Assembly: GCA_002687815.1 (NCBI GenBank)
Contig: NZBH01000006.1
Coordinates: 1-38,468, forward strand
Source of the DNA: an archaeon
GTDB taxonomy: Archaea > Nanobdellota > Nanobdellia > SCGC-AAA011-G17 > GCA-2687815
Direction of reading: 5' to 3'
Length of the DNA: 38,468 nt
The first letter of the stretch is position 1, and every line of letters starts with the position of its first letter. Positions 1-38,468 of the stretch are shown here, piece by piece. The translations under genes were made by a program, and so were the position numbers. Under the pieces are notes generated by a model. That model searched no databases. It saw only the letters and a program-made list of their open reading frames with translations, and was not told the DNA's origin.

Positions 1-607
1 AATTTTCTAATGATTCTTCACTAAAATCATCTACACTCTCTTTTAAATCTCCTTTTAATAAACCTCTATTCTTTAGATATTCTCTTGTCAAAATCCAAAA
101 TATTAATCCAAGACTTTTTTTCCCCTTATTATTACAAGGCATTACAAAGTCAATATTATTAGTTTCATTATTTGTATCGCATAAAGCTACAACCGGTAAT
201 CCAACTTTAATAGCATCTTGTATTGCATTCCTATCTGGCCAAGGATCAGTAGCAAATAATACTTTAGCTTCAGTAAATCCATCTAAATTTGGATTAGTTA
301 AAATTCCTGGAGGATATCTACCAGAAAAACTTCTAATTCCAGTTAATTTAGAAAACATTTCAACAGCTTTCCAACCATTTTCTCTTCTACAAACAATCAT
401 TATTTCCTGAGGTTCATATTGTGCTAAGAATTTTCCAGCTAATTTTAACCTTTCATCTATCCTCTGTATATTAAATACAGAAAGTCCATCTGGTCTTACT
501 TTATAGATAAAAGGTTCCATATATTTTGTTTTGAATTTAGTACCAATATGTATTCCTACTTTCAGATATTGTTCTAAAGGTACTAAAAATTTTTCTTCTG
601 TTACCAT
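1..607 (-). CDS. rps2: 30S ribosomal protein uS2 (S2/SAe family); the 3' end runs off the window
   Basis: Absent from the ORF track because there is no stop in the window. My translation from the ATG at 607..605 reads MVTEEKFLVPLEQYLKVGIHIGTKFKTKYMEPFIYKVRPDGLSVFNIQRIDERLKLAGKFL...FATDPWPDRNAIQDAIKVGLPVVALCDTNN. This is the typical archaeal uS2 pattern. Confidence 0.85.
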   Translation of the reverse strand, partial: MVTEEKFLVPLEQYLKVGIHIGTKFKTKYMEPFIYKVRPDGLSVFNIQRIDERLKLAGKFLAQYEPQEIMIVCRRENGWKAVEMFSKLTGIRSFSGRYPPGILTNPNLDGFTEAKVLFATDPWPDRNAIQDAIKVGLPVVALCDTNNETNNIDFVMPCNNKGKKSLGLIFWILTREYLKNRGLLKGDLKESVDDFSEESLEN

Positions 608-631
608 AAAATAAAATTAACTAAAATAGCA

Positions 632-639
632 TTTATAAA
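632..639 (-). promoter_or_regulatory. TATA-box-like element (TTTATAAA) upstream of rps2, compatible with a leaderless transcript
   Basis: The palindromic TTTATAAA is centred about 28 nt upstream of the rps2 ATG (607..605). No SD-like motif lies in between. Confidence 0.35.
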
Positions 640-770
640 TCTTTTTATAGTGTATTTTTATAATTAAACAACATGTAAATTCTTATCTTTTAATAAGTAA
701 CAAGAAATTCAGCTTTAACATAATCGTTCATGCTATTAACATAAACATATACAGAATAAACACCAGATGA

Positions 771-2570
771 CTAACCTGATGGAATCTCATAAGATACTGT
801 TTCTGGTAGTTTACCAATATTTTCCCGATATGGTAAATCACCTTTATGCTTAATTTCATTTCCATGATAAATATAGTAATCTCTAAGAACACCATTCTTA
901 TCAGGATCAACCATAAATACTAATTTCTCCCCTTGTTTAACAGCATTTGTATCTATCTCTAAAGTATTGGCTGCTTCTTCAAGAGGCTCTATGCATAATT
1001 CACCAACACAGTCGAGTCCAGAAGAACATTCTGCAGTAGATTCACACTTAACAAGCCCTGCAAATGGTATGCATTGGTAATCCTCACATGCAAATCCAGG
1101 AGAGCAAGGAGTCTTAGAACTACACTCTTTTTCAAAACATATCCCTTCACTACTACATAATTCTCCCCAAGGACACTCTTTATAACTCCTACACTCTCTT
1201 TTAATACATTGATATCCAATACATGTTAATCCAGGAGAACAAATTGTTTCCCCATCACATTCTTTTTTAACACATGCTCCCATAAAACATTCTTCACCAG
1301 TAAGACAATTAACCTTACTTTTACATGCCAATTCTCTTTTAACACATGTGTATTCCCTACATGCAAATCCGCCAGGACAAGGAGTTTCAGAATCACATTC
1401 CTTTTCATAACAATATCCACCTAAACATGCAAATCCGCCAGGACAAGTTTCTGCAGAAAGACATAATGCTCTTTCACATTCATCCGCAACACAATCAAAT
1501 CCAGCAGGACAATCTGGACTTAAATAACATGGTTTTGGGATACATAATCCTTTCTCGCATATCGTTCCAGTAGAACAAAATGAATCATCATCACATTCTT
1601 TTTTAAGACATAGTCCTTCTGCACATATTTCTCCAGTAGAACAAAATGAATCATCATCACATTCTTTTTTAATACATAAATTTCCTGCACATACTTCTCC
1701 AAGAGAGCAATCTGATTTATCATCACATTTATACCACCATATCCTTTCACATACTCCTCCCCCACCTGAAAAAATACCATCATTACATTCATACCCAGCT
1801 GGGCAATCCCAATCTCCTTCCTCAGAAGAGCATCCAACGATAATGCATTTGTGATCCATACATGCTAAACCAGAAGAACAATCCATATTTTTATTACAAC
1901 TTTTTTCAATACATTCTCCTGTTCCCGAATCATATTCTAAGTCTGGTCCACATTTTAAAAACCCAAACTTGGCCGTTTTCTTTGGGCTTGATTCTCCACC
2001 ACTACCTATACTTTTTGATTTAGGTCCAGTATTTTCACTTTGTCTACTAGGATCACTATAGGACCTAATTTTTGGTTTAGCTATACCACTACCAGTACTT
2101 TTTCCATTATATTTTCCATCTTTTTTAGTAGGACCAGAATGTTTTTCACCTTTTAGACATTGTGTCCATCCACATGAACCACAATAAGGACCTTTACTTC
2201 CACAACAAGGATCACTTCGACAAGCACTTCTAGCTGCTCTTGCTGCTGCTGCTTGTGCTGATGCTTTTGCTACTACATCTTTTTTACTTGATCCTCCATC
2301 TCCACCACTACTTATACTTCTTTTTTTACTTCCAGTATTTTCACTTTGTCTACTAGAATCACTATAGGACCTAGTTTTTGGTTTAGCTATACCACTACCA
2401 GTACTTTTTCCACCATACTTTCCACTTTTTTTGGTAGACTGACCAGAATGTTTTTCACCTTCCTTAGATTCTTCACCATCTCCAGCAAAAACTTCTTCAG
2501 GTAAAATAGAAATAATTAAACAAATAATAATAAGAAAAACTAAAGCAATTATCAAATCTCTTTTTAACAT
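771..2570 (-). CDS. Secreted or surface cysteine-rich repeat protein, a putative adhesin
   Basis: 599 aa. N-terminal hydrophobic signal or anchor (LIIALVFLIIICLIISIL). Two copies of a ~58-aa Ser/Lys/Gly-rich unit (GEKHSG..KSTGSGIAKPK.RSYSD.SRQSENTG) flank a CC-rich knot. These are followed by 13 tandem ~22-aa modules of pattern C-x5-C-x2-G-x2-C-x4-5-C (for example KKECDDDSFCSTGEICAEGLC). The C-terminal ~70 aa are non-Cys. Confidence 0.75.
   Translation of the reverse strand: MLKRDLIIALVFLIIICLIISILPEEVFAGDGEESKEGEKHSGQSTKKSGKYGGKSTGSGIAKPKTRSYSDSSRQSENTGSKKRSISSGGDGGSSKKDVVAKASAQAAAARAARSACRSDPCCGSKGPYCGSCGWTQCLKGEKHSGPTKKDGKYNGKSTGSGIAKPKIRSYSDPSRQSENTGPKSKSIGSGGESSPKKTAKFGFLKCGPDLEYDSGTGECIEKSCNKNMDCSSGLACMDHKCIIVGCSSEEGDWDCPAGYECNDGIFSGGGGVCERIWWYKCDDKSDCSLGEVCAGNLCIKKECDDDSFCSTGEICAEGLCLKKECDDDSFCSTGTICEKGLCIPKPCYLSPDCPAGFDCVADECERALCLSAETCPGGFACLGGYCYEKECDSETPCPGGFACREYTCVKRELACKSKVNCLTGEECFMGACVKKECDGETICSPGLTCIGYQCIKRECRSYKECPWGELCSSEGICFEKECSSKTPCSPGFACEDYQCIPFAGLVKCESTAECSSGLDCVGELCIEPLEEAANTLEIDTNAVKQGEKLVFMVDPDKNGVLRDYYIYHGNEIKHKGDLPYRENIGKLPETVSYEIPSG
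1566..1697. repeat. Tandem 66-nt intragenic duplication (two Cys modules) with a perfect 41-nt core
   Basis: 1566..1606 and 1632..1672 are identical (tccagtagaacaaaatgaatcatcatcacattcttttttaa). The rest of each 66-nt unit differs at a few positions. Each unit encodes KKECDDDSFCSTG. Confidence 0.9.
1994..2461. repeat. Dispersed intragenic direct repeat, about 160 nt x2 (1994..2152 and 2300..2461)
   Basis: The two copies align by eye with few mismatches and one or two small indels, for example ccagtattttcactttgtctactag(g/a)atcactataggaccta(a/g)tttttggtttagctataccactaccagtacttttt. They encode the duplicated Ser/Lys-rich unit. Confidence 0.85.
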
Positions 2571-3076
2571 GTTGCTGCAATAACTCCTACTTTAAGATCA
2601 ACTTCTTGGTGTAAACAAATTTCTGGAGTTAATTCTTCTGATTTTATTTTAGGAATTACAGTTATTTCTTTAATTTCATCTTTAGGTAACAAATCAATAT
2701 TTGGCAAGGATGTAAAAAATGTTGTTGTTTCATATGCTTTTACTTCTTTGGTAAAAGGGTAACTTGCTTTCATTATATTTTTATTAATACCGTCTCTGAA
2801 CATTAACATAAATCCAGAATTAAGAGGTTTATCTTTATTATTTTTAATTTTAATTTGAATTACCTCATCATTAGCAATGGAAGTATAACAAGCATCTATA
2901 ATATCAAAACCAACATCAGTAACACAAGAAAGTTTAACTTGGCTTTCTTCTGCCTTTCCCATTGTTGATTTAATATTCCTTTGGCTCCATACAATAACAA
3001 CAGTTACTAAAGAAATTACTAACCCCAATAACAAAATAGCAGTAATTAATGGAGAGATTCCTCTTTTTTTATACAT
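2564..3076 (-). CDS. Archaeal type IV pilin-like protein with a class III signal peptide
   Basis: The N-terminus MYKKRG/ISPLITAILLLGLVISLVTVVIVW fits the archaeal prepilin motif: [KR]G then a hydrophobic helix beginning (I/V)SP(L/V)I. The stop overlaps the start of the Cys-rich gene by 7 nt. Confidence 0.7.
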   Translation of the reverse strand: MYKKRGISPLITAILLLGLVISLVTVVIVWSQRNIKSTMGKAEESQVKLSCVTDVGFDIIDACYTSIANDEVIQIKIKNNKDKPLNSGFMLMFRDGINKNIMKASYPFTKEVKAYETTTFFTSLPNIDLLPKDEIKEITVIPKIKSEELTPEICLHQEVDLKVGVIAATC

Positions 3077-3228
3077 AATTCAAATAAAACTTTCAATATT
3101 TAAATAATTTTTTATACCACCATAAATCTTTTGTAGAGGCTTATTGGAATAATTCGCTCAAAGAATCTTCATCAACAATATTACTGTAGTTTAAAATTTA
3201 TTTTATAAAAGAAAAAGAAAAAGAGAAA

Positions 3229-3921
3229 TTAAAAGTTCTTTCTAATTTGGCTTATTAATCCTTCTGCTTCTCTCTTAAATCCAAGACCAAATCCAATTCC
3301 TAATGCTAAAGCAATTCCTACAGCTAATGCACCAACAATTAATAAGAATGTATTTTCTAAGATTGTAACATCAACACCTATTTGACCAAGTGCTATTAAT
3401 CCTGCAAATACTAAAATTACTACTTTTAATAAACCTGCAGCAAATTTTACACCTTTCATCTTAGAGTGTTCTACTAATTTTGTTTGTACATAATAAGCTA
3501 TAATAAGACCACCCAAAACAACAACAACTGCTACTATTACATTAGGTAACCATAGAACAAGTCTATTTAATAATAAAGTTAAAGTCCCTAAATTAAGTTG
3601 ATCTATTGCTGCTTGTAAGAAGACAATAAAAACATACCACTTTAAGATCTCTCCAAAGACCATCGATAGTTTCGTGTGTCCGATTGCTTTTGTTAATTTT
3701 GCTTTTTGTACTTGTCTATCAAGACCTACTTTTTCAAGAATAGCTCTTAATCCACGGCCTATAAGAACAGCTACAACCCAACCAATAAATAAGAGTAATA
3801 TAGCTACAACAATACCTGGTAAAGCACTCATAAGGGCATACCATAAACTTAAAATTGGATCCATTATGGCTGCACCAGCTTGACCAATTGTGCTTACTAC
3901 GCCGCCAGTAATATCAATCAC
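3229..3921 (-). CDS. Multi-pass membrane protein of the conserved TM-helix-repeat type (as found N-terminal to MscS-like channels)
   Basis: 230 aa, about 5-6 hydrophobic helices. Motif AILLLFIGWVVAVLIGRGLRAILEKVGLD. GTG start at 3921 preceded by a strong SD, GGAGGTG (3927..3933), with a 5-nt spacer. Confidence 0.6.
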   Translation of the reverse strand: MIDITGGVVSTIGQAGAAIMDPILSLWYALMSALPGIVVAILLLFIGWVVAVLIGRGLRAILEKVGLDRQVQKAKLTKAIGHTKLSMVFGEILKWYVFIVFLQAAIDQLNLGTLTLLLNRLVLWLPNVIVAVVVVLGGLIIAYYVQTKLVEHSKMKGVKFAAGLLKVVILVFAGLIALGQIGVDVTILENTFLLIVGALAVGIALALGIGFGLGFKREAEGLISQIRKNF

Positions 3922-4025
3922 CTTAACACCTCCTTTTTATACATTATAAAACAATAACTATTTTTTAAAAAATGTTTACATTTATATATCTTTCGAAATA
4001 AATTAACCACTATAGAAAAATAACA

Positions 4026-4988
4026 CTAATTAAGTAGTTTTTTTATTTTTGGAAGGGCTTTTTCTGTTGCTTTTTCACCCTGTTTTATAAGGTATTCTAT
4101 TTTATCAAAATCAAATATACCAACACCTTTTAATCTTGGTTTTATCATAACATCTGCTTTTCTATTTTCTAAGGATAATCTTCTTACTTCACGACTCATG
4201 ACATAAACAGAATCCATCATAATTTTAAGAATATCTGGAGGATTAAATTTTTTATGACCAAGAAATTTTTTAATTCTTTTTGGTTTTAAAAGCCATTTCA
4301 ATAAAAAAGAAAGTTTCATTTTCTTTTTATCCATATAATTATTAAAACTGTCTATTTCCATTTCAATAAAAGTATCTTTAATTTCTGAAGCAAAACTGCC
4401 TTTTTTTGGTTTTGGTTTAGGCAAATCTTTTGGATGTTTCATCTCCATTCCTGCAGCACTTACATCACTTCCAATAATTTTACTACATTCCATTTTTTCT
4501 ACTGCATCTATTGGAATTGGATCTACCAAGCCACCATCTACATATACATATTTGCCAATTTTAATTGGAGAGAAAACTACTGGATAAGAAATACTTGCTC
4601 TAAGAGCTTTAGATACAGAACCAGAATCAAAAATTCTTCTTTTTCCTGTAGTAAGATTAGTTGCTATGGCAGCAAATGGTTTTTTTAATTCGCTAAATTG
4701 TTTATTCCCAATTATATTATTAAAAAAATTTTCAATTTTTTTACCATCTACAAGTCCTTTTTTGGGAAGAATAAAATCAAATAGATTTTTATATTTAGTA
4801 TCATATGTTATTGATTCAATTTTACTTGCTTTAAATCCAGATGCATAAAATGCACCAACTACAGAACCCATACTTGTTCCTGCAACACAATTAATTGGAA
4901 TTTTATTTCTTTCTAAAACTTTAAGGACACCTATGTGAGCAATTCCTCTTGCAAAACCACCACTTAAAGCTAATCCGATTTTTTTCAT
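4026..4988 (-). CDS. Patatin-like phospholipase
   Basis: Oxyanion motif GGFARG, nucleophile elbow GTSMG (GxSxG), catalytic Asp motif VDGGLVDPIP. The start overlaps the enolase stop (ATGA). Confidence 0.85.
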   Translation of the reverse strand: MKKIGLALSGGFARGIAHIGVLKVLERNKIPINCVAGTSMGSVVGAFYASGFKASKIESITYDTKYKNLFDFILPKKGLVDGKKIENFFNNIIGNKQFSELKKPFAAIATNLTTGKRRIFDSGSVSKALRASISYPVVFSPIKIGKYVYVDGGLVDPIPIDAVEKMECSKIIGSDVSAAGMEMKHPKDLPKPKPKKGSFASEIKDTFIEMEIDSFNNYMDKKKMKLSFLLKWLLKPKRIKKFLGHKKFNPPDILKIMMDSVYVMSREVRRLSLENRKADVMIKPRLKGVGIFDFDKIEYLIKQGEKATEKALPKIKKLLN

Positions 4989-6121
4989 TTTATTTTTCTT
5001 TCTATTTTAATAAGTTCATTTATTTTGGCTTGTCTTTCCTTGCCATAAATACCACACTTAATTAATGGAATATTCCAAGCAACAGCCAAGTGACTTATTG
5101 TAGCATCTAAAGTTTCTCCAGAACGATGTGAAATAACAGGAACAATATCTTTTCTTTTAGCAAAATCAACTACTTTTTTTGTTTCAATTAAACTTCCTAT
5201 TTGATTTGGTTTTATTATAACAGAATTTATAGAATTACCAGCTCTTTTTAATCTCTTAAGATTTGTACAAATTAAATCATCACCACAAATTAAAACATCT
5301 TTTTTTAGTTTCTTAAAACTATTAAAATCAGTTTCTTCAAAAGGATCTTCTACATAAACAAGATTATAATCATTAATTAAACCAAAAATAAATTCAAATT
5401 GTTCTTTTTTACTTAAAATTTGATTTCTATAAACGTATTTTTCTCCATCCCATAATTGAGAAGCAGCAAAGTCGATTCCAACTCTAACTTTTATTCCTGT
5501 TCTTCTTGTAAATTTTTTTATTGTTTTATTTAAAATCCCAAGGACTTCTAAATTTTCAAGATTAGGTGCCCAAGCTCCTTCATCTGTTTTCTGATTATTA
5601 AATGTTTTATCTGCTCTTTTTAATTTTCCTCTTAATTTTTTATAAATTTTCCAATTAATTAAAGCAGCCTTAGCAAAAGAATCTGTTTTTGGTAATAATA
5701 AGAATTCTTGTATGTCAATTATGTTTCCAGCATGAAGTCCACCACCAACACAATTTCCCAAAGGTCTTGGAATTTCTTTGGCTTTTGGATTCAGAAATTT
5801 CCATGGTTTTCCTTTTGATAATATTTTTAGAATAGCAAATTCCAATGCAATTGTTGTATTTCCACCAAGGTTATATTTTTCTACTTTTTTTAAATCATTA
5901 AAATTATTTATCTTTATATTTTTAAAATCTACTTTACTTAATTTTTTGATTGCTTCATCAACACTATTTTTAGGAAATGCTTTAACTTCAAATTTTCCTT
6001 TAGAAACTCCAGATGGGGCAGATGCTATCCCTGTACCTTTATTAGAACGAACTTTAACTTCAATAGTTTCTTTTTTTCTAGAATTAAAGATCTTTCTAGC
6101 TGTAACATCTCTTATTTCCAT
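4985..6121 (-). CDS. eno: Enolase (phosphopyruvate hydratase), unusually short form
   Basis: 378 aa. Motifs seen: SGVSKG..E (N-terminal loop), GGGLHAG, TDEGAWAPN, IDFAAS, VEDPFEETD, CGDDLICTN, IKPNQIGS, SHRSGET, LIKCG. Confidence 0.85.
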   Translation of the reverse strand: MEIRDVTARKIFNSRKKETIEVKVRSNKGTGIASAPSGVSKGKFEVKAFPKNSVDEAIKKLSKVDFKNIKINNFNDLKKVEKYNLGGNTTIALEFAILKILSKGKPWKFLNPKAKEIPRPLGNCVGGGLHAGNIIDIQEFLLLPKTDSFAKAALINWKIYKKLRGKLKRADKTFNNQKTDEGAWAPNLENLEVLGILNKTIKKFTRRTGIKVRVGIDFAASQLWDGEKYVYRNQILSKKEQFEFIFGLINDYNLVYVEDPFEETDFNSFKKLKKDVLICGDDLICTNLKRLKRAGNSINSVIIKPNQIGSLIETKKVVDFAKRKDIVPVISHRSGETLDATISHLAVAWNIPLIKCGIYGKERQAKINELIKIERKIK

Positions 6122-6160
6122 AACTTAGAAGAATATTCTCTATTTATTAAAACTTTTTGT

Positions 6161-6367
6161 TTATACAGAAACTCTTTTTGGTAAAGGTCTTTTAATTGTT
6201 ATAGGTAGAACTCCATCAGTAAATTCTTTTTTTGCTATCTCTATTGGATTGTATTTAATTTTCTCAAAATCCTTTTTTTCCATCTTAAGAAGTATTGGTG
6301 CTCCCATAGCTACTTGTAATGCTCTTGCTCCAATTATTCTTGCTTTTTCATATTTTGTAAATTTCAT
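6161..6367 (-). CDS. rpoK: DNA-directed RNA polymerase subunit K (Rpo6)
   Basis: 68 aa. TKYEKARIIGARALQVAMGAPILL is the Rpo6/omega core motif. The start overlaps the Rrp42 stop (ATGA). Confidence 0.85.
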   Translation of the reverse strand: MKFTKYEKARIIGARALQVAMGAPILLKMEKKDFEKIKYNPIEIAKKEFTDGVLPITIKRPLPKRVSV

Positions 6368-7128
6368 TGTATTGCTTTTCTCAATTCTTTTTCTTTTTCA
6401 AATGCAATATCCATCATTTCATCTATCTCTTTAAAAGAAAGACCTTCTATGCCACCTTTTTGCATAGCATTTATTTTGTTACCACAAACAGCAACACTTA
6501 ATCTAGCATCAATTACTTGTTCTTCTTCTGAATTTGGATCTACTAAAATTTTATCTCCAATTTTAACTAATGTACAAGTTATTGGAATTTTAGTTAATGG
6601 TAATTTATCTTTTGTTAATTCCCCGTATTTTATTTTATTTTTTTCTAATTTTGGGAATTTAACTTCTTTTAAAGCAGCAACAGTAGCCAATGCAGAAGCA
6701 TCAATTAAGTTTCCTGCATCATTAATTGGATAAATATCTATAAAAACTAACCAAATTAATTCTCCTTTTTTAATACATAATTTTTTAAAATCAAGTGCCT
6801 TACTTTCCCTTATACCACGATCAATTATTCTTGCTAATTCTATTGCTTGCTTTCCTGGTGGTCCAGATTCAAATTCTTCAGAAGCCATTGGTAATAACTC
6901 TGAAGTTACCATGATTGTTCCTTCATCTGGATTATCTGGATAAGGTTCTCCTAAACTTAGTTTAATACCAGCTATTACTTCTGTTTCACCAATAGTTGCT
7001 TTTGCAGAACCTTCTGCATTTTTTGAAATTCCAGTTTCTATTTTTACTGGTTTTCTAAATTCTTTTAATTTTCTACCATCTATTCTTGAATCTTGCTTTA
7101 TTAAATCTAAAATATAATTTTCACTCAT
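6364..7128 (-). CDS. rrp42: Exosome complex subunit Rrp42 (RNase PH-like, non-catalytic)
   Basis: 254 aa. RIDGRKLKEFRKPVKIETGISKNAEGSAKATIGETEVIAGIK. Sits downstream of Rrp41 in the conserved order. Confidence 0.85.
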   Translation of the reverse strand: MSENYILDLIKQDSRIDGRKLKEFRKPVKIETGISKNAEGSAKATIGETEVIAGIKLSLGEPYPDNPDEGTIMVTSELLPMASEEFESGPPGKQAIELARIIDRGIRESKALDFKKLCIKKGELIWLVFIDIYPINDAGNLIDASALATVAALKEVKFPKLEKNKIKYGELTKDKLPLTKIPITCTLVKIGDKILVDPNSEEEQVIDARLSVAVCGNKINAMQKGGIEGLSFKEIDEMMDIAFEKEKELRKAIQ

Positions 7129-7828
7129 TTTGGAACTCCTGGTATGCTTTTTTTAATGCTTTTTTCTGTATTTTATATATATCATCACAAGTTTTTTTTG
7201 CCATTTTTAATGCTTCTTTTAATTCTTCTTTTTTAATGGAACCATCTAATTGTAGCAAAATAACTTCGCCAGTTCTTGGAACTATAGCAACAGGGATATC
7301 AGTACTTCCTTCTTCATAATCTTCTTCATCTTTGTCAAGATCACAAACTACTTTGTCTCCAACCTTTCCAACAGAAATTGCTGAAACTAAATCACGCATT
7401 GGTATGCCAGCATCAGCTAAAGCCATAACAGCAGCATTTATTCCAGCACATCTTGTACCAGCATTTGCTTGTGTAATATTAATAAAAACATCAACAACTG
7501 CATTAGGAAATTGATCTAAATTTACAACAGACAATAATGAATTTTCAGTTACCATAGAAATTTCAGTACCTCTCCTAGATGGACCAGGTCTTTTTCTATC
7601 TGGGACTGAAAATGAAAGCATATCATATACACATCTTAAAGTACCCCTTTCTGGATTTTGTAAAAATCTTGGATGAAGTTCTCGAGGACCATAAACAGCA
7701 GCAATAGCAATTGTATCTCCCATCTTAAACATGGCTGAGCCATCTGCTCTTTTTATGATACCAACTTTTGCTTCCATCTTTCTTGGTTCATCAAATTTTC
7801 TTCCATCCGGTCTTTTTGTATAAGTCAT
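7121..7828 (-). CDS. rrp41: Exosome complex exonuclease Rrp41 (RNase PH-like)
   Basis: 235 aa. RPDGRKFDEPRKMEAKVGIIKRADGSAMFKMGDTIAIAAVYGPRE. Conserved position between Rrp4 and Rrp42. Confidence 0.9.
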   Translation of the reverse strand: MTYTKRPDGRKFDEPRKMEAKVGIIKRADGSAMFKMGDTIAIAAVYGPRELHPRFLQNPERGTLRCVYDMLSFSVPDRKRPGPSRRGTEISMVTENSLLSVVNLDQFPNAVVDVFINITQANAGTRCAGINAAVMALADAGIPMRDLVSAISVGKVGDKVVCDLDKDEEDYEEGSTDIPVAIVPRTGEVILLQLDGSIKKEELKEALKMAKKTCDDIYKIQKKALKKAYQEFQNE

Positions 7829-8511
7829 TTTTTAGTTTCCTTTTCTAATAATTCTTTTATTTTATCTGTTAAGCCAGGAGTGTGACTTTCTCTTTCTATT
7901 TTCCTTATTGCTTTTGTTGCAATCAGGGTATTTTTAATATCTCCTTGAATCCAAACACGACCATTTTGACCAACAGTAATTCTACAATTAGTCATTTTTT
8001 TAATCATATCAATCATACTTCCTTGTTTACCAATAACTCTTGGAACTTTTGAAGGAGTTACTTCAATTATATTACCACCAACTAATTTCATTAAACCAGG
8101 ACCTTTTGTAGTTAAATCAATTAATTTAGACCTAGTTATTTTTGTAATTTTAGTAACCACAATATCATTAAAACTATAATATTTAGTTAAATCATCATCT
8201 CTCTCAACATATTCTTGTACTGATCTTATTGAAAGTACTGCATCATAAGAACAGCCAATATCAACAACCCAGCCATTAAAATTCATATCTATTATACGGC
8301 CAATTATAATATCCCCTACTTTTGGAACATATTTTCCTGTTAGAGGTATTAACCTAATTACTTTTCCTCTTACACTTATTAAGCCTAATTGAGAAGCAAT
8401 TATTTTTTCACCTTCTCTAAATGCAGCTCCACCAGGTAAAAAATCCATCCCAGTAGCCAACTCTTGACCAGGAACCACAATTTCTTTATCTTTAACTTTT
8501 ATTTCTCCCAT
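7825..8511 (-). CDS. rrp4: Exosome RNA-binding subunit Rrp4 (S1 + KH domains)
   Basis: 228 aa. S1-like GDIIIGRIIDMNFNGWVVDIG and KH-like VIGKQGSMIDMIKKMTNCRITVGQNGRVWI. Confidence 0.9.
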   Translation of the reverse strand: MGEIKVKDKEIVVPGQELATGMDFLPGGAAFREGEKIIASQLGLISVRGKVIRLIPLTGKYVPKVGDIIIGRIIDMNFNGWVVDIGCSYDAVLSIRSVQEYVERDDDLTKYYSFNDIVVTKITKITRSKLIDLTTKGPGLMKLVGGNIIEVTPSKVPRVIGKQGSMIDMIKKMTNCRITVGQNGRVWIQGDIKNTLIATKAIRKIERESHTPGLTDKIKELLEKETKK

Positions 8512-8512
8512 T

Positions 8513-9211
8513 TTATTCGTTTAAAACTTTTGTTTCAATTTCTCCATGTGTCATATTATTAAGTTTGCTAAAAAATTCTTCTTGCAAACCTGCAGGGATT
8601 TCAATAACCACCTTCAGTGCACCATTATTCTGCCATTCCTCTTTAAATACTTTTCCATACTGCTTTAGTATATGAAAAGAACCACCAGCATATTGTGCTG
8701 GGATTATTATTTCAATTCTTCTAGATTCAAATTTTATTGGGATAATTGCTGATATTTCCTTTAATATTGCTTGAATTTGATCTTCAGCTGGTTTAAGTTC
8801 ATCTATATTAACTCTAGCTTCATCCATAGCATTTTCAATTCTTTCTGATGGATGTGGATTTCCAGTTTTTGCATCAATAGCGTTTCTATGTATTAAATCA
8901 ATAATTTGTTTCTTTTTTTCATCTCTTAATTTGTTTTTATATGTGGTAGTTAACTGTAATTCTCCTTCTTTAATAATTTTAATTGCTACTTCTCTTGGAT
9001 CATCAGTGCCAAATATTTTTTTTAATTCATGTTCAGAAGCATGTTGACCTTTTTTAACATCTTTATAAACTTCATCTGTTGCAAGTATTTTATCTAGCCC
9101 AATACTTTTACCTTTTCTAAATTCCATGGCTAGATCGCAGTCTACTAGAATTTCAAATATATCTTTTCCAATCTTCAATCTAGCAATGACTGCTTCATCC
9201 ACATTTACCAT
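8513..9211 (-). CDS. SBDS (Shwachman-Bodian-Diamond / Sdo1) family ribosome maturation protein
   Basis: 232 aa. N-terminal FYSH-like AVIARLKIGKDIFEILVD...DEVYKDVKKGQHASEHELKKIFGTDD. Canonical position between psmA and rrp4. Confidence 0.9.
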   Translation of the reverse strand: MVNVDEAVIARLKIGKDIFEILVDCDLAMEFRKGKSIGLDKILATDEVYKDVKKGQHASEHELKKIFGTDDPREVAIKIIKEGELQLTTTYKNKLRDEKKKQIIDLIHRNAIDAKTGNPHPSERIENAMDEARVNIDELKPAEDQIQAILKEISAIIPIKFESRRIEIIIPAQYAGGSFHILKQYGKVFKEEWQNNGALKVVIEIPAGLQEEFFSKLNNMTHGEIETKVLNE

Positions 9212-9940
9212 TTACTTTACCTTTTTTACTATTTCTACAATATTTTTTTCTGTTAATCTTTCAAATTTTTTAGTAGATGTTTTTATGAAGGCTCCATCTA
9301 TTCTACCAACATCAAAGTTCCTTCCTAAAATTTTTTTCAAAACACCAATACCAAGTCTCAATCCTTCTTCTACACTCATGTCTTCTTTGTATCCTTTTTT
9401 CATTAATTCTTCTGCCTCTGTTTCAGCTTCTCCAATAGCTGTTGCCTTATATTGAAAGAAAATTCCTGTTGGTTCTGTTCCAAATAATTTTGGACCATCA
9501 TCATCAATCCCTGCAAATAAAAGAGATACTCCAAAAGGTCTAGCTCCACCATACTGAGTATAAGCTTGTTTAACATTAGAAATTTCTTTAACCAAACTCA
9601 TCGTATCTATTGGTGAATCATAGGTAACCCTATGTTGTTGAGCAATTACTTGAGATTTTTCTATTAAAACTCGACCATCCATCAAATAGCCTGTTGCAGT
9701 TGCACCAATGTGTTTATCAACTTGGAATATTTTCTCAACAGATTTTGGTACTATAAATTTATCAACTATTCTTTTATCAGCTACCAATACAGCTCCATCT
9801 TTACAAACTATTCCTAATGCGGTTGTTCCTTGTTCAACTGCTTTTTTAGCATATTCTACTTGTAATAATCTTCCGTCTGGACTAAAGACAATACTTGCTC
9901 GGTCATAACCCATCATTTGATGTTGTACTTCTTGTTGCAT
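9212..9940 (-). CDS. psmA: Proteasome alpha subunit
   Basis: 242 aa. YDRASIVFSPDGRLLQVEYAKKAVEQGTTALGI is the alpha-subunit N-terminal signature. Confidence 0.92.
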   Translation of the reverse strand: MQQEVQHQMMGYDRASIVFSPDGRLLQVEYAKKAVEQGTTALGIVCKDGAVLVADKRIVDKFIVPKSVEKIFQVDKHIGATATGYLMDGRVLIEKSQVIAQQHRVTYDSPIDTMSLVKEISNVKQAYTQYGGARPFGVSLLFAGIDDDGPKLFGTEPTGIFFQYKATAIGEAETEAEELMKKGYKEDMSVEEGLRLGIGVLKKILGRNFDVGRIDGAFIKTSTKKFERLTEKNIVEIVKKVK

Positions 9941-9941
9941 T

Positions 9942-10412
9942 TTAATATCCTCCTTCTTTTAAGCGATATACATTATTTAATTTTCTTCCATTTTCAAATG
10001 AATCATACTCTAATTTAAAATTTGAAAGAAATGTTTCTAATTTTTTGATTTTTCCTTCTTCAATTTTTACACCTTCTTTTAAGCATTCAAATACAAAAAT
10101 ACTTTCATACAAAACTACATTTGAAATTTCTTTACATTCTTCTTGTGATGCAGTATGTTCTATTAATCCACATTTATCCAATGCATTTAGTAAGAATTTG
10201 TATTCAAATAAATTATGATCCCATGAAATCTTTGGATCATCAATATGTGTTGTCAAAAATCCAACAACTTTCTCACAAATTACTTCATCAAAACCACTAT
10301 CTTCACGAACATACCTTTTTAATTCTTTCAAAGTAGAATCGAGAACATGATTTTCTTCCAAGACTTCATCTTGAATTGGGACCATTTTTCCATCTACTAT
10401 TTTATGTAACAT
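9942..10412 (-). CDS. Hypothetical protein embedded in the exosome/proteasome superoperon
   Basis: 156 aa, acidic, no motif I recognise. Overlaps the Pop5 3' end by 11 nt and its stop codon abuts the psmA start codon (no intergenic gap), so it is almost certainly co-transcribed. Confidence 0.6.
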   Translation of the reverse strand: MLHKIVDGKMVPIQDEVLEENHVLDSTLKELKRYVREDSGFDEVICEKVVGFLTTHIDDPKISWDHNLFEYKFLLNALDKCGLIEHTASQEECKEISNVVLYESIFVFECLKEGVKIEEGKIKKLETFLSNFKLEYDSFENGRKLNNVYRLKEGGY

Positions 10413-10725
10413 TTTTTAATTTTTTTAATACTCCCGAAATTTTAGTTGTCTTGATAATAACTTTTTCGTTATTAATTTTTTCTATTAATGTTAAACTTGC
10501 TCTAACATCATTCACATATTTTGTATTTACCTTTATAATATTTGGTTTTATTATCATAATGCCTGCTTTAGCACAACCAAGTTGTCCTAAAAATTCTAGA
10601 CATTTATTTAATATTGTCTTTTTAAGATCTTCAAATTTAATCTTATTTTTTGATATTACTTCAAACAATATGTATCTTTTTTTTTCCCTTAATGTAGGTA
10701 AAATAGGTTTTTCTTTGATTTTTAT
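10402..10725 (-). CDS. rnp2: RNase P protein component 2 (Pop5/Rpp14 family). The true start is probably upstream of the TTG given by the ORF track.
   Basis: The track ORF 10402..10668 starts at TTG. The in-frame codons immediately upstream read (TGA)IKIKEKPILPTLREKKRYI-LFEVISKN. This contains the archaeal Pop5 N-terminal signature (LP.TLR..KRYI.FE), but no ATG/GTG/TTG is present. The 5' boundary is uncertain between 10668 and 10725. Confidence 0.7.
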   Translation of the reverse strand: MKIKEKPILPTLREKKRYILFEVISKNKIKFEDLKKTILNKCLEFLGQLGCAKAGIMIIKPNIIKVNTKYVNDVRASLTLIEKINNEKVIIKTTKISGVLKKLKNVT

Positions 10726-10805
10726 TCACCTGAGAAAAGAGCTTTTCTTTTTCTCTCTTAAAGACTATATAAAAGATTTATTTATAAAGTTTTTGTTTAA
10801 AAAAA

Positions 10806-11468
10806 TTAAAAAAGGCTTTCTAGAAAATCCTTTAAAAAGAACGATATTCTTTCTAGTATAGATAATTCACTTATTTTAATACAAGGATCTTCTGCATAAT
10901 AAACTTCTTGACATGAATATTTCACACAAGCAGATCCTTTAAAAGCAGTTCCATCAGGACAATATTTCAACTGGCCACAATCAGAATCTTTATAACATTC
11001 TATTTCTTCCATTGGAAGAAGTACATCATCAGTACCTTTTAAAACAGTTATATCTAAAATATACTCACAACTGTTAATCATCTGACAACTTGTACAAACT
11101 GATTTTGCTAATCCACAATTTGCACATATTTTTTCTATATATCTGCCAGAAGCAAAATCTAAGGGAACAGTTACATCAATATCAATTTTACTTTTTTCTT
11201 CTGCTTTAACATCTATTTTTTGAGGAAAAATTTCTGTTAAAAATTTACTTTCTCCGCCTTCAAGAGAGAAAGTACAAACAGAATCAAATTCACTTTCAGT
11301 ATTATCTACATCCATAACAAACTCTCCTTTTTCTCCAGGATACAAAAACATTGCTTTTGGAGTTGGAGCAAATAATCCTGGGGAAGGAGTTGTTTCAGCA
11401 TAAGCCAATGGAATAAGTAAAAATAATACTAAAATAGAAATCTTTTTCATCCAACTAGCACCTCTCAT
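10806..11468 (-). CDS. Secreted hypothetical protein with a Cys-rich C-terminal half
   Basis: 220 aa. Signal peptide MKKISILVLFLLIPLAYA/ETTP. C-terminal CYKDSDCGQLKYCPDGTAFKGSACVKYSC resembles the Cys modules of the 771..2570 protein. Confidence 0.6.
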   Translation of the reverse strand: MRGASWMKKISILVLFLLIPLAYAETTPSPGLFAPTPKAMFLYPGEKGEFVMDVDNTESEFDSVCTFSLEGGESKFLTEIFPQKIDVKAEEKSKIDIDVTVPLDFASGRYIEKICANCGLAKSVCTSCQMINSCEYILDITVLKGTDDVLLPMEEIECYKDSDCGQLKYCPDGTAFKGSACVKYSCQEVYYAEDPCIKISELSILERISFFLKDFLESLF

Positions 11469-11581
11469 ATATTTAGAATTACTTTTTATTATAAAAAGTT
11501 TGTGTTTTTTTATTTTCAGAGAAAATTATATAAATAAGACAAAGTATTAAACAAATTAGTTTTAGATAAAAAAGAGGTAAA

Positions 11582-12736
11582 ATGGATAAGAAAATATTAT
11601 TTATCACTTTATTATATGCTACTTTTTTAGTAATAATTTTAACACTACCTTTACCATATATAACAACAAATTTTATAACTGGAAGTACAACCCAAAGTTC
11701 TTTAGTAGCTAAAATTTCTGTTTCTGCTAATGCCGTTGAGGAAGGTAAAACACTTTATTTTGATGGAAGTGGCTCTTCTGGAAATATACAGGAATATTCT
11801 TGGGATTTTGATGCAAGTGATGAAGAAGATGAAGATAAAAAAGGTGTAACAGCTTCCAAAGCTTATAAGATTCCAGGGGTGTATTTAGTTACCTTAAGTG
11901 TAACAGACGATACTGGCAATAAAAAAACAGATACAATTACAATAACTGTTGTTTCAGTTACAAAAAAGGTAAATATTGTTAATGGTCCAACAGCAAAGAT
12001 ATTGTCTAGTAGTTCTGTAGATATAACATGGGAAACAGATGAGAATGTTAATGCAACAATATATTATGGACTAATTTATCCTAATGAAATTATCTCTGAT
12101 CCAATATTTTCTAAAGAAAAACAAATAATATTAGAAGGATTACAACCAAATAAAAAATATTTTTATTATCTAAAATTAATAGATAAATTTGATAATATTA
12201 AAACAAGTTCAGTTGATACATTTAGTACAGCACCACTAAAACCAGTGGTAGTTGCAACCACATCAACAACCACTACAACAACAATACCAAAGCCAACCTG
12301 TTCCGATGGTATTCAAAATCAGGGAGAACAAGAGATAGATTGTGGTGGTCCATGTAATAGATGTAAAATTGATTTTCCATGGTTTACAATAATTATTTCT
12401 GTATTAGTTGTAATATTAGTAGTTGCTTTCTTCTTCCTCAGAAATTACTTTGGTAAAAAAAATGTATTCAATAAAGAAGAAAAACCAATTACAAAAGAAA
12501 AAGGAATGAAATCCTCACAAATTACCAAAGAAAAGAAATCTTCAATAAATATGCCTACAAGAAAATCAAAAATTTCCAAAAAACCACAAGTTAAAAAGAT
12601 TTCACCAGAATTAATTAATTACATTAGAAATTGTTTAAGTCAAGGATTTAAAGAGAGACATATCAAAAAAGAATTATTAAAAGCTGGTTGGCCAAGAGAA
12701 CAGGTTGATGATGCATTAAAATCCATGAAAGTATAG
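11582..12736 (+). CDS. Single-pass surface protein: PKD-like plus FN3-like domains, Thr-rich stalk, Cys knot, TM helix, cytoplasmic tail domain
   Basis: 384 aa. SD GAGGT lies before the ATG. PKD-like YFDGSGSSGNIQEYSWDF...GVYLVTLSVTDDTGNKKTDTITITV. FN3-like VDITWETDENVNATIYYG. Stalk TTSTTTTTT. Cys knot CSDGIQNQGEQEIDCGGPCNRC. TM helix FTIIISVLVVILVVAFFFL. Tail ends in INYIRNCLSQGFKERHIKKELLKAGWPREQVDDAL. Confidence 0.75.
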   Translation: MDKKILFITLLYATFLVIILTLPLPYITTNFITGSTTQSSLVAKISVSANAVEEGKTLYFDGSGSSGNIQEYSWDFDASDEEDEDKKGVTASKAYKIPGVYLVTLSVTDDTGNKKTDTITITVVSVTKKVNIVNGPTAKILSSSSVDITWETDENVNATIYYGLIYPNEIISDPIFSKEKQIILEGLQPNKKYFYYLKLIDKFDNIKTSSVDTFSTAPLKPVVVATTSTTTTTTIPKPTCSDGIQNQGEQEIDCGGPCNRCKIDFPWFTIIISVLVVILVVAFFFLRNYFGKKNVFNKEEKPITKEKGMKSSQITKEKKSSINMPTRKSKISKKPQVKKISPELINYIRNCLSQGFKERHIKKELLKAGWPREQVDDALKSMKV

Positions 12737-12775
12737 ATAAAAACTTTTAAAAACTAATTTTCTTAAAATTTTAAT

Positions 12776-13000
12776 ATGTTAATAGGAGAAATTGCTTCAA
12801 TATTAGCACCAAAAACAGGGTATTGTTATTATCTTATTATAAAGATCTCTGATGCTGGGAAAGAGACAAAAGAATCTGTAGAGAAAAGAGTTCAAGAAGT
12901 CTTCGAAGACGATAGAAAAAGAGTTTTACCGGTTTATAACGCAAAAGGAAAACTTATAGGATATGATCAGTATGGAAGACATTTTGATATTAAAGGATAA
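12776..13000 (+). CDS. Hypothetical small protein (weak call)
   Basis: 74-aa ORF in an otherwise empty gap. It overlaps the 3' end of the convergent subtilase by 11 nt. No recognisable motif. Confidence 0.3.
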   Translation: MLIGEIASILAPKTGYCYYLIIKISDAGKETKESVEKRVQEVFEDDRKRVLPVYNAKGKLIGYDQYGRHFDIKG

Positions 13001-15404
13001 TTTTCTTATAAACAATAAAAGCTAAAGATATTATTAAAACTAAACCTACAATAGCCGGTATTGCTGGTTTTTTACTTAAATCTCTTACAGTTTTTCCAAC
13101 TATATTTACTAATCCTGTTGTTGGTCCTTCTGTTTCAAGAACTTCAAATGATTCAATTTTTTCTTGTTTGATTGTATCGGTTATTAACGGTGGTGTGGGT
13201 GGAATTATTGGCGCTGGAATTGCAGTTGGGGTTGGTGGATTATAATCTCTACTACCACCAGAGGAGCTACTTCCACCAGAAGTTGCTATTGTAGATGTAG
13301 TGGTTATAGGAGGTGTTTCTTCAGATGTAAAACTCCAATCATATTCAGAAATTTTTCCACTTGTATCATTACAATCTGTATAAATATTGTAACTAGAATA
13401 ATTCAGTTCTACAGTATAATTATGAATTAAATTTTCACCCTCAAATGTAAAGTTAAGCAAATTATCTATTCTTCCATTACAAATTGCATTTTCATCTGTT
13501 TCAATACTTAAAATAACTGTTAAATCATTAGTTGTTTCATTTGGTAAATTATTAGAAATAATTGGGGCACCATCAACATAAAATAAACTATTAACTTCTT
13601 TTTCTTTTCTTGTCTCATCTACACAAATTAAATCCAGATAATAAAGCTCATCTGCTAGGGAAGTAAAATACATAGTTTCAGAATTATTTATTGTATTTAT
13701 TGGAAAATTTGTATTATTTAATCCAACATTACAATTAATTGTATTGCTTAAATCATCTGTTACATTAAATCTAAAAGTAACATTTTTTACTTCAATTAAA
13801 CTATTATTCAATGGATTTGTAAGATGGATTGAAGGAGCATTATTTTCTATATATATATTTCTTAACTCTGTAGAATTCAAATTCCCCGATATATCATTTC
13901 CATAAACTTTGAAAGAATGTACATAACTTAGATTAGTTTGATTATAATAAAAGTTCTTGTCAGAACCATCCATTGTTTTATTTAAGTTATCAAATTCTAA
14001 AATAGCTGAATTCAAATTTTCATTACTGGTAATATTTACATAAATTGAATTTCCTACAAAAGAACTATTAAGTGGGGTTGGATTAACAAAATAAATTATG
14101 GGTTTAGCAGTATCAAAAGATAAAATAGCTTTTTGAATATCAATTCTAGGAAAAGTTAAATTAGAACCAATATCATAAATATCTTCTCCATTATATAAAG
14201 CAGATTTTATTCCTCCCTGACTTAGAATAGTTCCATTTAATTCTTTTACATATTGATGTAATAAAACTGATGCACCAGTAACATGCGGCGTAGCCATAGA
14301 AGTTCCACTTTTAGAAGTACTACCACCACCCAGATTAGTTGATACAATACTAACACCAGGAGCAAGTAAATCCAAAAGATTATTACGATCACTAAATGAA
14401 GCAATATCATCATTGTCATCTGTAGCACTAACACTAATTACATTACTAATACAAGCTGGAGCAACTATAGTTGTAGTAGATCCACTATTTCCAGAAGAAG
14501 CAAATAAAGATATGCCAGAAGAAACAGCAGAATTAATTGCACTTACTAAACTTTCAAATCCACTTTCAGCATCACAACTATCAGAAAATGCACCCCCTCC
14601 AAAACTCATTGTAATCGTTGTAATATCATATTTAGTTTGATTAAAAGTACACCACTCAATAGCTTTTGTAACATCAGAAACATAACAAGTAGTTCCAGAA
14701 GAATCACAAACTTTTAATGCTATTAAGTTTGCATTTGGAGCCACTCCTTTTATGCTACCATTTGCTGCAACTATTCCAGCTACATGGGTACCATGACCAT
14801 TATCATCCATTGGATCACTATCATCATTAAAAAAATCATGACCACCAAGAACCTTACATTCAGAGCCAAGACACCCCCCCAAATCAGAATGTGTATAATC
14901 AATTCCTGTATCTAAAACACAAACAGTACTTCTCCCAGTAATATTTTTATTATTTATTGTAGTATTCCAGGCAAAGTCTGCATTAATCAAAGGAACAGAA
15001 TCTGAAAGAGATATTTGAAATTCTCTATCAAGGTAAATTCCTTTTACACGTGGATTATCTTTTAGTTTTTCAAAACCTTCTTTTGTTATTTTTCCAGAAA
15101 AACCATTAAAAGTTTCAAATTCATGTTTTCCTTCAAATTCTTCATCAGGTAAGGAATCAGAAGTTACTTCTTCAACTATTAATTTAGTAACTAATGGAAG
15201 TTCATTTTCTTCATTTAACTCTATAATAACTTGAACTTCTTCCTCATTTTTTAATTCTTCTTCAATTTCTTCACTAGAACTTGTATCTTTAACAACAAAA
15301 CCAGTTACATTATTAAAACTTCCAGAAACAAAAGAAGCATAAATTATAGTTATGATAAATAGAACTAGAAAAATTATTAAATAATCTTTTTTATTCAATT
15401 CCAT
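12990..15404 (-). CDS. Membrane-anchored subtilisin-like serine protease (S8 family) with propeptide and Ig-like C-terminal repeats
   Basis: 804 aa. Catalytic triad motifs VCVLDTGIDYTHSDLGG (Asp), HGTHVAGIVAANG (His), GTSMATPHVTGASVLL (Ser). N-terminal signal anchor, I9-like propeptide, Pro/Thr linker PPTPTAIPAPIIPPTPP, C-terminal TM IVGLVLIISLAFIVY. The start codon lies 9 nt downstream of the Rpp30 stop codon. Confidence 0.9.
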   Translation of the reverse strand: MELNKKDYLIIFLVLFIITIIYASFVSGSFNNVTGFVVKDTSSSEEIEEELKNEEEVQVIIELNEENELPLVTKLIVEEVTSDSLPDEEFEGKHEFETFNGFSGKITKEGFEKLKDNPRVKGIYLDREFQISLSDSVPLINADFAWNTTINNKNITGRSTVCVLDTGIDYTHSDLGGCLGSECKVLGGHDFFNDDSDPMDDNGHGTHVAGIVAANGSIKGVAPNANLIALKVCDSSGTTCYVSDVTKAIEWCTFNQTKYDITTITMSFGGGAFSDSCDAESGFESLVSAINSAVSSGISLFASSGNSGSTTTIVAPACISNVISVSATDDNDDIASFSDRNNLLDLLAPGVSIVSTNLGGGSTSKSGTSMATPHVTGASVLLHQYVKELNGTILSQGGIKSALYNGEDIYDIGSNLTFPRIDIQKAILSFDTAKPIIYFVNPTPLNSSFVGNSIYVNITSNENLNSAILEFDNLNKTMDGSDKNFYYNQTNLSYVHSFKVYGNDISGNLNSTELRNIYIENNAPSIHLTNPLNNSLIEVKNVTFRFNVTDDLSNTINCNVGLNNTNFPINTINNSETMYFTSLADELYYLDLICVDETRKEKEVNSLFYVDGAPIISNNLPNETTNDLTVILSIETDENAICNGRIDNLLNFTFEGENLIHNYTVELNYSSYNIYTDCNDTSGKISEYDWSFTSEETPPITTTSTIATSGGSSSSGGSRDYNPPTPTAIPAPIIPPTPPLITDTIKQEKIESFEVLETEGPTTGLVNIVGKTVRDLSKKPAIPAIVGLVLIISLAFIVYKKIIL

Positions 15405-15413
15405 TTCCTCTCT

Positions 15414-15884
15414 TTAAAATTTTTTATTAAAATTTAAAGCTTTTTTTGCTTCCCCAGGGTTCATACCAAAGCATATACCAAGACTCATCAAATCCCTTGG
15501 ATCTCGCATTTCAAATTTATTTGTTGCAAAACTAGCAAGAACCATTTTAACTTTATATTTTCTGCATAATCTAATATTTTGCATTATTCTTCCAATTAAT
15601 TTATCTTTTTCCTTACTTTTTAATATATCATTGAAAGAAATTCCTATTGCAAGATTATTCTTTTTTGCTAATTTACATAAAACTTGATTTAATCCTGAGT
15701 TTCTATGATGAATAAAATCTTTTTTTCTAGTTTTCTCAGGACTTACTAAAATATCTAATCTTTTATTTTCTAAAAGTTTTCTATTATCTTCTTTACCATA
15801 AGCAATATTAAATTCATTACAAGAATAAACTTTAGAAAAACCTAAATCAAATTTTTCACCATTAAAACAGACTATATCAATCAT
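15414..15884 (-). CDS. rnp3: RNase P protein component 3 (Rpp30 family), short form
   Basis: 156 aa. DILVSPEK...HHRNSGLNQVLCKLAKKNNLAIGISFNDIL...IMQNIRLCRKYKVKMVLASFATNKFEMRDPRDLMSLGICFGM matches the Rpp30 C-terminal TIM-barrel pattern. Confidence 0.75.
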   Translation of the reverse strand: MIDIVCFNGEKFDLGFSKVYSCNEFNIAYGKEDNRKLLENKRLDILVSPEKTRKKDFIHHRNSGLNQVLCKLAKKNNLAIGISFNDILKSKEKDKLIGRIMQNIRLCRKYKVKMVLASFATNKFEMRDPRDLMSLGICFGMNPGEAKKALNFNKKF

Positions 15885-15921
15885 AAATTTTAAACAGCTT
15901 TAGAACTTTTTAAAACTTTCT

Positions 15922-16596
15922 TTAAAATATAGTTGTACCAACAAAAGATTTGCCTTTTAGACAATTTTCAAAGTTTTTTAGATTCCTTCCATTTAAGATT
16001 ACAGTTTTTATTTTAGAATCTTTTATTATTTTTGCAGAAACTTTATCTAAAACAAAATGTTGACCTGCTTTAAATTTAATTTTTCTAGCAATATCATAAA
16101 AATCTTGATAACTAATTTTTTTAATAAGTTTAGCATTTTTATATTTAGAAGGGTCTTTATTATAAAGACCTTTAACATTTGTTAAATTTACAAATAAATC
16201 TGCTTTAAGATACTTAGCAACTTCTGCTGCATTACCATCAGTTGTCATATCTGGTTTGTAACCCAAAGCTCCACAAATTGCAATATTATTTTTTTTCAAG
16301 ACTTTTTTTACATCTTTTAATGTATCGGGAATTTCATGTGTTTTTTTAAAAAAGCCTGCAACAACTCTTGCATTTAATTTTGTTGTAGCAATTCCAATCA
16401 AACTATAAATTTTAACATGAAATTTCTTTTTCTCTAAAGCTTTCAAATATTTTCTACAAGTACTACCCCCACCAGTTACTATTACAAATTTATTTTTTTT
16501 AGTATATTTTGAAATTACTTTTTTAAAAGAATTCAAAAAATCATAATCAACTTTATCCGGTACTATTATTGATCCACCAAGAGATATAACAATCAC
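15922..16596 (-). CDS. pyrH: Uridylate (UMP) kinase, archaeal type
   Basis: 224 aa. MIVISLGGSII, VIVTGGGSTCRKYL, GIATTKLNARV, GYKPDMTTDGNAAEVAKYLKADLFVNLTNVKGLYNKDP. This is the amino-acid-kinase fold pattern of archaeal PyrH. Confidence 0.85.
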   Translation of the reverse strand: MIVISLGGSIIVPDKVDYDFLNSFKKVISKYTKKNKFVIVTGGGSTCRKYLKALEKKKFHVKIYSLIGIATTKLNARVVAGFFKKTHEIPDTLKDVKKVLKKNNIAICGALGYKPDMTTDGNAAEVAKYLKADLFVNLTNVKGLYNKDPSKYKNAKLIKKISYQDFYDIARKIKFKAGQHFVLDKVSAKIIKDSKIKTVILNGRNLKNFENCLKGKSFVGTTIF

Positions 16597-16877
16597 TTTT
16601 CATCCACCATAAATAGTTTTGAATTATGCACATCAAAAACTTTTAGTCTTGCACCTGCATCTAGGAAAGCATGAGCATAATTAACAGCAGCAAAAGCGTT
16701 TATGATATCACCTTTTTTTTTGAAATATTTTGCATCTTCATAATATCTTTTTGAGATATCTAAAAAATCTTCAGCAACTTTTTTTAACTCAACTTTTCTT
16801 GGAACTTTTATTTTAACTTCTTTTATTGCTTTTTCAGTTAATTTAAGATATTTGTCTAATTTTTTATTAAGTTCCAT
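16593..16877 (-). CDS. Small helical protein, DUF357-like
   Basis: 94 aa. YYEDAKYFKKKGDIINAFAAVNYAHAFLDAGARL resembles the DUF357 signature (Y.eDa..f...gd...Al....YahgwLDag). 4-nt overlap with pyrH. Confidence 0.5.
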   Translation of the reverse strand: MELNKKLDKYLKLTEKAIKEVKIKVPRKVELKKVAEDFLDISKRYYEDAKYFKKKGDIINAFAAVNYAHAFLDAGARLKVFDVHNSKLFMVDEK

Positions 16878-16978
16878 CTGTTTTTTTCAGATATATATAA
16901 ATTTAGCATATTATATAAAAATGTTGTTTTGAATTTTAAAGAAATATCTTTAGTCCACTGAATAGTTATCCCAAAAAG

Positions 16979-16986
16979 TTTATAAA
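16979..16986 (+). promoter_or_regulatory. TATA-box-like element (TTTATAAA) upstream of the small ORF at 17026
   Basis: Its position predicts a TSS near 17009. That would leave a ~17-nt leader carrying SD GAGGTG (17015..17020), 5 nt before the ATG. Confidence 0.35.
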
Positions 16987-17025
16987 TTTCTAATATTTTA
17001 CTTTCATAGTAAAAGAGGTGTTTTA

Positions 17026-17121
17026 ATGGTAAAGAAAAAAAATATGAAGGTAAAGAAAGTTGAAGTAAAAAAACCTAAGAACAAATTTTTAGGATTCTTC
17101 AAAAGTCTTATCGGAAAATAA
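17026..17121 (+). CDS. Putative small cationic peptide, 31 aa
   Basis: Not in the ORF track because it is shorter than 60 aa. Sequence MVKKKNMKVKKVEVKKPKNKFLGFFKSLIGK. It has the same SD (GAGGTG, 5-nt spacer) as bona fide genes in this window and its own TATA-like box. No homology is recognisable. Confidence 0.3.
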   Translation: MVKKKNMKVKKVEVKKPKNKFLGFFKSLIGK

Positions 17122-17160
17122 TAATTATTAAATATTAATGAGTTAAGAAGTATAATTAAA

Positions 17161-17168
17161 TTTAAATA
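17161..17168 (+). promoter_or_regulatory. TATA-box-like element (TTTAAATA) for the 17192 gene, with leaderless geometry
   Basis: The box ends 23 nt before the ATG at 17192. No SD motif lies in between. Confidence 0.35.
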
Positions 17169-17191
17169 TAATTCTGTTTCTATATTTTTTT

Positions 17192-18142
17192 ATGGATTTT
17201 AAGATTAAAGAGGGTTATTTGGTTTATCAAACATCTAGAGACCCTGTTTTAGTTACACCACATTCTGGTCCTGCCCTAGAGATTGCAACTTCAAGGGACG
17301 ATAATAGTGAAACTGTTGCCAGTCTTTGTTGGCAAAAAATAGGTGGTACTCTAATTATTTCTAATGTTTCAAGAAAAAGGATGTGGGGAATTGACTTTAA
17401 TAGAGATATTCCTCCAAAAAAAATTGCATTAGATATGTTTAACAAATTCGTTGAAGGAGAAGAAACAGATGAATTATTTAAATATGGAGAAAAATATAGT
17501 TGGGTTGCAGTAAGTGAAAAAGACTATGAAAGAAGGTTAAATATCTATAAAAAATTCTGGATGGACGTTGGAAAGGGAAATTTTATTGTTCTAATTCATA
17601 GGGCTTTTCCAAGAATAAAATTAATTCCAGGATTAATAGATGTTATGAGTTTTAATCTAGAATTAAAAGAAAGATTACCAGATATAATTAATAGAATAAA
17701 TTCAAAGTACGAATCTTTTTTTAAAAAAATAGAGAAGGATTACAAACAAATGATTTTTTTTGAAGAAAAAAGATTTGTATGCAATGTTTTAAAGACACAC
17801 AATAGTTTCAATTTAGAGGCTATGAACTTGGATTTTAAACAGAATATTGCAAAAGATTTAGAAGTGATTAAAAGAATTTTAGGAGAATATTATTATAGAT
17901 CTCTAATAAACCATTTTAATTCTAAAAATTTTATATCTGCTACAAAAAATATCCTTAGTACAATTGGTCCACCAAGAGTTACAATAGAACAAGCATTTAG
18001 TGGAGAATTATCCTATGGACCAAAACAAATGTTAGACTCATCAAAAAAAATTCTTCAAATAGAACCAAGCAGATTTATGAATTTCTGGTATCCAAAAGTT
18101 ACAGCTGATATTATAGAAGAAATTGTAACTAGACTACAATAA
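17192..18142 (+). CDS. N-formylglutamate amidohydrolase (FGase)-like putative amidohydrolase
   Basis: 316 aa. The N-terminal third, PVLVTPHSGPALE..TSRDDNSETVASLCWQKIGGTLIISNVSRKRMWGIDFNRD, follows the FGase family pattern (PH.G ... D..t..la ... g..li....sR...DlNR). The remainder is unrecognised. Confidence 0.5.
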   Translation: MDFKIKEGYLVYQTSRDPVLVTPHSGPALEIATSRDDNSETVASLCWQKIGGTLIISNVSRKRMWGIDFNRDIPPKKIALDMFNKFVEGEETDELFKYGEKYSWVAVSEKDYERRLNIYKKFWMDVGKGNFIVLIHRAFPRIKLIPGLIDVMSFNLELKERLPDIINRINSKYESFFKKIEKDYKQMIFFEEKRFVCNVLKTHNSFNLEAMNLDFKQNIAKDLEVIKRILGEYYYRSLINHFNSKNFISATKNILSTIGPPRVTIEQAFSGELSYGPKQMLDSSKKILQIEPSRFMNFWYPKVTADIIEEIVTRLQ

Positions 18143-18958
18143 TTTTTTTAAAATAAAATTTATTACTTTTTCTGCTATATTTACATCAAGTATTCTTTCA
18201 GAAGAAACAAATTGTGGTGAAATATTGCATTCTAATAAATAATTATTTTCATTTTTGTCCATAATAAAGTCAATTCCACAAAAATCACTTCCAATAATTT
18301 TAGATACTAAAATCGCTTTTTTCTTTATTTCTTCTGAAGGCTCATATTTATTTAATATTTTTACTCCAATCCCAGTATAATTCCCATTTTCTTTAAATCT
18401 TGTTTTTCTTTCAACAGTTTCAACAATTTTATTATTTACTAAAATAATACGTATATCTTTTTCAACATCCAAAAATTCTTCAATAATATAATCAGAAATA
18501 TCATATTCACTAAGAAATTTTTCTAATTCTTTTTTTGTATCTATCACAAATATATTTTTTCCTCTGCTACTTATTCTTTTTTTTATTATAATTGGAAAAG
18601 ATTCTATTCCATCAGTTAAAGAATAAATTTTTGGCATTTCCAGTGCATTTCCAAATAAATCATGTTGAAATAACTTATCTTCATAAGAAGGAAATTTATT
18701 ATAAGCCTTATAATCAAAGGATTTGTGTTCTCCAAAGAATTTTAACATTTTTTTAAAATAAGTAGAATAATCTGTTCCAGTATTATACGGATCTCTTAGA
18801 ATACAAAAATTAAAATCTTTAAATTTTTCTGGTTTAAAATCCTTTAAATTAAACTCTTCATAAAAAATTTTTAGAATATCTATATCTTTCTTCTTTGCTT
18901 CTTCTATTATCTTGTCACAAGATAAATCTTTTTTAGTTGTAACAATTAATAATTTCAT
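18134..18958 (-). CDS. ATP-grasp ligase, RimK-like
   Basis: 274 aa. FPIIIKKRISSRGKNIFVI (ATP-binding Lys strand), YIIEEFL (hinge), KDIRIILVNNKIV, CGIDFIMDKNENNYLLECNISPQF (Mg/ATP site). The 3' end overlaps the convergent 17192..18142 gene by 9 nt. Confidence 0.75.
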   Translation of the reverse strand: MKLLIVTTKKDLSCDKIIEEAKKKDIDILKIFYEEFNLKDFKPEKFKDFNFCILRDPYNTGTDYSTYFKKMLKFFGEHKSFDYKAYNKFPSYEDKLFQHDLFGNALEMPKIYSLTDGIESFPIIIKKRISSRGKNIFVIDTKKELEKFLSEYDISDYIIEEFLDVEKDIRIILVNNKIVETVERKTRFKENGNYTGIGVKILNKYEPSEEIKKKAILVSKIIGSDFCGIDFIMDKNENNYLLECNISPQFVSSERILDVNIAEKVINFILKKLL

Positions 18959-18969
18959 AATTTTATATA

Positions 18970-19063
18970 TGCGCCAGGCGGGAATCGAACCCGCACCACA
19001 AACTTTTTGCTTTTCTTAAAAATTTCTTGGCAAGCTTGTATTGTACCATTCAACCACTAGCGC
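18970..19063 (-). tRNA. tRNA-Gly (anticodon GCC) with a ~23-nt canonical-position intron
   Basis: Hand fold: GCGCTAG/TG/GTTG-AATGGTA-CAAT/A/CAAGC-TTGCCA[intron AGAAATTTTTAAGAAAAGCAAAA, ~19005..19027]A-GTTTG/TGGT/GCGGG-TTCGATT-CCCGC/CTGGCGC/A. CCA is not encoded. Confidence 0.85.
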
Positions 19064-19066
19064 GAG

Positions 19067-19139
19067 TGGGCCTGGCAAGAGTCGAACTTGCGACCTTCGC
19101 CGTGTAAAGGCGACGTCATAACCACTAGACCACAGGCCC
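19067..19139 (-). tRNA. tRNA-Val (anticodon UAC)
   Basis: Hand fold: GGGCCTG/TG/GTCT-AGTGGTTA-TGAC/G/TCGCC-TTTACAC-GGCGA/AGGTC/GCAAG-TTCGACT-CTTGC/CAGGCCC/A. 73 nt, no intron. It lies 3 nt upstream of tRNA-Gly. Confidence 0.9.
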
Positions 19140-19198
19140 TTGATATAAGTTGAAAAAGAAGAAGTGTGTTTAAAAAGTTTATGTTATTTAAAAAGGCC

Positions 19199-20017
19199 TT
19201 ATTTTCCGCTTTCAGCCCTTCTTAGATATTCTTCAATATCTAAAGGTTTTTCCGAGGTGCTAATAAGTTCTCTAATTTTTTTATCATGTTCAACAAGTCT
19301 TCTCTTTATTTCTTCTCTAATACTAACAGAATTATTAAATGATGTAGATAAATCTTTTATAAATTTCATCATATTATTTAGATTTTCTTGAACTATTTGA
19401 TTATCATTATTACTACCTTTTTTAAGCTCAATCATTCTTTCTTTCATTTGATTGGTTATTTGTAAATTAAGAGAATATTTTTCATCAATCTTTGTTTTAA
19501 TATCTTTAACTAAAGCAACTTTCCTAGAAATTTCTTTATTAAGTCTATCTAAAGTATCAAGTCTAGTTCTTATATTTCTACTAAAACCATCAAAAGTTGA
19601 AACAGTCACTGCTTTGGATTTTAAATTCTTTACTTCCTTTAAAAGATCTGTTGCTGTTTTGTTTAGTTCACCTATTTTACCTGATTGATCTTTCATATGA
19701 CCTGAAACTAATTTAAAACCACGTTCATGTTCTTTTGTTTTACGTTTTAAATCTACTAAATTACTTTTAAGGCCTTTATCCAATTTTTTTAATTTACGAA
19801 GAGAAATATCTTTTTTGGGATTTGATTCTGGTTTTAATTCAGGCTTCTTAAACTCTGGAACTTTTAATTCATTTTTTTTATAGATACTTGTTCTTTTTAT
19901 TTTTGGAATATCAGTTTTTTTAGAAAGATCTTTTAAGTCAATTGGCTTTAATTCTTTAAATTCTGGTAATTCCAACTTAAAGGATTCTTGTTCAAGCCTC
20001 TTTTTTCTGAAGAACAT
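19199..20017 (-). CDS. Hypothetical coiled-coil protein
   Basis: 272 aa, Lys/Glu-rich. N-terminal short repeats (ELPEFKELKP / KVPEFKKPELKPE), then long heptad-like helical segments. No catalytic motif. Confidence 0.55.
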   Translation of the reverse strand: MFFRKKRLEQESFKLELPEFKELKPIDLKDLSKKTDIPKIKRTSIYKKNELKVPEFKKPELKPESNPKKDISLRKLKKLDKGLKSNLVDLKRKTKEHERGFKLVSGHMKDQSGKIGELNKTATDLLKEVKNLKSKAVTVSTFDGFSRNIRTRLDTLDRLNKEISRKVALVKDIKTKIDEKYSLNLQITNQMKERMIELKKGSNNDNQIVQENLNNMMKFIKDLSTSFNNSVSIREEIKRRLVEHDKKIRELISTSEKPLDIEEYLRRAESGK

Positions 20018-20107
20018 AATAGTTCTAATTGTTATTTTATATTTAAATATTGCGTTTTAGTCTATAAAACAAAAGATTTATATAACTAAAAAGTAGGAAA
20101 TTCTATT

Positions 20108-21922
20108 ATGAATAAAAACAATAAAGAAGTTAAAATTCCAGAGGAATTAAAGAAAAAATTTGAAGTAATTAAGTCTAAACTAGATAGATTTAAGAATAAA
20201 TTATTAGAAAAACATAATAAAAATATTGCTGGAATTTCTTTATTACCTCCAAAGAATATTGAGAAAGAAATAGAAAGAGCAAAAGTTGAGGAAAATAGAG
20301 AACTAACTCAAGTTGAAATTGAAAAATTAAAAAATACAATAAGTGTTCTTGTTTTAATTTCTGATAGTAATAAAAAAGAAGATCAAAAAAAATTAATTGA
20401 TGAAATAAATAAAATTGCTGAAGATATTGATAAAAATATAGACATAAAAATTTCTTCTTTAAATGAAATAGAAGAAATGTGTTTTGATGGCAAATATGAT
20501 CTTTTACAATTAGTTGCTATTAGCGCTATATTATACGATCCAAAAGATGTTTTAGCTGCATTAAAAATATCTGAAGTTCATAAGAGCATGTCTATTAAAA
20601 AATTCGATAAATATATTGTTAGTTATGTTGCTGCTGGTTCTTTATTCAGAGGAGAAAAATCTAATGATATTGATGTTTACATCATTGTTGATGATACTGA
20701 TGTTAAAAAAATGTTAAGAGCAGAATTAAAAGATAAATTAAGAGCAATTATTTACACTCTTGGTTATGATGCTTCTGCAATTACTGGTGTTAAAAAATCA
20801 TTCCATATTCAAGTTTATATTCTAACTGATTTCTGGGAATCAATAAAAGATGCTCAACCAGTTATTTTTACTTTATTAAGAGATGGTGTTCCATTATTTG
20901 ATAAAGGAGTATTTACACCATGGCGTTTATTATTAAAAATGGGAAGAATAAAGCCAAGTCCAGAAGCAATAGATATGCAAATGGATCTTGGAGATAAATT
21001 AATGGGTAGAATTAAGTCAAAACTTTTAGGAGTAGTTAGCGAAGATCTTTATTTTGCTACATTAAATCCAGCACAAGCAGCTTTAATGTTACATGGAGTA
21101 GCTCCTCCAACACCAAAAGAAACAGTTAGACTATTAGAAGAAATATTTGTTAAGAAAGAAAAATTACTAGAAAAAAAGTATGTTGATACACTAGAAAAAG
21201 TAAGAAAATATTACAAGGATATAGAACATCATAAAGTAAAGGAAATTAAAGGGGAAGAAATAGACAAATTAGTAAATGAAGTTGAAGATTATCTTAAAAG
21301 AATAAAGAAATTATTTAACCAAATAGAAAAGAAAAGAGGTTCTGGAGATATTGTAGAAATACATGATGCTTGTATAAATTTAGTAAAGAATGCACTAATT
21401 TCTTTAGACATTAGTGTTACTTCTTCAAATGTAGTTCAGAAATTTAAAAAACATCTAGTAGAAGAAGGTAATCTTCCAGATAATTTTTTAAAAATTTTAA
21501 AGAGAATAATAAAAGCTAAACAAGATTATAAAAATTTAACAAAACAAGAAATGGAAAAAGTAAAGAAAGATGCAAGATTTTTCCTTAGAAGTTTATTAGA
21601 ATACTTACAAAGAAGTAAACTAATGGGATTAGATAAATCCAAAATTGGAGTTAAACACGGTAAAAAATTAGGAGAAATTCTATTCTTAGATAAAATTGCT
21701 TTTGTAACAAAAGATGTTAATGCTAAACAAAAAGAAATACTTAAAGTAACTATTTCAAAAGATGGAAGTTTTGGAGATATAAAGAAGAGTTCTAAAAGTG
21801 AAATAGAAAATAGTGTAAATAAAATAACAAAATTCCCAGAAAAAATAGCAATTCAAGAAAAAACTTATAAAGCATTAAAAAAGATCTTTGGGAAAGGCGC
21901 TGAAATCTTAATAAAATATTAG
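20108..21922 (+). CDS. Nucleotidyltransferase-domain protein (Pol-beta superfamily) with helical HEPN/KNTase-C-like domains
   Basis: 604 aa. NTase motif GSLFRGEKSNDIDVYIIVDD. Downstream block PVIFTLLRDGVPLFDKGVFTPW..LLKMGRIKPSPEA...LYFATLNPAQAALMLHGVAPPTPKE is homologous to the 25871..26677 protein. Confidence 0.7.
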   Translation: MNKNNKEVKIPEELKKKFEVIKSKLDRFKNKLLEKHNKNIAGISLLPPKNIEKEIERAKVEENRELTQVEIEKLKNTISVLVLISDSNKKEDQKKLIDEINKIAEDIDKNIDIKISSLNEIEEMCFDGKYDLLQLVAISAILYDPKDVLAALKISEVHKSMSIKKFDKYIVSYVAAGSLFRGEKSNDIDVYIIVDDTDVKKMLRAELKDKLRAIIYTLGYDASAITGVKKSFHIQVYILTDFWESIKDAQPVIFTLLRDGVPLFDKGVFTPWRLLLKMGRIKPSPEAIDMQMDLGDKLMGRIKSKLLGVVSEDLYFATLNPAQAALMLHGVAPPTPKETVRLLEEIFVKKEKLLEKKYVDTLEKVRKYYKDIEHHKVKEIKGEEIDKLVNEVEDYLKRIKKLFNQIEKKRGSGDIVEIHDACINLVKNALISLDISVTSSNVVQKFKKHLVEEGNLPDNFLKILKRIIKAKQDYKNLTKQEMEKVKKDARFFLRSLLEYLQRSKLMGLDKSKIGVKHGKKLGEILFLDKIAFVTKDVNAKQKEILKVTISKDGSFGDIKKSSKSEIENSVNKITKFPEKIAIQEKTYKALKKIFGKGAEILIKY

Positions 21923-21925
21923 AAA

Positions 21926-22183
21926 ATGAATGGTACAATTGTAAATTTTAGACGTGGAAGGCATACTCAATATCCTAATCAAGCCATTATTCATATAGAT
22001 AGTTCTAAATCAAAAGAAGATGCTGAAAAAATGTTAGATAAAAAAGTTACTTGGACTACTGCAAGTAAAAAAGAAATTATTGGTAAAACTACTAAAGCTC
22101 ATGGAAATAGCGGGGCAATTTTAGCAAGATTTGAAACAGGATTACCAGGACAATGTATTGGTACAAAGGTGAAGGTAGAATAA
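21926..22183 (+). CDS. rpl35ae: 50S ribosomal protein eL33 (L35Ae)
   Basis: 85 aa. IVNFRRGRHTQYPNQAII...KVTWTT...GKTTKAHGNSGAILARFETGLPGQCIGTKV. Confidence 0.85.
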   Translation: MNGTIVNFRRGRHTQYPNQAIIHIDSSKSKEDAEKMLDKKVTWTTASKKEIIGKTTKAHGNSGAILARFETGLPGQCIGTKVKVE

Positions 22184-22184
22184 A

Positions 22185-22709
22185 ATGGCAGGATTAAGAA
22201 AAGGTAAATGTTATAGGCACATTACTAGAGCATATACTAGAAAGAGTAAATTTAGAAAGAAATCTTACATAGCTGCTATACCAACTACAAAAATTATAAA
22301 ATTTGATATGGGTAATGTTAAAAAGAAATTTCAATATGAAGTAAATTTAATTTCTAAAAATCCTATACAGATAAGACATAATGCTTTAGAATCTTCTAGA
22401 ATGGTTGTAAATAGAAAATTAAATGAAAAATTAAGTGATATAAATTATCATTTCAAATTAAGGGTTCATCCACATCATGTTTTAAGAGAAAATAAAATGT
22501 TAACTGGTGCACATGCAGATAGAATGCAAACAGGAATGCAACGTGCATTTGGTAGAGCTGTTGGTATTGCAGCTCAAGTTAAAAAAGGAAAAGAAGTATT
22601 TTCAATACGTGTAAACAAAAAATATCTTGAAATTACAAAAGAAATTTTAAAAACAGCAACACCAAGATTACCTGGAAATTATATTATTGAAGTTAATCAA
22701 ATAAATTAG
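22185..22709 (+). CDS. rpl10e: 50S ribosomal protein uL16 (L10e)
   Basis: 174 aa. GKCYRHITRAYTRKSKF..., HPHHVLRENKMLTGAHADRMQTGMQRAFG. Confidence 0.9.
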   Translation: MAGLRKGKCYRHITRAYTRKSKFRKKSYIAAIPTTKIIKFDMGNVKKKFQYEVNLISKNPIQIRHNALESSRMVVNRKLNEKLSDINYHFKLRVHPHHVLRENKMLTGAHADRMQTGMQRAFGRAVGIAAQVKKGKEVFSIRVNKKYLEITKEILKTATPRLPGNYIIEVNQIN

Positions 22710-22805
22710 TCACAATATTTTTAGCTTGTTCTGTTTTTCTTTAAATAAATTTTGGTAATTTTATAACAAAAACTTTATTAATCCATTAAAGTTAGTTTTT
22801 AAAAA

Positions 22806-25172
22806 ATGGGTGATAAAGAAATTGCATGGTTCAAGGAGATTTCTAAATCTGATATTCCTTTAGTAGGTGGTAAGGGAGCAAATTTAGGAGAAATGTATAA
22901 TTCTAGATTTCCAATTCCTGCTGGTTTTTGTGTAACTGCAGATTCTTATAAGATATTTTTAGAAGAATCAGGAATAGGAGAAAGAATTTATCCTGTTTTG
23001 GATGAATTAGATGTAAATGATACAGAAAAACTTCAAGAAGTAGCCGAACAGGTTCAAAATGTAATTCTTAATGCTAAAATGCCTTCCGGAGTAAAAGAAA
23101 AAATAATTGAGGCTTATAATAATTTAAACATAGATATAGATGTCTATAAATTAGCTGGAAAAGAAGCATTATCAATGGTAAAGGCTGGTCGTGATATACC
23201 TTTTGTTGCCGTAAGAAGTTCTGCTACAGCAGAAGATTTACCAACAGCTAGTTTTGCTGGACAACAAAAAACTTATTTGAATGTAAAAGGTTCAGAAAAT
23301 GTAACAATAGCTGTTCAAAAATGTTGGGCTTCATTATTTACTGCAAGAGCCATTTATTATAGAATTAAAAATAATTTTGATCATAAAAAAGTTTTTATTG
23401 CAGTAGTGATCCAAAAAATGGTAAATTCTACTAGAGCTGGAGTAGCTTTTTCTATTAATCCAAGTACAAATAATGAAAATGAAATAATCATAGAAGCTGG
23501 TTGGGGTCTTGGAGATGCTGTTGTTGCTGGTCAAGTAACACCAGATAATTATATCATAGATAAGAAAAGTCTTGAAATTAAAGATGTAAAACTTAATGAT
23601 CAGGAATTTGAATACGTCCGGGATAATAATCTTGGTAGAACAGTTAAAAGAAGTGTTCCTCAGGGAAAGAAAAATACTCAAATTCTTTCAGTTAATGAGA
23701 TAAAGAGATTAGCAAAATTAGTTTTAAATATAGAAAATCATTATGGAAAACCACAAGATATAGAATGGGCTGTTGAAGATGGAAGATTATTCATTGTTCA
23801 AGCTAGACCAGTTACAACTGTTAAAAAAGTTGAGAAACAAGAAACTATTACAAAAGAACAAGAAGCTCCAAAAGAAGATATTCCTAAAGATGAAATTTTA
23901 TCTGGATTAGCAGCAAGTCCCGGAATTGGTTCTGGCTCTGTTAAAATTGTTCACGATCTTTCTGACTTAAGTAAAATTCAAAAAGGAAATATTTTAGTTG
24001 CTAAAATGACAAATCCAGATTATGTTGCTGCAATGGAAAGAGCATCTGCTATAGTTACTGATGAAGGTGGAACAACTTGTCATGCAGCTATTGTTAGTAG
24101 AGAAATGGGAGTCCCCTGTGTTGTTGGAACAGAAAAAGCAACCCAAGTATTAAAAGAAGATCAAGATATAACAGTAGATGGTAGTAAAGGAAAAGTCTAT
24201 GGTGGAAAAGTTGATATTAAAGAAGAAAAAGAAGTTTCTCCAGAAGGACCTGCTGAAGATGTAGAAACAATTACCGAAGTTAAAGTTCTCATGGATCTTC
24301 CAAAATATGCAGAGAAAGCAGCAACAACCGGAGCAGATGGTGTTGGTTTATTAAGATGTGAATTTATCATTCTTGGAGAAAAAGAACATCCTATTTATCT
24401 TATTCAACAAAATAGAAAACATGAATTTGTTGAAGACTTAGCAAAAAATGTTTCTATAATTGCTAATGCATTCAAAGGAAAACCAGTTTGGTATAGAACT
24501 TTGGATGCACCTACAGATGAATTCAGAAGATTAAAGGGCGGAGAAGGAGAACCAGAAGAAGATAATCCAATGATGGGTTGGCGTTCAATTAGAAGAGAAT
24601 TAGATCAGCCAGAATTATTAAAGGCTGAATTTGAAGCTATAAAGAAAGTTCATGATCAGGGTTTAACTAATGTTGGTATTATGCTGCCATTAGTTACAAG
24701 TGTTGAACAAGTAAAAAAAGCAAAAGTATATCTTAAAGAAATTGGTTTAGAGCCACAAGAAAATATTGATTTTGGAGTTATGATAGAAACTCCTGCTTCT
24801 GTTCAAATTATTAAGGAATTATGCGAAGAAGGTCTTGATTTTGTTTCTTTTGGCACAAATGATCTAACACAATTTACTTTAGCAGTTGATAGAAATAATG
24901 CAAAAGTTCAAAGATTATATAATGAAATGCATCCTGCTATTTTAAGGCAGATTAAGCATGTAATAAAAGTTTGTCGTGAATACCATGTTGAAACAAGTAT
25001 TTGTGGACAAGCTGGTTCTAATCCTGAAATGGCTGAATTTTTAGTAAAACAGGGCATTGATAGTATTACGGCAAATCCAGATGCAGTAGCTAAAATAAGA
25101 AGAATTGTAGCAAGAGCAGAGAAGAAGCTTTTATTGAGTGTAGCTAGGTCAAAAATAGATAAAACAGGATAA
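22806..25172 (+). CDS. ppsA: Phosphoenolpyruvate synthase (pyruvate, water dikinase)
   Basis: 788 aa. GGKGANLGEM (ATP-grasp N-domain), phosphohistidine swivel TDEGGTTCHAAIVSREMGVPCVVG, PEP-utilising TIM domain GVGLLRCEF...FGTNDLTQ. Confidence 0.92.
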   Translation: MGDKEIAWFKEISKSDIPLVGGKGANLGEMYNSRFPIPAGFCVTADSYKIFLEESGIGERIYPVLDELDVNDTEKLQEVAEQVQNVILNAKMPSGVKEKIIEAYNNLNIDIDVYKLAGKEALSMVKAGRDIPFVAVRSSATAEDLPTASFAGQQKTYLNVKGSENVTIAVQKCWASLFTARAIYYRIKNNFDHKKVFIAVVIQKMVNSTRAGVAFSINPSTNNENEIIIEAGWGLGDAVVAGQVTPDNYIIDKKSLEIKDVKLNDQEFEYVRDNNLGRTVKRSVPQGKKNTQILSVNEIKRLAKLVLNIENHYGKPQDIEWAVEDGRLFIVQARPVTTVKKVEKQETITKEQEAPKEDIPKDEILSGLAASPGIGSGSVKIVHDLSDLSKIQKGNILVAKMTNPDYVAAMERASAIVTDEGGTTCHAAIVSREMGVPCVVGTEKATQVLKEDQDITVDGSKGKVYGGKVDIKEEKEVSPEGPAEDVETITEVKVLMDLPKYAEKAATTGADGVGLLRCEFIILGEKEHPIYLIQQNRKHEFVEDLAKNVSIIANAFKGKPVWYRTLDAPTDEFRRLKGGEGEPEEDNPMMGWRSIRRELDQPELLKAEFEAIKKVHDQGLTNVGIMLPLVTSVEQVKKAKVYLKEIGLEPQENIDFGVMIETPASVQIIKELCEEGLDFVSFGTNDLTQFTLAVDRNNAKVQRLYNEMHPAILRQIKHVIKVCREYHVETSICGQAGSNPEMAEFLVKQGIDSITANPDAVAKIRRIVARAEKKLLLSVARSKIDKTG

Positions 25173-25247
25173 ATTCTAATAGGAACCTTTATATATTATT
25201 AATTACCAATTAATAGTAACAAAATATAATAAATTGAGGTAAAAAAA

Positions 25248-25874
25248 ATGAATAGAGAAAATAAAGAAAGAAATTCAACATTGCAAGATTTAGTTGATTT
25301 TACAAAGATTTCTGTAGCTACTGATGCAGAAAACCCATTATATGTTAATTATGCTTTTCAAGATCATTTAGAAACTTTAGATAATTTAGAATACGGAGAA
25401 GCAATAAAAAGAGAAGTAGAACCAGTAATTAAAGCATTAAAGAATGATATTCAAAGAGAAGGTAAAATTCCAGAATGGGCAAGTAGACAAGGTGGATTTT
25501 TAGAAAATTATAAAAGATTACATGCAACTATCTTAAATCAAGCCCAAATAGCTGATTTAATAAATGCAGCTAATGTAGTTGGTTATGATCCGGCAGATTT
25601 TTCAAATATAGTAGATCCAACTGAAGAATATGGTAGAATAGCTGGAGATATCCAAGAAATATCAAAGAGAGAAGCAATAGCTAGAATAAATGGTGAAAAC
25701 TTAACATTAAATGATGAAGAAAAAAGAATTAAAGATAAAGGAATAGCAGTTAAAGTATTACAAGAAATGACAAATAAAGCTATAATCTTCGGATTTGATA
25801 CTGAATACCATGATGATGTCTTGGATAGTATTAACGAAAAATACGCACCACAAGAAAATCAAGAATCAGCTTAA
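25248..25874 (+). CDS. Hypothetical protein
   Basis: 208 aa. SD GAGGT lies upstream. No recognisable motif. The 3' end overlaps the convergent NTase gene by 4 nt. Confidence 0.55.
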   Translation: MNRENKERNSTLQDLVDFTKISVATDAENPLYVNYAFQDHLETLDNLEYGEAIKREVEPVIKALKNDIQREGKIPEWASRQGGFLENYKRLHATILNQAQIADLINAANVVGYDPADFSNIVDPTEEYGRIAGDIQEISKREAIARINGENLTLNDEEKRIKDKGIAVKVLQEMTNKAIIFGFDTEYHDDVLDSINEKYAPQENQESA

Positions 25875-26677
25875 GTTTTTTTTAATTTAATTATTTTCTT
25901 ATTTTTTAATAAAATGTCAGTAATATCTGTCATTTTATCTACAAACATATTGGCAATTTTATCATAGTAATCTATTTTTTTACCAGCAATTCTAGTAATG
26001 TTTCCATGCGTAACCGATTTAGATAAATCATACATTGTTACATACCAATTAATATATTTTCTTCCAAGTCTAATCCCTCTTGTTTTTATTAACATATCTG
26101 GAACATGTTCTGGACTTGGGGGAGTTTTTCCAGCAGCCATTAAAGCAGCATGAGCAGAATCTACCATTGCCCAATATAATCCTTCAATAGCACTTAGAAC
26201 ATTAAACCTAGATCTTGATAAATGAACAGGTGCTCTTCTCAAAGAAGTGTATACTGATTCAGCAGTTGGTTTTATTTTTCCTCTTGCTAATAAAACTTTC
26301 AAAGGCTCAAAGAAACCACCAAAATCAATTAAAACTTGTCCATATCTTAAAACATTAGTAGCTACTGGATCACCAGACATTACTTCTTGTAAAAACGCTC
26401 CAAGAGTTACTGTATTAATATGAATTTCTTTAGGGTATTTTTGCCTTGCTACTATTTTACCAAGTTCTTCTCTATACCAAGCAATTAATTCTTGATCCCA
26501 ATCAACAGAACAATTATCTATAATAACTATTATGTCTATATCACTTTGCTTTTTAGCAGTCTGTTTTGGAACAGAACCAAATAAAGCAATAGATTTTATT
26601 AATTTGTTAAATTTTTTATAAACTTTTAATGCAAAATCATAAGCAATATCGTAATCTTTTTGAAGTTTTTTAACCAA
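25871..26677 (-). CDS. Nucleotidyltransferase-domain protein (KNTase-like: NTase plus helical C-domain), paralog of 20108..21922
   Basis: 268 aa. TTG start with SD GAGGTGG (26684..26690, 6-nt spacer). NTase motif GSVPKQTAKKQSDIDIIVIIDN. Block PVATNVLRYGQVLIDFGGFFEP..LLARGKIKPTAES...LYWAMVDSAHAALMAAGKTPPSPEH. Confidence 0.7.
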   Translation of the reverse strand: MVKKLQKDYDIAYDFALKVYKKFNKLIKSIALFGSVPKQTAKKQSDIDIIVIIDNCSVDWDQELIAWYREELGKIVARQKYPKEIHINTVTLGAFLQEVMSGDPVATNVLRYGQVLIDFGGFFEPLKVLLARGKIKPTAESVYTSLRRAPVHLSRSRFNVLSAIEGLYWAMVDSAHAALMAAGKTPPSPEHVPDMLIKTRGIRLGRKYINWYVTMYDLSKSVTHGNITRIAGKKIDYYDKIANMFVDKMTDITDILLKNKKIIKLKKT

Positions 26678-26719
26678 AAATTACCACCTCTTTTAATAAA
26701 TTAAAATTAAACTTCTTTA

Positions 26720-28639
26720 TTAATATTCCGTTTCGCTTCCAGCACTAGCAGCAAATCTTCCTTTCTCTGGAGAACCTGCTTGTCCTCCTAACTCTTGGGG
26801 TACTGTTGAAAATCCAGCACCATAAAGATCAAAGTGTTGTTTTGGTAAAATTTCTCCATAACCCATATAATATCTTCCAAAAGTATCTCTTATTTCAGAC
26901 CAGTAAGGTGCAGCATCTATTGAATATAATGGAGAGCCCATTGCTTCTAAAATATAAGGTTGAGGGCTTGTTTCAAAAAATCTTGGAAATCCTCCTGCTT
27001 CCATTATGGCTTTTCCAGAATAACCTCTTTTTTCTAATTCCTTCATAATTTCCTTTACAGGAACATTTCCCATACCCGGAGGCAAATGTGAATCTTGATA
27101 ACCAAAATTATCTGTCGTATGAACATGTTTTACAACTTTTGATATTTTTTTAGTTTCTTCTAAAATATCTTTATCAGAATAACCATACTTCCTTAACATA
27201 TTTATGTGGCCCATATCCCACGTAGCCCCAATTAATTTTTCAGCAACTTTTTCTGCTTGGCGTTTAGAAATATTTTTTTCTTTAGACAATCTTTCTGCAA
27301 ATCTATTTCTACTATCTTCTATAACTTTTCTCAAGGATTCAGCTCTTGAAAGTGGCATTTCCGGATAGACATTTTCTAAAGAAATTATTGGTGTTTTATC
27401 ACCATATTTTTTATAAGAAGTAAAAGCGGCATTTGCTATTGTCTCTGATCCTTTATCAGCTGCAAAATCATCTGCTGGTTTCCATAATTGTGGAGCAGGC
27501 ATATTTCCAATATCTTTAATCATATTTTCAGTTTGCTCATTATATCTAGGTATTAATCGATCTTGATAAAGATCATTATATTTTTTAGCTAATAAGGGGT
27601 CTCTAGTCTTTTTGTAAGCATCTCCAACTTTTTTTATTTGATTTTCAACTTTCTCAATTTCAGAATTTGTTCTTTTAAAATTTCCCAACAATTGTTTATA
27701 TGTTGTTTCTTTATATCTCTTATAATCATCACTTTCTGGGTCAGAAAATCTCTCAAATTTATTGTGAAGTTCTTCAAAACCAGATCTCATATTTGCATTA
27801 AGTTCATCAATATGATTTTGTAATGCACTTATATTTCTATTATTTTGATCATATTCTTGTTTTTCTCTCTCACTCATTGGAAGATTTCTAGTAGCCCTTT
27901 CTAAATATGCTGCATTTTGAGCCCTTATCCTTGTTTGTCTTTCTCTTACTTCATCTAAATTTTTCTCAAAAGACATTATCCTCAATTTTTCTTGGTCCCA
28001 TTCTGTTCGATTTAAACTTCTTAACCTTCTTTCAGGGGTCCATATAACTGGTCCTTTTTCTCCCAAATATTTTTTTTCTTCATATTTTAAAACTTGAATT
28101 TGTCCAGTATCTTGGTTTACTACACCCATTGCTCTTTTTTGTAATGCTTTTCTTGCTTCTTCTTTATTCATTTTAGATTGTTTTACTAAAGCTGCAATAC
28201 TTTCATCACTAATTTCTTTTCTCCATTCAGCTATAGGGATTGTTCCAGAATGCAAAGTTATTGGAGCTCTTCCAGTAGGATCTAATTTATGACCTCTATC
28301 AATTACAGATTCAATATTTTTTTCAGAAGTTAAACGTTGAGCTTCACTCCAACCTTGTTGAGACAATCCAGCAATATCTATACCTGGACCATGAATTGAT
28401 GCTTCTGCTCCAGTTAATTTTCCAAGCCTCTTCATTTCTTCAAAATGGGGCTCGGGAATTGATTCAAATACTTCAGGACTTACAGAACCAACTTCAACAT
28501 TTTTTACACCTTCATTTAATCTGGTACCCATTTCTTTAATTTGGTTAGCAGTTTGAGGACTAGTCGGGGCACCTATTTTTGAAGCAGAAAGATAGTATCT
28601 TGAATCCATTGCAGATTCATGATTTTCATGAATTTCCAT
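26720..28639 (-). CDS. Xylose-isomerase / AP-endonuclease-2-like TIM-barrel protein interrupted by a large charged helical insertion
   Basis: 639 aa. Barrel motifs are split: VKNVEVGS, EASIHGP and ITLHSG (aa ~45-132), then after ~280 aa IISLENV, GATWDMGH, VKHVHTTDNFGYQDSHLPPGMGNVP and KAIMEAG (aa ~418-548). SD GAGGTG sits inside the upstream gene, with a 1-nt stop/start overlap (TAATG). Confidence 0.6.
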   Translation of the reverse strand: MEIHENHESAMDSRYYLSASKIGAPTSPQTANQIKEMGTRLNEGVKNVEVGSVSPEVFESIPEPHFEEMKRLGKLTGAEASIHGPGIDIAGLSQQGWSEAQRLTSEKNIESVIDRGHKLDPTGRAPITLHSGTIPIAEWRKEISDESIAALVKQSKMNKEEARKALQKRAMGVVNQDTGQIQVLKYEEKKYLGEKGPVIWTPERRLRSLNRTEWDQEKLRIMSFEKNLDEVRERQTRIRAQNAAYLERATRNLPMSEREKQEYDQNNRNISALQNHIDELNANMRSGFEELHNKFERFSDPESDDYKRYKETTYKQLLGNFKRTNSEIEKVENQIKKVGDAYKKTRDPLLAKKYNDLYQDRLIPRYNEQTENMIKDIGNMPAPQLWKPADDFAADKGSETIANAAFTSYKKYGDKTPIISLENVYPEMPLSRAESLRKVIEDSRNRFAERLSKEKNISKRQAEKVAEKLIGATWDMGHINMLRKYGYSDKDILEETKKISKVVKHVHTTDNFGYQDSHLPPGMGNVPVKEIMKELEKRGYSGKAIMEAGGFPRFFETSPQPYILEAMGSPLYSIDAAPYWSEIRDTFGRYYMGYGEILPKQHFDLYGAGFSTVPQELGGQAGSPEKGRFAASAGSETEY

Positions 28640-29268
28640 TATTTCACCTCAACTTTTTTTAAATTGTATTTTTTATTATCTTTACTTTCATTTAAAATAT
28701 CATTAACATCTACAGCTTGTGTATTTGATTTATAGTTTTTAAATGTTTCTCCATTTTCTACTGCATTAAAATATCTATCTGTAACTTCTGAAGGAGCATT
28801 TCCTAAATATTTACTAATTTCTCTTTTTTCATCCATTATTTCTTGATGTGTAGAACTATGTAATAATCCACTTCCACTTAGATTTTTTCTAATACCATTA
28901 ATAACTGGACTTTCACCATTCCCACTTTTATATAAAATTGCTGGAGCTGTAGAATATTGTACTTGTCCATTTTCTTGTCTAACTTCGGTATTATCAATTG
29001 TTTTTTCTAAATCAGAAATTCCTCTTCTTAAAACAGGCTCTTTTATTTCATATTTTGGTGCTTCCATTTCTGAACTGCCTAAATTAATTCTTGAAGAAGG
29101 TCCTTCAATTTCAGTTTCTAAATTTTGTAAAGTTTCAATTAATTCTTTAATTTCTTGTATTAATTCCTTATCTTTTAATGTTTTTAATAAAGATTCAAGA
29201 TAGTTCACTCTATCTTTATCTGTCCTTAATTTCTTTAATTCATTCTTGATATCTTCTATCTTCACCAT
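28639..29268 (-). CDS. Hypothetical protein, middle gene of the coupled operon
   Basis: 209 aa. N-terminal Lys/Glu helical segment, then a Ser/Gly/Asn-rich, probably disordered region. 7-nt overlap with the upstream gene (ATGGTGA). Confidence 0.55.
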   Translation of the reverse strand: MVKIEDIKNELKKLRTDKDRVNYLESLLKTLKDKELIQEIKELIETLQNLETEIEGPSSRINLGSSEMEAPKYEIKEPVLRRGISDLEKTIDNTEVRQENGQVQYSTAPAILYKSGNGESPVINGIRKNLSGSGLLHSSTHQEIMDEKREISKYLGNAPSEVTDRYFNAVENGETFKNYKSNTQAVDVNDILNESKDNKKYNLKKVEVK

Positions 29269-30701
29269 GTAAACATTTTGTGAGCCTTCTTATAAATTGT
29301 ATACAATGCACTGCCTCTCATCTTCGCATCAGATATTGCTTTTTTCTTTAATTCCTTTTCTTTATAAGGTTCTGAAGGCGCACCTTTAACTGCTTCAAAA
29401 GAAGATTTCATGAATTTAAAAGCGTTTCCTATCGGGGAAACCATATCTCTAAAACCCCCTGCAAAAGAAATAGCACTTGGTTTTTTTTCCTCCGTTTTTT
29501 CTTCTTTTTCTTGTTTTAAATAATATTCAATGTCTTCTTTTAACTCTGTTAATGGAGTTCCAACCATTTCTTCTATTAAATCAAGACCATTATACAACTC
29601 TTGTTGTTTTAATATTTCTAAATCTTTATCTGTTAATGCATAAGCTCTAATTCTCATTTCAACTCTGCCTTGTTGGACATAATGCATACCAGCTTGTGTT
29701 CTTGCAGCTTCAGGAACTGTTCTAAATTTCAAAGTTGTTTCAACACAGGAAAAATATTCTTTTCCATTTACTTTACCAACAGATTTTTTACCAAATAAAA
29801 CTAATTCCATAATCATATTGCTAAAAGCAGTAACTACTTCTGGACTTCCAAAATCTTTCATTCCAAGTTTTTGGGCTGCCTTTAAGTAAGGTTTTACCCA
29901 AGAAGAATATAATTTTAGAGAAGCTAATTGTGATTTAACATAAGATCTTTCAATTTTAAATCTTTGATTTAATTCCTTTTCACTTCTACTTTTCCATTCT
30001 AAAAATTCTTGAATTCTTGCTTTTAATATTCTCTTTACCCTTTCATTTAAATCAATCCCACGAACATCTTTTTCATCCTTCGCTATCATAAAAGCATCTC
30101 TCAAAGTTACAAATTGTAATTGCTGTGCTAACATATTTATTGCTCCTCTACCTCGTTTAATGTCTACTTGATCCATCCAAATTTGTTTTAAGCCGAGTAA
30201 AGCTGCATCAGCTTCATCTTTATTTTTAGAATGAGATTTTTTATAAGTTTCAAGTCTAACTTCAAATTCTTTTAAATCATAAAGTAAATTAATTAAACTT
30301 CTAATAACAGTATTGATAGTCTGCATCATCTTCATTGCTTGTTCTTGCATTCTTGTTGCTTTCATTCCCATCTCAGAAAAAAAAGCACCACCAACAGAAG
30401 CTTCATAATCATCACCAGTTTTAGAAACATCTAAATCAACACCATTATATTTGCCTTTCATAAAATCAAGAATCCAAAAATATATTGGTTCAAGACCCTC
30501 TCCAAAAGAATCATAAATCAGTGTAAAATGAATGTCTTCCTTACTTACATCTGTCTTTATTAATGCTTTTTTCTTTATTTCATCAATTAAGAATGGCCTA
30601 ATTTCTGACTTAAGAGAAGGATTCTTTTCTAATTGTTCTTTTAGAAAAGCTATTTTATCAGGCTCTTTTTCTAATTTCTTTTTTACTTCAGCAATATCCA
30701 T
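29262..30701 (-). CDS. Hypothetical protein, first gene of the coupled operon, predicted mainly helical
   Basis: 479 aa. No P-loop, metal or catalytic motif that I recognise. Long amphipathic helical stretches (MQEQAMKMMQTINTVIRSLINLLYDLKEFEVRLETY; SQLASLKLYSSWVKPYLKAAQKLG). Confidence 0.6.
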   Translation of the reverse strand: MDIAEVKKKLEKEPDKIAFLKEQLEKNPSLKSEIRPFLIDEIKKKALIKTDVSKEDIHFTLIYDSFGEGLEPIYFWILDFMKGKYNGVDLDVSKTGDDYEASVGGAFFSEMGMKATRMQEQAMKMMQTINTVIRSLINLLYDLKEFEVRLETYKKSHSKNKDEADAALLGLKQIWMDQVDIKRGRGAINMLAQQLQFVTLRDAFMIAKDEKDVRGIDLNERVKRILKARIQEFLEWKSRSEKELNQRFKIERSYVKSQLASLKLYSSWVKPYLKAAQKLGMKDFGSPEVVTAFSNMIMELVLFGKKSVGKVNGKEYFSCVETTLKFRTVPEAARTQAGMHYVQQGRVEMRIRAYALTDKDLEILKQQELYNGLDLIEEMVGTPLTELKEDIEYYLKQEKEEKTEEKKPSAISFAGGFRDMVSPIGNAFKFMKSSFEAVKGAPSEPYKEKELKKKAISDAKMRGSALYTIYKKAHKMFTW

Positions 30702-30742
30702 ACAAAAAATACTTAAGTTTTGAAATTTTTAAATGTTTTGTT

Positions 30743-31132
30743 ATGAAGAGATTTTTAATTCCTATTATAATAGTTTTTTTTGATCAATTAACAAAGTTTT
30801 TATCTAAAGATAAACATTTTTTTATAGTAAATTATCAAGAAAATTATGGAGCTGCTTTTAGCATACTCCAAGGACAATTACTAATATTTATTGCAGTAGC
30901 AATCCTTGTTATTTTTTTAATATTTTTTTATTATAATAAAGTAAAATATAAAATTGGATTATTGTTTATACTTGGTGGAACTATTGGAAATTTAATTGAT
31001 AGAATTTTTTTGGGACTTGTTCGTGACTTTATTGATCTAAAAATTTGGCCTGTTTTTAATATAGCTGACTCTGCTAATGTAATTGGTGCTGCTATTTTAG
31101 CTTATTACTTAATTAAAACCAAAAATAAGTAA
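30743..31132 (+). CDS. lspA: Lipoprotein signal peptidase (signal peptidase II), bacterial type, short form
   Basis: 129 aa, 4 predicted TM helices. Motifs DQLTK, NYGAAFS, GGTIGNLIDR, FNIADSANVIGA. Both catalytic Asp positions are present. Confidence 0.8.
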   Translation: MKRFLIPIIIVFFDQLTKFLSKDKHFFIVNYQENYGAAFSILQGQLLIFIAVAILVIFLIFFYYNKVKYKIGLLFILGGTIGNLIDRIFLGLVRDFIDLKIWPVFNIADSANVIGAAILAYYLIKTKNK

Positions 31133-31134
31133 AA

Positions 31135-31392
31135 TCAAAGATTTTTGATATATTTATCTGTAGCTACAACTGCTAAAGTAGTAACTGCTGCCGTAAGTGC
31201 AAAAATTGCTATAGGTCCACCATATTTTACAGCTTCTGCTAAGAAGTTACCATAATCGCTTTGTAATTGAGAAATATCCTTATTTAAAGAAGCATATAGG
31301 TCTAAAGCTTCTGGAATTCCTGCTTTTGTACATGCTGCTCCTACAATAGAGTCTCCAACAATTCTTATTAAATTTTTTGCCATTTTAATCAA
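31135..31392 (-). CDS. Hypothetical small protein with a C-terminal hydrophobic helix
   Basis: 85-aa ORF filling the gap. GGPIAIFALTAAVTTLAVVA is a likely TM helix. No recognisable family. Confidence 0.4.
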   Translation of the reverse strand: MIKMAKNLIRIVGDSIVGAACTKAGIPEALDLYASLNKDISQLQSDYGNFLAEAVKYGGPIAIFALTAAVTTLAVVATDKYIKNL

Positions 31393-31451
31393 TCTTTAAT
31401 CTAAAATATAGTTTTATAAACTTTTCCATCAGTACTACCGTTTAGTTATAA

Positions 31452-32063
31452 TTAAGAACTCTTCTTAGCAAATATTTCAACCCATTTAGTACCTTGATCC
31501 TCAGAAGTTTGAGCATTTAAAACAGAAAATCCTGATTTTTTTAATTTATCTTCCAATTCAGCTTGCGTATAAAAGGTATAATATCTTGGTGAATTATTAT
31601 ATTGTGGTTTGCTAACAACTTCTTCTGTTGTTCCTTCTTTTACAGCAATATATACTACACCATTTTTTTTAAGTATTTTAGAAATTCCTTGTAAAATATT
31701 TAGGGATTCTTTTCTTTCTATATCAGATAGACTAGCCATTACCCAGATACCATCAAAAGAATTATTTTCAAACTCTAAATTACACATATCCATTTTAATG
31801 AATTTAACACCTTTAACTCTTTTTTTTGCTTCTTTTAACATATTCTCTGAGAAATCTATAGAAGTAACATCTAAACCATAATCATGAAAGTATTGAGCAT
31901 CTCTTCCAGAACCAGAACCAACATCTAAAATTTTTCCTTTTTTAGGTAACATAGAAATAAACTTATTAAGTTGGAACTGCATTAATTTACTATAAGTATA
32001 ATCTGCATATATCTTAGCATATTTGTCATAGGTCTCTAAAGCTTTTTTAATTTGCTCTTTCAT
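31452..32063 (-). CDS. Class I SAM-dependent methyltransferase
   Basis: 203 aa. Motif I ILDVGSGSGRDAQYF, post-I acidic residue (DVTSIDFS), motif IV-like FDGIWVMASL. Confidence 0.85.
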   Translation of the reverse strand: MKEQIKKALETYDKYAKIYADYTYSKLMQFQLNKFISMLPKKGKILDVGSGSGRDAQYFHDYGLDVTSIDFSENMLKEAKKRVKGVKFIKMDMCNLEFENNSFDGIWVMASLSDIERKESLNILQGISKILKKNGVVYIAVKEGTTEEVVSKPQYNNSPRYYTFYTQAELEDKLKKSGFSVLNAQTSEDQGTKWVEIFAKKSS

Positions 32064-32347
32064 CAGGGTTTTAATGTTTCAAGACATTTATAAATTTTTA
32101 GGAAAATTTATATAGATTATAAAAATATAATAATTAATTTGAAAAATAAAAAGCTAACAGCAAAAAAAGTATGTTCTTTAGCAATTAATAATATTTCTAA
32201 ATTATTTAAAAAAAAGGAAAAATTAGCACCAGATATTAACAATAATAAAAAAATTAGAAGAGATAAAATCTTTGAAGAGAGTCATAGATAATATTGAAGC
32301 GAAAACTATTTATAGGCTAAATTTCACTTTTCCTTTGGTGATTTTAA

Positions 32348-32614
32348 ATGGAACTTGGCGGTAATATAAGCTTAGAAGGGTTTGATGAATTAGAACCTGG
32401 AACATTAATTGTAGTTAAAAAAATGGTCGGAAATTATGCAAAAAGTATTGCTGAAAAGGCCGAATTTGAAAAACTAGAATTAACTCTTAAAGAAGAAGAA
32501 AAAAAGTATAAAATAGAAGTAAAATTAATATCAAAAGGTAAAGAAAAGAAAGAAGAAGCAGAAGATGAAAACATGTTCTTCGCAATCGATAAAGCATTAG
32601 GAAAGTTCAAATAA
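32348..32614 (+). CDS. Hypothetical small protein, possibly HPF/RaiA (ribosomal S30AE)-like
   Basis: 88 aa. Pattern NISLEGFDELEPGTLIVVKKMVGNYAKSIAEKA..KLELTLKEEEKKYKIEVKLIS.....AEDENMFFAIDKALGKF mimics the beta-alpha-beta-beta-beta-alpha layout and the ...D.Y.AID.a motif of HPF/YfiA. This is a by-eye comparison only. Confidence 0.4.
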   Translation: MELGGNISLEGFDELEPGTLIVVKKMVGNYAKSIAEKAEFEKLELTLKEEEKKYKIEVKLISKGKEKKEEAEDENMFFAIDKALGKFK

Positions 32615-32654
32615 TAAGCTTTATAAATCAAAATTTCTATGGTTAATTAAGAAA

Positions 32655-32945
32655 ATGGTTCAGAGAATTGGTGGATTTAGAAGGAAAACAAGACATAAAT
32701 TAAAAAAGTCTGTTAGAACAAGGGGTAAAATATCTATTTCAAGATATTTCCAAAAGCTCAAAGTAGATGATATAGTGCAATTAGTTGCTGAACCTTCAAT
32801 ACACAAAGGTTTATATTTCCCAAAATACCACGGAAAACACGGGATAGTTAAAGGTAAAAGGGGAAATTGTTACGAATTAAAAGTAAAGGCTCCAAAAAGA
32901 GAAAAAATTATAATAGTACATCCAATTCACTTAAGGAAAATATAA
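32655..32945 (+). CDS. rpl21e: 50S ribosomal protein eL21 (L21e)
   Basis: 96 aa. GFRRKTRHKLKK..RTRGKISISRYFQKLKVDDIVQLVAEPSIHKGLYFPKYHGKHGIV. Confidence 0.9.
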   Translation: MVQRIGGFRRKTRHKLKKSVRTRGKISISRYFQKLKVDDIVQLVAEPSIHKGLYFPKYHGKHGIVKGKRGNCYELKVKAPKREKIIIVHPIHLRKI

Positions 32946-32946
32946 A

Positions 32947-33282
32947 ATGGCAGATGCAAAAATAATTGAAGAAAAACCTCTACCACTGATAGAGATAAAA
33001 GAAGTTTTAGAGGAAATCGAAAAAAGAGATGGAGAACTTAATTTTAGATCAAATAAGGTTAAGGAATATTTAGATGTTTTTGCACAAAAAGATTTAAAAA
33101 AAACAAAAGACTTAATAAATAAGATAAAAGACCTAAACATACCAAGATTAAAGGAAACTCAGATTGTAAAAATTATTGACATTGGACCAAAAGATTTAGA
33201 CAGTTTAAGAACAGTTTTAATAAGTGAAGATACACCTGTTAGACAAGAGGATTTAAGTAGAATCTTAGAAGTATTAAAATGA
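32947..33282 (+). CDS. rpoF: DNA-directed RNA polymerase subunit F (Rpo4)
   Basis: 111 aa. Conserved position after L21e. Helical pattern IEIKEVLEEIEKRDGELNFRSNKVKEYLDVF...LKETQIVKIIDIGPKDLDSLRTVL. Confidence 0.8.
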   Translation: MADAKIIEEKPLPLIEIKEVLEEIEKRDGELNFRSNKVKEYLDVFAQKDLKKTKDLINKIKDLNIPRLKETQIVKIIDIGPKDLDSLRTVLISEDTPVRQEDLSRILEVLK

Positions 33283-33303
33283 AGTTTATAGATGTGAATA
33301 AAA

Positions 33304-33876
33304 ATGATAGGCAATATAGAAAAGGAAGAGAAAGCAATTATTTTAGACTTCCTACCAAACGGTTATCCATTCGATGGGAGACCAATGTACAGGAAGACTC
33401 CAATAGCGCAAGCCATAGGTCGAGATCATTTTGTACTTCTAGAATTAGTTCCTAAAAAAGGTACTTTCTTACAACCAAATGAAGAAGTTTACACTGGAGA
33501 AGGTAAACGAGATAAAATACATCATATTCTAAGTAAACTTCCTTTAGATAGACTAACAGAAACAGCAAAAATAAGTTTGGAATACGTTATTAAAGATGTT
33601 GTAAAGAAAGACGAAAAACGTTTTGTGGATTTCTTTAATAAAGCACAACCCATAAACATAAGAAGACATCAAATGGAATTATTGCCTGGAGTAGGTAAGA
33701 AACATATGTGGGCTATTATAAAAGAAAGGGAAGAAAAACCATTTGAAAGTTTTGAAAGTATTAAAAAAAGAGTAAAATTAATGCCAGATCCAGAAAGTGC
33801 AATAATTAGAAGAATTTTGGTGGAAATCAAAGGAGAAGACAAATATCGGATATTTGTAGAAACACAATCTTTTTAA
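33304..33876 (+). CDS. DUF655-family putative RNA-binding protein (OB plus HhH)
   Basis: 190 aa. AIILDFLPNGYP...PIAQAIG..FVLLELVPK, plus the conserved position after rpoF. Confidence 0.8.
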   Translation: MIGNIEKEEKAIILDFLPNGYPFDGRPMYRKTPIAQAIGRDHFVLLELVPKKGTFLQPNEEVYTGEGKRDKIHHILSKLPLDRLTETAKISLEYVIKDVVKKDEKRFVDFFNKAQPINIRRHQMELLPGVGKKHMWAIIKEREEKPFESFESIKKRVKLMPDPESAIIRRILVEIKGEDKYRIFVETQSF

Positions 33877-33901
33877 ATGAAAATTTTCTTGATTCTTTAA
33901 T

Positions 33902-34381
33902 ATGGTAGATAAAAATTTTAAGTATCTTGTACGAGTTGCAAACACTGACCTAGATGGAAATAAATCAATTTATCCAGCACTAAGAAAAATAAAAGGTATT
34001 AGTTTTGCATTTTCTAATGCAGTTTGTAGACTTAGTAATGTAGATCCAGGAAAAAAAGTAGGCCATCTTTCAGATGATGAAGTTAAAAAATTAGATGATG
34101 TATTAAAGAATTTATCAGGAGTTCCAAAATGGTTATTCAACAGAAGAAAAGATTATGAAGATGGAAGTGATAAACATTTATTAACTTCAACATTAAAATT
34201 AACAAAGGAATTTGATATTAAAAGATTACAAAAAACTAAAACTTACCGAGGAATGAGACATTCTTTTGGCTTACCTGTAAGGGGTCAAAGAACTAAGGGA
34301 CATTTTAGAAAAGGTAAAAGTCTTGGTGTTCAAAAGAATAAAATTAAAGATTCTCAAAAAAGTAATAAGGAGAAAAAATAA
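33902..34381 (+). CDS. rps13: 30S ribosomal protein uS13
   Basis: 159 aa. FKYLVRVANTDLDGNKSIYPALRKIKGIS...YRGMRHSFGLPVRGQRTK. Confidence 0.9.
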   Translation: MVDKNFKYLVRVANTDLDGNKSIYPALRKIKGISFAFSNAVCRLSNVDPGKKVGHLSDDEVKKLDDVLKNLSGVPKWLFNRRKDYEDGSDKHLLTSTLKLTKEFDIKRLQKTKTYRGMRHSFGLPVRGQRTKGHFRKGKSLGVQKNKIKDSQKSNKEKK

Positions 34382-34385
34382 GTAA

Positions 34386-34919
34386 ATGGGAGATCCAAAA
34401 AAACAAAGGAAAAAGTATAGTAAACCAAAACACCCTTGGGAAGAAGGAAGAATAAAAGAAGAAAAAGAATTGAAGATGGAGTATGGTCTTAAAAATAAAA
34501 AAGAAATCTGGAAAACAGAATCAAAACTTAAAAAAATAAAAGATCAAACTAAAAGATTAATTACAAATAAAACAGAACAAGCAAAAAAAGAAGAAAAAGA
34601 ATTATTATTAAAATTATATAAATTGGGCTTAATTAAAAAAAGTGCAAAACTTGATGATATTCTCAGTTTAGATTTAAAAAGTATTTTAGATAGAAGATTA
34701 CAAACATTAGTTTTTAAAAAAAATTTATCAACAAGTGTAAAACAAGCAAGACAATTTATTACTCATGGTCACATTACAATTTCAAGTAAAAAAATAGATG
34801 TTCCTTCATACCTTGTAAATTTAGATGAAGAAAATAAGATAAGTTTCTTTGGAAGAAGTTTATTGTCAAAAGATGATCATCCAGAAGCTGCTAAATTAGA
34901 TAAAAATGGACAGAAATAA
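34386..34919 (+). CDS. rps4: 30S ribosomal protein uS4
   Basis: 177 aa. [17 protein letters not shown]..., S4 domain [28 protein letters not shown]. Confidence 0.9.
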
Positions 34920-35313
34920 AAGACCAAATTTAAGATGGGGAATCGCAAATATTTTTTCTAGTTATAACAATACAATAATTCACATTACTGATATTACTGG
35001 AAGTGAAACTATTGCAAAAGCTTCAGGAGGTATGATGGTAAAATCTGACCGTCTTGAATCTAGTCCAACAGCAGCAATGTCTGCTGCTAAAAAAGTTGCA
35101 GAAGAAATGAGGGAAAAGGGAATAAATGCAATACATGTAAAGGTCAGAGCTCCAGGGGGTCATAATGGTCCAAATAATCCTGGTCCAGGAGCACAAGCAG
35201 CCATAAGAACATTTTCAAGAGTTGGAATAAGAATCGGTGTTATAGCAGATGTTACTCCAGTTCCACATGGTGGCTGTCGTAAAAAAGGTGGTAAAAGAGG
35301 GAGGAGAGTATGA
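34906..35313 (+). CDS. rps11: 30S ribosomal protein uS11
   Basis: 135 aa. [36 protein letters not shown]...[10 protein letters not shown]...[11 protein letters not shown]. Confidence 0.9.
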
Positions 35314-36098
35314 TTGAAATTAAATCTTTAAAAGAAACTAATGAAAAATTAGATTTTGTTATTAAAAATATTGATGCTGTTACAGCAAATACTATAAGAA
35401 GACTTATTGTTAGTGAAATTCCTATAATGGCAATAGAAGCAGTTAATGTAATTAAAAATAATTCTGCATTATATGATGAAATGCTTTCACATAGGCTCGG
35501 TTTAATACCATTTAAAACTGATTTAAGTTCTTATAATTTAAAAGAAAAGTGTAAATGCAAAGAAAAAGGGTGTGCTTTATGTGAACTTACTTTAAGTTTA
35601 AAAGCAACTGGTCCTTGTACAGTTTATTCTGAAGATATTAAAAGTAAAGATCCAAAAGTAAAGCCAGTTTATCCAAAAATGCCTATTGTTAAATTATTAA
35701 AAGGGCAAACACTAGAATTAGAAATTATAGCAATACTTGGACATGGAAAGGATCATGCTAAATTTAGTCCTGGTTTAGTTCATTATCAAGCTTATCCAAA
35801 GATTAAAGTTACTAATTGTAAAGGTTCTAGCAAATGTGTTGAAGTATGTCCAAAAGATGTATTTCAAGTATCAAATAAAAAAGTAAAAGTAGTAAATGAA
35901 ATAAATTGCATTTTGTGTAAAGCTTGTGAAGAAGCTTGTCCCCATGGTGCTATAAATATTGAAGATAGTAAAACAGACTTTATTTTTCATGTTGAATCTT
36001 GGGGGCAATTAAAACCAAAAAAACTATTATTAACAGCCATAGATATGCTAGAAGATAAATTAGATGACTTTAATAAAAGTCTAAAGAAATTAAAATAA
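35310..36098 (+). CDS. rpoD: DNA-directed RNA polymerase subunit D (Rpo3) with a ferredoxin-like Fe-S domain
   Basis: 262 aa. [18 protein letters not shown], plus [15 protein letters not shown] and a complete CxxCxxCxxxCP ([12 protein letters not shown]). Confidence 0.9.
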
Positions 36099-36099
36099 G

Positions 36100-36210
36100 G
36101 CGGGAGTGCCGGAGTGGTCAAAAACTTTTTTATTGAAAAGTTGGCTTAACGGACATGGCTAAGGACCATGTGGCTTAGTGCCTACGCAGGTTCGAACCCT
36201 GTCTCCCGCA
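36100..36210 (+). tRNA. Class II tRNA, most likely tRNA-Leu. The anticodon loop reads CUAAGGA (anticodon AAG by standard numbering). Carries a ~24-27 nt insertion in the D-loop.
   Basis: Hand fold: acceptor GCGGGAG/CTCCCGC with discriminator A. D-stem CCG/CGG enclosing a 38-nt loop (36112..36149) that contains a perfect 7-bp hairpin, AACTTTT..AAAAGTT. Anticodon stem CATGG/CCATG. 15-nt variable arm TGGCTTAGTGCCTAC. T-arm GCAGG-TTCGAAC-CCTGT. Confidence 0.7.
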
Positions 36211-36220
36211 TAAAGATAAA

Positions 36221-36580
36221 ATGAAAAGAACAGGTCCAGAAAATATAGAATTGAAGAATTTAATTGAAAAATTAAATGATTTAGCTATTAAGGAAAAGGT
36301 AAAATTATGGAAAAGAATAGCTAGAGAGCTAGAAAGATCAACAAGACAAAGAAGATCTGTTAATATCTACAAAATTGATAAAAATACTAATGAAAATGAA
36401 ACGGCATTAGTTCCTGGCAAAGTTTTAAGTGAAGGGGAATTAACTAAAAAAATTAAAGTTGCTGCATTTAGTTTTTCAGAAAAAGCTAAAGAAAAAATAA
36501 ACAAAAAAGGAAAAGCAATTACAATTGAAGAATTAATTAAAGAAAATCCAAAAGGCAGAGACGTGAGGATTATAGGATGA
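36221..36580 (+). CDS. rpl18e: 50S ribosomal protein eL18 (L18e)
   Basis: 119 aa. LWKRIARELERSTRQRRSVNIYKI...ALVPGKVLSEGELTKKIKVAAFSFSEKAKEKI. Canonical position before L13. Confidence 0.85.
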   Translation: MKRTGPENIELKNLIEKLNDLAIKEKVKLWKRIARELERSTRQRRSVNIYKIDKNTNENETALVPGKVLSEGELTKKIKVAAFSFSEKAKEKINKKGKAITIEELIKENPKGRDVRIIG

Positions 36581-36990
36581 TCATAGATGCAAAAAACTTA
36601 ATATTGGGAAGAATGGCAAGTTTTGTAGCTAAGAAAGCATTACTTGGAGAAAAAATAGATGTTGTTAATTGCGAAGAAGCAATAATAACGGGAAGTAAGA
36701 AAGCAATATTAGCAAAACATCAACAAAAAAGAGAAAGAGGAGAACCATTCCACGGACCATTTTTTCCTAAAAGAGAAGATAGAATAGTTAAAAGAGCTAT
36801 TAGGAACATGTTACCATATAAGAAAGAACGTGGAGAGAAAGCTTTAAAAAATATTAAATGTCATACTAAAGTTCCAAACAAATTTAAAAATGAAAGATTA
36901 GAAACAATAGAATCTGCTAATGTTTCTAAAATAAAAAATTTAAAATACATGAAAATTAAGGAAATTTCAGATTTTTTGGGTAGAACATGA
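36577..36990 (+). CDS. rpl13: 50S ribosomal protein uL13
   Basis: 137 aa. IIDAKNLILGRMASFVAKKALLGEKIDVVNCEEAIITG...IVKRAIRNMLP. Confidence 0.9.
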   Translation: MIIDAKNLILGRMASFVAKKALLGEKIDVVNCEEAIITGSKKAILAKHQQKRERGEPFHGPFFPKREDRIVKRAIRNMLPYKKERGEKALKNIKCHTKVPNKFKNERLETIESANVSKIKNLKYMKIKEISDFLGRT

Positions 36991-37391
36991 AAAAAATTGT
37001 CCATATATCAGGAAAGAGAAAAACAGCAGTAGCAAGAGCTACCTTAAAAGAAGGTAAAGGACTTATAAGGATAAATCGTAAGCCATTAAATATATATGGC
37101 TCAGAATTAGCAAGATTAAGAATTCAAGAGCCTTTGTTAATAGCTGGAGACATTGTAAACAAAGTTAATATTGATGTTAATGTTAAAGGTGGAGGATGGC
37201 AAAGTCAATCAGAAGCTTCTAGATTGGCAATTGCTCGTGCTTTAATGGAATTTTCTGGAAATAAACAGCTTAAAAAAGATTTTCTGGATTATGATAGAAA
37301 CTTAGTTGTAGCTGATGTAAGAAGAAGAGAATCAAGAAAACCAAATAATTCAAAAGGAGCAAGAGCTAAAAGACAAAAATCTTACCGTTAA
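36987..37391 (+). CDS. rps9: 30S ribosomal protein uS9
   Basis: 134 aa. GKRKTAVARATLKEGKG.IRIN...GGGWQSQSEASRLAIARAL...DVRRRESRKPN..GARAKRQKSYR. Confidence 0.9.
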   Translation: MKKIVHISGKRKTAVARATLKEGKGLIRINRKPLNIYGSELARLRIQEPLLIAGDIVNKVNIDVNVKGGGWQSQSEASRLAIARALMEFSGNKQLKKDFLDYDRNLVVADVRRRESRKPNNSKGARAKRQKSYR

Positions 37392-37392
37392 A

Positions 37393-37590
37393 ATGATAAT
37401 ACCAATAAGATGTATAAGTTGTGGAAAACCTGTAGCCCACTTATGGGAAGACTATAAGAAAAGGGTTTTAAATGAGAAAGATAGAAAAAAAGTAATGGAT
37501 GAAATCGGCTTAGATAGATATTGTTGCAGAGCCCTATTTTTAGGACATGTTGATTTACTAGATACAGTTGCAAGATTTAAGAAAGGTTAA
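37393..37590 (+). CDS. rpoN: DNA-directed RNA polymerase subunit N (Rpo10)
   Basis: 65 aa. MIIPIRCISCGKPVAHLWEDYKK...GLDRYCCRALFLGHVDL. Confidence 0.9.
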   Translation: MIIPIRCISCGKPVAHLWEDYKKRVLNEKDRKKVMDEIGLDRYCCRALFLGHVDLLDTVARFKKG

Positions 37591-37623
37591 ATTTTTATAT
37601 TCTTTTTCTAATTTTTTCTTTTT

Positions 37624-38028
37624 ATGAGAGATCAAAACTGGTTAGAATCTAGATTAGAACAGATATGGCAATTACTTTTCCCAGAAGTTGAGAAAAAAAA
37701 CAATGTAATTATAAAATTTAAGGGAAGATGGAAAAATAAATTCGGCCATATTAAGCTTTTAAAGGATAAAAGTACAGAAATCTGTATTAACGGCTTATTT
37801 TCTAATGAATTAGTCCCAGAGTATATTGTTGATTTAACAATTGCACATGAATTAATACATTATGGCCATGGTTTCCAAAGCCCCCATAAACAGAAATTTA
37901 GATACCCCCATCAAGGAAGTGTTGTTAAAAGAGAGCTAATGAATCGTGGTTTTGCTCATTTATTAAGATTAGAAAAGAAATTTATAAAAGAAGATTGGTT
38001 AATTCTTTATAAAAGTTTAACAAGATAA
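37624..38028 (+). CDS. Putative zinc metallopeptidase, SprT-like / HExxH
   Basis: 134 aa. IIKFKGRWKNKFGHIKLL...ICINGLF......TIAHELIHYGHG (HExxH) follows the SprT-like layout. No other domain. Confidence 0.5.
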   Translation: MRDQNWLESRLEQIWQLLFPEVEKKNNVIIKFKGRWKNKFGHIKLLKDKSTEICINGLFSNELVPEYIVDLTIAHELIHYGHGFQSPHKQKFRYPHQGSVVKRELMNRGFAHLLRLEKKFIKEDWLILYKSLTR

Positions 38029-38334
38029 TTATTTCTTTCTGCTCTTTAAAGGAAATCTCATATATTTTTTGCAATTTTTACAATAATATACTAATTTTTT
38101 ATCTTTTGTCCTTATTCTGCAATTTTCTCCAGGTTTTAAAAAGGTATAACAATGCTTGCAAAATTGTTTTTTTATGTTTCTTGGTATTTTTGTTTTAGTT
38201 TTCATAGAAATCTTTCTTGCTAATCCAACATATCTATTAGATAGTTTTGGATCTTTTTTAAATACCAATTTAGCTTCTCTAAATAGCTTTTTTATTCTTT
38301 CTAGAGCTATTTCCCTTTGTTTAGTCTTTAACAT
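38029..38334 (-). CDS. rnp4: RNase P protein component 4 (Rpp21/Rpr2 family, zinc ribbon)
   Basis: 101 aa. IALERIKKLFREAK.....LSNRYVGLARKISMKTKTKIPRNIKKQFCKHCYTFLKPGENCRIRTK..KLVYYCKNCKKYMRFP. Confidence 0.8.
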   Translation of the reverse strand: MLKTKQREIALERIKKLFREAKLVFKKDPKLSNRYVGLARKISMKTKTKIPRNIKKQFCKHCYTFLKPGENCRIRTKDKKLVYYCKNCKKYMRFPLKSRKK

Positions 38335-38394
38335 TAAAAAAATAAAAAGTAGAAATATTATTTAAAGATTAGTAAAAAGAAGCGAAGGAAAAAT

Positions 38395-38468
38395 TTATTC
38401 GCTTTCTGATTCTTCATCAGATGATTCTTCTTCTTTAGATTCTTCATCAGATGAATCTTCTTCTTTAG
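38395..38468 (-). CDS. 3' end of an unidentified gene running in from beyond the window (acidic Ser/Asp/Glu tail)
   Basis: The minus-strand frame reads ...KEEDSSDEESKEEESSDEESESE-stop (TAA at 38397..38395). Only 24 codons are visible and there is no stop within them. Confidence 0.35.
   Translation of the reverse strand, partial: KEEDSSDEESKEEESSDEESESE

Follow-up and report, generated by a model that had tools for sequence, protein, structure and literature searches.

A conserved, translationally coupled DPANN operon joins an undescribed protein family to a putative TIM-barrel metalloenzyme and a nucleotidyltransferase

Introduction

AliA is the main enzyme joining thioether-linked archaeol to lipoproteins (PMC12462473, PMC13631571), and its published gene neighbours encode inositol monophosphatase-family enzymes, a metal-binding protein, GldA and SpoIIM (PMC12462473). 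Woesearchaeota reportedly have neither GGGP nor DGGGP synthase, and they are believed to rely on partners for their lipid supply (PMC8421398). Within the PF01261 TIM-barrel superfamily, endonuclease IV (Endo IV; E. coli Nfo; 1QTW/1QUM) carries nine tri-metal ligands, and MJ1311 (PDB 3WQO, M. jannaschii 'D-tagatose 3-epimerase-like protein'), a plain 293-aa barrel, appears in Table 1 of PMC2770678 as the M. jannaschii homolog of Endo IV. KNTase-like and MNT-HEPN enzymes, about 260-280 aa long, combine an N-terminal minimal domain bearing a GS...DxD motif with a C-terminal helical domain.

Here we describe a locus within 38,468 nt of archaeal DNA (contig NZBH01000006.1), referred to as the window. 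Its four genes, A, B, C and NTase, are not among the published AliA neighbours, and their products, all predicted to be soluble, have no homology to Lgt-LspA-Lnt or AliA/AliB; the tie to these systems is genomic only. The operon, found in hundreds of these tiny symbiotic archaea, hints at an undescribed membrane-related machine, as an unrecognised protein family and a putatively metal-dependent enzyme are almost always encoded beside a lipoprotein-maturation gene.

Results

Organization of the locus

A, B, C and NTase form a co-directional, translationally coupled operon of four genes that is vertically inherited and DPANN-specific (Table 1). The first-pass annotation had described three minus-strand ORFs chained by overlaps of 7 nt and 1 nt, a GAGGTG Shine-Dalgarno (SD) motif for C embedded in B, an NTase gene 42 nt downstream of C and a divergent lspA 41 nt from A; coordinates, junctions and both distances are as it gave them. 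The B stop and the C start have one base of TAATG in common (28641..28637), and the SD of C (28650..28645) lies 5 nt ahead of its ATG. Among 46 related loci, the 7-nt A/B overlap geometry was found again in 23 and an A/B gap of at most 15 nt in 34. This recurrence exceeds chance, and the geometry is conserved because the C-terminal TW of A is conserved. SD-like motifs precede 15 of the 43 genes in the window, as compared to a background of 7.6%; C and NTase, the latter with its own AGAGGTGG SD, are among them, and gene B has none. Base composition is even over the whole window.

Table 1. Features of the A-B-C-NTase locus, with positions in the window.
Feature	Position	Strand	Size	Remarks	Basis
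NTase gene	25871..26677	-	268 aa	TTG start	ORF
gene C	26720..28639	-	639 aa		ORF
B/C junction	28637..28650	-		GAGGTG SD, 5 nt, then TAATG	
gene B	28639..29268	-	209 aa		ORF
A/B junction	29262..29268	-		ATGGTGA; B ATG within the terminal Thr-Trp-stop codons of A	
gene A	29262..30701	-	479 aa		ORF
A/lspA intergenic region	30702..30742		41 nt	divergent, A/T-rich	sequence read
lspA	30743..31132	+	129 aa	divergent from A	ORF

Proteins A and B lie outside the described families

Protein A founds an undescribed family of DPANN proteins. Pfam, NCBIfam, PADLOC, PHROGs and PDB sequences all gave no match to it, and Foldseek searches with its AF2 model (pLDDT 72.9, pTM 0.55) returned nothing at E<=0.001 from either the PDB (best 1.2e-2) or BFVD (best 2.9e-3). 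The family comprises more than 2437 homologs (797 clusters at 50% identity) in at least 515 GTDB species, and all named records are DPANN, chiefly Woesearchaeota, Pacearchaeota or Nanoarchaeota. The model shows an alpha/beta fold in which long helices accompany a sheet of five long strands, so the 'helical scaffold' proposed for A on first reading has to be revised. A is a basic protein (net charge +11), predicted soluble and without a TM segment; coiled-coil or long-helix segments span residues 110-156 and 220-278. Its conserved residues, which include the C-terminal motif Y..YKKAHGM.TW, contain no obvious catalytic set. Likeness to SRPBCC/START lipid-binding folds was not significant (Foldseek best E 0.012, TM <0.2). 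Comparison with known cytoskeletal folds (ESCRT-III/PspA, tubulin, actin, CdvA) gave no matches, a CdvA match at E 0.11 being rejected as coiled-coil noise.

Protein B likewise belongs to no described family; both proteins had been called unassignable by eye, and searches of Pfam, NCBIfam, PADLOC, PHROGs, the PDB and Foldseek bear this out. B is small and poorly conserved, with a low-complexity middle between an N-terminal helix and a short, basic K-Y/Y-K-R-K motif at the C-terminus. The helix is homologous to the N-terminal ~40-aa helix motif of A (hhalign probability 91%, E 1.2e-6; reversed control, E 0.05). Most loci have a B-sized ORF separating A from C, and 63 loci gave a match to the B HMM; B is missing from this position in 9 of 80 GTDB species-representative loci. 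The tightly coupled operon recognised on first reading is real, and B is dispensable in some lineages.

Enzyme C carries an endonuclease-IV-type metal site

Judged from its sequence and predicted structure, C is a TIM-barrel metalloenzyme with a complete endonuclease-IV-type nine-ligand site and a putative activity. It matches the xylose-isomerase-like (AP_endonuc_2) barrel of Pfam PF01261 with 42.7 bits (cut-off 31.1). The AF2 model (pLDDT 81.4, pTM 0.78) and Foldseek agree with the earlier description of a split barrel carrying a huge insertion: about 290 aa (about residues 131-417) separate beta4 from beta5, forming a conserved beta-hairpin subdomain and, after it, a four-helix bundle with helices of ~45 residues each (helical segment, residues 202-378). 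The bundle and the linkers are poorly conserved in sequence, and the C-terminal tail of ~85 aa is conserved yet predicted to be disordered. The ligands H83, H130, E422, D475, H478, H507, D516, H518 and E547 sit where barrel strands beta3 to beta8 end, each of them either invariant or conserved to at least 90%; the invariance of the catalytic residues argues for an active enzyme. C as a whole is 34-45% identical across loci, compared to 40-50% for A.

Three groups of relatives were compared with C, which source annotations name 'sugar phosphate isomerase/epimerase'. MJ1311 is its only significant PDB sequence match and its top Foldseek match. The profile match is strong to the C-terminal half of C (E 3.6e-11) and weak to the N-terminal half, and both proteins have the motifs HaP..D, H.G, D.GH, HvH..DN and D..HL..G.GN; C alone has the ~290-aa insertion, the ~85-aa tail and an operon with A, B and NTase. 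All nine Nfo ligands have counterparts in C on equivalent strands, eight of them aligning automatically to identical residues, and the local motifs H-x7-G, HxG[ST], EN, DxxH and DxH..G.GN agree. Endo IV structures were matched with probability 1.0 over both halves of C (Foldseek E 2e-2, TM at most 0.64 normalised to target), whereas overall profile-to-sequence similarity to Nfo was not significant (hhalign E 0.046), the NCBIfam Endo IV (Nfo) equivalog model gave no match and Nfo has no such large insertion. The best overall superpositions were obtained with ketose 3-epimerases (Foldseek probability 1.0) and sugar-phosphate isomerases/epimerases, which cover both halves of C (E 1e-5 to 1e-3; TM 0.65-0.72 normalised to target). 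In Foldseek and NCBIfam, the highest similarities are those to D-tagatose/D-psicose 3-epimerases, UlaE, IolE/IolI and fructoselysine 3-epimerase, but sequence identity to ketose 3-epimerases and sugar-phosphate isomerases is 8-9%, and NCBIfam equivalog scores for sugar isomerases and epimerases reach 13-32 bits against cut-offs of 105-353. Moreover, ketose epimerases require an E-D-H-E site only, and C conserves five further His/Asp ligands of the Endo IV type.

The NTase is the best-conserved protein of the cluster

The NTase, 52-62% identical across loci, is a minimal nucleotidyltransferase of the Pol-beta superfamily (Pfam NTP_transf_2 and Polbeta). According to Pfam, it consists of the minimal domain and a helical domain, without the usual polymerase domains; it is very basic (+16) and has no TM segment. 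Its motif (FGSVPKQTAKKQSDIDIIV), size and architecture resemble those of the KNTase-like and MNT-HEPN enzymes, and JGI names the protein 'predicted nucleotidyltransferase/UPF0332 family', UPF0332 (HEPN-like) being the C-terminal helical domain. However, similarity to KNTase falls short of significance (E 0.42), and no HEPN Pfam match was obtained at E<=1. Unlike MNT-HEPN systems, the NTase has no separate toxin partner, is highly conserved and stands mostly in an operon with C.

Gene order persists across deep divergence, next to LspA or AliA

The order A-(B)-C-NTase is kept in most loci. In counts drawn from 80 GTDB species loci, C is located downstream of A, no more than 1.7 kb away, in 56 of 63 loci, NTase adjoins C in 40 of 53 evaluable loci (farther away in 9 more), and a divergent lspA lies within 800 nt of A in 40 of 57 (farther away in 11 more). 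The NTase therefore belongs to the conserved neighbourhood, as does lspA, which had merely been mentioned at first. The A-C pairing persists at 24-30% A identity despite differing wider neighbourhoods, including that of Ca. Nanopusillus; a few genomes have A without C. As gene order is kept across such divergence, homologs are not scattered, and with A and B outside known families the first-pass view of a candidate for an undescribed system stands.

LspA is a bacterial-type lipoprotein signal peptidase II, a membrane protein. It scores 96.3 bits against Pfam Peptidase_A8 (cut-off 25; profile positions 3-141 of 142) and 70.5 against TIGR00077, under the cut-off of 73.95, and both Asp motifs, GNLIDR and FNIAD, are readable. 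Among 42 metagenome loci, lspA is the divergent neighbour in 23, and A occurs with neither LspA nor AliA nearby in 11. In Woesearchaeales, synteny extends over the whole region and takes in the unrelated housekeeping genes for GlnRS/GluRS, PUA-methyltransferase, HhH-GPD and PEP synthase, so lspA adjacency alone is weak there and the argument for a lipoprotein link rests on two other groups. One is a separate lineage of at least nine distinct loci, in which genes for AliA and a small protein, S, lie on the minus strand, divergent from A, C and NTase on the plus strand; B also occurs there. Its A proteins are 31-57% identical to P0423 and ~30% to the A of the window, and the neighbour, which matches DUF63/AliA_AliB over its full length (E 1.5e-53), is a lipoprotein-maturation membrane enzyme, as LspA is. 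The wider neighbourhood holds no MT203 or PPS homologs, and what the two lineages have in common is just the core {LspA|AliA}-(S)-A-(B)-C-NTase. The other is A subfamily 2 (24-29% identical to the A of the window), in which lspA likewise diverges from A, a small ORF and C.

S is encoded between the LspA or AliA gene and A in many related loci. It consists of an N-terminal motif of F/L plus a Lys run (MGLFGLGKKK, MALFNFLKKKK, MSVFSLIKRLFSKK or MPVFSMAFLGIGKKR), a linker and a coiled coil; in P0498, an S-type start is fused onto A. No clear lipobox protein is encoded within the window. FtsZ or SecY genes occur near the cluster in a few loci, sporadically.

Possible functions of the operon

Because gene order is conserved, LspA or AliA recurs across lineages and S starts are Lys-rich, we tentatively favour a soluble phosphoesterase module at the membrane, tied to lipoprotein or lipid handling, which we regard as possible rather than probable. 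As suggested on first reading, the A, B and C products may form a stoichiometric complex. A would be a non-catalytic platform or ligand-binding subunit on which B docks via the shared helix, and the A/B platform would carry C, often together with NTase, to the inner membrane face near LspA or AliA, linking the module to lipoprotein or membrane-lipid biogenesis. The S-type starts, the P0498 fusion and the basic, TM-less A and NTase hint at membrane association, and the nine-ligand site of C and the presumed dependence of Woesearchaeota on partners for lipids (PMC8421398) also speak for the module. In the weakest part of this proposal, C might hydrolyse a lipid head group or a lipid-donor by-product at a phosphoester or phosphodiester bond, candidate substrates being scavenged host lipids with head groups of the glycerophosphate or inositolphosphate type, and NTase might nucleotidylate a hydroxyl on the substrate or product of C. 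Several findings count against the membrane module. A, B, C and NTase are all predicted to be soluble and cytoplasmic, whereas Lgt- and Lsp-type chemistry happens within the membrane or on its outer side. The Woesearchaeales synteny weakens the lspA adjacency, some loci have A without LspA or AliA or without C, the likeness of A to lipid-binding folds is not significant, the window encodes no clear lipobox protein, and the nearest relatives of C work on sugars or DNA rather than lipids.

The main rival is DNA or RNA end repair, which we consider unlikely. Here, C would be a divergent endonuclease IV (AP endonuclease or 3'-phosphodiesterase) acting in nucleic-acid end processing or base-excision repair, NTase would extend the processed ends, and A and B would be nucleic-acid-binding accessory subunits. 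The nine retained ligands, the Foldseek probability for Endo IV, the listing of MJ1311 as an Endo IV homolog (PMC2770678) and the strongly basic NTase and A are consistent with this. Against it, the Endo IV equivalog is unmatched, Foldseek favours ketose 3-epimerases (1e-5 vs 2e-2) and NTase lacks the usual polymerase domains. MJ1311 itself reportedly has the nine ligands without a DNA-binding groove. Also in favour of repair, 27 fetched loci have a gene for an HhH-GPD glycosylase a few kb upstream, and other loci have a DNA-alkylation-repair or purine glycosylase gene, but the glycosylase genes reflect order-wide synteny and are missing from this window; the recurrent LspA/AliA neighbour and S are left unexplained. 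Still less likely is that C serves as an ordinary cytoplasmic isomerase, epimerase or dehydratase of sugars or sugar phosphates, with A, B and NTase as unrelated housekeeping genes that stay next to it solely because gene order in these small genomes is unusually stable. The highest Foldseek and NCBIfam similarities of C, its source annotation, the long synteny with unrelated genes common in Woesearchaeales and the genomes having A without C speak for it; the A-C pair, however, outlasts low A identity and changed neighbourhoods, the start/stop overlaps are conserved, the five additional ligands are kept and every equivalog score is far under its cut-off.

A structural or cytoskeletal assembly serving cell shape, division or host attachment, with A, B, S and the C insertion as coiled-coil blocks and the enzymatic site of C secondary, appears very unlikely. 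The many long helices or coiled coils in A, in the C insertion and at the B and S termini would suit such a role, as would a poorly conserved bundle with linkers, typical of structural spacers, and the FtsZ or SecY genes near a few loci. The catalytic residues of C are nonetheless invariant, cytoskeletal folds are unmatched beyond the CdvA noise, and the FtsZ/SecY neighbours are sporadic. Most improbable by far is an anti-virus defence or toxin-antitoxin module around an MNT-HEPN-like NTase. NTase weakly matches the MntA antitoxin, Hailong HalB, a CBASS cyclase and PADLOC PDC-M05A/PDC-S09, but these matches cover the generic NTase core and stay under family cut-offs. Neither PADLOC nor PHROGs gave a match for A, B or C, relatives are absent from IMG/VR viral contigs, a separate HEPN toxin gene is lacking, and the cluster, fixed in its position across at least 515 species, lies in a window of even composition. 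Defence and viral readings are thus not supported, and of the structural, envelope-related and defence-like options named at the outset, the envelope-related one fits best.

The shared A/lspA intergenic region

About 30 nt upstream of the A ATG, the A/lspA intergenic region contains a palindrome-like ATTTAAAAAT/ATTTTTAAAT stretch, a candidate that could represent an archaeal TATA element shared by the two genes.

Layout and translation of the operon

The genes encoding protein A, protein B, protein C and a nucleotidyltransferase (NTase) follow one another on the minus strand, divergently from lspA. On the minus strand, the A/B junction reads ATGGTGA (29268..29262), placing the ATG of B within the terminal Thr-Trp-stop of A, and B and C are joined through TAATG (28641..28637). 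A GAGGTG motif ends 5 nt ahead of the ATG of C, and gaps of 42 nt and 41 nt separate C from the NTase gene and A from lspA, respectively. The ORF listing and the minus-strand reading thus bore out the coordinates, overlaps, SD motif and gaps described in the first-pass annotation. Across the window, SD-like motifs lie upstream of 15 of 43 genes, as compared to 7.6% of random 16-mers. Such a motif is present for C and for the NTase (AGAGGTGG ahead of its TTG), and the scan of the 43 genes detected none for A and B, which fits with translation of B via coupling and with A standing first in the unit. The GC content of the window is ~28% and archaeal, with a uniform composition through the cluster, and a bacterial promoter and terminator scan of this archaeal sequence returned counts at the level of the shuffle. 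A-B-C-NTase is a real, deeply conserved and previously undescribed operon.

Coordinates of the operon, its neighbours and other features, in the window unless a related locus is named
Feature	Position	Strand	Description
Gene A	29262..30701	-	479 aa (ORF listing)
Gene B	28639..29268	-	209 aa (ORF listing)
Gene C	26720..28639	-	639 aa (ORF listing)
NTase gene	25871..26677	-	268 aa, TTG start (ORF listing)
lspA	30743..31132	+	Peptidase_A8, two catalytic Asp motifs
85-aa ORF	31135..31392	-	Directly past lspA
tRNA	18970..19063	-	94 nt (ARAGORN), adjoins tRNA-Val
Patatin-like phospholipase and enolase genes	4026..4988 and 4985..6121	-	4-nt overlap at the start of the enolase gene
S, locus L001	7708..7941	-	Small protein gene
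S, locus L088	1061..1393	-	Small protein gene
S, locus L091	7520..7930	-	Small protein gene
S, locus L121	5039..5452	-	Small protein gene
S, locus L167	1998..2414	-	Small protein gene
Region upstream of lspA, locus L003	1588..5146		Woesearchaeales example

Distribution and gene order

Homologs of A number more than 2437 in a database clustered at 90%, forming 797 clusters at 50% identity, and at least 515 GTDB species-representative genomes encode a relative. All named records are from DPANN archaea, mostly Woesearchaeota, Pacearchaeota, Nanoarchaeota or Nanoarchaeia, and the relatives include Ca. Nanopusillus and one partial sequence labelled Aenigmarchaeota. Within the family, one subfamily is of the window type, a second shares 24-29% identity with it, and other lineages are intermediate. 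The viral contigs of IMG/VR contained no relative and the window composition is even, arguing against a viral or mobile origin, which we rejected.

Gene order was counted by tblastn of the window proteins against 80 species loci. C lies downstream of A within 1.7 kb in 56 of 63 evaluable loci and farther away in 2, the NTase gene is found close beside C in 40 of 53 (farther in 9), and lspA is divergent from A within 800 nt in 40 of 57 (farther in 11). The gap between A and C holds a B-sized ORF in most loci, with the identical 7-nt overlap in 23 of 46, and A abuts C without B in nine loci. In Woesearchaeales, the wider region is syntenic too, comprising MT203, PEP synthase, GlnRS/GluRS, a PUA-methyltransferase and HhH-GPD, and adjacency within that order is therefore weak evidence when taken alone. 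Upstream of lspA, Woesearchaeales loci carry GlnRS/GluRS (28 loci), the PUA-methyltransferase (47) and the HhH-GPD glycosylase (27); because all three are missing from the window, its lineage has rearranged that side. The cluster is near-universal and strongly conserved. Ca. Nanopusillus (locus L093, HIP66556.1) retains A-C, followed by secY, and the pair extends to Nanoarchaeales, the relatives of Nanoarchaeum equitans. Since co-cultures of Nanoarchaeales exist, the A family may be experimentally tractable there.

LspA or AliA as neighbours of A

The product of the window lspA matches Peptidase_A8 with 96.3 bits (cut-off 25), carries the catalytic Asp motifs GNLIDR and FNIAD, and scores 70.5 against TIGR00077, marginally under the cut-off of 73.95. 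In this Woesearchaeal genome, the gene encodes a lipoprotein signal peptidase II of bacterial type, which is conserved over dozens of related species. According to the papers on AliA, no archaeal Lgt or Lsp homologs are known and a firm identification of an archaeal lipoprotein signal peptidase is still lacking (PMC12462473, PMC13631571). A bacterial-type LspA is thus shown to be widespread in Woesearchaeota. A lipobox search of the window proteins revealed no clear lipoprotein. The 85-aa ORF past lspA has a weak near-lipobox, IVGAAC (VGAAC), and a hydrophobic segment towards its C-terminus; it weakly matches the Slp-lipoprotein Pfam family (E 0.0024) and shows no conservation among related loci.

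A different membrane enzyme occupies the lspA position in another lineage, where the order AliA(-) S(-) A(+) [B] C(+) NTase(+) recurs in at least nine distinct loci (L088, L091, L094/95, L096, L098, L099, L100/101 and L169; partial in L124, L137 and L138). The neighbour in L088, a protein of 258 aa, matches PF01889 (DUF63, AliA/AliB) over its full length (E 1.5e-53, profile positions 2-269 of 269), and homologs of it lie upstream of A in all the other loci of this list. AliA is the main enzyme joining thioether-linked archaeol to lipobox proteins (PMC12462473, PMC13631571). MT203 and PPS are absent from the neighbourhood in the AliA lineage. In the second A subfamily, we found lspA divergent from A, a small ORF and C in L092, and lspA with A alone in L089 and L090. 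The contexts of divergent members were supplemented by a metagenome scan seeded with divergent A members, in which the neighbour was lspA in 23, AliA in 8 and neither in 11 of 42 evaluable loci. With LspA in one lineage and AliA in another, two unrelated enzymes of the same pathway thus flank one operon in otherwise differing neighbourhoods. A and C form the conserved core, which B and the NTase usually accompany and which genomic position links to lipoprotein maturation.

Between the gene of the membrane enzyme and A, a small protein, S, is often encoded. Its N-terminus (MGLFGLGKKK, MALFNFLKKKK, MSVFSLIKRLFSKK or MPVFSMAFLGIGKKR) displays an F/L-plus-Lys-run motif; a low-complexity linker comes next, and the C-terminal part is a coiled coil. 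In the A homolog P0498, an S-like N-terminal motif is fused to A. The window lacks S.

Proteins A and B

Neither A nor B had a significant match in Pfam, NCBIfam, PADLOC or PHROGs, and matches below threshold to RIN1, MLKL_N and EzrA were dismissed as coiled-coil noise. Comparing 52 members of the A alignment with Pfam yielded no recurrent family, and searching PDB sequences with A, both as a single sequence and as a profile, returned nothing credible; the best PDB matches, a designed claudin (E 0.004) and Sec4 (E 0.008), were likewise discarded as noise. An AlphaFold2 model of A, built from 52 homologs, is of moderate confidence (pLDDT 72.9, pTM 0.55). It predicts three helices followed by strands 58-65 and 91-103 in the N-terminal part, very long helices (110-156, 161-183, 220-278) and then three strands of ~20 residues (293-357) in the middle, and further helices, a disordered variable loop (402-443) and a conserved C-terminal helix ending in Y..YKKAHGM.TW. 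Foldseek found no match to this model at E<=0.001 (best 1.2e-2 in the PDB and 2.9e-3 in BFVD, with TM below 0.2 throughout). The top, insignificant matches were CoxG/START/PYL helix-grip proteins and actin-capping protein, a resemblance of the predicted fold that we regard as a lead only.

Among 116 representatives of all subfamilies, E71, Y74, K94, K172, D202, N219, W236, E243, W268, P271, Y272, G345 and K471 are at least 90% conserved; these residues are chiefly aromatic or structural, with a few charged ones, and do not make up an obvious catalytic set. The net charge of A is +11, and no TM segment is predicted. A search for domain fusions in long homologs revealed only a zinc ribbon inserted in the variable loop and N-terminal extensions, the latter without Pfam matches. 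B is weakly conserved: a helix at the N-terminus precedes a low-complexity middle, and the C-terminal end bears a short basic motif. Homology links the first ~45 residues of B to the N-terminal ~40 of A (hhalign probability 91%, E 1.2e-6, as compared to E 0.05 for the reversed control), with the helix motif I..IKK.L.K....K..FL...L being common to A (residues 1-40) and B (1-45). A and B correspond to nothing described.

Protein C

C matches PF01261 (AP_endonuc_2, xylose isomerase-like TIM barrel) with 42.7 bits (cut-off 31.1) over residues 463-548, and all but one of the C homologs among the matches listed carry this domain. Its only significant sequence relative in the PDB is MJ1311 (3WQO), with strong similarity over the C-terminal half and weak similarity over the N-terminal half; this closest relative is uncharacterised and is given for M. 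jannaschii as its Endo IV homolog (PMC2770678). The AlphaFold2 model of C (pLDDT 81.4, pTM 0.78) is a (beta/alpha)8 barrel broken between beta4 (126-130) and beta5 (418-422), with an insertion comprising a conserved beta-hairpin subdomain (~168-200) and four helices of ~45 residues (202-378). The tail of ~85 residues (556-639), predicted to be disordered (pLDDT <50), contains numerous conserved Pro, Trp, Tyr, Phe and Gly residues and probably folds on a partner. Foldseek alignments spanned 550-600 columns and covered both barrel halves, retrieving ketose 3-epimerases (probability 1.0, E 1e-5 to 1e-3, target-normalised TM <=0.72) and endonuclease IV structures (probability 1.0, E ~2e-2, TM up to 0.64).

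In 50 C homologs, the residues H83, H130, E422, D475, H478, H507, D516, H518 and E547 are either invariant or conserved to at least 90%, and in the model strands beta3 to beta8 carry these nine putative metal ligands at their C-terminal ends. For E. coli nfo (NC_000913), we verified the nine zinc ligands, H69, H109, E145, D179, H182, H216, D229, H231 and E261. When Nfo was placed in a TIM-only alignment (MAFFT --add), eight of the nine matched identical C residues (H83, H130, D475, H478, H507, D516, H518 and E547), and Nfo E145-N146 was matched, on the basis of strand position, with E422-N423, an invariant pair located where beta5 ends. As judged from alignment and model, C has an Endo-IV-type tri-metal site that goes beyond the E-D-H-E site used by sugar epimerases. 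The MJ1311 structure paper is said to describe nine ligands and to note the absence of a DNA-binding groove.

The NCBIfam matches of C included no nfo equivalog, a PDB profile search at E<=1 retrieved no Endo IV chain, and a local hhalign comparison with E. coli Nfo (E 0.046, probability 1%) aligned the C-terminal half only and was not significant. C also scored below the NCBIfam cut-offs for ketose 3-epimerases and sugar-phosphate epimerases (PRK09856 32.5/305, PsicseEpim 16.1/300, IolE 19.3/290). Within the AP_endonuc_2 superfamily, C is a new member that bears an insertion and stands nearest to MJ1311.

The NTase

The NTase reaches 33.4 bits against PF01909 (Pol-beta-superfamily minimal nucleotidyltransferase; cut-off 21), contains the G[SG]...DxD motif (FGSVPKQTAKKQSDIDIIV), and has a helical C-terminal domain, UPF0332 in the JGI naming. 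It is very basic (net charge +16) and, at 52-62% identity, the most conserved protein of the cluster. We assign it to the minimal NTase superfamily as a new member. Its score of 26.3 bits does not reach the MntA equivalog of the MNT/HEPN type VII toxin-antitoxin system (cut-off 60), and no separate HEPN toxin gene adjoins it, the neighbours being C and an unrelated 208-aa ORF. In PADLOC-DB, the NTase matched candidate PDC and cyclase models only, via the NTase core, and A, B and C matched no component.

Possible functions

As a system, the cluster fits no known kind, and its function is putative; whatever goes past a conserved operon with an Endo-IV-type metalloenzyme beside LspA/AliA, we infer. 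We tentatively favour a soluble module, located close to the membrane and tied to lipoprotein or lipid handling. In such a module, A would be a non-catalytic platform or ligand-binding subunit, onto which B might dock via the helix common to both proteins. C would hydrolyse a phosphoester or phosphodiester, either in a lipid head group or in a by-product of the lipid donor, and the NTase may modify the substrate or product of C. This lipid-module reading fits with organisms that reportedly lack GGGP and DGGGP synthases and are considered reliant on partners for lipids (PMC8421398). A more specific and rather doubtful version regards A-(B)-C-NTase together with S as the cytoplasmic arm of a pathway for lipid salvage and lipoprotein biogenesis in DPANN archaea incapable of making lipids. 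Here, A would constitute a new lipid- or membrane-binding fold, C a phospholipase-C/D-like tri-metal phosphodiesterase remodelling the head groups of host-derived lipids, and the NTase would re-activate the product of C, such that the module could supply or recycle the lipid donor for AliA or LspA.

The main alternative is nucleic-acid end repair, to which the Endo IV ligands of C, the basic NTase and the nearby glycosylase genes point; we hold it to be distinctly less probable than the near-membrane module. That C is a plain sugar enzyme in accidental synteny appears as doubtful as the lipid-salvage pathway, and a structural assembly is more improbable still. The first-pass annotation had left structural, envelope-related and defence-like roles side by side; the data narrow these to envelope, lipoprotein or lipid functions. 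The defence option was rejected because PADLOC-DB offers nothing for A, B and C, and we give defence or toxin-antitoxin activity hardly any credence.

DPANN archaea account for a large share of archaeal diversity and are mostly uncultivated, relying on hosts to obtain lipids and further building blocks, and we know of no account of their handling of acquired lipids or the construction of their envelopes. Host lipids are recruited selectively, with no machinery being offered (bioRxiv 10.1101/2023.12.06.570485), and the first archaeal lipoprotein-biogenesis enzymes, AliA and AliB, were gained only recently (PMC12462473, PMC13631571). Our literature search found no paper on the cluster or on LspA in Woesearchaeota; Castelle et al. 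mention 51 families, mostly of unknown function, that are specific to Pacearchaeota and Woesearchaeota, and nothing more (PMC8204110). Given its conservation, a family without detectable relatives, a predicted Endo-IV-type metalloenzyme with an unusual insertion and the tie to LspA/AliA, the cluster provides a testable entry to the questions of DPANN lipids and archaeal lipoproteins. If true, the lipid-salvage reading would be the first proposed molecular machinery for the processing of stolen lipids by these symbionts. Even should the lipid link fail, A represents a large unannotated family that deserves a Pfam entry and a solved structure.

Other features of the window

Elsewhere in the window, the gene of a patatin-like phospholipase overlaps the start of the enolase gene; this enzyme acts on lipids, and its host organism is presumed incapable of lipid synthesis. 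The tRNA adjoining tRNA-Val was reported by ARAGORN with a four-base anticodon, 'ccaa', and is probably an intron-containing archaeal tRNA.
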